A stretch of 64,000 bases of DNA from contig NC_083279.1 in the NCBI RefSeq assembly GCF_963506605.1, forward strand, positions 76,198,001 through 76,262,000, read 5' to 3'. Source of the stretch: Zootoca vivipara (taxonomy: Eukaryota). Shown one piece after another: positions 1 to 64,000 of this stretch. The position numbers and the translations under genes were made by a program. Position 1 is the first letter of the stretch. Each line of letters opens with the position of its first letter. Below the pieces are notes generated by a model. It worked only from the letters and a program-made list of their open reading frames with translations. It made no database searches and was not told where the DNA came from.

Positions 1-502
1 TTGAGAGAACTTGTAGAACTGCCCCCTAAAGTACAGGCAAGTGGGTGGAGCGGTGGATGTAAACATTACCCTTGCACAGTAGGCTACAATACTGGTCTCT
101 ACCCACTCCACTGAAGTGGGTGCAAGTGGAATGGCCTCCATTGACAATAGAAAAAAGCATACTTTTACCTTACAACAGTGGTTAGAGGGGAGGGGTGAAC
201 CAGAGCCCAGCCACTGATGAGGCAGGGGTGAAGCACACCTTCTTCACTGCTGAAGAAGGAGGCAAAGACAGAGGGTGAAGAAAGAGCTGTGAGTGGAGGG
301 GGGGCATTTCCCCCATCCTTTGGACCCCCCCCCCCGGGAAACTCAACAAATCTGCTGTACCAGATACTGGATGTGGCGAGTGCAGCTGAATAGGACACAG
401 CTGTGGGCTGCCTGAGGAAGTGCCATCCATTATATATAATTTTTATTAAATTTTCTGTTTTACAATTTAGAATATTCATTTAGACAACCTTAAGATATCA
501 GT

Positions 503-868
503 CCCCTTCATGGATCAATGCCTTGTCGTGGCGAAGGGGCCTGAAGATCAAACCTATCCATTCTTAAGGAAATCAGCCCTGAGTGCTCACTGGAAGGACA
601 GATCCTGAAGCTGAGGCTCCAATACTTTGGCCACCTCATGAGAAGAGAAGACTCCCTGGAAAAGACCCTGATGTTGGGAAAGATGGAGGGCACTAGGAGA
701 AGGGGACGACAGAGGACGAGATGGTTGGACAGTGTTCTCGAAGCTACAAACATGAGTTTGACCAAACTGCGGGAGGCAGTGCAAGACAGGAGTGCCTGGC
801 GTGCTATGGTCCATGGGGTCACGAAGAGTCGGGAACGAGTAAACGACTAAACAACAACAACAACAACA
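503..868 (+). mobile_element. BovB (RTE) LINE derivative: short 5' piece joined to the 3' end
   Basis: ORF 638-850 (RREDSLEKTLMLGKMEG...HGVTKSR) is the BovB RT C-terminus; (AAC)n tail; 11-bp TSD aagatatcagt at 492-502 and 869-879. Confidence 0.92.
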
Positions 869-932
869 AAGATATCAGTGACTTCCCTTCTTCTCTTTCC
901 ATGGTTCATTTTGCATAGCATAAATCCCTGCA

Positions 933-1116
933 TCTATATACTGTATATAAAAATGTAGACACTGCGTGCGCAGAGGTAACAAACATGCACCGTAAACGCT
1001 GAACCGAATTGCATCAAATTAGGGCAAAGCGAACCTTGCCCATCAGGGAGGGATCTGGCGTAAAAGAAGAAGGAAGTGCCATCCACCTTGGGTCTGACCC
1101 TAAAAAGCAAGTCTAG
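933..1116 (+). mobile_element. Helitron 5' end, possibly a mini-Helitron
   Basis: A|TC then TATATA..AAAATGTAGACACTGCGTGCGCAG and CCGTAAACGCTGAACCGAATTGCATCAAATT, similar to both 5' ends of the element at 34028-36370; short palindrome GGGTC-T-GACCC (1090-1100) and CTAG (1113-1116), which is followed by A rather than the canonical T. Confidence 0.55.
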
Positions 1117-2466
1117 AGTGCGATGCCCACTGTTTCCAGGAACTCTTCTCATTGTGAGACTTTTGTGGGTGAGCTAAGAGTTTGTCTGGACCCTGGGTGA
1201 GAACCTGGATGCTGAGAAGAAGGGTATGTCAGAAGAAAAACTATTTGATACTGATTTGTATATATTAGTAATTTTGTATCAACGTAATATTTTGATATGT
1301 AGCTGTGCATTTCTGTAATATTTTGTTCAGGTTCAGTTTTCTGTACACCACTTAGAGATTTTTTAAAAAGCAGTACAGAAATTACATAATCAATCCATCA
1401 CTTGATCATCTCGCCAAAGTGTGAGAGAAATGGCCTGCCAAACGCCATATGGAATCATAACATTAAAAAGAAAAGGCTCCCTGCGGCTGCCTATGCTATT
1501 TTTGTAAGTTTTGGGGGGTTGAATTGTCACAGAGCATGCAAGCCACATCTATTGTCAGGGAAATCACAGATAAATGACTGAGAAAGCTTTGGAGTTGGCG
1601 TGATGATTTCTTTAGTAAGTTTGTATGCCACTTTTCATGGTGGGGTGGGGGAGTCTTCTCAAAACAGTTTACAAACCACATGCCAAATATTTCATAAAAT
1701 AGCATATAAAGCTATATAAAACACAACAGGAATCTGAAAACCATGATTCAAAATTTTACTAGGCTTCAATGACTGGAGAAGCTGACTCATCTTGATTCAC
1801 CCTCCTCTAGGTGGAAAAGGGGAGTGTGTGTGTGTGTGTTTGTAAAGAAAAGTTGCAGTTTTGGGAGACAAAAAGCAACAGACTGATATACCAGTGGTGC
1901 CTGAAGGAGAAAAGCCCTTTTGGAGAAAGGATATGGCCTGCCTCTTTGGGGATATGATATAAAGGGCAGCAGGCAACTTGCATCTGCGCAAATGTTAAAA
2001 GGTGCCCCTTCTTATGATAAATATTACAGAAATGCCATGAATCTTCAATGATCTCTTCCTCGAAAGGAAGCCAAATCTGGATAAGTGTCACACACCTCCT
2101 GGAGAAATGAGGAACTTGTAACAATAGGCAAGATTCAAGACTAGAATTTCTTGGTGGCTTTAAGAACTCTGCAATATCTTTTAATCATTGGCATTTTAGG
2201 CTGTGCAAACATTCCTTTGAGCATGTCCTGTTGAGCGCAGTGGGGCTTGCTTCCGAGGACCATGTACAGCATTGCCTTGCACCTTGTGTTTAATAAATGG
2301 TCCTTTCTCTCCATATACAGCATCTGCTAGAAAGCAACTGTCCACAAGGTGGCATAGTTCCCCTTGGAGTTCGCTGCTACGCTTCAGTGCTTGCAAGCAA
2401 AAGTAAAAAACAACAACCATTCTGCCCTTCCTTGTCTTCCGGTTATGGGTACATTTATAAATTACG

Positions 2467-2686
2467 GCCGCCCAACTGAGGCCACATTGTTCTTTCTTCT
2501 ATCAGATCAAAATGACCTGAGAACAACAAAAGTTGCCAGATTCATCCAGGGTGCAATGAGACTAAGGGCTACCTTTTAAACAATAATCATAGTCATATGA
2601 TCCTTTTATCCATGTTGTTTTTAATTCTATATTTCGTGTATTCTGTTGCTATGGCTGTTGGCTATGCAAATAAAGTGTATTGATTG
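2467..2686 (+). mobile_element. 5'-truncated non-LTR retrotransposon 3' end (RTE-X-like)
   Basis: 14-bp TSD atttataaattacg (2453-2466 and 2687-2700); ORF end LFFLLSDQNDLRTTKVARFIQGAMRLRATF*; AATAAA and short (ATTG)n tail. Confidence 0.7.
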
Positions 2687-3195
2687 ATTTATAAATTACG
2701 ACTTCCTTCTTAACATAATAATCACGAATTTGTTAATAATGTTACATTTTGTTTGAGGAGTCATTTTTCATGCAGCATCAGTTCTAAGACTCTTTACGAA
2801 ACAAGGAATTAGTTCTGCAACTAATCGATCCTACATTCGTTCACGTTTATGTTGCACAAGCACTTGTAGAAATTTAGGTTGAAATACTCAGCATATTTAC
2901 CTGGAAGTAAGAGTCTTTGAAATGAACTGGGACCTGTATAAATAGCCGTTAAAGTCAGGGGCTAGCCACAGTCAAGGATTCTCATTAGTACAGGGTAATA
3001 GCAGATTTGTTTACTTATCAGACTGCAATGTCCCTGGAATTAGGTCTCATTGAACTCAAAGGGGGAAATTAGGCCCCAACTGCACAACAACTTTAAAGCA
3101 GTTTCATAACACTTAAACTAGCCAAGGCTTTCCCCAAAGAATCCTGGGAACTGTAGTTTGTTAAGGGTGCCGAGAGTTGATCAGAGACCCATATT

Positions 3196-3261
3196 CAATG
3201 TGGGGCTCAAACTCATGACCCTGAGATTAAAAGTCTCATGACCTACTGACTGAGCTGTCCC
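3196..3261 (-). pseudogene. tRNA-Lys(CTT)-derived sequence (pseudogene or SINE head)
   Basis: Reverse complement agctcagtcagtaggtcatgagacttttaatctcagggtcatgagtttgagccccacattg matches tRNA-Lys with CpG decay; acceptor stem degenerate. Confidence 0.7.
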
Positions 3262-3974
3262 AGACTTGGTTATCTAACAACTACAGTTCCCAATATTCTG
3301 TAGGGAAAACCTTTGGTGTTGCTGTAGCATGGCTACCCCTCTGGAACTATTTAACCCTCATTGCTTTCAATAACAACTAAAGTATAGCTGACTTTGTCTG
3401 GTTCTATCACATTTGTATACCTTGTTTTCTTCTAAGAGTTTATGGGTTTCGCCTGATGATAAATCAGAAGAGAGTGACTTGCACAGGGCCACCTCCAGAG
3501 CCTTGAGCACGGGGAGCTGTCTGAACATTGTGCCATTTAAGGCTGTGCACGCATCATGCATTTAAAGCACCCCCCGCAAGAATCCCAGGAACTGTATTTT
3601 GCTATGGGTGCTGGGGTTTGTGCGGGATGGACTACTGTTCCCAGAGTTGTACTTCAAATATATGCAATGACAATGGCTCTTTAGACAAGGGTCTTTTCCC
3701 CTGCCATACCTAGAGATGCATGCAAAAAAACCAACATTCAGCATGCTAAACGTTGTTCCGCTGAGCTGTGACAGTTCCAGACATAAACAAATATTACTCA
3801 GGGATTAATGCATGACTCAGTTATAATTTGAATGTGAAAACTACCTTTCTTTTATGAAAACGAACAAAACGAACCTATGATTCAGAGTCAATTCTCAACA
3901 GGGACTCGGCTACTCTTTGGAAGAATTTACAGAACATTACTGAATATAAGAGAACATCTTCTTCTGCTCCAGAG

Positions 3975-4271
3975 AGTCAAAAAATTGGCAAACCACCTGA
4001 ATCAATTTTACAGCAGGTTCGAAAGTCAAGCATTATCAACTAGTGCCATTCAGTTGGCGCCAGAGGCACCAACAACCACCTCAACCTGTTCTGAAGTTGC
4101 TCCACTGGTGATCTTGAAATAGTGTTCTGCACACTTTGTATAAAGTACTTTTACATTGCAATGTAGCCGAAACAAAATTCCAAGTACTGTATATTAGTAC
4201 TTGGCCAATAAATTATTATTCTATTCTATTCTATTCTATTCTATTCTATTCTATTCTATTCTATTCTATTC
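3975..4271 (+). mobile_element. Rex1/Babar-like LINE remnant with (TATTC)n tail
   Basis: Peptide LANHLNQFYSRFE resembles the Rex1 motif LxxxLNxFYxRF; 3' ACTTGGCCAATAAA followed by (TATTC)n at about 4216-4271. Confidence 0.55.
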
Positions 4272-4389
4272 TTTCAGGTAACCAGAGATGCAGTGAGAGA
4301 TGGTGTTGGGAGCAAGTCATTCTTCTGAGTATCTGCCTTCACCTTTTTCCTCCTCAGATTCTTAAACTGGAACTTGGATGCAGAACATT

Positions 4390-4970
4390 ATTTGTTTGTT
4401 TGTTTGTTTGTTTGTTTGTTTGTTTCATAAAAGTTATACGCAGCTTGATTGTATTTATATTAAAAGAAAAAGCCTCAAAGTAGTTTACAGAAGATAAAAC
4501 AGTAAAATCAAGAGGAAAAGAAAATCATGACCCTACTTTAAAACATGCAAAAGTTAAAATACTAAAAAAAAAAGAAAGATTAAAATTACCTCAACTTTCT
4601 ACACCTCTGGGTAGGCTTCTCTAAAGAGGAATGTTTTTAGCTGGCACTGAAGAGCACAGGGAAGGCACCTGCTTGATCTCAGTAAGGAGGGACTTCTCAA
4701 GTGCCACACTCAACGGTCAGGTTCTTACAGATACAGAATGGGTATTATGTGGGGTCTGTAGTAGTGCCAATGCTGCCAATTGAAGGGGTTGGGTGGGCAC
4801 ATACAGGGCAAGGTGATCTCATAGGTAAACTGGTCCCAAGTTGTTAAGGGTTTTATAGGCTTCTAGTCTCACTTTGAACTTGGCCCAGAAGCAGATCAGC
4901 AGCCAGTGCAGATTTCTGCGCACAGGTTTTTTAAGCTGACAAGTCCTCACTCCTGTCAGCAATTGTGCAC
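4390..4970 (-). mobile_element. Decayed L2-type LINE 3' end with (TTTG)n tail
   Basis: (TTTG)n at 4390-4424; aaagcctcaaagtagtttaca and cagccagtgcaga (LHWL on minus strand); similar to copy at about 41020-41270. Confidence 0.6.
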
Positions 4971-5041
4971 ATTAACCATAAATGCTGGAGCTGCCAAGGA
5001 TTGAATATGGGGCCTCAGGTGTGCTACCAGTAACCTATGGA

Positions 5042-5355
5042 CAGGGCTGTCTTAAGCATATGCGGCGCCGGGGTGCAAAGATCCGCCCGGCGCGTGCCCC
5101 CCAGGTTGCCCAGTCCCAGGCGCGCAGGAGGGGGGAGCCAGCCAGCTAGCCGCCTCAGCATCTCATTAGCTCAGTCACCCCTGAACTCACGGTGCAGAGC
5201 TACCTGCAGCAGAAGAGCATGCCGCAGTGCTCCGACTGACAGACCGGCTCTTCCCTGGACTCAACTCTTGGGCCCCGGATTCTCTGCCTGGTGTCCCTGG
5301 GAGCCCAGCGCCTGGGTGCCCCGCACCCCTAGCGCCTATGGGTAAGATGGCCCTG
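5042..5355. mobile_element. GC-rich non-autonomous hAT element (Tip100-like)
   Basis: TIRs CAGGGCTGTCTTA / TAAGATGGCCCTG; 8-bp TSD cctatgga / gctatgga. Confidence 0.85.
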
Positions 5356-6249
5356 GCTATGGAGCTCTGATTATCTAGTTAAATCCCTCCCAGAGCACAC
5401 AGTATGTGCAATTCTTCGAGTTGTTGTGTGTTTTATAAAGCTCCCCCCCCTAAGAAACTCGGGGATATAAATTCATGTAGTGAAATTTGGAAGTCTGAAC
5501 TACACACACGCAAACATGCACTCCATTCAACAGACCCTGCATCTAAATGGGCTGCTTCCCTCTTATCTGAATAATATCCACTACACTACAATACAATTAC
5601 AATACAATACAATCTACAACTCTCTGCAGGAGTGCAAAGCCACCTCCGTAGATGAATTTTCAGGTGTGTTTGGAAATGGTCTGATCATTAGTATAAATAT
5701 TAAAATGCATTGATATGAATTATTTAGGGAAATGTTCAAATATTAAAGGGCGCTCACTGCTCAAACAAAATGTTTCAGAGTTGGTGAGAGGATGAAAGAG
5801 GAGTTTCTTAGTGGGTGTTCCATTAAGTGATCTTTAAACCAAGTGAAGGTCAACATCTCTGAAACATATGGGTCAATTAAAATAAATAGGCCTCATTCTG
5901 AGTGTAGAAGCTAAATCTGATCAATAAAGGTTTTTGTCAGATTGGTTTTTGCCATAATTTCCATGAGTGTATAGATACAGCAGGTCGGCATGTGACAACA
6001 GCAACACCCCGGGAACGGCTTTGACTGGCCGGCTAAAGCAGGCAAGGGTAGCTGATGGGTGTCAAACTCTTGGTGAGTTAGGGACTTCCCCTGCATGTGA
6101 AGAAAGGCTCCAGTGGATTGAGCGGATGAAACCAAGAGCGGGTCTAACAGTCAAGAAGGCAGTTATTGCACATGCTGTAGAGAAAAGTAAGGGATAGATG
6201 GGGCTCATCAACCTGGGAAGGTGGCCCATCTAAGAAAAAGAACACTCTG

Positions 6250-6864
6250 TGTTATGTATTGGTTTAATACAGGGGTAGGCAACCTAAGGCCCGTGGGCCA
6301 GATGCGGCCCAATCACCTTCTCAATCCGGTCCACGGACGGTCCGGGAATCAGTAGAATGTGTCCTTTTATTTAGAATGCATCTCTGGGTTATTTGTGGGG
6401 CATAGGAATTCATTCATTATTTTTTTCAAAATATAGTCCGGCCCACCACATGGTCTGAGGGACGGTGGACCGGCCCACGGCTGAAAAAGATTGCTGCCCC
6501 GTGGTTCAATATGTGTACATGAGTTTCACTGCTAGTTCTGTAACTACCTTTCCCGCTCCAGGGTGATTCAAATGGGTGCGGTGACAGTTGCTATTGGTTA
6601 ACTTGTTAGCACAGATTGGATCCTTACTCTGATTGGGTCCCGCCAAAATCTGAATGTACAGTATCCTTTCCCCAACTCCTGTTCCTGAGAGTATAAAAGG
6701 AGCTTGCCCTTTCCCTCCAGTCAGTCAAGTGCCTACTGCAATAAAGGAGATTGTTCTTGTTAGACTTGACTCCTAGCATATCCTTGCTAGCATGCTGAAT
6801 CACTACCCAGAGCTGATTACACGAAGAGCTGAAATTGTATAGGCACTGCACCCACGACATAACA
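6250..6864 (+). mobile_element. Solo LTR (Gypsy/BEL-type)
   Basis: Inverted termini TGTTATGT...ACATAACA; 5-bp TSD ctctg (6245-6249 and 6865-6869); TATAAAA near 6692 and AATAAA near 6740. Confidence 0.88.
6270..6503. mobile_element. hAT-Charlie-like MITE nested in the LTR
   Basis: CAGGGGTAGGCAACC start and degenerate inverted end; 8-bp TSD gtttaata / gttcaata. Confidence 0.85.
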
Positions 6865-7008
6865 CTCTGCTTGTAAACCTCTGCTGTCTTGTGGGATGCC
6901 TTCAGGAGAAAAAAAGGCTAAGGAGTAAACCCTACACAAATCTGGAGTGGAATCCCTAAGATGGCAAGAGCTGGGTCTTGTTGTCTGGGCAGCCCAGGAC
7001 CTCCATAC

Positions 7009-7309
7009 ATCAGAAGGTTGGCGGTTCGAATCCCTGCAATGGGGTGAGCTCCCGTTGCTCGGTCCCAGCTCCTGCCCACCTAGCAGTTCGAAAGCACACC
7101 AAAGTGCAAATAGATAAATAGGGACCGCTCCGGTGGGAAGGTAAACGGTGTTTCCGTGCGCTGCTCTGGTTCGCCAGAAGCAGCTTTGTCATGCTGGCCA
7201 CATGACCTGGAAGCTGTCTGCGGACAAACGCTGGTTCCCTTGGCCTATAGAGTGAGATGAGCACCGCAACCCCAGAGTCCGACACAACTGGACCTGGTGG
7301 TCCCCTTTA
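7009..7309 (+). mobile_element. Sauria (POM/Squam1-type) SINE, 5'-truncated
   Basis: B-box GGTTCGAATCC and body shared with five other copies in the window. Confidence 0.92.
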
Positions 7310-8397
7310 TGCCCTGGGGAGTTCACTTTAGTGCTGCTAAGGCAGCTTTCTTCATCCCCAGAAGCACACTCCGTTGTCTCTAGGACAGCCCCATGTGATC
7401 ATCCCTACCTCTCCAAAGTCGGTGGACAAGGCAGAGAGCTTTTAAAGCCCCATCTTCCTTATGAGATTTGGGAAAGGTCATGAAAGGTGTCCCACAGGAA
7501 TGGGCCTTTTGTGGTGAATCCCTGTTTGTGGAATGCTCTCCCCAGGGAGGTTTGCCCAGTGCCTTCATTACATATCTTTAGGTGCCTGGCAAAAATCTTT
7601 CACTATAACCTGGCCTTTGGCTGTTTGAACATTCTATGGCCTTTTAAATGTGTTGTGGTAGGGGGTTAATTGGACTGTTTGTGTTCTTGTGTGTTTTGTG
7701 TTCTCATTTTGCATTTTGAAATTGCGAATACTGGGCTAGATGGACAAAAAAGGAAGCATCCGATGTTTTATTGATCTATATTTAGAAAGCAGATATAAGG
7801 CTGTTTCCTGTGTACAGAAAACCAGCTGTCATATGCCTTTGCATTTTCCCTCTATTGCCAATGGTTAATTTCTCCCACTTGGCTGTTGCAAAACCAGCTG
7901 AGTATGGCTGTATTTGATAGTGTTCCTTTCTTCCTTTTATCATCTCTTATAGGCCTTGTGGGATGCTGACTTACAGATCTGGTTACAAATCTGTTCTAAA
8001 TGAGAAATGAAGTTTTTTTTATGTAGTTGTGAGTCCTTTATTTTGTGCTAAGTATACAGGTTTATATAAGAAAATGAAGCAAGGAAGTAGTTCACAGAGA
8101 TTAAATGATGTGGAATAAAGCCTCCAAAAGCTGTAATTGAAAGTGACAGAAACATTAGTTTTGAAACAAGTAACATTTAATCACTCAGATTATACAGAAG
8201 CATTTTATTTTTGGTATGTTGTTTTCCTTGATAGAATTTACATTTTAATCTGTTGAGACAGCTAATCACTTTTGTCTGCCTGGTGCCAGGAGCCTGTCAG
8301 AATACGTAAAAGCTAGAACAGTGTGAAGAGGCAGGCTATTTTTCTGAAACATGAACAACAAAATCCTGGACATGTCTACTCAGAAGGAAGCCCCATG

Positions 8398-9641
8398 TAC
8401 AATGGGCATTCATTAAAGATTTCCCCTGACATACTTCTCATGGACTGAGTCTGAGACAAACAAAACTGGGCACAGTTATTAGTCCTTCTCTACATAGCTA
8501 CAGGTACCAGCAAGAGCCAAACACTTCTCCCATTGCTTTATGCAGCTGTGGAGACCTCGTCTGTAGAAGTCGGCAGGTTGTGTCAGAAGCCACGACTTGA
8601 CCTCAGAAATCAACATTTTATTGTCTGGAAAAAGCTTGCCCTTCAAAAATAACTTCATGGTTGGAAAGAGGTGGAAGTCCGATGGTGTGAGGTTGGGAGA
8701 ATATAAGGGGGGGTCAGGAAGGATTTCATAGCCACAGGACCACGAACCATGTGTTATCCTACAGGAGGCGGACACCTTTGGTCAGCATACCACGCCTCTC
8801 CATTTTGATGGCCTTCCGCAATTTCTGCAGCAGTGAAGAGTAGTATGTCCCGGTAATTGTGGTACCCTTTGCCAGGAAATCCATCATCACTACTCCGCGC
8901 TGGTCCCAAAAGACCATGAGCATGACCTTGCCCACTGACAGTTGGATATGTGCCTACTTTGGGGGTGGTGAGGTAGAGTTCTTCCATTGTTTGGACTCAG
9001 AGTCATAATGATGGATCCCTGTTTTGTCCTGAGTAATTAGTCTGGCAAAGAAGTCATCATGGTTTACGTGATGCATGGCCAAAAGATCCCGTGAGCTTCT
9101 GGAAAGACATCATCAGAAGCCGGGGAACCCACGGGGCGGACACCTTTCCCATGTGCAAATGGTCATGGATGCTTTTTTCTACAGAGCCCACACTGATCTT
9201 AACATCTGCAGCTAGCTGGAAAACGGTTATGCGGCAATCCTCCAGATTAGCAACTTCCACTTGACAGATGGTGTCTTCATCAATGGTCGCCCAGGAATGG
9301 GAGCTATTCCACTGAAGTCTGACCACACTTGAACTAATGATGCCAGTGTTTAACTATGTCATACTAAGGGGCATCATTCCCATATGTCCCTTTCATCTCA
9401 TCAAACATCTCCTGTGGTGTGCGCCCTTTCAAGTACAGGAACCTGATAACCGCTCTGCATTGTACTGGTTCCATTATCAGAGGTTACTCCACGTTAGCAC
9501 CCATAACAGAGAAACAGACAGGAGTTCAGAGTTACAAATTACGACGCTACCTATGGAGAAATGTATCATTATACATGTGCAAATTTATCCTCCTATGATA
9601 ACCGGAAGCGGGTCAGGGGAAATCTTTAATTAAAGACCCCC
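8398..9641 (-). mobile_element. Mariner DNA transposon, decayed full-length copy (transposase pseudogene)
   Basis: TIR core attaaagatttcccctgac / gtcaggggaaatctttaat; minus-strand peptides VSAPWVPRLL and PPLYSPNLTPSDFHLF (WVPHEL and YSPDLAPSD motifs); frameshifted. Confidence 0.92.
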
Positions 9642-11097
9642 AGGCTGCAGGAAGAGGAGGAGCCACAGCCATTGAAGCAGCGCCGCCAAGGTGACTCTGC
9701 CCCCGTGAAATCTGTTAAAAGAATGGAATGAAGAAAAAAGAAGAATAATGGCACAGTAGGGGATTTTCCTGCAGTATAGGAAAATCCAGGTTAAGTGTAA
9801 CAAAAATACAGAATGGGATTTTGATGGCAATGATATCATGTGGACAGTATAAAAAAACTTCCATGCTTGAGTTGCACCAATTCCACGATAAGCTCTAGTC
9901 TGGAAACATACTAGGTTGTTTGAAAGGACATCTTTTTTTGAAAGTCCTATATTGCTATCTCTTGACTGTTTTTTGTTATCCATTGCTTGACTGGGCAATA
10001 TAGTGCGTAGGGCTTCCCACATTGCATGTTTTTCAGAACACAAATGTCAAGGTTAATTGAGTCACAAAGGGCATGTGCTGATAGTGACATGTGCCTCCCT
10101 GGTTTTCTCTTCGTTGGTGCAATCTGCAGGAAGGGGCTGGCTCCTTGTCCCTGCCAAGCCAGCATCCAGAATAGGAGTGTCTGCAGAGGAGTGTCTGCAG
10201 CAGGGGCCATCTGGCTGCAAAGAAACAAAACTTCTGACAAGATTGTTGTGTTTTAAAGAAGGATCCTGAAGGTGTCGCTTGTCAGGTATGAAGTTTTCCT
10301 GTTTCCTCAGAGCTTAATAGGAAACTTTTTGCTGTTTGAAAGATGTGTGCCTACCAAATGGATGGAAACTAAATTGCCTGCGAAAACCATCTTTGTTAGC
10401 TCTGTCATCTCATCTGTGGTAAATAATCGTTGTGTTCATGGATAAGGGAGTGTATTCACTCTCCGCCCTCCATTCTTGCCCCTTGAACAAATGCAGTTGG
10501 TCTACACTGAAATGGTCTCGGTTCATCTGTGTCACTTTAAAATAGGTTTCTGTAAAGAGGTAGCCAGGCTGAAGAAGAATCCCAAAGAGGTTTTCTGGCA
10601 AATGAATGTCAACATCTTGTGTTTGTCATGATGACAATTTGGGGTGGGGTGGGGTGTTGTATCAATATATGAATTTAGAGCAATCTCTGTTTTAATATGA
10701 CCTTGAGAATGGTGAAGATGTGTGTGTGTGTGTGTAGGTAGGTAGGTAGGTAGGTGGGTTTGCTATCTGGTATTGGGAAGCAAGGTAATAGTAATTCTAT
10801 AAATCAGCTTGAAACATTATGGCTCATCACATTTCATAATGGATCCTGTATTAATAAGGATACAAAAATGAACCAATACCTTGTTGCATTGCAGGAAGAA
10901 TTGTCCATGTTGTTGAAAACATTGAAAAATGACTCATCATCTTTCCCCTCCACACACACACCCTCACTCCTATCTTTTGGTTCATGAAAAGTCTGAAGTA
11001 GTTCCTGTTTTTGTATAAGCAAATCCACAGGATTAGCCTTCACAGATAGTAGTTTGTACCTTCATTGCCCACTTGCACAAGAAATGCTAATGTGCGT

Positions 11098-11098
<1 letters not shown>

Positions 11099-11141
<43 letters not shown>

Positions 11142-11163
11142 ACACACACACACACACACACAC
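11099..11163. repeat. (CA)n microsatellite
   Basis: Direct reading; similar tracts near 13757, 16433, 46874 and 52706. Confidence 0.95.
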
Positions 11164-11231
11164 GGCCTTCTCCTTTTAATGTTGTATTTTAAAGTGCTGT
11201 AACCCTCCCTGAGATCTCAGGGTGAAGATTG

Positions 11232-11243
11232 AGCAATTTAACA

Positions 11244-11281
<38 letters not shown>

Positions 11282-11323
11282 ATAGGATGCACGTTTGGCA
11301 GTTTTCACTGTGAGAAACATCCA

Positions 11324-11355
<32 letters not shown>

Positions 11356-11369
11356 TGTTAACTATTGCT
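11232..11369. repeat. Inverted repeat with (GAT)n and (ATC)n arms
   Basis: agcaatttaacaat(gat)n...ggatg, a spacer, then catcc...(cat)n tgttaactattgct. Confidence 0.9.
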
Positions 11370-11587
11370 AGTAAGAGATGGGGTATTAGAGCATAGCTGT
11401 CAACTCTCCCGTTTTTTGGGGGAAATCAGTGCTGCTATCACAGCAAAACAACAACATGGGAGGCAGCAGGCACTGTGATTCTCCAGCTGTTTGACTTCAC
11501 TCCTGAGGCGCACTGCATCATCTCTCAAGACAGACGGATGCCAACAGGATTGTTAGCGGAGACATGTGAATAAAACACATGTAGTCT

Positions 11588-11835
11588 CAGGGCCGTCTTA
11601 AGTATATTTGGTGCCCTGGCACTGTGGTGCGACTGATCCCTCCGGCGCCCCCGCCCTGCCCCGCTTCCCAGTGCGGCGGGCGGGGTGGAGCTGCGCAGTC
11701 GGGCTGGCGGTCAGGCGCAGCACACAGCGCGGCTGCCAGGGGCGCAGCTCCGCGGCGGGTGGGCAGGCGCAGCTCTGTGGCGGGCGGGCACCCTGGCGTC
11801 CTGCGCCACCTAGCCTGGCCGTAGGGCCGGCCCTG
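11588..11835. mobile_element. GC-rich non-autonomous hAT element (Tip100-like)
   Basis: TIRs CAGGGCCGTC / GCCGGCCCTG; TSD tgtagtct / cgtagtct. Confidence 0.88.
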
Positions 11836-12017
11836 CGTAGTCTAGAGAGAAAATCCAGGTGAAAGTTTACTGAACAAACTGAACAAAACAGTATACAACC
11901 GGAGCAGAAATCAACAAGAGAGGCTTTTGCCTTTTTGACAGGGCTTGTTGAGAGCAGGGCTAGATTCAACTTCCACAACAAAATTCCCTCACAGCTAGAG
12001 AGAGTATCAGAGTACAT

Positions 12018-12153
12018 CAGGCATCCCCAAACTTCGGCCCTCCAGATGTTTTGGACTACAATTCCCATCATCCCTGACCACTGGTCCTCTTAGCTAGGGA
12101 TCATGGGAGTTGTAGGCCAAAACATCTGGAGGGCTGCAGTTTGGGGATGCCAG
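12018..12153. mobile_element. 136-bp palindromic hAT MITE (URR1/Charlie-like)
   Basis: CAGGCATCCCCAAACT...AGTTTGGGGATGCC; near-identical copies at 20190, 39521 and 44458. Confidence 0.9.
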
Positions 12154-12179
12154 TGGACATGTTACCTCAGTAAAGATCA

Positions 12180-12502
12180 CAGACTCTCCAAGTGTCTCTA
12201 TTTTCCAGGGATGTCCCTGCTTTAGAGAAACCGTCCCAGTTTCTGATTTGATCCCAGAATGTCCCACTTTTCCTTAGTATGTCCCTATTTTTGTTGGAGG
12301 GTAGGGAGTTATCCTACCCCCGAGCTGTCTGAAGGCAATCCTATATAGGGGAGGTTTTTTTCAAGTGTTTAAAGTTTTATTATCTGGGAAGCTGCCCAGA
12401 GTGACTGGGGCAACCCAGTAAGATGTGTGGGGTATAAATAGTAAAATGATCATTATGGAATGAGATGTACCTATTTTCATCAGAGAAATGTTGGAGGGTA
12501 TG
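12180..12502. mobile_element. Non-autonomous DNA element (tgtccctatttt subterminal repeats)
   Basis: Closely similar to 49187-49466 and partly to 56067-56160; ends gttggagggtatg. Confidence 0.6.
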
Positions 12503-12576
12503 AGATCATACCACCTTCCATGGTTGCTATTCAACACCTCCTCCTCTATCACCACCCCTTGGTTGTTGACTTAGGC

Positions 12577-13294
12577 CAGTGATGGGCAACCTTTTGAGCT
12601 TGGTGTGTCAAAATTCGCCAAAAAAACGAGCATAACTCAGGTGGTGTGTCACTTCGAGAAAAAAACCATAATTCCGTGATATTAATAGTTTAAATTTAAA
12701 AAATGTATAATTGTAATATATAACTGTATTTAATAAACCGAAAACTAATTATTTAACCAAACCAAACCAAAAACCCCTCATTTATCACAAAGTGCCCAGA
12801 GTTGAGCTTTTTGGGGTGAGCTGCTGACCAAAGTTTTGGAGGTTTTTTTTGGGGTGGTGCAAAAGTTGCTTTGCTTTTGGGGGGGGGATACCCCAAAGCT
12901 GCTGCGCTTTTGGGGGGGAAATAAATAAATGATGAATAATATCTTTGCTGGAACTAACACGCAGCACCGACATAGTCTGCCAAAGCACCAAAAAAACCCA
13001 GCACAGAGCGGGTTAAAAATGAACGCTGTTACACCCAATCATCGTCCGCCAAAGCGCCAGAAAAAACAGCACAGAAAGGGTTAAAAAACCAATCTCTGGC
13101 TACCAGCAACAACAACAACAAGAAAGGATTCAGGTTGTAACAGTGGAGACAAGCTGTAAGAGCGGAGACAAGCCGTAGGAGGAGCGGGAGAACAAAAGGG
13201 GGAGGGGAAACAACAACAACCGCGTGAATGGGCTGATGGGGCACGTGTCAGCAGTGTCACATCTGACACGCGTGTCATAGGTTCGCCATCACTG
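12577..13294. mobile_element. Non-autonomous hAT element, OC1/hAT2-like termini
   Basis: TIRs CAGTGATGGGCAACC / GGTTCGCCATCACTG; perfect 8-bp TSD acttaggc (12569-12576 and 13295-13302); subterminal TGACAC/GTGTCA motifs. Confidence 0.9.
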
Positions 13295-13752
13295 ACTTAG
13301 GCTGTGTACACATCTCTGGCTTAAAATGCAACCAGGTTCATTCTTTTTCTCAACTTGGATTGAAGCTGGTTTGGGGCAAGACACATCAAAACACAGTCGT
13401 TTCATAAGAAGTGGCAAGATAGAGACAGGATACGTATGGATGGTGGCCAGGGTTGGCAAGTCCTGTTTTGCCTCCTGAGGCGAAACAGGAAATACCGCCC
13501 TGCTGCCACAGTTGCTGCCTCCTGCTGCTTCACTGCCACCACCAGCGACAGAGATGTGGTATCAGCACTGGCACGGGTTTCAAGTGAGATCCTGGCGCTG
13601 CTTCTCTGCTGCTTCCACGGCAAGCAGGGTGCCTACAGGGGTGCTGCCTTGGAGGCTTCCGCCTCCAGAGGCAGTGGCCTCACCCTGCCCTGATTGTAGC
13701 TGATGTTGTGTGTACACCATTTCCCCAACTAGAAGCGGGAGAGCACTGGATG

Positions 13753-13792
<40 letters not shown>

Positions 13793-13903
13793 ACAGGCCT
13801 ACCGACAGCAAGATAAACCCAGGAGTTACAAACTGAATGAGCTCTGCTGTTGCCCTTCCAACCATTTTTACTGTGTTAATAATGCCATCTATCCACATGG
13901 AGT

Positions 13904-14266
13904 GGGGTGGCGGGTGGCACTGTGGTCTAAACCACAGAGCCTAGGGCTTGCTGATCAGAAGGCTGGCGGTTCGAATCCCGGCGACGGGGTGAGATCCTGT
14001 TGCTTGGTCCCAGCTCCTGCCCACCTAGCAGTTCGAAAGCACGTCAAAGTGCAAGTAGATAAATAGGTATCGCTCCAGCGGGAAGGTAAACGGCGTTTCC
14101 GTGCACTGCTCTGGTTCGGCAGAAGCGGCTTAGTCACGCTGCCCACATGACCCAGAAGCTGTCTGCGGACAAACGCCGGCTCCCTCGGACAGTAAAGCGA
14201 GATGAGCGCCACAACCCCAGAGTCGTCCACGACTGCAGTTAACAATCAGGGGGCCCTTTACCTTTT
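13904..14266 (+). mobile_element. Sauria SINE, full length
   Basis: A and B boxes, ACCTTT tail, TSD tatccacatgga / tatgcacatgga. Confidence 0.95.
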
Positions 14267-16431
14267 TATGCACATGGAACTACTTTACAAATTATGAGGG
14301 CACAGATCTCTGCCATGAGGGGCTTAAATGTAGAAACTGACACAAGAAAGACTACAGAGGAAAGAAATGGGGGTGATAAATAGGGGAAGAATATGTGATT
14401 AGTTAAGTTAGATATATGAGTGCTTATATGAATATTTATGCTGTTAATTTTCTCATATGCAATATTAAAAACCTATGTTTATGCTGTCTGTAATGAATGT
14501 TTTCCCTTCACCCTGTTCTTTGTAAGTTGTGTGAAACTCTTTTTCTTGGTGTCTTCATGCTTGAAGGCCAAATTATTCACACTTCAGCTGAAGATGCTAG
14601 AAGCCTGCATTGACTTCCCGGTTGGGAGGAAAATTCTCTGCACATCCTTCCAAATGTGTGAGGAATCTCCCTTCAGACCTTCTTGCTCAACGCAGGAATG
14701 CTGGGAGTAGAGAGAGAAATGCTGAGGGTGCCAGTTTGTATCCTGAACCACACATATTCTTTGAATTACTGAAAAAGGTTAATTGTTTGAAGAACAGGCT
14801 ATGTTCACATAACTTATAGGAATCCATTTAGTCAGAATTCATCAAAAACAACACTAGCAAGAAAAGGGGGGGGGGAGGAGAAATGCAAATAATGAATAAT
14901 TGTTGTTGTTAAGTTATTACTTGTACCCCACCCATCCGACTGGGTTGCCCCTGGGTTATAGCAGGGGTGGGGAATCTATGGCCCTCCAGATGTCATTGGA
15001 CTACAACTTGTGTCCACTGACTGTATTGACCGTTTGGGACCTCTCTGTATCCTAAACTATCTGGAGCCAAGATGACACCTTTCCTAATACCTGCCACCCA
15101 GAGCCTTAAGATCTTCTGGAGAGTTGTTGCTCATGGTTTCACTGGTTAGTGTGATGGGCAAAGACAGAGCATTCTTAGTGGTAGTGCCCTGTTTATGGAA
15201 CTCGCAGCGAAATGAAATGGAAATCTTCCACATTAGCTATCCATGGATGATAGGTGAACACATATTTATTTGCCATGATGATGATGCTAGTTACAGTAGA
15301 GACTCAAGTGCTGCAATTTTTACAATGAATGCACAATTTTGTTTTGTATTGCACATTGCTGTTGCAAGATGTCCTGTGCTCTGATCTGGAGGAAGGCTGG
15401 GATATAAAAGCAATCTCCATTAAATCAGTAAAAAAATCCTTTCTCTTTGCGCCAGCCTGGATTGCAGGACGGTCACAGCGAACTAAAGAAATTGAACACC
15501 CTGTGCAATGCCAAGCATACCTGCTGCCACTAAACACATGTAAAAGAGAATAATATCAAATCCTCTTGCATCTCTGTAGGATTTAAGATGCCATTTAAAT
15601 TAACCAGTCGTGGAGAACGCTTGGCAGAATACTATTTCCTTCTGTCATGACAAATCAAACAGCAGCCTAAGAATAATGGCCTCTATTTTGCAGCCCACAA
15701 ATTGTGCATTAGGGACCTCTGCGTCTGCATATAGCTCACACTGGAATTCAAATGGCACTTCTCTGCCTTTAACTGTTTATAAATAACATTGCAGCCATTA
15801 GCACAGCATTCACACTGCTCGCCAGTTGTTCTAATTGATAATTGGATTGAAAGAGCAAGCTGAAACATGCTGATGCATACTGCAGCAAAGAAAGAGCAGA
15901 GCAATCTTTGTCTTCCAATCTGATCAAGAAGATGGTCTTCCTGAATACAAAAGCAGTACACAAATTGATTAGTATGATGGTTACATTTGGAATTTTAATC
16001 CAGTCATAATTACCTGGAATCTATTGTTGTAACCACTTAAATTAGCAGCTGTGTTGTTTTTCTCAATTTGGAGTGAAGCCGGTTTGGGGGAAAGCCCATC
16101 AAAATGTATTATTTCATAAGAAAAAACAGGATAGATATGGATTGTGGATTGTGGCTAACATTGTGTGTATACCACCTCCCAAACCAGCAGTGGAAGTCCA
16201 CTGGGTGGAGAGTCAGTGGAAGAGTGCAAACAGCTATAGTCTATGGACATTGTGAAGTGATATCAACCATTGAATGGGAAAATTACTGAGCATTTATTTG
16301 CCTGACCTTTCCTGTAACATAGTGGCTGCTTTCACTCACCCATTTCTGGGTAAGATTCAATCATATACTGGCAAATTTAGTATGTGCAATTAAGTGAATT
16401 TGGTTGTCTTGCAGTGCTGCACAAAAAATCT

Positions 16432-16470
<39 letters not shown>

Positions 16471-17651
16471 ACCCAAAGCAGCTTTTTGCCGTAAGGAAAG
16501 TGACAGGATATTCACTGGAGAGTGTGAGCTAAACATCATTTGATGCAACATTGTATAACCTTTGTATAACAAATAGGAATGCATGCTCAATGAGCAGTGG
16601 ACACCCTATAACCTCCATGCAAACTTTGTGAAAATACATCAATAAACAGGTCCTCCAGAATGGTCCAGCATATGTTGGAAATCTGAGAGAATCCAGTGTG
16701 AAGGTTCTCTCCTATCTACAGGAAGAAAAGTGACCCCACTTCACTTATAGGAACATAGGGAGTCACTATATACTAAGTCGAATCACTGGCCCATCTAGCT
16801 CTATATTGCCCACACAGATTGGCAGCCATTCTTCTTACACCTACCTGAAGCTGGCAGAGAACCTGGGACTTTCTGCATAGAAAGTAGCTGCTCTGCCACT
16901 GCCCTTCCCACTCTAATGTGTTCCACTCCTAGCTTTTCCCCACTACTTCTGAAGTCCATGCTTTGCATTCCAATGGGCCCTTCCTTGACTTGTAGCCAGA
17001 AAGTAGGACACACCAGCTTTTTCTACTTCGTCCTGGGCTCCAGGCTGCTGCTTGTCCTCACATCTTGTTTGTCCATCCTCCCCTTCAATCTCCAAGTGTC
17101 ATTCTATTAGCATATGCACTTGTGTAAAGTGCAGCTGTGACTAAAAGGGAAAGCCCTGATAGTTTAGGGTTAGGGAATTCAGCCGTTCCAGAATTCACAC
17201 CTCAACTTTCTACATTTCCACCCCTCTCCCAAGAGACATGGCTCCTTGTCTCCCCTCCCTTGCCTCAGAGTTCCATAACATCTGAAGGTTCTATATCTGC
17301 CCTTTGCGAAGCTGAGGTGGAAATGTCTGCTTGAGGAACCACTATCATTTCATTTCTATGACATGCTACAAGGAAGGGCAGCAGGACAGTAGGAAAGGTC
17401 CAGGTGTGTCCCTCTAGCATCATGCTTAGCTGGGGTAGGGAACCTCAGACCAACAGGGTTAAATGTAGGCCTCTCAGGACTCTCCCCCAGGATACACACC
17501 CATACCCCTCACCAGCCTTGCTTCACACCCTTAAGGGTTTTTGTCTGGCTGGAGTGTGCTCTTGAACTCTGATCAAGCTTCTGGCTTTCCTGGATGGAGA
17601 CAAGAGAGCGGTATGTACCGTAAGTGTGAATAAATTGGCCTACTTGGAAAT

Positions 17652-17812
17652 GAGCCATTGTGGCGTAATGGTTAGAGTGTTGGGCTAGGACCTAGGAGAC
17701 CAGGGTTTGAATCCCCACCCAACCACAAAGCTCACTGGATGACCTTGAGCCAGTCACCATCTCTTAGCCTAACCTACCTCACAGGATTGTTGTGAGGATG
17801 AAACCATGTATA
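17652..17812 (+). mobile_element. tRNA-derived CORE/Squam3-like SINE
   Basis: tggcgtaatggttagagtgttgg...ggtttgaatcccc...gaccttgagccagtcac...ctcacaggattgttgtgagga. Confidence 0.75.
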
Positions 17813-18989
17813 CAGAATTAAACCCTGTGGAGGGTTCTAACCATCAAAATCATGGGGAGGGGGGCCCTCACAAATTTTCTCCTAATACGGTTTTCATGTT
17901 ACCAACCAACCATTTTAATAAACCAATTTTATTACACAATCCATTGTTGTGGGGCCTCTAAAAGGCGTGGAGACCTTAGGCCAGTGCCTACTCTGCCTTT
18001 TTGGTAACCCGGCACTGATGTACACCACCTCAAGATTCTTGGAAGATTAAGGTGGTCTTTAAATGTGATAAATAAATAAATAAAACCCACATTTGCATTT
18101 CTGTTTGCTTTTGCCTCTGGCATCTTCCCCTCAGAAGGTTGCTCAGCCTTCAGCATTGGGCTGAAGAAGTTTCCCCACCCCTGGGAAGATATAGCATCTC
18201 ATGTTCATCTGAAAGCCAACAATGGCAGCAGCAAACTGAGATGTCAAAGCTAAAGGGCTTTAGAACATCCCACACTACAGCCAAAATACTGTGGCTTTCT
18301 GCCAGATGGAGTGATTTTTAAAATATTTGGCAGCTTACCCAATGTGTTTGGAGTGGACATAGCTGCTCCTTTCTCGTCCCAGCAGCTCCTGACACCCCTG
18401 CGGCAATCCGTCTCCTGGGCTGCTCTCGGTCTTCCTTGCCTCTACAGGTTAGGACATTGAAAAATGCATCATGCTATCGCCATGCTGACAGGTGTTGTAA
18501 CCAAGGCTATGCCTCCCCCACCTCAGTACACACACAGACATTGACATTGACTTTTCATCCCGGAGCATACCAGGAAGGAATGTGCTGGCTGCCTAGACAG
18601 CTGAACTCTTAGCAGTGATATCATCCTTCAGTACTGCAGAGATAAGGGAGGATTATTACACGATGGAATATTAGGGATGAACCCCTTTGGGAGAGAGGCA
18701 GAAAGGAGGAAACGCCCCAGAATTCTTAGGGGAGTTCATTTGCACAGCCATGCACCCGAGGAAAGAAGGCTGCACCTAAACTTTTATGCCATGAAATACA
18801 TAAAAAAAAAATGTCATCAGTGGCCCAATTCAGCTTAAGAACCAGGGACACTGACTAGATTTTACCTGCCCTATCTAAGGATAATAATGCCTGAAGCGAA
18901 ATACAGAGGTGGAACATCACTAATTACTTATATCATGTCTAGATTTCTGGAATGTGTTGTATGTATGGGTGCCTTTGAAAAATGTCTGG

Positions 18990-19330
18990 GAACTTTAATT
19001 GGTCCAGAATGCTGCAGCCAAGTTGTTAACTGGCACTGCTTATCTGAAGTATGCAACTCCCTTGCTGAAAACAGCTGATTCGTTTCCGAGCCCAGTTCAA
19101 AGTACTGTGGCTGACCTTTAAATCCATTTATGTTTTGGGACCTGGATAGCCTGGAATACATCCTCCCATTAGAGTCTGTCTGCTCATTAAGGTCATCAAA
19201 GGATGCCGCTGTTGTGTGTCCTATTGACCCAGTACATTTGATTGGAGTCCAGAGTCAAAGGGAAGCTCCCCCTGGCCCTTGCTTCCACCTTGTAGCTTTC
19301 CACAGTACGGCAAAACCCTTTTTATAAAGA
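18990..19330 (+). mobile_element. Decayed L2 LINE fragment
   Basis: tggtccagaatgctgcagcc (VQNAAA) and gagcccagttcaaagt, as in the other L2 copies. Confidence 0.55.
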
Positions 19331-20139
19331 GTTAGTCTTACGCGCAGTTTTTACTTTGCTTTGAGATTTTGAGATTTGCTTTGAGGTTTTTTAAAGATGG
19401 TGCTTAATTCTGACATTGTCCTTCCATTGCTATTGTATTAGTTTGTGTTGTTGTTGTTGTTGAATCAATGTGCAGGGTGCTTTACATAGCATAGTATAAG
19501 AGGGCAGGTCTCTAAAACAGAGGAAGAGGAGTGAAGGACAGGCAGGAATAAACATAGAAGCAATTCTGTGATTGTTTCAGTTATAATAGGAACACAAGAA
19601 GCTGCTAGATTGTGGCTTCTTATGCACCAGACATTGAAAGCACTTGTCTTCTCCCAAAGCATCCTGGAAACTGTGGTTTACCCCTCACAGAACTACAATT
19701 CACAGCACCAGTAGCAAACTACAGTTCCTGGGATTTTGGGGGGACATAACGTGCTTGAAATGTATAATGTGTAGCAGTGCTATTTTGGGGGGGGGAGGTG
19801 CCAGAACTCACACTAAACATCTTCATCCTCTTAGAATGGCAATGGTGCCCACCTGAGAGGTGCCAGAACTGAGTTCCGGTGAGTTCTGGATGAAAAAGGG
19901 CTCTGGTGCATAGACAGTCACTGAGTCAGACCCTTGGCTTTTTGTCAGGGGAATGAGAACACAATCCTACAATTCCAAAAGGTCCTCCGGATTTAGGAGG
20001 ATGTTGGATGGCAGGAGTGGGGCATAGGAATCACTGAAAATTGGCCTGGGCTGGATCTAGACACATCAAAAAAGTGTTTCAGGAAAACACGTTGTAAAGC
20101 TCATAATGGGAAATCACGTTGCCGAAGGATTGAACGCTA

Positions 20140-20158
20140 CAGCGCCATCTGGTGTCAC
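20140..20158 (-). promoter_or_regulatory. Candidate CTCF site
   Basis: Reverse complement GACACCAGATGGCGCTG matches the CTCF core. Confidence 0.45.
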
Positions 20159-20189
20159 AGTGTTATAACACATTTAAAACACTTTAAAT

Positions 20190-20325
20190 CAGGCACCCCC
20201 AAACCTGAACCCTCCAGATGTTTTGGACTACAATTCCCATCTTCCCTGATCACTGGTCCTGTTAGCTAGGGATCATGGGAGTTGTAGGCCAAAACATCTG
20301 GAGGGCCGCAGTTTGGGGATGCCTG
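20190..20325. mobile_element. 136-bp hAT MITE
   Basis: Perfect 8-bp TSD ctttaaat; TIRs present. Confidence 0.93.
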
Positions 20326-23300
20326 CTTTAAATAAAAAACTAATGTAGCTGAGTCCTTAAACCCTGTACTGCTGGATCAAATAAGCGAAGGGACACCACA
20401 TGGATTCAACCTGTAATTGACACAAAGAGGCAAGTTGCTATGGTTCTGTGTTTAGGTATATTAGCAAATCCATTGTATAATCTTCCTTCAAAGAGAGGGG
20501 CTAAGAACCTAGCATCTGTGAAAGAGTTCTTTTGGAGCTTCAACAGTGTAAAAACATAGACCACACAGTAAAATGTGCAAATAAAGCATGCAGAATAGTT
20601 TACCGATAGCAATGACAGGCCGCAAGCCTATGCTCATTGCTCAGCCAGCTTTGTTCATATATCCATTCCTGCTGAATGGGAAGCCTACAGTTAGTACAAT
20701 ATGGAAGATCAAAACTTAATTGGGTATAAAATTACACAATAATTAAATTGTCTGTAAATGTGGAGCATTCAAATTAAGCCTAACCAAATAATGCCTCAGA
20801 TCTAAAGTATTAGCATAATACTGGTGCCATATGGATATCATTCTCTTTTTCACATAACTGTCATTTTTCATCCTCGTCAGCTGCCCATGTTGACTTGCCA
20901 GATCAGACTTGCACCATCGCCAAACATTTCTAACAGCTGGCAGAATGTGCTGTTACACTGACGTAGGCCTGGTTAAACACCCAATAACACTCAAAATTAA
21001 GTGCACCCCTGAACAGGGCAGAAAATGAGTTATCAGAGCAGCTGTTTGGCTTTGTGTTTTGTAAATTAACTTTCGCACTGGCTTCTTGTCATTTTTTTTA
21101 AAAAAATGACCCATTATATTGCATCCTAAGTAAACAAAATAAGTTTTCCTCAGAATCCTGTTTTTAGCAAGTAACAGAAGTCTGGAGAAACCGGTGTGAA
21201 TTGTGCAAACATGGAAGCGGTAACGGGGATCACCCTTGCATAATAGTAGAATCCCAGAGCCATGCAATGAAGCTGAATGTTGGAAGGTCAGGACAAAGGA
21301 AAGCACTTCTTCAGATGGAGCACATGGAACTCGTTGCCACAAGACCCAGTGATGGCCACCACCCTGGAGACTTTAGAAGAGTATTAGGCATCTCCATGGA
21401 GAATAAGCTTATCAATGGCACTAGCCAATTTGGCTATGTTCTATCTCCAGTGTCAGAGGCAGTATGCTTCTGAATACCACTTGCTAGGAATCATGATGTG
21501 AAAACAAGATGCTGGGCTAGATGGGTCTTTGGTCTGATCCAGCAGTGCTCTGCTTGTGTTGTTATACTCTGTGCATACAAAGAGCCGTCTAAAATTTGCT
21601 TAGACTTATGAGTCCCAGCACAGCCATTCCTAACAGCATCCGTTCTCAAACCCAGCTCCCCAGTTTCTTTGGCAGAAACCTGTCCCCACCTAGATGACAC
21701 GAGAAATTAAGAGGCTATATACTGGATGGTGCAGATGGATCTAAACTTAAAAGCCTATGGAGGATATCATCACATTTTAATTGACAAATAATTTTTATTT
21801 TATTTTAGAATCTCTAGAGGGTGCTAGTTCTTTTACAACAAAAAGGTCAAAAGAGTGTTGTGGGCAGCTGGCCAGAGTAATCTAAACCCTGGCCAGACAG
21901 CAGCAAGGTTGGGCAGAGTGGCATAGCTGTCATTCATCCTGTCCAGGGGGGAAAGTGAGAAGGAAAGCCTGAACCGGGCTATGTCAGCTGGCATAGCAAT
22001 CAGCCTGGATAGAGCCTGATGCCATCAAGTGAAAGCTGTGGGGCTGGCTTGGAATCTAGTGGATCCTGGGGTAGCTCAGCCCCTGCCCCTCCCACTCCTG
22101 GAATGCCTACCGGCTGTACTTCCACCCACCTGCACATTGGATGGGTGGAATGGAAGGCTTTGTGCCAGCCAAGGCTGAGGCTGGCAGAACTGCTATGGGA
22201 TGGCCTCTACCCAGCAAGCAGATCAAGGGGCTGGATTGCACCCTTAGTCTTTAAGGTCCGGCAGCTCTCTTCTGAGAATTTTTGGAAGGAAACCTATTTC
22301 AGCTTAGATGTAAACTGAACAGCTCATAATTCGTATCAGCCATTTGAAAATTCCGCTAGGGGCTATGCTGGGGGCTCAGATATGATTATTTTGCTTTGTA
22401 CTGAAATAAAGAACATAAAAAACATAGATAAAAGCCTTGTACTGTATAACCCTACCCCTTTCGTCTCCCCATAATGTGTTTTATTACAGATGGCAATGTA
22501 CCGAGATGATAAAATCTAAAATACATCAGTAAAATAATGGGATATACACATGATTGCAGATTTATACATTTGTAGACTATTGTGTTTCATTAACATTCCT
22601 CTCTTTTGTTAGAGCTTTGGAAATGGCTCAGAGAGTAGATGAAATTAGATTTAAAAGTAGGGCAAGATGCAATTAGTCACAGACAGAGCATTAGTCAAAG
22701 TTGACAAAATGGAGTCAGCATTTGGGGTGAGCAAATCTAACTTGTGTGTGTATGGAAGTTATGCAGGAATATTTTCCTTGCCTTTAGCCCCTAACAGGAT
22801 TAGCAGATTTCTCATTTATTGTAATGCAGCATTTTACTTACTTTAAATACATTACCAAATTATTCAATTTATCATGAAGTACCTGTAGTTGACGGATATC
22901 AAAGGATATTTGATGATGAACCAGCTAGTTAAAAACCCGTGGGTCAGTCTGTCAAGCTGTTTTGCCTGCACAGCCTCTATGGGGATTGTACAAAGATAAT
23001 GCTCAAAGGATTGATGTCATGAGGATGTGTAATAGTCTATCGCGATCCTATACATGCTTGCTTGGAATGAGTTCCCTTTAATTCCACTGACTGAAAGCAT
23101 TCTATTGAAATAAATGGATGATATATTTCTGACTAAAATGGGTCAGGGACTGAAGTTAGCAGCGCAGTCCACTGAAATCAATTATCCATCATGCTTATTT
23201 GAAAGAAAATACATTTAGGAACATTTGTTTTCCCTAAAAATGTAAGATGAGGCCACATTCCATTTCCCACTACTACAGCCAACCAGGTGTACAAGCAGAA

Positions 23301-24235
23301 CAAAAATTTTCAGGGACAAATCCCTTTGACTTCTCTGGGTGTTCATGTGAAGTTAAGTGTGCAAATGATGGCCAGAGAAAGAGCTTTGGAGCATGTGTAG
23401 ACCTCAGAAACCCGTCAGAAGGAAAACATCTAGTGCAGCATATTTTCTGCTTTGTGCTACTTTATTGCTCACAAACAACAGGCAATTTGAATGAATATAT
23501 GCAACTGGAAAATGATTTTCTCTCATTTATATGGACCTTGTATATCATGGAACAATAACATCTGCACTTATGCCAGCTTGGTCTGATAGTTCCGTGGTAT
23601 GGAATTACTTCATGAATGGAAATTGGAGAGTGGATTTCTGTTCCGTAAATAACTTGCAGAGTTATAATTTGCCTGACACTTCTTGCCCTTGCATTAATCC
23701 TGAGACACTTGTTGAAGAGACAGAAGGAACACCCACCAGTAACAATGTAAAACATTCGGTGTATTTACTGAGTGTTTCCACTTGCTTGATCCTTAACACA
23801 TGCTTTTACGATGAAGTCATTAATATTGTGTAAGTGCAGAATTTATGGGGCGATTTGTACTGTGCGGGAGTCCTGACATGTTTCTGGCAAATACTTTCAG
23901 ATACCATAGACTGATGCCACTTGGGATTTTAGCTCAGGGTTATAATCAGGTTCCAGCATGAATATTTTGCATTAGAATTCAGACCTGATTGTCTGAGAGA
24001 TTGGGGAAAGGTTAACTAAACAGTGTAAACACAGAGCGTAGGGATCTGTTAATAGCAGAAGGCTCCCAGGCTGTTAAGGATTTCTAATAACATTTCCCCC
24101 CAGCTTAGTAAAGAGACAAAGGGCAGATACACATAAATTCAAGGCCCAATTAAAGCACATGATTCCCCCCAAAGAATCATGGGAACTGTAGTCTGTTAAG
24201 GGTGACTGGAATTGCAGCTCTGTGAGAGGCAAGTC

Positions 24236-24282
<47 letters not shown>

Positions 24283-25042
24283 TCCTTTAAATGTATGGAG
24301 TGCACACACACTTTCCCTTGGTCTTCCAGTCACAGATGGGGAAGGTGGAGTGCCTGGGACCAACAAAGATGCCCCATGTTGTCCTGATCCTGCACCTGAA
24401 CATTACGGTATTGCAAGAAGCAGAGCTGGCTCAATACATTTTGCTGCCTGAGGCGAAGAACAATATGGCATCCTCCCCCAAGGCACATACAGAAGCCAAC
24501 TGGACTGTTGAATCTTACTCCAATAATGGTGAAAGGCAGTGACTTTCACTGTAACTGAGGGCAGCAGGCTAGTGTAAGGGATGCTGGGAAGGCCATGTGG
24601 GACTCCTAGCTCTGTCCACTCCCTACCTCTCCGCAGCTGCCACCTGAGGCAGCTGCCTCTGCCTCATTGTAGGTCTGGTCCTGGATAGAGGAATTTTCAC
24701 GTGAGTTGTCCCATGTCTGTCTATTGCTTAAATCAGTAGCTGGTAGGATGGGTTAAAAAGTAGGACTGGCCCTTGTTTTACCATGCTTCACCATCTTTAT
24801 GCTGGCTAACCACAGAGCAGGTTTTTGTGTATCACTACAGTAAGGCTGAATTACATGAGAGTTCGTTTTTTTAATTTTTATTCTGGAATTGGAACTTCAA
24901 CTTGAAGTACGGAAAAAAAATAATCATTCACTATCATGCTGAGATTACCACCAGTAGGCATGTTACAAGTGTCTGAGGTTGCTTTGCAACCAGGGATGCT
25001 TGGTAGAAATAAAATGGGCCGGGGGAGGTGGGGGTCTGCCTG

Positions 25043-25395
25043 ATAAAGGTAAAGGGACCCCTGACCATTAGGCCCAGTCGTGACCGACTCTGGGGTTGCG
25101 AGCTCATCTCGCATTATTGGCCGAGGAGAGCCAGCGTACAGCTTCCAGGTCATGTGGCCAGCATGATAAAGCTGCTTCTGGCGAACCAGAGCAGCACACG
25201 GAAACACCGTTTACCTTCCCGCCAGAGCGGTACCTATTTACATATCTACTTGTACTTTGACATGCTTTCGAACTGCTAGGTTGGCAGGAGCTGGGACCGA
25301 GCAACGGGAATTCACTCCGTCGCGGGGATTCGAACCGCTGACCTTCTGATCGGCAAGCCCTAGGCTCAGTGGTTTAACCCACAGCGCCACCTGCA
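25043..25395 (-). mobile_element. Sauria SINE with 44-bp flanking duplication
   Basis: SINE body; direct repeat at 24999-25042 and 25396-25439 with 1 mismatch. Confidence 0.95.
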
Positions 25396-26377
25396 CTTGG
25401 TAGAAATAAAATGGGCTGGGGGAGGTGGGGGTCTGCCTGGTACTGCAATTTAAAAGAAGCAAGACATAGAAGGTGTGAGAAGTGGTCAAGCACATCACTT
25501 CTCTGCTTCCAATTGCACCTTCCCAATACTGCTTTAAAAACAAAAGCAAAAGTATTTTTAATTCTGCCTCTCCTCAACTTCAATTTGGTCTCTGAGAAAT
25601 GGACATTTAATCATCAAGCGACAGCATAAGCCACTTAGCCACTTCTTGATTTGGGTACTACTCTATATTGATGTAATCAGAAATCATCTCCAAGGTTTAC
25701 CGTTAATTAATATTATTTTTCCATGATTAACCTTCACCTACTTATAGAGATAAAAGAAATCATGAAGTAGGCTGGTGGAAACAAAATGGTCAAAATTAAA
25801 GATTATTCAGGTTATTAAATCAGACACATAAATGGCGTAAAAAGAGATTGAAATCTTGCCTAACAGTCATTTTGCCTGAGTGAAGATTTTAGAGTTTAGC
25901 TCACAATTATTATAACAAATGTGTTCATGCAAGGTACATCAAGTTGGCTCATTTAAATGGAAGGTTGTCTGCATATGAATATTTGGTTTATGAGATTATG
26001 GTCTTTACTGTAAACGTGAAAGGTCTAGCATATAATTGAGATTATGCAAAACATCATTTTAGACATTTTCTTTCATTAAGCCTTCCAGATTTCTCCTTTC
26101 ATGGGGTGAAAAGATCTTGTGCTGCTCTTCCATTAATTGATGGAAATTCTCTGCTATTCAGGAACATTATGGGCTGTATTCAGCATGGTTGCTTGCTGAA
26201 AGGAAGAGTCCCTTCTCATGAATGCTTTTGTGAAATGAAACTCCTTCCATTTGTGGGGTGAAGAAGCTAGATGCCCTACACATTGAAAAGAACTTGTTCC
26301 ATTAGCTCCCACACCCTGACTAACATTTCATGAAGAATAGTCAACAAATCCTCTTGATACTGGATCAAGAATTTTAA

Positions 26378-26436
26378 AAAGGAATCCTAAAAATCCAGAT
26401 ATGACAAATCCACATCTGGATTTTTAGGATTCCTTT
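26378..26436. repeat. Perfect 23-bp inverted repeat with 13-nt spacer
   Basis: aaaggaatcctaaaaatccagat / atctggatttttaggattccttt. Confidence 0.95.
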
Positions 26437-27534
26437 CTTTGTTTTCTGCCATTCCCCCCACAATGCAACTCCATCAAACACTTCTCCCTAGGCCTAAATA
26501 GGTTTAAGGAGTCGGGTTTTCTAAATATGGCCCCATCCCTCCTTACATCAGAACAGCCAAGCACCCCTTCTCACCGGCCAGCACTTTCCCAAAGGAGTAC
26601 TGAATGCATCTTCCTCCTCCCCACCCCCAAACTGCCTTTTATTCTCAAACGCCTGCCCCATTCTCAAACTCCTGCTAGATCAAGACTTTGACCTATCTAA
26701 GCTAGCATCCTGTTCCCCCAGTGCCAACCAGATGCCCTGGGAAGCCCGCAAACAGGACCTGAGCACAACAGCACTCTCCTCTCCTGCAATTTCCAGCAAC
26801 TGATATTCAGAAGGATACTACCCCTTGGCTGTGGAAGAAGAGTATAGCTATTGTGGAGAGGATCATCAGTGATCGCACGTGGAGGTCAGAACTACAGTTG
26901 CCTCCTGACAACATTCTGGTTCAAAATGAACAAAGAATTGCTTAGTTATCCTGCTTAATGGCATTGCAGTCCAGAGGCTGACCAAAGCCTCTAGGCCAGG
27001 CTTCTTAACGTTGTTGCTAGAGACAGAAACACCAAACATCAGGATAAGTCTAAGTAGTAAAAGAAGCAAATAGGACAAACTAGGTCCTTGATATCCAATA
27101 GCCCTGCTCACACCTTCCGAATGTGCTCACTACATATGCGCTCCTCCACCATTTGAATGGAAGATGGGAATGGTGCCTACATCCAAATAATAGTCCACGT
27201 ATATGGACAATTGGGGACCCATATCATCTTCAGGTGCCTACAGTGTTTACAGTGTTATGCTCCTAGAACTTAGTACAAAACCTTTCAGGGACCAAATATG
27301 GCTTGCGAGCCATGGGTCGGCTACCCCTGATATTACTGGCTGTGGCTATTTCCCCAATCCTTTTCATAATGATCCCTAACACAGAATTTGCCTTTTCGCA
27401 GCTGCTTTACACCAACTCCATGTTCCTCCTTTTAGGTCGCATCTGGGCCAAGTGATGGTGTGCAACTTTGTGTACATCCTCAGAGGTGCTAAGTATATCC
27501 AGGCTATCAAAATTGCTCAGAGCAGCCTGAATAT

Positions 27535-27711
27535 CAGGGCAGTCTCGAGCAGGTCGGGCGCCCTGGCGCTGAGGGGCGGAGATCGCTCCGACGCCCCCGC
27601 CCTCGCAGGGTGCAGCATGGTTTCCACGCGGCTTCGCCACGCAGCGCCCCACCTGCCGGCCCCGCGCCCTGGTGCGCCGCACCACTGGGGCTCTACCTAG
27701 AGCCGGCCCTG
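27535..27711. mobile_element. GC-rich non-autonomous hAT element (Tip100-like)
   Basis: TIRs CAGGGCAGTCTC / GAGCCGGCCCTG; perfect TSD ctgaatat. Confidence 0.9.
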
Positions 27712-28932
27712 CTGAATATACCCCCAGCCAAATACAGACTATACACATTTGTCCTAGCCAAATTCAGAACCAAATACAGTTATTGATTTTTTAAATATAT
27801 ATATTTGCTAACAGATTGAAAACTGCCACTGGATTCTTGCCACTTGTCATTTGGGGTCAGCACCTGAGATTAGTCACTCTCAAATCTCCAAGGAATAAAT
27901 TAAATTTGCCCTGCTTCGCTGTCAACACTGGATTAATGACTTCTCAGCTATATGTAATATCCCTTCTGTGAATGCAGTGTAGCTTCATCAAAAAGGATGA
28001 GAAACATCATCTTTCTTAACAGTATGATAAGGCACACTTGGAAACTGTTACTAAAGGGCTGTCAAGGGAGAGAAAAATACTGAAGACGTTAGGCTGACGG
28101 GCATTTCTCTTCCCTGTATTGCACTTCATTGACATTAATTATGAAATATGCCTGAAAGGTTGATAAATCTGTAATTGTCACATTCGGTTTAAGCCAGATG
28201 TTGTTTGGTGCAGAGCAGGCTTTCACCTGTGAAAAGAGTTTGCTGATTAAAGACCTGAAAGTGGACATAGCACAGCTTGTATCCATCCAGGCCAACAAGG
28301 CGTTGGTTGCGAGCCTTGCCTAAAACTACCGGTAACCAAAATATGAAGCAGAGAGGAAAGACAACAGCTTGGAGGGGAAACTACAAAGGAGGCTAGAATG
28401 AAAGACTTTAAGAGCCCCATATTTATTTTGGCAAGGGGATTTAAAGGTAGGAAGTGAACTGATGGCCTAGAGGCGGCTTACTGTGGCTCTCCATTGAACT
28501 CTGCTTATAACCTTGCAGTATTACCTTCCATTTGCAGTCAGTGCCAAAGGAGCAGGCCAGGCCACCTGTGTGTGACAGGAAAACCACCTTCTCTCCAGGC
28601 ACGGAGCCAATACCGGGGGGGGGGGGTTCTAGTTCCCAAACGCAGAAGTGACATCACCAAATACGGAAGAGAACATAAAAAGGCCAGGTCTAGTTATTAC
28701 TTTAACTGACTGTTGTTGTTGGTTTTTTTTTTATAACTATTTTGCCTTTTTCATTACAACATAAAATGGGGACAAGAGCAAGTACATGGAAAATGTTGTC
28801 TTATGTGGGTAAAGACTTTCATTGTGCAAAGACAAAACCAAGTCTCATGCTGGCTCCAGATTTTGGGGAACCACTGAGCAAAATGCCTGCTCATTTATGG
28901 GCCCACTCCCCACCTCACCACTGCCCAGCCAC

Positions 28933-29022
28933 CATAGCTGCCAAGTTTTCCCTTTTCTCGCGAGGAAGCCTATTCAGCATAAGGGAAAATCCCTTTAAAA
29001 AAGGGATAACTTGGCAGCTATG
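28933..29022. mobile_element. 90-bp hAT MITE
   Basis: 15-bp TIR CATAGCTGCCAAGTT / AACTTGGCAGCTATG; perfect TSD ccagccac. Confidence 0.92.
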
Positions 29023-31489
29023 CCAGCCACTTGCCCTCGATCTATCTGATCCCAAACTGCACTGCCACCCAGAGGGAGAGTGAAAAGCCAAGCCGAGAAT
29101 TGGGGAAGGGCCGCCCCTCAGTGGTTGAGTAACTGCTTTGCATACAGAATATCCATGGTTCAATTCCTGGACTGGGAAACCAGGCTGGAGAGCTGCTGCC
29201 AGTCAGTGCTGACAGCATTGAGCAAGATGGACTGCTAGTTTGAACTGGTATAAGCCAAGCAGCTTCCTAGGTCTCTAGATTTCTAGCTGAACCAGTCTCT
29301 TCTCTCTTCTTACTGCTTAATATGCTTAGAGGGGGAAATCAGCAGAACCAGGAGACTCCAGGGATCAGCAATAGACCCCCTGAAATATTTAAAGGTGCTC
29401 CTTCCAATCAACAGATTTTCCAGCCTCCACTCCTAATTATAGGCCGCTACGGTCTAGTTTCAAGGCCCGTGCAATTTCAAGGGCATAATCTATCGATCAT
29501 ATCCACAATCAATTCTGGCTGCGTGCTTTTTCCACCCACAGCTTCTTGCATGATGTCAGCACCACAAAAACAATACTAAAAACATGTCCATCGCTCCCAT
29601 TTTTATTTGTCTGTGGGGGAAAGGGTGCTCCCCCCCCTCCACTGCATGAGTTTCTTATCTGGTTTGAGTAGATGTAAAAAGTGTTGCATGAAAAGAAATT
29701 CCCAAGCCATTCGTCCAAAACCTGACAGCAAACACATTAATGATGCATTCAGTGTGAAAACTGACTCCAGGTGCTTCTAGTGATAAAAGGGGTCGTGCAA
29801 TGGCCTGACAGTATGAAGAATCAGGTCACAATTATATTTTTAGAAGTGATTTTTTGTTCCTTTCAAGCATGCTTGCTTCCCATCCCTTTCCCCCTTCTTT
29901 TCTGTCTTCTTTCTCAGAATAACTTGGCCAGTGCTTGCAGAAGGCTGTTTCTAGCCTCAGGGATTTTCACACATACTTCTGTTGACAGAGTTCCTGTATA
30001 GCAAGCAATCTGAAATGCCTTTTGTTAAGGATCTGTTCATACCCCCTTTCTGTTCTGCCTCAACATTTGGAAGATATTTCAGCTGCTGAATCCTACTATT
30101 GCACTCATGGAAAAAATTGAATTTGGGGTTGTCTTGCAGAACAGAGCAGGTAAAATTATCCATAACAAATGCGTTATTTTTAGTCCCTTGGTTTGTGTGG
30201 GTTTTTTTCCTCTACATGTTTATTTCTCTTCGGGGCGATAAAAACATTTTTAAGAAATCAAAAGTAACTATCAAATGATGAGTGGAAACTAACAAGCTCT
30301 ATTTGTTAAAAAGTTAATTTGCAGTTTCTTCTGCCAGGTTTAACTATCGCTTCAAGCGTGCAGGTTAAGTAAAAAATAACAATCCTTCATGTGTACTTAC
30401 TTTTAAGGGCAAAACGACAACTAAAGTGTACCAGGTAATCAATACACATTGATTCTGTTGTCAGAACAATTATCTTTACAGATACCACCAAGCGATAATT
30501 AACCAAAAAATATGCTTTCCTTAAAAAAACAAACACCAAATGGATAATATGAAAATGAGTGCTAGTTTAAAAATAAATACTTTGGGTTCTATTTGATTTA
30601 GTCATATTCACTGTAGATCAATTTAAGTCCAACTCATTTCACTGGCTCTACTGCTCAATCTATGCCATTCTCAATGTATGGAATTAGGTGCTCTTATAAA
30701 TGTTTATTTTTGTGCAGCCACATAATCATCCAGTTGCAGAAATGTGTGATTCTGTATGATCTACTTGCTATGTCAAAAATATTTCCTAAATTAAATATGA
30801 CTACACAGGGATAATTATTTTAATAAAATGAAGACAAGTCTGTACCCAAAATCATTTCCCCATATTATCTTTTTATAGACAATAATAACTGCATTGTGCT
30901 TTTTGGGTTTAACAATTTTTTGTGATCTTTTTTCAAGGAAGCTTTAAGCTTATCTTAGTTAAGAAAACATGAGATTGCATGCTTTGTGGATTGTGAAACA
31001 GCCATCCTAAATCAGGTTCCTGAGGAGTGTATGAGGGTATTTAAAGACACTTAATTGGCCACATAGTGTCTTTTCTGTTGCAAACACTGTTTACAGCATA
31101 GTGGCCAGTCCCAGTCTAACAAACTGGTTTGGTGCAGCAGGGACAAGCAATGAGCTTAAGAATTCCCTCCTCCAGCAAACCCTTCCGTTCTCATGTGCCT
31201 TATTCAGCCACAGTTTCCCTAGTAATCAATCTAGGAAGCTATATGGTTTAATCACTTCCTGCAACCCCGGATTGCAATAAACCTGGATAATACTGTGGTT
31301 TCTAATACTGGTTTGTAAGAAGCATGTAATGCGCAGTTTCTTGGTTCTGATACCAGAGGGAAACTGTGGCTTAACAAATCATGACATCTCTGTAGCAACA
31401 CATGTAAAAAGAGGAGGGAAAACTTGTCAACGTTTCATCTTCAGCCAACCATTATCTAGCGCCATCTTTATTCAGCCACCTATCCGTCT

Positions 31490-31652
31490 ACGGCTACATA
31501 CTCAACATGCATTTAAAGCACATGACTTCCCTAAAGAATCATGGGAACTGTAGTTTATCCTTTATAGACCTACAATTCCTATCACCCTTAACAAATTACA
31601 GTTCCCATGATTCTTTGGAGAGTCATGTGCTTTAAATGTGTATGGTGTATAT
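31490..31652. mobile_element. Palindromic MITE (ctacagttccc family)
   Basis: Arms catttaaagcacatgact..aaagaatcatgggaactgtag and tacagttcccatgattcttt..agtcatgtgctttaaatg; relatives near 3075, 3540, 19620 and 24120. Confidence 0.7.
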
Positions 31653-32081
31653 ACTCTAACACTTCATAGGGCGCTGCCCCAAAGAGCCCAAGATTCTCAG
31701 GAAGATGAATTCTGTGTTCTAAACAACATGCTGTTCTTCTGAATAATCAAAGCATACATGTATCTTTGTTTATCATTTCTTTTCTCTCTTTTTTGGTGGG
31801 GGGACAAATGACAAGGTCAAAGTCTACCAAGAAGCCTGAAGGTTTGAATCTCAAGACTGAGCTTACATGCAGTAACATTTCTAATGTAGTATTTTGAATT
31901 TCAGGAACAAAGAAGTCTTGGATAGTATCTGCGCTTCTCCAGGTAACTAAAAGAATGTAGCTCCCAATAAATAAATGGAAGACTGCATAAGAAGATGTCC
32001 AGCAATGAAATGCAATTTGGCCTTCTCTGATGGATTAAACTTGATGGAACGGAAGTGCAGCCATTTGATCAGGAGGAGGTG

Positions 32082-32759
32082 ATGTCTTACTCTAGGCCTG
32101 CTAAAACTGACAAGCCACTTGAGACTTCAGAGGAGATAAAAGAAGAAATAGAAGGGGAGATCCATTGTTGTTTTCTGGAAACAGCTCCAAGACCTTCATT
32201 TATGTCTCACTTGACATACAGTGAAACATCCTTGGAACTTACCAAAGTTACTGTCCAGCTGTATGTTGATGGAGAGCCTGAGGAAAACCAGCTGGATGGA
32301 GAATTATTATATTCCTCAAATTACAAAGCCACAGACAATCCAGCCCAGCCCCCTTCCCAGTTTCTTCCTAGACCAAACTCTGACAAGAAACCGGGCAGAG
32401 CTCCTGAAACCATTCAATTAAAACACAGGTTAAATGCTTGCACATGTTCACATTTAAGATCTTCACAGCACAGGATTAACTCCAAACTTCAGATTGGTGA
32501 GGTGACAAACATAGAAGCTTCTTTGTCAGAAGATCAAGAGGAGGAGGAGGACAAAGATGTTTTCAAGGAACTACCAATGTGCGGGACAGCTTTGGAGAGC
32601 CTGCACAAAACATGCACTTCTCAGACAAAACGAAACAGAGATGGTCACATCAGTAATAGAGGTGTCTTCACAGTCATTGCTGGCAACAATCCCAAAGAGA
32701 AGGAACTGAAAGAGCGCAAAATGCATCGGCGGGTAAGACAACATGATTTCATGCTATAA
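32082..32759 (+). CDS. Candidate coding exon, acidic and probably disordered protein segment, unidentified
   Basis: Stop-free frame from 32031 to 32756 in non-repetitive AT-rich DNA; acceptor-like ttgaatttcag ending near 31904; first ATG at 32082; in-frame phase-0 donor CGG|GTAAGA after 32732. Confidence 0.55.
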   Translation: MSYSRPAKTDKPLETSEEIKEEIEGEIHCCFLETAPRPSFMSHLTYSETSLELTKVTVQLYVDGEPEENQLDGELLYSSNYKATDNPAQPPSQFLPRPNSDKKPGRAPETIQLKHRLNACTCSHLRSSQHRINSKLQIGEVTNIEASLSEDQEEEEDKDVFKELPMCGTALESLHKTCTSQTKRNRDGHISNRGVFTVIAGNNPKEKELKERKMHRRVRQHDFML

Positions 32760-34027
32760 GGCAGAGATGGTGATGATGGGGAAACAGTCTGAATTCCTCC
32801 TACTGATTCCTGTAATGTGTAACAGGCGAGTACCATCAAAGCCCCTGCTGATATTCATTCTAGGGGAAGAAACGATTAAAATGTTGTTTGTCTGTGATGC
32901 AGCTTGTGCATGAGTTGGGGTGTGTGCTAATGTTTTTGGCCCTCCAGTCCTTGCTCAGTTCAAGTACGGACCCTGTTGAAAAGTAGTTGCCAACCAGAAA
33001 TAAGGAACAATCTTAGCATAAGAAGCAGTGAACCCTCCAGTGTTTAGCTCCCGTCTAGAATTTTACATTTTCTGACCTAGGAAGTGAAAGCAGTATTTTA
33101 GATGGGAATGCTTTTCAAAGTGCCTTAGCTCAAGCAATCTCTTGAATTTGACATTTTCTGACAACTGGGAGTTAGGTTACATTACCTGCACATGACAACA
33201 TTTATTTCACTGTACACAATTTGAGGGTGTGTGTTTTGCTAACAACAAAACCCGAGAACACATATGCAGGGGCAAATATCTAAACTGACTAAGCTGCTTT
33301 TTCAGACTTTAAGAAAAAAGGAGTTGGTTACTTTTCAGTCCAGTTATGCAGTTAAGTAGTAAAGAATGACAGAAGGTGAGATCATGGAGGCAATTACGTT
33401 GCCCAATCTTTAGCCTTAGGGTGGAGTTAATAAGCAATCTGTCCCTATGGAGAGTTTTAAAATCACAATAAAGAAGGGGGGGGGAATCCTATGAATTAAA
33501 TTTAATTGTTCAACTGATTTTTTCCTTCCACATCTTGAAATTATAAAATTAAGCACATAAGGTTGGGCTAATGTTTTCAAATACTGCCCAGATGGATGTT
33601 TAAATATTTAACTTCGTGCTGCTCTGACGCCATATAAAAGTTATACACATGAATCACATTCTCAAAGAACCAGTCAACAGGTTATACAGTGGCAAACATG
33701 AGATTTCCACTGTTTATACATACAGCCAGTAGCTATGCTAAACACTCTTCTGTTTCACGAAGTGCTAGACAGATCTAGTCTGCTCCTCCCTTCACCCAGT
33801 GGCTAATGATACCAGCTCACCATGGCAAGTGATTTTGGAATTTATTTTCAATAGGTTCATAAACTGCTCAGAGGACTTTGTTATATAAGTGGAATATACT
33901 TATGATATATGCATAAACAAATGAGAGAAAAAAACCCTGAAGGGATGAAGGGGTCCCCTTGCTGAAACTAAATCAGTCCCCTTGTTCTTTTGTTAGACTC
34001 TGAAGTGTCTCCTAAATATGATTAACA

Positions 34028-36370
34028 CTAGCTGACCCGGCCACGCGTTGCTGTGGTTCTTTCCTGTGATCCCCCCCACCCTGTCCCGATCCATGACGTA
34101 TCCTGCCCCTCCTCCCTCCACCCCGGCTCATCCCTGTGTTTCGGTAGGATACCCTTCCCTCTGTTGTCCCTGGGGAGTGTTGGCCCCTCCCCCCTGTATC
34201 TCCATACCTTGGCCCCCACCCTTCAAAAAGGAACTGTCAGCTTCTAGGTTCTATTTCCCAGCATGCACTTTTGTCTGAGCCTTCTGTCGTCCCTGGGGAG
34301 TGTTGGACCCTACCCCTGTTATCTTCCTACATTGGCCCCCACCCTTGGAGAAGGAAATGTCAGTTTCTGGGTTCCATTTCCCATTTGTCTGAGCCCTCTG
34401 TTGTCCCCTCCCCGCTGTATCTCCATACATTGGCCCCTGCGCACGCATCGTGAACATTTCTATATATTTAGATTAAGGATCGGGGGTGATGATGCGCCCT
34501 GGGACGCAGAGAACTACTTAAAAAATCCCGATGTGGGGTTGTCAAATAGCAAAGCCCCACAGCCCCGTAGCAACAGACAGGCCCAGACAGAAAGAGGGGG
34601 GTCATATGGGCCACTTGGCGCGGGCCTCCGAATCTAAAGGGGGCCTCGGTCAGCATATTCACAATCAGTAAAATGAAAAAAGTAACAAAAGGGTTAAAAA
34701 CAGGGACACATTATCTACCTGGCACAGGCCTCTGTCTGGCCCTGCAAGGGCCTGGCAACAGAAGGCGCGTTCTGAAGCAGCCGAGTTGTTCAGTTCCATA
34801 AAAAACCCAGGAAGTGGCAAGGGGAAGGTAGGGGATTTTAAATGGGGTGGGGGATGGCCACTGCAAATATCTGAGGACTTAAACTGGAGAGAGAAAGTGC
34901 ATGGTTGTTGTTTTTAAAAAAAAGACACAGAGGGTTGCAATCAGTTGTAGTATATACCCTGTTTCTCCTAAAATAAGACATACCCATAAAATAAGCCATA
35001 GCAGGATTTCTAAGTATTTGCGCAATATAAGCCATACCCCAAAAATAAGACATAGTGATAGGCGCAGTTCTGGAGGGCCCCAAGGAAGAGGCAAGGCTGG
35101 ACACGTAATAAAAAAATAAGACATCCCCTGAAAATAAGCCACTGTGGGGGTTTTGTAAGGAAAAATAAATATAAGACGACGGTGTCTTATTTTCGGAGAA
35201 ACACAGTAAAGCCTAGTTTAAAAGGGACACGACTACCCTTACTTAAAATGGCCGCCGGAGCCTCGCATGTGACACAACGCCCACTAAATTATAAAGCAAA
35301 AACCCCTTGCTGTGCCCCCAAGTGCGTGTTAGGAGAAATGATGAACGACTACCTAATGCTGCCAGGCGTTTATTAATGCAGCCGCCGGGAGAGGCTTTGG
35401 GCTTGGGCTTTGGGGGTGGAATGGCTGTTTTGGTGGTTGTTGGACAGTTGCTCCCCCCCACCCTACGTCAGCCCATGACCTATTTGGGCTCCTCCTCCCC
35501 CCACCTCCCATCCAGGGCTCCATTTGGGATAGTATTTAAAGGGCTGTAGAGCTGAGGCCTAGTCTGTAAAATGGAGCCAAGGCCTAGTCTTTAGGCTGTA
35601 AAGTAGAGGCGAGGCCTTGGCTTGGGCTAGTATTTAAATATGACCCGAGGCCTCCGCCCTGTATCTCCATTTCTTGGCTCTGTTGTCTGGTAATAGGCCC
35701 CCTTCAGATCCCCCTTAGCCTCAGCGTCCCCGTTTGACAGGATCTCGTGGCGGAGGTGGGGTTTGTGGGTGTGGCGCGTTGTTGTGGCTAATCCCGGTGA
35801 CTGCCCCGTGTCCCGATCCATGATCTATTCTGTTTGTCGTCGTCCCCTCTCCGTGACCGGTGTATCTCATGACGTTTTGAAGGATGGTATTTATTTTTGT
35901 CTTGTGGTTATTTGGTAGGGGATTTAGGGGAGGTAGTGGTGCTAAATTGTAAAGTAAAAAAGTAAAAACCCCTTGCCGTGCCCCCAAGTGTGTTGCTGTG
36001 GGTTATCTCCCCCCCCCGAGCCTAGTGGGGGCCTGGCAGGGGTCTATATAAAACAAAGGCCTAGGGGTCTGATAATGGCCGCCTTGGTGGTTTCAGTTGC
36101 TTGGTTGATGATGTCATTTGGTTTGTGGGTGTGGCTTAGATTTCACAGGAGGGGGGGGAGGGTATAACGCCACTTGAGGGCCCTGTTTGACTTGGTGGAA
36201 AATCAGGTTTCTACCTGCCCAGATGCGAAATTTGAGGGGTTTTTTGTCCCCAACAACCCTCGGGAAGTGGCCTGGATTGTTGTGTCAAAATTTCAGGACG
36301 ATCGGTCAAGCGGTTACGGAGAAAAGTGTGGCCGACACTTTCAAGATTTTTACATTTTTTTATATAGAGA
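34028..36370 (-). mobile_element. Composite non-autonomous Helitron
   Basis: Minus-strand 3' end CCACAGCAACGCGTGG hairpin, 9 nt, then CTAG|T; 5' ends TCTCTATATAAAAAATG (about 36370) and A|TCTAAATATATAGAAATG (34472); no TSD. Confidence 0.85.
34957..35206. mobile_element. Tc1/mariner (Tc2/pogo-like) MITE nested in the Helitron
   Basis: TIRs CCCTGTTTCTCCTAAAATAAGACA / TGTCTTATTTTCGGAGAAACACAG; TA on both flanks; internal AAAATAAG repeats. Confidence 0.88.
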
Positions 36371-36514
36371 GAGCACTATTGTTTGCCTATGAAGCAAAAT
36401 CTTACGTAGAAACATTAGACTAGCCAGGTAGATCAGGTGAATGGCCTATCTAATCCACCCACCTTGTTCTCACAATGGCCAACAAGATGTCTGTGGAAAG
36501 CCTGCAAGATGGAT

Positions 36515-36633
36515 CATAGAATTGGAAGGACACTGAGGATCATCTAGTCCAACCCCCTGCAATGTGCCATACAGGGATCAAACCTGCAACCTTGGCATTA
36601 TCAGTGCCACACTCTAACCAACTGAGCAACCCA
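36515..36633 (-). mobile_element. SINE with tRNA-Ile-like head and CR1-type tail
   Basis: Minus strand gctcagttggttagagtgtggcactgataatgccaaggttgcaggtttgatccc...ttgcagggggttggactagatg...ttctatg. Confidence 0.7.
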
Positions 36634-37559
36634 GGATGACTAAGACATGTTTGCAAGGACACTCTGCTCACCTGCAGTTTCCAGGAACTGTTATTCAGAG
36701 GCACATTGGCTCTGACAGCAAAAACAGAATATAGCCACCATTGCAGTTAGTAGCCACTAATAGCCCAGTCCTCTGCAGATTTGTCTAATCCTCTTTTAGA
36801 GCATTATTTTTAATGCTAAAGATGATTCTGCAAGTAGAAGACTAGTAGATCACAGAAGGAGATGAACGGGAGTTATCGTTTAGAGGTAGCTGCACTGTAC
36901 ATGAAGAGCTTATAATGCAATGAGCAAGTTAGTTTCTATGATGTTATCAAACTTTGTATTTTCTATATTACATGTGCTACAATATAATGCGATTAAAAGT
37001 ACAGCGTTTAGGATAAATGAACTTAATTTTCCTATATCAGAAATTCCACCATACTGCCGGAATACTTAAAATCTCTGTTAACCAGTTACAAAAACAAGTT
37101 TCTTCCCCACCCCCACCCCCAGTATTTTGAGTGGGATAGTGGGGGGGGGGTTAAAAGCTCTGCAACTCCTTCGGAAGATTTTTTAAAGCCTTGTTCAAAA
37201 GGACATGCTAAGTGATGGCCTTGATGCTTATCGCCGACATACCAAACATAAACGAGTATGCTGCAAACAGGATATCCCTTGTACAAGATGAACAAATAAG
37301 GAGACTTTATCAACAGGAGATATTGCTTCACTTTTGGTTCTTGGGCCACGTGAACTGCAAGTCAGTAGTGTTGTGCTCCTTCTGGTATCCAAGAACTATC
37401 CCCCCCCCCAAAAAAAATTGAAGGTTCAGGCACTCTTTATTTTTACCCCCTAAAAGGGTTTATATTAAGAGCATATACTAGCTGTCCAACAGTGGATGCT
37501 GAGCCTGCTATAGAAATACAATTTTGCCTGCCAGTGGAGGGACAGCAAACAGGGAGCCA

Positions 37560-37950
37560 GTCTAACTTCTCTAGGGAGTTCCAAAATCTGGGAGCAGCCA
37601 CTGAGAAGACCCTCTCTCCATGCCCCTACCAAGCGTGCCTTTGAGGGTGGCAGGACTGAGAGAAGTCCCCCCCTGCCCCGAAGATCTCAGAACTTGGGCA
37701 GGTTCATATGAGGGAACATGTATTTCTGATACCTTGAACCTAAGCCACGTAGGGCTTTATAACCAGCACTTCAAATTTTGCCTGGAAACAGACCAGTAGC
37801 CAATGGAGCTGCCGTAATAAGGAAGCTGTATGCTCCCTATAACCAACCCCAGTCAACCATCTGGCTGCAGCTTTTAGTGCCAGTCGATGTTTTTCATAAC
37901 TTTTCAAAGGCAGCCCCACATAGAGTAAGTTGCAGTAATCCAAGCTAGTA
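37560..37950 (-). mobile_element. L2 LINE RT C-terminal fragment
   Basis: ORF 37740-37955 TSLDYCNLLYVGLP...AAARWLTG...LRQLHWL. Confidence 0.85.
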
Positions 37951-39520
37951 TTCAACTACGGTAAGTTTTACTCATAACAGACCCAGTGAAATTAACGAGC
38001 ATGCCTAGCTAGGTCCATTAATTTTAATCGGGTTACTGTGAGTAAAACTTAGTTGACTACCATCCATTATCTCCATCAGCAGAAGCAATATGTCTGTGAA
38101 TACTAGTCACTGCAGAACAACTGTGGCAGAGGGCTATTGCTTGTGGGTTTCCCATACGCATCTGGCCACCCTTTAGGGGAACAAAATTAAGGACTGTATC
38201 CATCAGGACTCTTCTTGTGATGTCTTATAGATATAGAATTTTGAACTAGGTCCACATAGTAGCTGGGCTATGTTATTGCTTAGAGATGCTACGTTTACTG
38301 CCTTGTTTCTGTAAATATGCCAGTATTTATTAGGGACATTATTCATCTAACTGCTTTACAGGAAAAGGGGCTTAAGCTAAAAAGAGTTACAGTAAATCAA
38401 TAATAAAATGGAGTCATTTAACAACCACCTGAAGAGACATGCTCAGAAAATTATATAAGACAGTAAGGTGCATTCAGGGGCTAAGCCACCACCGCATTCA
38501 CCAGGTGGGGTGGAACATGGTGCGCAGGAAACAGCCTGCAGTTATAGCAGCCTAGAACTGACTTAGCAATTGGGCCTGATGTCATCAGGCGACAAGGGTG
38601 GGGTTAGTTCAGCCCCTTCCTGGTACACCCCAGATTGGGACAATCCATCAACTGCACTTTTGTTGGCCCACACAGGCAAAATATGGACCCTGTGCTAATG
38701 GCACTGTTCTGGGCTGGGCGCAGGAAGACCTCCACCTAGGGATGGTGGAGAAATTTGAATCAGTTCGCATTTAAAGGTGGATCTACCAAATCCACACTTT
38801 CTGAAACGACATGAGAACCAAAACACAGCTATCCTTTGAAATTCACACTTATCTGAATTTCGCAGTGCCGTTCTCCAGCTGAGTAAAGCATATACTGGGA
38901 TAAAGTGTGCAGAAAAATACAAATACAGTATAACAAAAGTGCATACTGTATATTAAGGGAGGTTGCACATGGACATGTGTATATTAGAATAAATTCACCC
39001 TAAAATGCTGGTGATTTTTCATGAGGACTTTAAAAATTCTGTGCTCCAAGTGTCGCTGACAACCCTTTTTCCTTCAAGATAAGTTTTTTAATGCCAAGCC
39101 ATTAACAAAATAAACACTTCAAAATTGCCAGTTTCATATAATTGGGCACTTTGGCAGGCATCACGTGAAGTGTTTATTAGATTTAATATGCCACAAACAA
39201 ACCACCTTGTATGTAGGTGAACTGCATTGTACCTGTCATAGATTCATGTAGCACGAAACCCCTCATAATCTGAAGCATGGTTCAATCAGGATTCAGCTAT
39301 TACTCCTAAGTCAACTATTTGTTTAGGACTTTTGCAAAGAAAGGGATAGAGAAAACTGAAATCACAACAGACATTTTGCTCTTAGTGTTCCTTGTGCCAA
39401 ACCTATTGTTGCTGTAACTCTAGGTGATTTAATTTAGCCCCTACTACATGTTCCCCCCACCCCAGCCAGCCAGAGTTCAACAACAGAAAGTGTACCAAGG
39501 ATAATCTTGTTCCCCAACAA

Positions 39521-39656
39521 CAGACATCCCCAAACTTCGGCCCTCCAGATGTTTTGGACTACAATTCCCATCATCCCTGACCACTGGTCCTGTTAGCTAG
39601 GGATCATGAGAGTTGTAGGCCAAAACATCTGGAGGGCCGCAGTTTGGGGATGCCTG
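39521..39656. mobile_element. 136-bp hAT MITE
   Basis: Perfect TSD cccaacaa. Confidence 0.93.
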
Positions 39657-39835
39657 CCCAACAACCAAGCTGAAGAGAAATGCAACTTCTTCAGTCTATT
39701 CATGTTGCCCTTATAGATGAGCATTGCAGATTAAACCAGTTTTCCCTGCATTGAGTCTTCCCTGCACCAAGATACAGTACATCTAATATCTATTTAATGG
39801 TGTAGTAGTGTAATAGAGCCAGCACAGACTCTGTC

Positions 39836-39853
39836 ACTGCCACCTACTGGATA
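39836..39853 (-). promoter_or_regulatory. Candidate CTCF site
   Basis: Reverse complement TCCAGTAGGTGGCAGT matches CCASYAGRKGGCRS. Confidence 0.5.
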
Positions 39854-39901
39854 ATTAACTCCTGACTTCAGAAAATCCTAGAGATTCTTAAGAAATCTAC
39901 T

Positions 39902-40243
39902 AGGTAAAGGTAAAGAGACCCCTGACCATTAGGTCCAGTCGTGACCGACTCTGGGGTTGCGCGCTCATCTCGCATTATTGGCCGAGGGTGCCGGCGTATA
40001 GCTTCCAGGTCATGTGGCCAGCATGACAAAGCCGCTTCTGGCAAACCAGAGCAGCACATGGAAACGCCGTTTACCTTCCCGCTGTAGCGGTTCCTATTTA
40101 TCTACTTGCATTTTGACGTGCTTTCGAACTGCTAGGTTGGCAGGAGCTGGGACCGAGCAACGGGAGCTCACCCCGTCACAGGGATTCGAACCGCCGACCT
40201 TCTGATCAGCAAGCCCTAGGCTCAGTGGTTTAACCACAGCGCC
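39902..40243 (-). mobile_element. Sauria SINE
   Basis: AGGTAAAGGTAAAG tail, body and B box on the minus strand. Confidence 0.95.
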
Positions 40244-41560
40244 AACTGTGTAACATTTCCCTAGTCTCTCTATCTTGCAAAGGATGACTTGAACAAAAGG
40301 TTTGTGACGCAGAATGAGCAAAGGGACCTCTCTTAAGCCAGCCCCAGTGCACATTAACAACCATCTTATCCTCCACTGCATAAGTAGCACCGAATTGTGT
40401 GATATTTAATTATGAGAGCAACTCATCTGCAGAACACAGTGGCCAGTTTCCTAAATAAAGCCATTTCATTCACCTTTCCAAACTGCCTAACAATACTAGA
40501 CCTTCCAATATTGGGATGAAATTTGGGGGACACTGCTGCTGCATATACCACTCTTTCCTATGCCAAGTCCCAGCAGTAGTATCTTTCTTGGTGGGACAAT
40601 CCCCAATCTATACACCTAATGATAAATCACCCAGTGAAACTGGATGGTAGATTTCAGAGCAGACAAAATTAAGTACTTCTCCACATGACACATAATTAAT
40701 TTTCTGAATTAGCTGCCATTACCTGGGTTGGCTCTAAAAGCAATGATGTTCATGGATAATAGGCATATACGGTAAATGGCTGGTAGCCTTGATAGGCAGA
40801 ACTCCATGTCCTGTGTTGCTGAAAAACAGGAAAAAACCTGTTGCCTGACTTTATGATATGCTTGCAAGCTTCTGAAAAGCATCATGTGGGTCACTTTAGA
40901 AACCAGAATGCAGTGCTAGATGGATTTTTGTTCAAATCTTGCTGGGCTCTTAGCAATTCCAAAGCTGTTATTTTCCTCCTCGGCAAACTATTCCTCAAGC
41001 CCCCAAAGCACTCTATCTGGCTCCAATTTATTTATTTCATAAAATTTAATACACTGTTTGATTGGAAAACAACCCAAAAAACCTCAAAAGCGTTTTACAA
41101 GCTAAAACAATAAAATCCAAGAAAACCAAAACAGATTAAAATGACCTCAACTTCCTAAGCACCTGGGTGGCCTTGTCTGAACAAAAATGTGTTTAGCAGG
41201 CACCCAAAAGTGTACAGTGAAGGTGCCCACTTGGCATCAATAGGCAGGGAGTTCCAAAGTGCAGTTGCCACACTGAATTATTTCAAATGATTCTGCTTTT
41301 TCCTTCTTCTGACCTTGCTAGCCACATCCTGCCTCTGAAGTGTTTTATTGCTAGTATTTATTTATTTATTTAATATGTCGCTCGATCACAGGACAGTACC
41401 ACAAGATTTAATTGGGTCTCGCTGCCAAGTTAAGTTTTTTAAGATCCCTCTCTCTTTCCCAAACCAAACGGGTTTATTATACATGTCCCACTCTCTCCTA
41501 GTCCATCACACCAGGTCAGGACCTTCAACTGCTTTATCTAAAGGGCACCTCTTTTACTTT

Positions 41561-41711
41561 CATAGAATCGTAGAATTGGGAAGGGTCCCGTAGTGCCATC
41601 TAGTCCGACCCCCTGCAACACAGGAATCTTGCCATCAGCCGTCTCTGGGTGGGCTTGAACCACTATCCTTCTGATCAACAGCCAGACGCACTGACCCACT
41701 GCGCCACAGAG
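41561..41711 (-). mobile_element. SINE with tRNA-Asn-like head and CR1-type tail
   Basis: Minus strand ctctgtggcgcagtgggtcagtgcgtctggctgttgatcagaaggatagtggttcaagcccacccagagac followed by a CR1-like tail. Confidence 0.7.
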
Positions 41712-41759
41712 TCAGGGACCTAACGCTTCTATATAGCAACTCCCGCTTAAGCGAGGTCC

Positions 41760-42760
41760 ATTGAATCCCGCAGGCAACCGCCGCCCCTCCACCGCTAGCC
41801 TAAGAGCCCGACGTCGAGAGCCGCGGCCCCGCCTCCCCTCACGTGACTACGAGGCGCCGGCGTGCGCGCGCTCTCCCCAATACGTACGCACGCTGTTTCT
41901 GGGTCGCCGTCGCCTTCCCACAGGAGGGTGCGTGCGTGCGCGGGAGAGACGGGCGGAACGGGAACGTGGAAGATAGGGAGACGGAGGGAGGGCTGGTCGC
42001 CAGGTGGCGCCGCTACCCCGTCCAGCCCAAAGCGCGGGAGCGGGTTGCGTCTTCGGCTACGTCCGCGAAATGCCCGCGCGCGCAGCTGTTAGTGTCGGGT
42101 GAGCGCGAGGGTGATGAGGCTGTGGGGAGATGCGCGCGCAGGCAACTGGGCGCTGGCTGAGAGCAGGGTGGGGAGAGAAACTGTCGCTGCTGAGGGGAAG
42201 AAGCGGAGTGCGCGCATGTTGTGTGTGTGTGCGCGCGCGCGCCCTTTTCGTTCATTTCTACGTGGCGGGAGCTGCGGTAAAAGGGAAGGAAGCTGAGGTG
42301 GGCGAGCCTGGCTTGGTTCCCCGCTCCCTGTCAAAAGCTGGTGGCACAAGGTGTCTGTTTGTGTGAACGACACGCGACTCCCCCCCGGGGAGTCGCCAAT
42401 ATGGCGAGATGGGCTGGGGTGGTTTCGGCGACCCAGCGCCGGAGGTGGCAGGGTTTTTCGGGGGCGAACTGCTCCACGGCTGCTTTGTTTCTGTGCGTTT
42501 GGTTTCCCCCTGGTCTCAAAGGGATGTTGTTCCCAGACCGTCGTGCATAGATGGCAGCTTTTTCCCTCTTCTTCTTAAGGTATTGGTGGTCCTTTTCCCC
42601 GACCAGTTTTCGATGACCGCCATCTCGTCGTCCCTTTCCCAAACTCGAGGGAGGGAGAGGCATTCAGTGTGAAACTGCAAAAACCTAAAAGCCCTTTAAG
42701 GCAGCTGTAAGGAGAGTCGGTTTTCATAAAATAAGTACCCAGCGATTCGGACGCGGAGCT
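41760..42760 (+). promoter_or_regulatory. CpG-island promoter with probable first exon ending at donor GG|GTGAGC (after 42098)
   Basis: Dense CpG in non-repetitive DNA; GC box CCCCGCC (~41827), E-box TCACGTGAC (41840-41848), CTCF-like site (41994-42012), NRF1-like TGCGCGC motifs, YY1-like AATATGGCG (42398-42406). Confidence 0.85.
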
Positions 42761-44457
42761 ACAACAACCACCCAGCCACATGGAAAAACTATATTTCCTA
42801 GTGCTGGTGAGGAACATATATTAATTGAGGAGGAGTTGTTGTATTTGTACCCCATCGGCCCATCCAGAGGCAGCTGAGCTGGATCTCTGCTTGTGAGTGG
42901 CTAGAGGAGGTGGTAATTTGGTTGCCATTGGGTGTTGAGAGAACCAGGGGTGCATTGAATCAGTAGGTAGGGTGGCTGTGATATAATCCAACATGTGCAG
43001 CAGATATTGCGCATTGCATGCTTTGTGATAAATCAGCCTAAGACTAAAGTACAGAGTGCCTCCCCGCCCCCCTCACAATATGCATTTGAACAACTGGACC
43101 ACTTCTGCTAAGTACTGTACATTTCTTTATGACTCAGGCTCTGTCCCTCTTATAACAGCTGAATATAGTCAATCCATGTCCCTCTTAAATTTCAGGCTGT
43201 TGCGTGCTTTGTAAATGCACCAAGCCTCTATTAGGATTTTGAAACATGGTTTATTCAATCACAAATCACTTTTACCAAAACGCCTGCCTCATGGTTTGCT
43301 GTTGGGTGGGCAAGAACTCCTGTACTTTCAGGCCATCCCAAAGTTGGTCCTTTATATAAGAACTAGGTATACTAGCCTATTAAAGCTGGAAAAGAAGTAT
43401 AAAATAAAAATAATGGGAGATGCCCCAAACAAAAATTGTGTTTTTATACACTACAGATGTTTTCTGAAGCAGGTTGGGTTTGGATGAAACAAGACAGAAT
43501 TTATCAGCTCTCCTACTTAAAACAAACAAGAAGTTAAAAACCGCAGGAGGGAACGATTGGATTTGGAGTGAGCAGTGTTAATGGCACAATTTTTAAAAAC
43601 ATTTTTAAAGTCCCCTTGAAGCTGCTATTTAGCATTTTGGGGAAACACAGTTGCCATACACACTTCCCACCCTGTCCCATAGTTTTTAAAATAAAAAGTG
43701 AGAAACCTTGCATTGTCTCACCTAATTGTACTGTACCTTTAATAAACTGAACAACTAGTTCCAAAGTATTGTAACTTCCTCGATTAGCAAATTCAGGCAA
43801 TGAAAAAAATGGGAGTCAAAACACAACAGCTGAGGAACGAAGAGGTGGTTTCAGAATATTCTGGAATATCCTGAGGTTTGCAGAATCGCAAAAAAATGAA
43901 ACAACTCACCCCCACCCACCCCCAAAGAAAACAGCAACTCAATATGCTGTTGAGTAATATGCTCAACTGTCATGTCAACAGTTACATGTCAACTGAAAAA
44001 AAATTGTACATAGGTGGGGAATGAAATTGCCTTCAAGTCTTATACCTCGTGTCCAGATGTTTAACTTCCAATTCTCATCACCAGTATGGTCAAAGAGGAT
44101 GGTTGTAACCTGGGAACATCCCAATTCCTGATGATGGCCTAGTGGGCAAGCAGGAACTCTGAAAAGCAGCTCTTGTGCTTTGAGATGAAAAACACTGCCA
44201 TGTTTTGCTGCAGGTCCAAACAGCTATTGAAGAACAAGTGGAAAATAGGATGCTCTGGTGAATCTTGAGGGATGCAGAAGTAAGAATTACAAAATGTCTA
44301 AAATAAATCCTTAAAAGAGTAACCTGCCCCCCATCCCAGCTGTGATGATGTCTGAGCATATTCAGTAGCCTCCAGAATTTGGAGACCAGACGCCTTGAGT
44401 ACCAGCTGAAATATGGACAAGAAGGTGGGGTTGTTAGCCTGCTCGAGCTCTTTAGAG

Positions 44458-44593
44458 CAGGCATCCCCAAACTGCGGCCCTCCAGATGTTTTGGCCTACA
44501 ACTCCCATGATCCCTAGCTAACAGGACCAGTGGTCAGGGAAGATGGGAATTGTAGTCCAAAACATCTGGAGGGCCAAAGTTTGGGGGTGCCTG
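44458..44593. mobile_element. 136-bp hAT MITE (opposite orientation)
   Basis: Perfect TSD ctttagag. Confidence 0.93.
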
Positions 44594-46632
44594 CTTTAGA
44601 GTATCCTGGAATGAGGCTGGTGTTTAGTGAAATGTTTACTCTCACATTGGTTCTGGTTCTAATTAAGGAATAGCTACAATTAAAACACATTCAGCAACAT
44701 TTCCTATTTGGCTAGGCATGAAGAATGAATGAAAGGTGAATGTATTGACTTGGTTCCCAATTCTGTGTTTTTCTGTGCATAGTGTTTGGAAAAAAACACT
44801 ACTGCCCTTGGACCACCTCATAAGTATCTTTTTTATTGTTGTTCTTAAAATGTGTGATTCCGCATGGCATTTAAAGGATTTCCCATTAAACGTTGTACTG
44901 GAATAGATCAGATTTGTATTGGTAAGTCTCAGAAAATAGGAAATATTCCTGGTAAATAAGAACAGTTGGACTGTATCTGCCATTGAACTCAAAATGCTTC
45001 ATTTCTTAGTATACATGGATTGGGTTCTGCTGAAAGCATGTGCCATTGATAATGTAGTGTTGAGCACCTTAAATACATTTTGGTCACCGTCAAGTCTTAT
45101 GAGAAAATGACTTATTTTTTCTGCAATTGTAGTATTATACGCAGATAACACCAAGCACTTCTTAGCTGGGCAAGCTCAGACTTCAGGCTAGTTGTACCAG
45201 ATGTTGGAGTAACTTGTGAAATAAAACAATTCAGTTATTTGGAAGTGAGGAGGGGGCAGGGAGTTGATTAAATAGATGATGAGGTGGCATCAGCAATGAA
45301 AAGGTGAAGATGGGCGGTCCCAAGATTATTCAGGCCCTTCAAAGAGGAATAAGTGCCAAGGCAGTTTTCCTGATTTTTTAAATGCCAACTTTGTAACATC
45401 TGTCAACAGCAGTGTCTTTGAAGAGAGTTGATAATGAAATTCATTGTTGGCTGTCATAATTTGTGTTAGAGCAATGGTGCTTTGCTGCAGGCTATGTGAA
45501 CAGAAGGAAAGCAGATAGTTGTTAAGAACAAATCAAACTTTTCAATATCTATTATAATGTGGAAAACCTGACCAAAAGTAGATTTCTTTCTTAAGACTGC
45601 AATATGATTTGTTCATATATGTACCAATTTTGAGTGTTATCTTTAAGGGATAGGGACTAAAACCTGAATAAGACATTTTCCTGGATAGACATTTGTGTGC
45701 CTTGACTATATTTGTCTGTCACCCACATTCTGTGTTCTTTCTAATTTCATGACCAGACTAAATACTTGTTTTTGCTTTTCACTGAACCAATAGCCCTTGC
45801 ATCTCTTCCAGTTTATTTCTGAATTGGAATGAAAACTTACTAAATTTTATTTTAAAAACTTAAGTGGCATCCAAGTATTCTCCCTAGATAATCACGCAAC
45901 CCAGTGGTTTAGGTCCAAGGAAAACAAGTCCTGTAAAGTCTAGGAATGCTGCCTTAAATGGGTTATGACATGTGACATGCAGTGTCTTCCTTCATCTGCT
46001 TTATTCTTCCTAGTCCTGTCTAAATCAATTGCAGTCAAATACAGTTTTGCTTAACTGGATGGGTTTTCTGGTGTTTAGTATTCATATGAAGCTTGGAGGT
46101 TATCCATCTTTTGATTTGATTGATTCTCTGATATCCACTACTGTATATGACTAATCACAAGTACATCAAGCAATATGGAAAATTGTCTACATAGTTGAAT
46201 CAGCCCCTTTCATTTCAAATATATGTTGAAATTCTACTATATTTAGATCCAAAGACAATTGTTCTGCCTCCTTCCAAAACGGAATTCAAAGCTAATACAT
46301 TACATTACTTGTGTCCTAACAACAACCAAATGTTTTAGAACCTTGTAATTCATGTTTGGGCAAGCATGTTGCACAAGTGCCCATATGCAAAAGAAGCAGA
46401 ATAGGCAAATATGGGGCCGAGTAGAGAGTTAAGCAAAAGTTAAACAAAAAAGATCTTGTGTTTTAAAAAAATGCTTTTCATATGCCTAATCCCAGTTCCT
46501 AATGAGGCAGAAGTCCCTTCACTCTTATACTCTGCAAATAGCTCACAGTTTTGCTGTTTAGTGAGTTGGTAAAGCTGTGGCAAAGTAAAAAAGGATTACC
46601 CTTCACTCATAATCTTCACACATAAGTAGTTC

Positions 46633-46820
46633 TAGTTACAGATAGGTAGCCGTATTGGTCTGCTGTAGTCGAAACAAAATTTAAAAATTCCTTCCAGTAG
46701 CACCTTAGAGACCAACTAAGTTTGTTATTGGTATGAGCATGCACACGAAAGCTCATACCAATGACAAACTTAGTTGGTCTCTAAGGTGCTACTGGAAGGA
46801 ATTTTTTTTAATTTTGTTTT
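46633..46820. mobile_element. Penelope-like element end in inverted (fold-back) arrangement
   Basis: gtagcaccttagagaccaactaagtttg...tatgagc and its reverse complement form arms of about 53 bp (46686-46738 and 46751-46803). Confidence 0.75.
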
Positions 46821-46870
46821 ACACAGAAGATTATGCTAGCCATTGGAGTTTTTGTGTGTGTTCATAATTT

Positions 46871-46912
<42 letters not shown>

Positions 46913-46921
46913 CAACTATTT

Positions 46922-47163
46922 GTTGTTGTTGTTTAGTCGTTTAGTCGTGTCCGACTCTTCGTGACCCCATGGACCATAGCACGCCAGGCACTCCTGTCTT
47001 GCACTGCCTCCCGCAATTTGGTCAAACTCATGTTCGTAGCTTCGAGAACACTGTCCAACCATCTTGTCCTCTGTCGTCCCCTTCTCCTAGTGCCCTCAAT
47101 CTTTCCCAACATCAGGGTCTTTTCCAAGGATTCTTCTCTTCTCATGAGGTGGCCAAAGTATTT
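46922..47163 (-). mobile_element. BovB LINE 3' end
   Basis: ORF 46933-47145 nearly identical to ORF 638-850; (GTT)n tail; TSD tgcaactattt. Confidence 0.95.
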
Positions 47164-50131
47164 TGCAACTATTTAAAATGCTCAATAATCACCCAAATGT
47201 TTGTGGGTGGGAAGCGACCATGATACATAACTAGTCATATAACACATCTGTGTGTAAAAGCAGTTGTTTGCTTATTTTTTTCATTCTCTTTCTATCCTGG
47301 TCTTCCTCCCAAAGGTTGTGGCAAACAAACAACACCATTTAAAAGCAATCACATATCCTCACAGCAAATAATTACAAGTTTGCCAGGAGTAGTATTTTTC
47401 AGCCATTAAGTGCTCGAGTTGACAGGAATGTGTTTATATTCCTCCTGAATGTTAATAATGAGGGAGACAGTCATGCCTCACCAGGGAAGGCATCCCCATA
47501 AGTGGGGAACTGCTGCTACAAATCAATGGCAGCAACCTGCCTGCAGCAGCTGGGTCTCTCCTAACAATAGTAAAGCCTGAAATGGTTAATATTGGACAAG
47601 ATGCTCTTTGGGGTACTTGGGTCCTAAGCCATTTAGGGCTTTGTGCACTAATGCCCTGAATTGAGCTCAGTAGCTCACTGGCAGCCAGTGCTGAGCTTTC
47701 AGATCTACCGGTAGTGACATGGGGTCCCATCTCAGCACCAAGCAACAAGTGGAGGAATCTTAAAAGCCCCTACTCTTAGGACAGCAGCTTCTTGCATTGA
47801 GATGCTTCACCCTTTAAAAATAGTTCTTCCTATCTGCTTGGCCCTCAGATGAGTTTCTTGCAGCTGCAGCAAGCCATCCATTTCATTGTTTAATAAGGAC
47901 AGATTAAACTGAATACTCCATTGCTGATGCCTCTTGCTGGTTGTCTTAGTGGCAAGAGGTTTTGTTGTTGTTTTAAATGGGCTCACCCAGGCAAGGCATC
48001 TGCAACTATGAACCCCACTGGGAATGCTGTAGCATTTGCCCAGCCATGCTATGTGGTGATGACAGACCTGATAGACTTATTTGGTTACATACCCCCACAT
48101 TGAAGCAAAACATTATGCATAGCGATAAATCAATGCAAAGTGATGGCCTGACTTTGGGTGGAACATAGGGGGCATGGGGCACCTAGGCTCTAAAATGCTC
48201 TCAATAAACCCTTACATTCTGATCTGCTTCATAGATTGAGAAGCAGACTTTGAGTTTAGATAACTGGCATGCATAGATTTTTATTTTATTGGAGGGAGAG
48301 CAGAACAGTACTGATGCCTTTGATCCAGGGCACAGTAAATAGTTTCATGACTGGATGGCTGAGTGCTTGCATTCCAACAATTCTACTTACTGAAGTCATT
48401 TGGACTGAAAAACACTGAGCAATATCGACAAAAAAGCAAGGATTGTGCGTCTATTCCATCACCCGCCTTTATGTTTTATAGCTGAGATCACAAGGCTTTT
48501 TAATTCCAGTAGATGATGAGGCTGGGCTCTAGCCAACCCTGAATTTTCTACACATTCTGCAAGTGCTTGTTCATATCTGCTGCATTCCTGCTGTTAAGTG
48601 TGTTAGTATTTTCCATGCTTATTGCAACATGCTTCTCAGTGAAACAAATGAGTACTTTAAAATGTTGTTGTTGTGCTGAATAAGATGATACAGAGAAATA
48701 TGGAGATCATTTCAATCCCAGAGGAACATGTCAATGCCTAGTATATATTTATTGTAAATTCTGAAAGAAAGTGTGTTGAGCCACTATAATGGTTAACCAC
48801 TATAATGGTTAAGAGTGTTGGGTAGGGGAGAACCTAACCAGCTCCTAGCTCTCTTCAGATATTAAGGTATTTTTTGGGGGGGGGGAGTAGTAGTGGTGAT
48901 GACTGTGCCAGCTCTGTCTGCTCCATCAGGGGCAAAACTAGGCTTGATTTCACATGTCAAAGCCTTTTGCAGAGCCTCGCTACCTATTTTGGAATGGATT
49001 ATGTAAGGTTCTAAAATGTTCAGGCAACATCCACATGTATACAAGCGACCCCATTTCAGATTGTTGCCTTGTGACAGAAAACAGCAGAAGTTGTGATGGT
49101 TGGTGTGGGGCAGGGGTGCTCATCCCTACTTCCCCTCATGAGTTGAATGCCTGACCAGGACTTTTATCTTCCAAGCTAACCTACTTCAGACCCTCCAAGT
49201 GTCCCTATTTTCCAGGGGCAGTCCCTGATTTAGAGAAGCCATCCCGGTTTCTAATTTGATCCCAGAATGTTCCGCTTTCCTTAGGATGTCCCTATTTTCA
49301 TCGGGGAAATGTTGGAGGTATGGAGTTATCTGACCCCTGAGCTGTCTGAAGGCAGCCCTGTATAAGGAAGTTTTTAAATGTTTAATTATGTTTTCATATA
49401 TGTCAGAAGCCGCCCAGAGTGGAATGGGGCATCCCTATTTTCATCAGAGAAATATTGAAGGGTATGCTACTTCAGAAGGCTGTTGTATACCGTTATAAAT
49501 ACAAAGCATGCTTATTAGATTGGATGAAAGGTATCTAACTATGATGGTTGTGTGTGCTACTTTACAAAGGACAGTTTTCTGTTTTAAGGCTGTCTTGGCT
49601 AAGTCCAAAATCCATTGAGAAGGCCTGTGACTAGACAGACTCCTAGCAGACAATCAAATTATTATCGGCATTATTTTATAAATGGCTTCTCTCCATACAT
49701 GTTGATAAGCATTCTATATGGAAAATTTCAAGTACTATTATGCAGACCTAAGTCTCATTGTTTCACAGCACTGAACTTAATACATTTTGTGTTTCACATC
49801 ATATAGTGCAAGCTCTACATTTATAAAATTTAGTGGTGTCTTCTTTTCTGCAGTTCAGCAGTATTGAAGCAGCCCTGTAAAATATATGGACTATTGAGCC
49901 TTATTCCAAACTCTGTTTTGTGCCAAATTTCCAATTAGTGAATGCCATTTTATTAACTAGACCCCATTAAGCTCCATTCTTTAGTATAATGAAAGCCATT
50001 TCTGTTCTCCTTAATTTAATACACAATTCAGAGGATTATAGAACTAGACAGGAACAAGTGCTAATGGAGGGAATAAGTGTGATTTTAGATTCGTGGAGGC
50101 CCTTTGCAACTCATTTTTGTCTAGTTTCTTG

Positions 50132-50619
50132 TGTAGGAATTGACTGGGTACCTAGATCCAAAAAACAGGGCTAAACTCACTCTCCAGCAGGAGAGTCCCC
50201 AGTAGCAGAGTTTAAACTCACAAAAGTCAGGCAGCAGTATAGCATTAGGCATATAGGTTTTTAGACACTTTTATGCCATTAATCTGCATACAATGCTCCC
50301 CTCTTTTCTACCCCTCTTGCAATGAGCAGACCATATATTGTTAAGTACGTTTAAAATGCTTTACTTACAGATTCAAAGTTCATACATTTATCCAAGCAGC
50401 AGCAAGGAAAACACGGGCAGAATACTCTTTGGTAGAAAAATACAGAAAGATAGTTCCAAACACATGCTCTAAGCTTGGAGCTTGCTTAGACACGTCCTCC
50501 CTGGTAGGTTACATGACATGGAAAGAGTGAGAGGGGGCATGACCTAGCTGAGTCTAGGGATCCAGCTCTATTGTCTTAGCTCCCTCATGCACAGTTATGT
50601 TTGACTGCAATTTCTCACA
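50132..50619 (-). mobile_element. Probable solo LTR
   Basis: TGTAGGAATTG...CAATTTCTCACA imperfect inverted termini; flanks cttg / cttt. Confidence 0.5.
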
Positions 50620-52704
50620 CTTTATCTCTGGGCAGTAGTGAGATTTGGGCCTATAGGCAGTGGAAGAGCAAGTGGATGAGTGCCAAGGGGAGCAGTGGGG
50701 CCCACTGAGGACCCCTTGCCCAAGGGCCCCCCAAAAGCTGGAATCGGTAATGCTGGCTTGCTTAATCCCACAGTTTTAGCAGCTATGGGAGAACAGAGGA
50801 GGTAGTTCAAAAGGAAAGGCTGCCTCCCTGGACCACTTATCTCACAGCTGGAAACCTACTGAGCTAACAACAGAGTATAAAGCCACAAGTCCACTTCTTA
50901 GTGGAGAAATTTTCTGACAATTACATAAACTTTTCTGCTTAATGCATCTTTCTGTAAAGCAAGGTAGTATCTTTGTAGATGATTAATCTAACATAATGTT
51001 TCCTTTTATTATTCCCCCCCCCCCCCGCAATCCTCTTGAGGAAGCAAGGGCTCTGTGTTCTTTCGCAGTAAATCACAAATGATGCTTCTGGGACATGTGC
51101 ATTTGGTTATACTGATTACCCATCTGTTGAGAGTGCAATATATTCATTCTTCATTATACATTTAAGGTGAGGATACTTTTTCTATCAATTACTATATATT
51201 TGCTTCTCCTGCAATTTCAGCAGCTTCATAAAAATGCTAAACTACCGTACTTCTATTGGGCATGTGGAGTTTGATAGGTAATTCCAAGTTTATGTTTCCC
51301 ACTTGAATACCAACCTGCAAAATTAGAGTTTGCTTCTCAGGGTTACAAAAACGGATACTTGATCTCCCTTACAGTGAATAAGTGAAACTAGGGTTTATTG
51401 TCTTACTGAACCTTGCAACAACTCTACTGCTTTCCAAATCTGCAGGTGTGAGAGGGAGAGGGGGAGGGGGAGGCAAGAAAGAGGGAAAGGAATTACGGTA
51501 ATACATGAAGGTGATGCTAATGAAGGAAAATGTAGCATACCATAGGAAATTATTTGTGATAAAATTACAGGTAAACCCCCCACCCCACTTCCATGTGATT
51601 GACTCATTCACTATGCTGGGAAAGAAAAAAATAATTTGATTCAAACCTGGAAATAGTGTGAGAGAGCTGGAGAGTCCTCATGGCTCGTGTGGAGACTTTC
51701 CCCTGAGCCTGACATCACTGAGGGCAGAGGAAGCCCCCAAGAGACCAGTGGCCCAGTGGGGCTTTATTTAGGCTGCCCAACCTCCCTGCCTAACAGCTGG
51801 TATTCAGGGTATTGCAGCAGCCGCTGCTGCTTTCCTGCTCATCCTCCAGCCTTCGATTGGCCCCAGAGTTCCAGTTCGAGTTGTGGATATTTTTGGAAAC
51901 AGTAGTTTTGGTCTGGATTGGAGAGAGAGCAGCAGAGAGGGCGTTTAAAGGTGATCCCCCTGTGAAAGTGTGGGGGGGGGGAGGAAGCATGTACATCTTT
52001 CAACCCAGTCACCTCACATATTATGTGAAACATCCACATAACTCCTGTGACGGCTTTCGTTCTTTTTTTAATTAAGAATTAGGAAACCTGTAGCCTTCCT
52101 AATGTTGCTGGATCACAAATCTAGCAATCCCTGATAATTTCCCATGCTGTCTAGGGTGGATAGGAGCTGTAGCTCATCAATATCTGGATCATCACGGGTT
52201 CCCTACCCCTCCTCTAATTCATACAAGCAACCTTTCTAAAACCAAGCTGTCGTTCAAATGCAATTTATTCCACCGTCCAAATTTAGTGATATAGGACACT
52301 GCCTTTCACTAAGTCAGACCATCATTCTACCCAGCTCATTATTGTCTACACTCTACACTGACTGCGAGCAGCTTTCCAGGGTTTTAGGCAAGTGATGCTC
52401 CCAACTGTACCTGGAGTTGCTGGAGGTAGACCCTGGGACCTGCTCACAAGGCAGATGCTCCACCCCTGAGCTAAAGTCCTTTCCTTAAATTTTGAATATG
52501 TGAGTACTTTCATATGTGACAAAATTGCATTTTGGAGCATTTGAAAGTCAAATATTGACCAGGAAGTAAAGTGTTAGCTAGGTGTACCATCCAGGAAACA
52601 ATTTTGAGAGGTATCCCCTCTACAAACAGAAGTACTCTTGCTCAGGATTCCAGCCAGTCAGCCATGCCTTCTCCAGGATAATATCGGCTGTTAGGGGTTA
52701 GACC

Positions 52705-52757
<53 letters not shown>

Positions 52758-53784
52758 CTTGTAGTTCTTGGAGAACACTCTGAGAACACTCAGTCCTAAC
52801 TGAGGAAATTTGGTGGAATTATTTCTGCTTTTTTCTTTTAATTCAATGGGGAGTGCACCAAATATGGAGAAGGCACCGTGTTATTTTTCGGTAGCCTCGC
52901 CTCACTTAGTTTCTAAACAGGCTCTCAATCACCCGAGTTCACTAGCAGCATCTGAGATCCCTTACAGAAGCTCTACCTTCTGCTTGGGTGGCTGCCACCA
53001 CAGCTTTTGCCTTACATGGAATTGCAAAGGTTTAGTCACTTGCCAGAAAGAGGCTGCTGATGTTTCCCACCAGGTCGCAGGATGAGAAATTACAGATGCT
53101 GTAATCAGAAGCTGAAAAATTCAGGGAAGGAATGGGTAGCATTTACAGCCCTTCTGTATCATTCATTACAGCCCTTATGAAACATTCTTTCCCAACCAGC
53201 TGCAGTGTTCAACAGAACCACACGTACCAGCAGGCATGTATTGCTCAAGTGCATGCCAATAAACATGAGTGCAGTGGCAGGTGGATGTATTTGGAAGGGA
53301 GAATAGGTGGGAAGGATTAAGCACCCTTCCTGACTGCCAATTGCCCTCTGCAATACTCCCCATCAGATTAGCATGGTAGGAAAAACGGGGTTAGGGGACT
53401 CAGATTTGCTTTATAATATATAGGCCTTGTGCCCTCCTGTTTTTCAGCAAATCCACTGAGCTTTCGGGAACCACAGTTCCACTGTAACTGGAAGGAGAAT
53501 CTATCCTGCCCCCCACCAATAACTTATTGTTGATTTAAAAGGATTTAGGGTGCTGAAGTGTGGCAATTCAGCTAGAATTAATTCACTCATTTCTACAGCC
53601 AAAATCATCACCATTGTTTATGCATCACACTTGGAATGTTCAGAGCTCTTCACATAGGTTATCTCAGGAATCCTTACATCAACCTTGTAGGCAGGTTACT
53701 ATTTTTTACCTTCATATTGCAGTTGTGGGCTTAGGGCAAAAGACAGTGGTTGCCTAGGGCCATCAAGTTTACAGAAGTGGAAAT

Positions 53785-54165
53785 ATTTTCATTTATTTGT
53801 TTAGGAGAAAAGGTACAAAACGTTCACAGATAACAAAAGAAAACCTAACAACAGAACAGAAAAGGAAGAAGAAATCCCCAACAGACTACCCTACATTTAT
53901 ACCTACAATGTGAAACAAAGAAACTATAATTAATTAATTAAATCAGAAACATAAATATATTTGCCTTTGTTCCTGAAAGCCTTGAGTGGGTCCCATTTTT
54001 GCTCAGATTGATGGATTCTTTGTTGTCTTTGTCTTACCCACAGTATCCAAATTATACTTGGTTACGAATTCCCATAATTTGATGAACTGCTGTTTTGAGC
54101 AAGGGATTTATTTCCTTTTTCAAAATTTACCATTTACCATCCTTGCTGCCAGTATCATATAAATG
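53785..54165 (-). mobile_element. Decayed L1/Tx1-like 3' end
   Basis: A-rich plus strand; minus strand reads YMILAARMV, like L1 ORF2 C-termini. Confidence 0.45.
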
Positions 54166-57100
54166 AGTAGTGACAGGATTTAAACCAAAGGCGTTCATAC
54201 CTCAGGTTTTTAGCCCTTCTTCTACACTGGCTCTATATTCTTTACATAGTGGGGGGGGGGAATAGAAGTATGCTGTTGAATGCAGCAATCCACAATTCAC
54301 AAAAATCGACAATAAAATCTTGGGGGGGGGGGAATAGGCTATACTCGGAGCTCAAGAATTATGTGTTTCAGCATGGTCTAAATTGTTGCGTTGTCTACGT
54401 ACAGAATAATTCTGCTTACACTGGAATTTTATTTTTAACTTGCTGGCGATAAAGAGAGGTGCTCAATGTACTTTGAGAGAGGAATGATTTAGCACTGCTT
54501 TGCATGGCCCTTAAGGGAAAGAGATCATAACAGAGCAATAACAAAGAAGTTTACTGGCAGGTAAAAGGAAAGAAGACAGTTGCCTGAGAGGATTTACAGT
54601 AAAGGCACTATTTATTTAAAGTAGTTGGCATTTTCTTTGACTGTGTGAGCAGGATCAGCGTAAGGATTTCATTTGCAATGCCACTTATAAATAGTGCAAT
54701 AAACACTTCCCAGAGCCTCATTTTATCAGGGAAATTCCAAATCCATACACTATCTGAGCCTTACAAGTTGCTATGTGAGCTTTGTAAATATTTTATGTCA
54801 GTTTTAGGCTCAAGGGCAAATATCTCTTTTGCTCTGCACTTGTAAAGAAATGTATGCTGAAAAACATTGGCTATAAAATGTAAGAACATCTTTCATATTC
54901 ACCTGCAATCCTTTGTGGACTAGTGCTAATTATTTTAATAAATCTGACAGCCTCACATTGGATTTTTTTGATTTGGACATTGTGAGCACATTGGTCCATA
55001 CTTCCCTGATCTAAATTTGCTTTTGATTTTTGCAAAGGGTTCCCTCAAAGCAGCCATCCATTCTGCCTAAAGTTCAGAAAGTAGCTTAGGAGCCTTAGGT
55101 CAGTTCTTAGGCTCATGAGAGCTTAAACTTCAATTAGCCAGCCTTCATCTTTGAGTTATGACAAGTATGTGTTGTGCATGCATCCAGTCATAGATTCCAC
55201 TTTGAATTATTATTGTTATTAATATCATTATTGCTACTATTATTATTTACTACCAACATGACAAAATGGCTTCTAAACAGTTTACAAGTATAAAATCAAT
55301 CAAAGTTCACACGGAGTTAAAACACAATGAAACAATTCCATCAAAACTTTAAAACATTCATAATGTAAAAATGCAATAAAACAAGCTCATTAAAACAATT
55401 AGATCACAGGTGCAAGTTCAGGGCAAACAGGTGTGTCTTCAAGAGCTGGAGGAATGTCAAAACTGATGGGACCTTTCATATTTCAGCCAGGGGGGTATTC
55501 CGCAACACTGGTGCCACTTAGATACAAGACATGGCACCATTAGGAGCTGCCATCCTTCTCTAAACGACTGTACTCCATAAGGTCTTTAATTTCACACTTG
55601 GGAGGGATGCCAGCTAGGCCATTAAAAACCACAGTGCTTCATGCGCTGCTTTTGGCCTGGCATAGTCCCCAGATGTGTTCACCAGAAACAGTGCTGATTC
55701 TTTGACCTGGCTGTTGCCTCTCCCAGTATCAAATGAGTTTTCATGCTGAAAGGGGTACTTAGCAGGCCAAATTCAGGGTGGGTGGCACTGGGCCACTTCC
55801 TAGCTAGTGCAGAAAGAGGCAACTAGATATCAACACAGCTCTGGTATATTTCAGAGCTTAGGGTGAGGAAACAAGCTGGGAGAAGGCTCGAATGTGGCGT
55901 GTAGGAAAAATCCAGTCAAATGCAATCGAATACTTGAGTCTACCTAGTGGCAAAGAGGGCATACTTTGCTGACTGTTGCATCCTCACTGTGCTGTCTGGC
56001 AAAGCTTATCTCAGTAGTGTGGAGCCTCCTAAAGTCTGCCCCAAAGCAGCTAGTAGAACGGACAGCATACCCTCCAAGCATCCCAATTTTCCAGGGACAG
56101 ACCCAGAATCATGAAAGCCATCCCAACTTCTGATTTAATCCCGGAATGTCCCTATTTCTCCCTCCAGTGCTGCTGCTTCCAAACTCGGGGAGGATGATGG
56201 ACTGGCGCTTGTCCTGAGCGGGGGCAAGGGACCATCTTGTTGCCTCTCCATGGCCACTGCTGCCAGCCTCCTGTTAAATCACAATGTAGGAAAGATGGAA
56301 ACTGCAACTTGCTCCAAACTGTTTTGGGAGATTTAATTCTTCACATTGAACAGAGGAGTGGAGTGGAGAACGTTTGAGACCAAGAGTTGCCATAGCATAT
56401 TCTCCCAATGAGAGACCATTTGTAAGACCGGTCTGCATAGGACTTAAGCAAGCCGCTTTTGATACCAGACATTTGCACCAGGGTGCTCTGTATGAGCTTA
56501 GAAACACTCTGAATAGGTTGGCTGGAAAACACATAATGCCAACATTTTCAACTTGTGTTTAGCCAAGTATCCTAATGACATAAAAGTCACTTTTAAGAAA
56601 CAAAAACAAAGCAGGTTCATAGTTGCTTTAATCAGAGGCTTGGGTACCATTGTCTGTAGCCTGAACTGAAGATGCATGATATCATTACTAATTCAAACTG
56701 AAAACACAGCTGGGCTGGGGAACCAAAGGAAGTATGGTTAGGAAGTGGAGCATTTGTGTGAGTCATGACATATAAATGTGCGTGGCAAGTCATTCCTGAT
56801 AATGTCCAGCCAAACCACAGTGTTGATGTTGGAAGATTTGGCGTGGGAACTACAAGTATAATCCTGATTCCCCCCCCCCCGGCGCCCCACAACTTCTTGG
56901 CATTTTATTTGTATTTACTTTTACAGTAACTTGGTTTTCTCAGATGCTCTCTTTTTTTCATTTCCTCTGACTTTATTTATTTAACTCTTGTTATTAGAAC
57001 AAAGGGCCCTAAGGACGTTAGTGTTCTATAAAGAAGCTGAAACATTATTTTCCACATAGCATCTCCTGTTTTCTGCATGAAAGGAAAAATTCTGTTTTTC

Positions 57101-57169
57101 GCCAGGAAGACTTTAAGTTCTTCTTGATGATCTCAGACATCTTGTGTTGACTGTTTTCCATCTTGGCAA

Positions 57170-57630
57170 TTAAATGCACGTGTCTTTATTCTTACTAGTT
57201 GTCTTTGTGGCATCAGTTGTAGAATTGGTGTGCTTTTTAAATGCCCTACCGGTAATACTAGGGTCTCTAACACAGCACTCTTGGGCACCTTCTTCCTCTT
57301 CCTCCTCCTCCTCCTCCCTGGCAATCACTTGTAGCCGAGTAAGATTGTCTTCCATGAATATGGTCTCAACAGTGTGTCTGTAATTGACTGTCCATGACAC
57401 CGGCCAAAGTTCTCTATTCCTCCCAACTGTTTTGTTTAAAATTGGTGTTTGGGGCTTTTTGGGGGAGGCTGTTTGAGAGTTTGGGGAGAAGTTTGGGTTT
57501 TTTACTGTGCTTTTGGTCAGGGGAGGAGGTCTGCAGATTGCCAGTTTTTCTTCTGCAATATTACAATATTTTGAGTACACACAACAGTTTCTTAGATTTT
57601 GAAAAGTGCTCAGAAGCTTGGAACCTCGGG
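57170..57630 (-). CDS. Candidate terminal exon on the minus strand, unidentified, contains poly-Glu
   Basis: Frame opens exactly at acceptor-like ctttctctattaag (57631) and runs about 153 codons to TAA; AATAAA downstream near 56975. Confidence 0.3.
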
Positions 57631-58207
57631 CTTAATAGAGAAAGCATTTTTCAATTTTGGTAAATTTGGTTTTGTTCTTTTCCATCAACTTTAGTAAAAC
57701 CTCAATTTATTTTTAAAGAACTATCTTCTAATCCTATATCAACCAGATAGTGTGTGCTTTTTAAAAAATATATTAACTGTGACATGCAAAAAAATTGGAA
57801 AAGTAAACACACTTTCTAGGGTGGAATTCAGCTTAGTGCTAATAAGATCATTCCATTGGGCAAGCAATCTCCACTTTCCTCCCCCATTTTCTGTTTCAGA
57901 CTATTCCAGACCCTCCAGAGCAGATTTGCAGGAGAAGGGGGAAAGCACAGTTATGCTTTTGGGAACCGGATAGTTGAATCTGGCCTTTAGTGTTGCACAG
58001 TGCTAAGGGGTTTCATCCAGGGATTTTGACAACTGGCACAGCTGTTTTTCATTCCTGGCCTCTCCATATGGCCTGTTTATTAAGCATTCTTCCTGATTTG
58101 TTTGTACAAAGCTTGCATGGAGCTTGTATTTGATGTCTTCTGGTTATTTAGCTTTCATTCAGATTTGTTTGTGCAGATGCTGCACAACTTCCTATCAATC
58201 AAATGCA

Positions 58208-58500
58208 TAGGGCTGCCTCTGAAGATGGTTCGGAAACTTCAGCTGGTGCGGAATTCAATGGGCAGATCGCTCACTGGGGCAAGACAGTTTGAGTATATTA
58301 CACAGATCCTGGCCCAACTGCACTGGCTACCAATTAGTTTCTGGGTGCAATTCCAAATGCAGTTTTTGACATATAAAGCCTTAAATGGCTCAGGACCACA
58401 GTACCTCAAGGACCGCCTCTCCCCATAGAAACTGACCTGGACTCTGCAGTAATCATTTGAAGCCCTTCTTTGCCTTCTACACGTGAGGTCTGGAGCATGG
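58208..58500 (+). mobile_element. L2 LINE RT C-terminal fragment
   Basis: GLPLKMVRKLQLVRN...ITQILAQLHWLPI...TYKALNGSGPQYLKDRL. Confidence 0.88.
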
Positions 58501-59153
58501 GTGCCAACTTGAATAAATTGGGGGGGGGAGCTCTGTCCCACATAATCACAAGATGTTGTCAGAAGAAAGGAATGCTTAGGAAGAAACCACCAGCACTTCT
58601 GCCAGAAGTCACTACTACTGCTGATACTAGCAGTTATCAAGTGACACAAGGAAGCCAGTACGGATTGCATATGCACAACATTTTGATTTGAAATCAATTG
58701 GGACTGAGTACCCATTTTTTCTACATAGTCCACACAATCTACACCTTGCAATAAATTGGAGACAGATTCATATGGGGGGTGGGTAGAGGAAGATCTATAG
58801 AGAACATAGATTGCATGAAAAAGTTCCTAGGAGCTCAAGAGAAGGCAAAGGTCTTCCCCATTACCTACTACCTGTTTATTATTATTTTTTACTGGAGATA
58901 CAAAGGATTAAACCTTGGACTTTCTGCATGCAAAGTGTGTGTTATCCTCCCTGGGCTCTCCCCAAGGTTCAACTCCCTCAATTAGGCCCAGAACTGGTAA
59001 TGGCTTTGAATGACCACCCAAAAAAACAGCCACGGTGCATCTTTAGAAGACGACCAACTACCACTTGCCCTAAACAATTTGAACAACAAGTTTTTCTTTC
59101 AGAGAGAACATAAATTATGATAGGCGCATGCAAAACATACCATTATGCAAGTA

Positions 59154-59506
59154 CAGGTGAAACTCAGAAAATTAGAATATCATCGAAAAGTGCATTTATT
59201 TCAGTAATGCAACTTATTACTTTTTCTTTTTCTTTTTACAAATGCTTTCTTTTGGAAATTCCACAGTAATAAAACAAATAATTACAATAATACAAAAATA
59301 AACATCACTATTACATTTCATTAATTACATTCCATTTATAATTGACCCACCTAACAACAAATAATTACAATTACAACAAATAAAGGCTTGACATATCTTG
59401 CTTTGCATGTCATGCATCTATCTTATATATTGGTTTCACCTTTTAAGTTGCATTACTGAAATAAATGCACTTTTTGACGTTATTCTAATTTTCCGAGTTT
59501 CACCTG
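59154..59506. mobile_element. Non-autonomous Tc1-like element
   Basis: TIRs of about 60 bp starting CAGGTGAAACTC and ending GAGTTTCACCTG; TA on both flanks. Confidence 0.9.
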
Positions 59507-60959
59507 TATGTAGGGATGCCACACTCTTGTTGAAATCAAAACTAGCCATAGAACTACTAGAAGTGTTTATCATTGGGGCGCGGGGACTGAAAGGAAACCA
59601 AAAGAAAATGTTAATAAGGTTATTTAAAAAAGCATTAGTAGTGAGACAGTGCCTGCCTTCAGACTTAAAATCTATATATACCGGTAAAAAATAACACACA
59701 TGGAAAAATGAATGAGGAGGGAAGAGGCAAACTTGGGCATGAAGTTCTTAAAGTTGCGCTGCCTTTTGCAGCTTGCAAACAGTTTCCTGAAAATGAACAA
59801 GTCGTTTTGGCTCACCCTTACAATGTCTTCCTTTGACATTCCCTGGAGAACAACAAATGTAGAACATAATGCAGATGGCGCTGTTGCATGTTGAAGATGG
59901 TCAGAAGCACAGCAGTACAAGGAGTAGTGCAAGGTTGCCTCTTGCATGTGTCAGGTGTCTTCCAAACTCCAGCTCGGCACAAGCAACTCATCTTAATCAA
60001 AAAGACAAACCAGAGGGCAGCGCCTTGTACTTCAGCCAAGGTCAAAATCAAGAGAAGCTGTCAAGAGAAATCGGGAACTGAAATGAAGCGGAGTGAAGAG
60101 TGAGGAGTTGAGTGCAGCAGAAGGACAGGAACGTGCAAGAGAACATAGCAGGCTGTGTCCTTTTTCTCAGAGAAATATCTGATTTTTGATGTTTTTTTAA
60201 AAATGGATCATTATTTCTAGATCACACATAAACACATTGTGGCTGTGCTGTAAAAAGAGAGAGAAAAGTGCAAACCAGTTCCCCAAATAATATGCTGCCG
60301 TTTAAAGATCTCCTTGCTATTCATTTCTTTTAAAATACTGTATGCATTTCACTGAACATAGTGTATCTCCACCGCTCCAGTACCACTACTAACATTTGCA
60401 TCTTTGTTTAAAGGAGCAGCTGACCTTTTACTCCCGCACCGCCAATGCTCCCTTCCTTTCTTTATGTGTATCATCTGGCTACCAAAGTACAGTAGCATAG
60501 AAATTCTAGCCTCTGAACTGGTTGTTGGGAGTAAAGTAACAATGCTTGCAATAAGTTGCCTGAACCAGTTTGGGGCAATAGGCAGAAATAGACAGGAAAG
60601 GCCTTTCTTCTTCCCTGCTGGTTCCTTCTTAAGAAACTACTTTTGTTTGTTTGATTGGGTTCCCCCCCCCCTTGCTTCCATCCTCCTCTTCCTCCTCTTC
60701 CAGTCAGTCAGTGTTAGATATTCCTTTTGTTAACCTCATAACTCCATGATGGCTGCATGTCAGCTTGTACTCAGAACAGTGTTTGTTTTAAGTAATAAAG
60801 TTGCTTTATTGTCTCAACCAGCAGTTGTACCAGACTATTTCTGAATTTGGCTGCTACACACACACATACACCAGTTGTTAGCGGGAAGTAACTCTGAAAA
60901 TCAGGGGTGAGGAGCTTGTGGCTGCCATCAGACCCAGCCAGCGCATGCAATGATAAGGT

Positions 60960-61107
60960 GTCAGTTCAGTTGGTTAGAACATTGTGCTGATAACACCAAG
61001 GTCACAGGTTTGGTTCCTGCAAATATGCAGAAAGCATATTTCTGCATTGCAGGGGGGGTTGGATTAGATAATCTACGGGGTCCCTTCCAACTCTATGATT
61101 CTATGAT
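60960..61107 (+). mobile_element. SINE with tRNA-Ile-like head and CR1-type tail
   Basis: ttcagttggttagaacattgtgctgataacaccaaggtcacagg...ttccaactctatgattctatga. Confidence 0.7.
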
Positions 61108-61198
61108 CGGAGTTGCAGTCTAGCAATATCTGGAGGGCCACAAGTATCCCATGGGTGCTGAAAACAGATCTGTCTTCAGCTTGCTTGGAACAATCATT

Positions 61199-61537
61199 TT
61201 AAAAAGGTGAAGGACCCATGACAGGTACGTCCAGTCACAAACATCCCTGGGGTTGCGGTGCTCATCTTGCTTTACTGGCCGAGGGAGCCGGCGTTTGTCC
61301 ACAGCATGACTAATCTGCTTCTGGCGAACCAGAGCAACACATGGAAACGCCATTTACCTTCCTGCCGGAGCAGTACCTATTTCTCTACTTGCACTTTGGC
61401 GTGCTTTCGAACTGCTAGGTTGGCAGGTGCTGGGACCGAGCAACGGGAGCTCATTCCGTCGCGGGGATTCGAACAGCCGACCTTCTGATTGGCAAGCCCT
61501 AGGCTCAGTGGTTTAGGCCACAGCTCCACCTGCGTCC
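61199..61537 (-). mobile_element. Sauria SINE with internal deletion
   Basis: 13-bp TSD tggaacaatcatt (61186-61198 and 61538-61550). Confidence 0.93.
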
Positions 61538-61550
61538 TGGAACAATCATT

Positions 61551-61666
61551 GTAGGACTCTTAATCTCAGGGTCACAGGTTTTAGCCCCCCACTGGGCAAA
61601 ATATTCTTGCATTGCTGGGGGTTGGACTAGATGAGCCTTGTCCCTTCCAGCTGTAAAATTCTATGA
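61551..61666 (+). mobile_element. SINE with tRNA-Lys-like head and CR1-type tail
   Basis: gactcttaatctcagggtc...ttggactagatg...ttctatga. Confidence 0.7.
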
Positions 61667-61675
61667 CTTCAAAAC

Positions 61676-62303
61676 TAGAATCATAGAATCATAGAGTTGG
61701 AAGAGACCACAAGGGCCATCCAGTCCAACCCCCTGCCAAGCAGGAAACACCATCAAAGCATTCTTGACATATGCCTGCCAAGCCTCTGCTTAAAGACCTC
61801 CAAAGAAGGAGACTCCACCACACTCCTTGGTAGCAAATTCCACTGCCGAACAGCTCTTACTGTCAGGAAGTTCTTCCTAATGTTTAGGTGGAATCTTCTT
61901 TCTTGAAGTTTGAATCCATTGCTCCGTGTCCGCTTCTCTGGAGCAGCAGAAAACAATCTTTCTCCCTCCTCCATATGACATCCCTTCATATACTTGAACA
62001 TGGCCATCATATCACCCCTTAACCTTCTCTTCTCCAGGCTAAACATACCCAGCTCCCTAAGCCGTTCCTCATAAGGCATCGTTTCCAGGCCCTTGACCAT
62101 TTTGGTTGCCCTCTTCTGGACACGTTCCAGCTTGTCAGTATCCTTCTTGAACTGTGGTGCCCAGAACTGGACACAGTACTCCAGGTGAGGTCTGACCAGA
62201 GCAGAATACAGTGGTACTATTACTTCCCTAGATCTAGATGCTATACTCCTATTGATGCAGCCCAGAATTGCATTGGCTTTTTTAGCTGCTGCATCACACT
62301 GCT
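61676..62303 (-). mobile_element. CR1 LINE 3' fragment with intact reading frame
   Basis: ORF 61753-62310 ([31 protein letters not shown]-type motif, WNLLP); (TTCTATGA)n tail. Confidence 0.96.
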
Positions 62304-63632
62304 GCATCAACTACCGTATGGACAAGCTTTTTTCCTGAAGAGGCAAGCTGCCAAGGAGGCTGTGGTAGAAGTTAAGCATCCTTTCTTTCCTGGAAAAATG
62401 GTGGTAACAAGATGTTGAATACGATGGACTCCATGCACCCATGAGGTTGCATTTATTTTCAGGAAGATCACACACACACACACCCCGTGCCTTTAGTGAG
62501 GAGCATTTCCTGGTGAACAGATAAGGAAAATCATCACCTGCTTAATGTCTTCAAGCCAGGAAGTTCTTAAAAACGCAAGAGCTCTTGGCAGCCGTATCCA
62601 TTGCAGACAGTCCTGTACTGTTCAACATGTCGTTTGTTCTGCAGAAACTGCAATGCAAAAATGTGTAGCACCACTGCACTGTAGCTGTTTTCAGTGCTGT
62701 GATACAGGATGCTCTTGACAGGCGTCTTCATTTGGCACTGATTGAGACTAAGACTCTCCATTGTTCCTCCACCTTTAAGTCGGAATGTGCTGTCAGAAAG
62801 AGACAAAAGGCTAGTTTACAAAAGGGATCCTAAAGGTGTTTGCACATCATTCCTGCTCTCTGGTTTGCTCAGGTGGAGTGAGGTGGGGGGGGGATAATCC
62901 TGGCTGCTCTCCTCTTTCAAACTCTGACTCATAATCAGCCAGTTCATCTGCTGGTCCTTGACTATATTTAACCATTGATTTGGCCACTTATTAGCATATC
63001 TATTATTCATCTTCATCTGACCTCTTTGTAAATGTTTTATTATAAAAGAGCATTTTAATAGTTCCTGTATCCCAGGGTTAGCCCTCTTTCTAAATGCCTT
63101 GAAATGTGATGGATGTAGGAAGAATTATTTTTCTACAGGATATAGTTCTCCTGATTCTTATGTTGGAAGGGACCCCAAATGTCATCTAGTCCAACCTCCT
63201 GCAACGCAGGAATCCAAGCTAAAGTAGCAGTTTGTCCTTTTGGAAACACAGGTCCTCTCTCAGGATTTGATGTGGGGTAGCAGGTCCTCTGCCTTAGAAG
63301 AGTGCCTTGTTGCCCCCCACCCTTAAACACTGCTTGTATACTTGTAAATAAAGGAATACCGTGATTATTATTATTATTATAAACTGCCAGTCAGTGCAGA
63401 CAAAACTGGTAGATGGACCAATGGTCTGACTTGGTATAAGACAGCTCCTTATGTGTTGTTATTTCTGGGGAGTCAATAATAATAATAATAATAAATTATT
63501 ATTATTATTTTTACCCCGTCCTCCTCCCTGGCCAGGGCTGGGCTCAGGGCGGCTAACACCAAATATAAATTACAATAAAACTAATGGGGGGGCAGTTAAT
63601 TAAAATACAGCTTAAAATGCAGCCTCATTTTA

Positions 63633-63939
63633 GTAAAGGTAAAGGGGCCCCTGACCATCAGGTCCAGTCGTGTCCGACTCTGGGGTTGTGGCGCTCATCT
63701 CGCTCTATAGACCGAGGGAGCCGGCGTTTGCCCACAGACAGCTTCCGGGTCATGTGGCCAGCATGACAAAGCTGCTTCTGGCGAACCAGAGCAGCACACG
63801 GAAATGCCGTTTACCTTCCCGCCAGAGCGGTCCCTATTTATCTACTTGCACTTTGATGTGCTTTCGAACTGCTAGATGGGCAGGAGCTGGGACCGAGCAA
63901 CAGGAGCTCACCCCATTGCAGGGATTCGAACCGCCGACC
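63633..63939 (-). mobile_element. Sauria SINE, 5'-truncated
   Basis: Same body and tail as the other copies. Confidence 0.93.
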
Positions 63940-64000
63940 ATAAATCAAGACCATAATGGGAGGAAACATCAGATATTCACCTGAGCCAGCTATCCATGGG

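What the first reader, a model, noticed from the sequence alone, without database searches (positions are those of the whole stretch)
34028..36370. Composite Helitron that appears to record end-bypass (read-through) transposition
Seen, reading the minus strand: a 5' end at about 36370; a broken 3' end at 35775-35823 that keeps cgcgttg.tgtgg and the exact 15-mer tgtcccgatccatga (also at 34082-34096) but lacks one hairpin arm and CTAG; a middle unit sharing blocks with the first (35284-35324 vs 35942-35990; gtttgtgggtgtggc at 35761 and 36121); a second canonical A|TC 5' end at 34472; and the only intact hairpin plus CTAG|T at 34056-34028. Established: Helitrons have TC...hairpin-CTRR ends, no TSD, and can grow by bypassing a weak terminator. 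Inference: two or three diverged units were fused and moved together.
Basis: partly seen in the sequence, partly recalled or inferred. Interest (0 to 1): 0.7.

Follow-up and report, generated by a model that had tools for sequence, protein, structure and literature searches.

The report
Helitron stitched from two sister families
This is a real, many-copy rolling-circle transposon (Helitron) of about 2.3 kb whose front matches one sister family and whose back matches another, likely joined at a short shared sequence that cut out the first family's stop signal rather than by reading through it; such multi-ended Helitrons are already known.

Summary
A 2.34-kb non-coding Helitron lies on the minus strand (about 36368-34028). 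Ten other loci match it over at least 2.09 kb at 86-90%. Four of four related organisms have the empty site. The read-through story is only partly supported. Both parents survive: family U (homologous to 36370-35689, then its own intact terminator; 10 loci) and family sf4 (the element without 36070-35689). They meet in a 6-nt exact microhomology at 35694-35689, not at the broken end at 35775, which U already carries. So U's terminator is deleted, not left in place, and no read-through intermediate was found among 198 ends with CTAG or a variant. The inner 5' end at 34472 is real: 3 free copies were seen, none among 30 position-ordered hits of the commoner pattern. Old, broken RepHel copies share the terminus. 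Helitrons with several termini are well described in maize and bats. The scan had one note on another Helitron of this genome, none on this one. Ordinary kind, unusually well-resolved history.

The parts
34028..36368 (-). Whole non-autonomous Helitron (subfamily called sf1 here), about 2,341 bp, no ORF of 100 aa on its strand
   Evidence: empty orthologous site
36350..36368 (-). Outer 5' end TC(TA)nAAAATGT; first base probably 36368 (36370 fits copy alignments equally)
35689..36368 (-). 5' arm homologous to free family U (81-89% in pieces); U's last ~50 nt with its terminator are absent
35990..36009 (-).
35775..35836 (-). Relic 3' end 2: 83-85% like the terminus of sister family T2, cut after the hairpin loop; inherited from U
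35689..35694 (-). Seam between U arm and sf4 arm: exact shared ATTACC within GGCC(T)ATTACC
34028..35694 (-). 3' arm homologous to family sf4 (L025, L072, L079), plus the nested elements below
35284..35327 (-). Second copy of the block at 35952-35993; each parent brought one copy
34957..35206 (.). Nested 250-bp TIR element with TA duplication (Tc1/mariner type by TSD); absent in sf4, 3-nt footprints in L023 and L050
34578..34754 (.). Nested 177-bp TIR element CAGGCCC...GGGCCTG with 8-bp duplication TCTGTTGC (hAT type by TSD); absent in sf2; same ends free in four relatives
34028..34472 (-). 3' module starting at an inner A|TC 5' end; holds three partial ~100-120-bp tandem units; rarely found free
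34028..34056 (-). Working terminator: short hairpin 34056-34041 and CTAG 34031-34028, then T

Best explanation
A many-copy non-autonomous Helitron whose front matches free family U and whose back matches family sf4, likely formed by a join at a 6-nt shared sequence that removed U's terminator, so that copying would run on to the single terminator at 34028. Shown: both parents, the seam, the missing terminator, the two nested TIR elements, movement as one unit. Inferred: a RepHel protein supplied in trans nicked the outer TC and copied to the first working hairpin-CTAG; the join likely arose by template switching between sister Helitrons during copying (my leading route) or by a deletion across a head-to-tail pair. 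The relic ends are older events of the same kind inside U. The inner TC is likely the 5' end of an older Helitron that landed inside an ancestor; it needs no bypass, since copying from the outer 5' end would simply stop at that element's terminator. It is occasionally still used, giving rare free 3' modules.
For: Free U with intact end and unrelated flanks at 10 loci (nine printed, 705-1285 bp). sf4 joins CCATTACC directly to the sequence of 35688 onward; the same short form is seen as a joint in organism B (35682 to 36067). Of the first 100 listed of 113 exact seam matches, 33 are composite-type and 67 U-type (counted by hand). 5'-arm tree (48 rows, two loci duplicated, L109 dropped): sf4 is one clade (100/99) and the window copy lies with U-derived forms (100/97), not with sf4. 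Other joins with microhomology exist in the family (L068, L271, L027-type). Of 198 ends with CTAG or a variant, none is followed by an sf4 body, and shared downstream DNA is mostly a target repeat (11 loci). Free 3' modules group with the composites that carry them.
Against: The final sequence cannot tell a direct join from read-through followed by deletion. U is not one clade in the 5'-arm tree and 5' tips are themselves mosaic, so the parent assignment rests on 300 bp. Only 40 candidates are scored per DNA search and at most 30 loci fetched, so rare intermediates could be missed. Head-to-tail neighbours, the substrate for bypass, do occur (L023, L084, L175, and L094 with a spacer). The 3'-module tree is mostly unresolved (1 starred branch of 34). 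No intact RepHel with these ends was found, so the trans-acting partner is inferred.
Confidence: 0.65

Rival explanations
1. End-bypass first, deletion later: copying skipped U's weak terminator, ran into an adjacent sf4 copy, and an internal deletion then removed U's end and sf4's start.
For: Bypass is demonstrated for Helraiser: about 11.7% capture with an intact end, at least 36% without the hairpin (PMC4778049, passages). Terminators here are short hairpins. Four of 198 ends abut or nearly abut another Helitron's 5' end. One pair in a sister family, L173/L174, shares an end plus about 200 nt beyond it.
Against: No undeleted U+sf4 form among 10 U ends or 198 ends. No relic keeps its 3' hairpin arm or CTAG in place, unlike maize pseudo-ends, which keep the hairpin. 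The seam is not at a terminus.
Confidence: 0.2
2. An sf4 element received a 382-bp U segment (36070-35689) by insertion or conversion between the two ATTA(T/C)CAGAC copies, with 5' tips exchanged separately; or the relic ends come from Helitrons nested in Helitrons as proposed for maize.
For: The extra segment is bounded by a near-direct repeat. 5' tips differ within sf1 (L007-L009, L016). Nested origin of multiple termini is proposed in PMC3288121 (section 12).
Against: The 300 bp before the segment group with U-derived forms, not sf4. The segment has no 5' TC end or intact 3' end of its own.
Confidence: 0.12
3. Separate adjacent insertions at this locus only, or an assembly artefact.
For: None found.
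Against: Ten other loci carry the same arrangement with other flanks; the orthologous site is empty in one step in 4 of 4 relatives.
Confidence: 0.01

Closest known systems
Maize helA Helitrons with multiple termini (Dong et al. 2011, PMC3288121; passages and section 12 read)
   Same: Non-autonomous Helitron with inner pseudo-3' ends lacking CTAG and extra 5' ends; 28.7% of helA are like this; insertion near or in other Helitrons.
   Different: Maize pseudo-ends keep the whole hairpin and change CTAG (model ends in CTAT). Here the relics are cut in or just after the loop and lose the arm and CTAG, and both parents of the main seam are extant.
Bat Helitrons with de novo 3' ends and compound HelibatN539 (PMC4778049 and PMC4224331; passages read)
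   Same: [quoted passage not shown]
   Different: HelibatN539 carries the captured host DNA between two progenitors; here no host donor was identified and the upstream parent's end is deleted.
Heli1Xen1 (Li and Pollet 2025, PMC12001565; passages read)
   Same: Canonical Helitron1 reported in lacertid lizards. The young intact RepHel element found here (8 open 1658-aa frames; three compared copies 99.97% alike over 6.58 kb) has a CCCGTT...AACGGG hairpin like the one the paper gives.
   Different: The window's family has other ends (no match to those copies) and is older (copies 86-95% alike); it is not this family.

Membership tests
Canonical Helitron (Helitron1), non-autonomous | 5' TC end | tested here: met
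   Copies begin TC(TA)n at one boundary with unrelated flanks.
Canonical Helitron (Helitron1), non-autonomous | 3' CTRR end | tested here: met
   CTAG at 34031-34028; 168 of 203 two-arm sites in fetched loci were scored CTAG, 30 more a variant.
Canonical Helitron (Helitron1), non-autonomous | Short hairpin about 10-12 nt before the end | tested here: met
   Stem conserved, with a compensatory change (second pair C-G in 159, G-C in 8 of 171 ends); weak by energy in this copy (z -0.36).
Canonical Helitron (Helitron1), non-autonomous | Insertion between A and T without target duplication | tested here: met
   T follows in 122 of 124 flanks; A precedes in 44 of 69 5' contexts (20 unparsed, 5 other). 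Paralogous empty sites in a target repeat show A|T with no duplication. This copy has C before TC.
Canonical Helitron (Helitron1), non-autonomous | Ends shared with a RepHel-coding element | tested here: met
   Two broken RepHel loci end, on the coding strand, in termini 87% like the window's over 32-39 nt. Their 5' ends were not found; no intact partner found.
Canonical Helitron (Helitron1), non-autonomous | Mobility: dispersed copies and empty site | tested here: met
End-bypass (read-through) product | Old 3' end left in place, intact or point-mutated | tested here: not met
   Relics lose the 3' arm and CTAG; U's end is deleted at the seam. A possible decayed tail after relic 1 scored only 24-25 of 38.
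End-bypass (read-through) product | DNA after the old end traceable to a donor flank | tested here: inconclusive
   It matches the interiors of sister Helitrons; a host donor could not be searched for among hundreds of copies.
End-bypass (read-through) product | Free upstream unit ending at the bypassed end | tested here: not met
   0 of 30, 0 of 30, 0 matches for a unit ending at 35775.
Heli1Xen1 | Family termini (CCCGTTA...TAACGGG hairpin) | tested here: not met
Tc1/mariner-type MITE (35206-34957) | TIRs, TA duplication, empty sites | tested here: met
   the superfamily name is recalled from the TSD rule, no autonomous partner was sought.
hAT-type MITE (34754-34578) | TIRs, 8-bp duplication, empty sites | tested here: met
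   the superfamily name is recalled from the TSD rule.

The most novel reading that the evidence does not exclude
The Helitron terminator hairpin is itself a hot spot for template switching: copying stalls at the loop and resumes inside a sister Helitron, so families grow by swapping modules rather than by capturing flanks. A target preference that mimics the element's own 5' end (T, five bases, ATA) would place Helitrons head to tail and feed this. Four separate relic classes break within 0-2 nt after the loop motif and none later (rough p about 0.001, with the motif search biasing what is found), and a fifth breaks inside the loop.
Probability: 0.3. Interest if true: 0.55.

Novelty: new member of a known kind. 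Interest (0 to 1): 0.3.

Why it matters
Inner pseudo-ends are commonly read as records of end-bypass. Here both parents survive and show that the seam lies elsewhere and that the terminator was cut out, a caution for annotating Helitrons. The family offers many mapped joins for testing whether terminator hairpins promote template switching. No effect on the host was shown.

Tried and rejected
1) The 227-bp hits first looked like a free 3'-module family; one search showed that most share upstream DNA as a second composite (sf2), with L122 (= L158) clearly free. 2) Relic 1 as a whole decayed terminus with CTAG changed in place: only 24-25 of 38 matches against one real end, so only the first 20 nt are claimed. 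3) Host donor for the interior: contigs of four relatives gave no cover at 34470-34559, 34770-34859 or 35220-35340 at 80% likeness; a part without cover proves nothing, so no conclusion is drawn. 4) Three of four relatives show almost no cover over the Helitron parts while organism B shows deep cover; this hints at a lineage-limited spread but is lack of cover in contigs, not used as evidence. 5) The young intact RepHel element as partner: ends do not match. 6) In one search rows L226 and L236 were cut on the wrong side and were ignored. 7) The first tree attempt failed on BLAST gap settings and was rerun. 8) Literature: searches found no paper whose listing describes hairpin-loop template switching or a target mimicking the 5' end; a recalled structure paper that may discuss targets was not held, so this is no proof of novelty. 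An AT-rich 3' flank is already reported. 9) No earlier scan note matched the word search.

Full report
Observation. The window is part of a 1.44-Gb genome in 48 contigs. A search with 34000-36400 scored 40 of 6946 candidates and returned 10 other loci matching in one alignment of at least 2.09 kb at 86-90%. Copies start at TC(TA)n and end at CAGCTAG with unrelated flanks. Among six such copies and the window, segments are 89.5-94.7% alike on average. In four of four related organisms laid on the site, contigs join 36370 to 34024-34027: the element arrived in one step. One undisplayed letter lies between 36370 and 34027, which puts the 5' end at about 36368 (inference).

It is a Helitron. T follows the end in 122 of 124 distinct flanks (6 flanks in one target repeat set aside), and A precedes the start in 44 of 69 contexts, 20 unparsed. 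Empty copies of the target repeat show the A|T site without duplication. The hairpin stem is conserved with one compensatory change (159 C-G, 8 G-C of 171), though weak in this copy. The genome holds 24 matches to PF14214. Eight are open 1658-aa frames of a young element with other ends, resembling Heli1Xen1 by its hairpin. Two broken RepHel loci end in termini 87% like the window's, which ties these ends to RepHel-coding Helitrons.

35206-34957 has inverted ends and a TA duplication; sf4 copies have the empty site and two loci show 3-nt footprints. 34754-34578 has CAGGCCC ends and an 8-bp duplication; sf2 lacks it exactly, and four relatives show free ends at 34578 and 34754. These are ordinary insertions into the Helitron.

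The broken end at 35775 is a real relic but not the seam. Its intact counterpart occurs 137 times; 3 of 30 inspected share the longer context (family T2, 83-85%), and 0 of 30 carry the window's upstream interior. None of the 30 best matches to the relic continues into arm and CTAG, and a gapped pattern for a free unit ending there found 0. A further relic at 36009-35990 matches the first 20 nt of another family's end (62 matches).

The real parents. Following the sequence beyond the relic showed family U: homologous to 36370-35689, relics included, then about 50 nt and an intact terminator, at 10 loci. Family sf4 lacks 36070-35689 and runs from CCATTACC straight into the window's 35688 onward; organism B shows the same short joint. 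U and sf4 share ATTACC exactly where the window switches. Of 113 exact matches to the seam, the first 100 listed are 33 composite and 67 U-type. In a tree of the 5' 300 bp the window copy groups with U-derived forms (100/97) and sf4 is a separate clade (100/99); U itself is not one clade.

The inner 5' end. It matches 252 sites exactly (243 + 9). Thirty position-ordered hits are all embedded (18 sf1-type, 10 sf2-type, 2 other internal joins); 3 of the 9 others are free elements with A|TC and CTAG|T. Its first 35 nt are 83-86% like the true 5' end of another sister family. Free modules group with the composites that carry them and are no more diverged (one supported branch), so they are likely offshoots started at the inner TC rather than surviving ancestors; two separate captures of free modules remain possible, since sf1 and sf2 differ just upstream of the TC.

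Mechanism. Shown: parents, seam, deleted terminator, nested elements, dispersal. Inferred: trans-mobilisation by an old RepHel, and a join at microhomology, most likely by template switching during copying, otherwise by deletion across a head-to-tail pair. Such pairs exist (4 of 198 ends), helped perhaps by a target with ATA at +7 to +9 in 58 of 124 flanks against 2% of AT sites in the window. Bypass followed by deletion gives the same product and keeps 0.2. Several relic classes break at the hairpin loop and resume in Helitron interior, whereas three other seams, including this element's, break upstream of the hairpin; this is the basis and the limit of the novel case.

Comparison. Multi-ended Helitrons are common in maize (PMC3288121, passages and section 12), chimeras are described in bats (PMC4224331, passages), and bypass is shown for Helraiser (PMC4778049, passages and section 10). 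PMC5148889 and PMC2997563 were seen as passages only; no supplements were read, and they may hold family sequences that match this one. An earlier scan note on another Helitron in this genome led me to PMC12001565 and names the host as the common lizard, which I did not check. Verdict: a new member of a known kind; interest 0.3.

Noticed in passing
L190-L197; L207:4957 to L208:1538: Young autonomous Helitron, 6.58 kb, eight open 1658-aa RepHel frames; three compared copies 99.97% identical; hairpin like Heli1Xen1. Possibly recently active.
   Followed up: partly
L016, L048, L077, L109, L139, L141, L145, L154, L172, L203, L234: Eleven Helitron ends from several families abut the same T site of one common short repeat (GATGCA|TTTTAAATAAAA; recalled as a hAT-type MITE): a target hot spot.
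   Followed up: partly
3' flanks of 124 ends: Target pattern T-N5-ATA, like positions 1 and 7-9 of the young element's 5' end.
   Followed up: partly
L173:1285-1923 and L174:1299-1863: Two loci 48 kb apart share a Helitron body, its end and about 200 nt beyond: candidate true 3' transduction, or a local duplication.
   Followed up: partly
L023, L084, L175, L094: Head-to-tail Helitron neighbours of different subfamilies.
   Followed up: partly
L023 and L050 at the site of window 35207: TA + 3 nt + TA, as expected if the Tc-type MITE was excised from inside the Helitron.
   Followed up: yes
window 35284-35220: CpG-rich stretch with GGCGGCCATTTT (recalled as YY1-like); may be an old captured promoter piece; no donor found.
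   Followed up: partly
window about 36460-36630: Very high-copy repeat in all four relatives, with a tRNA-like stretch; probably a SINE (recalled).
   Followed up: no
L211:8282 to L212:897: Broken RepHel Helitron about 155 kb beyond the window on the same contig, ending in this family's terminus type.
   Followed up: partly
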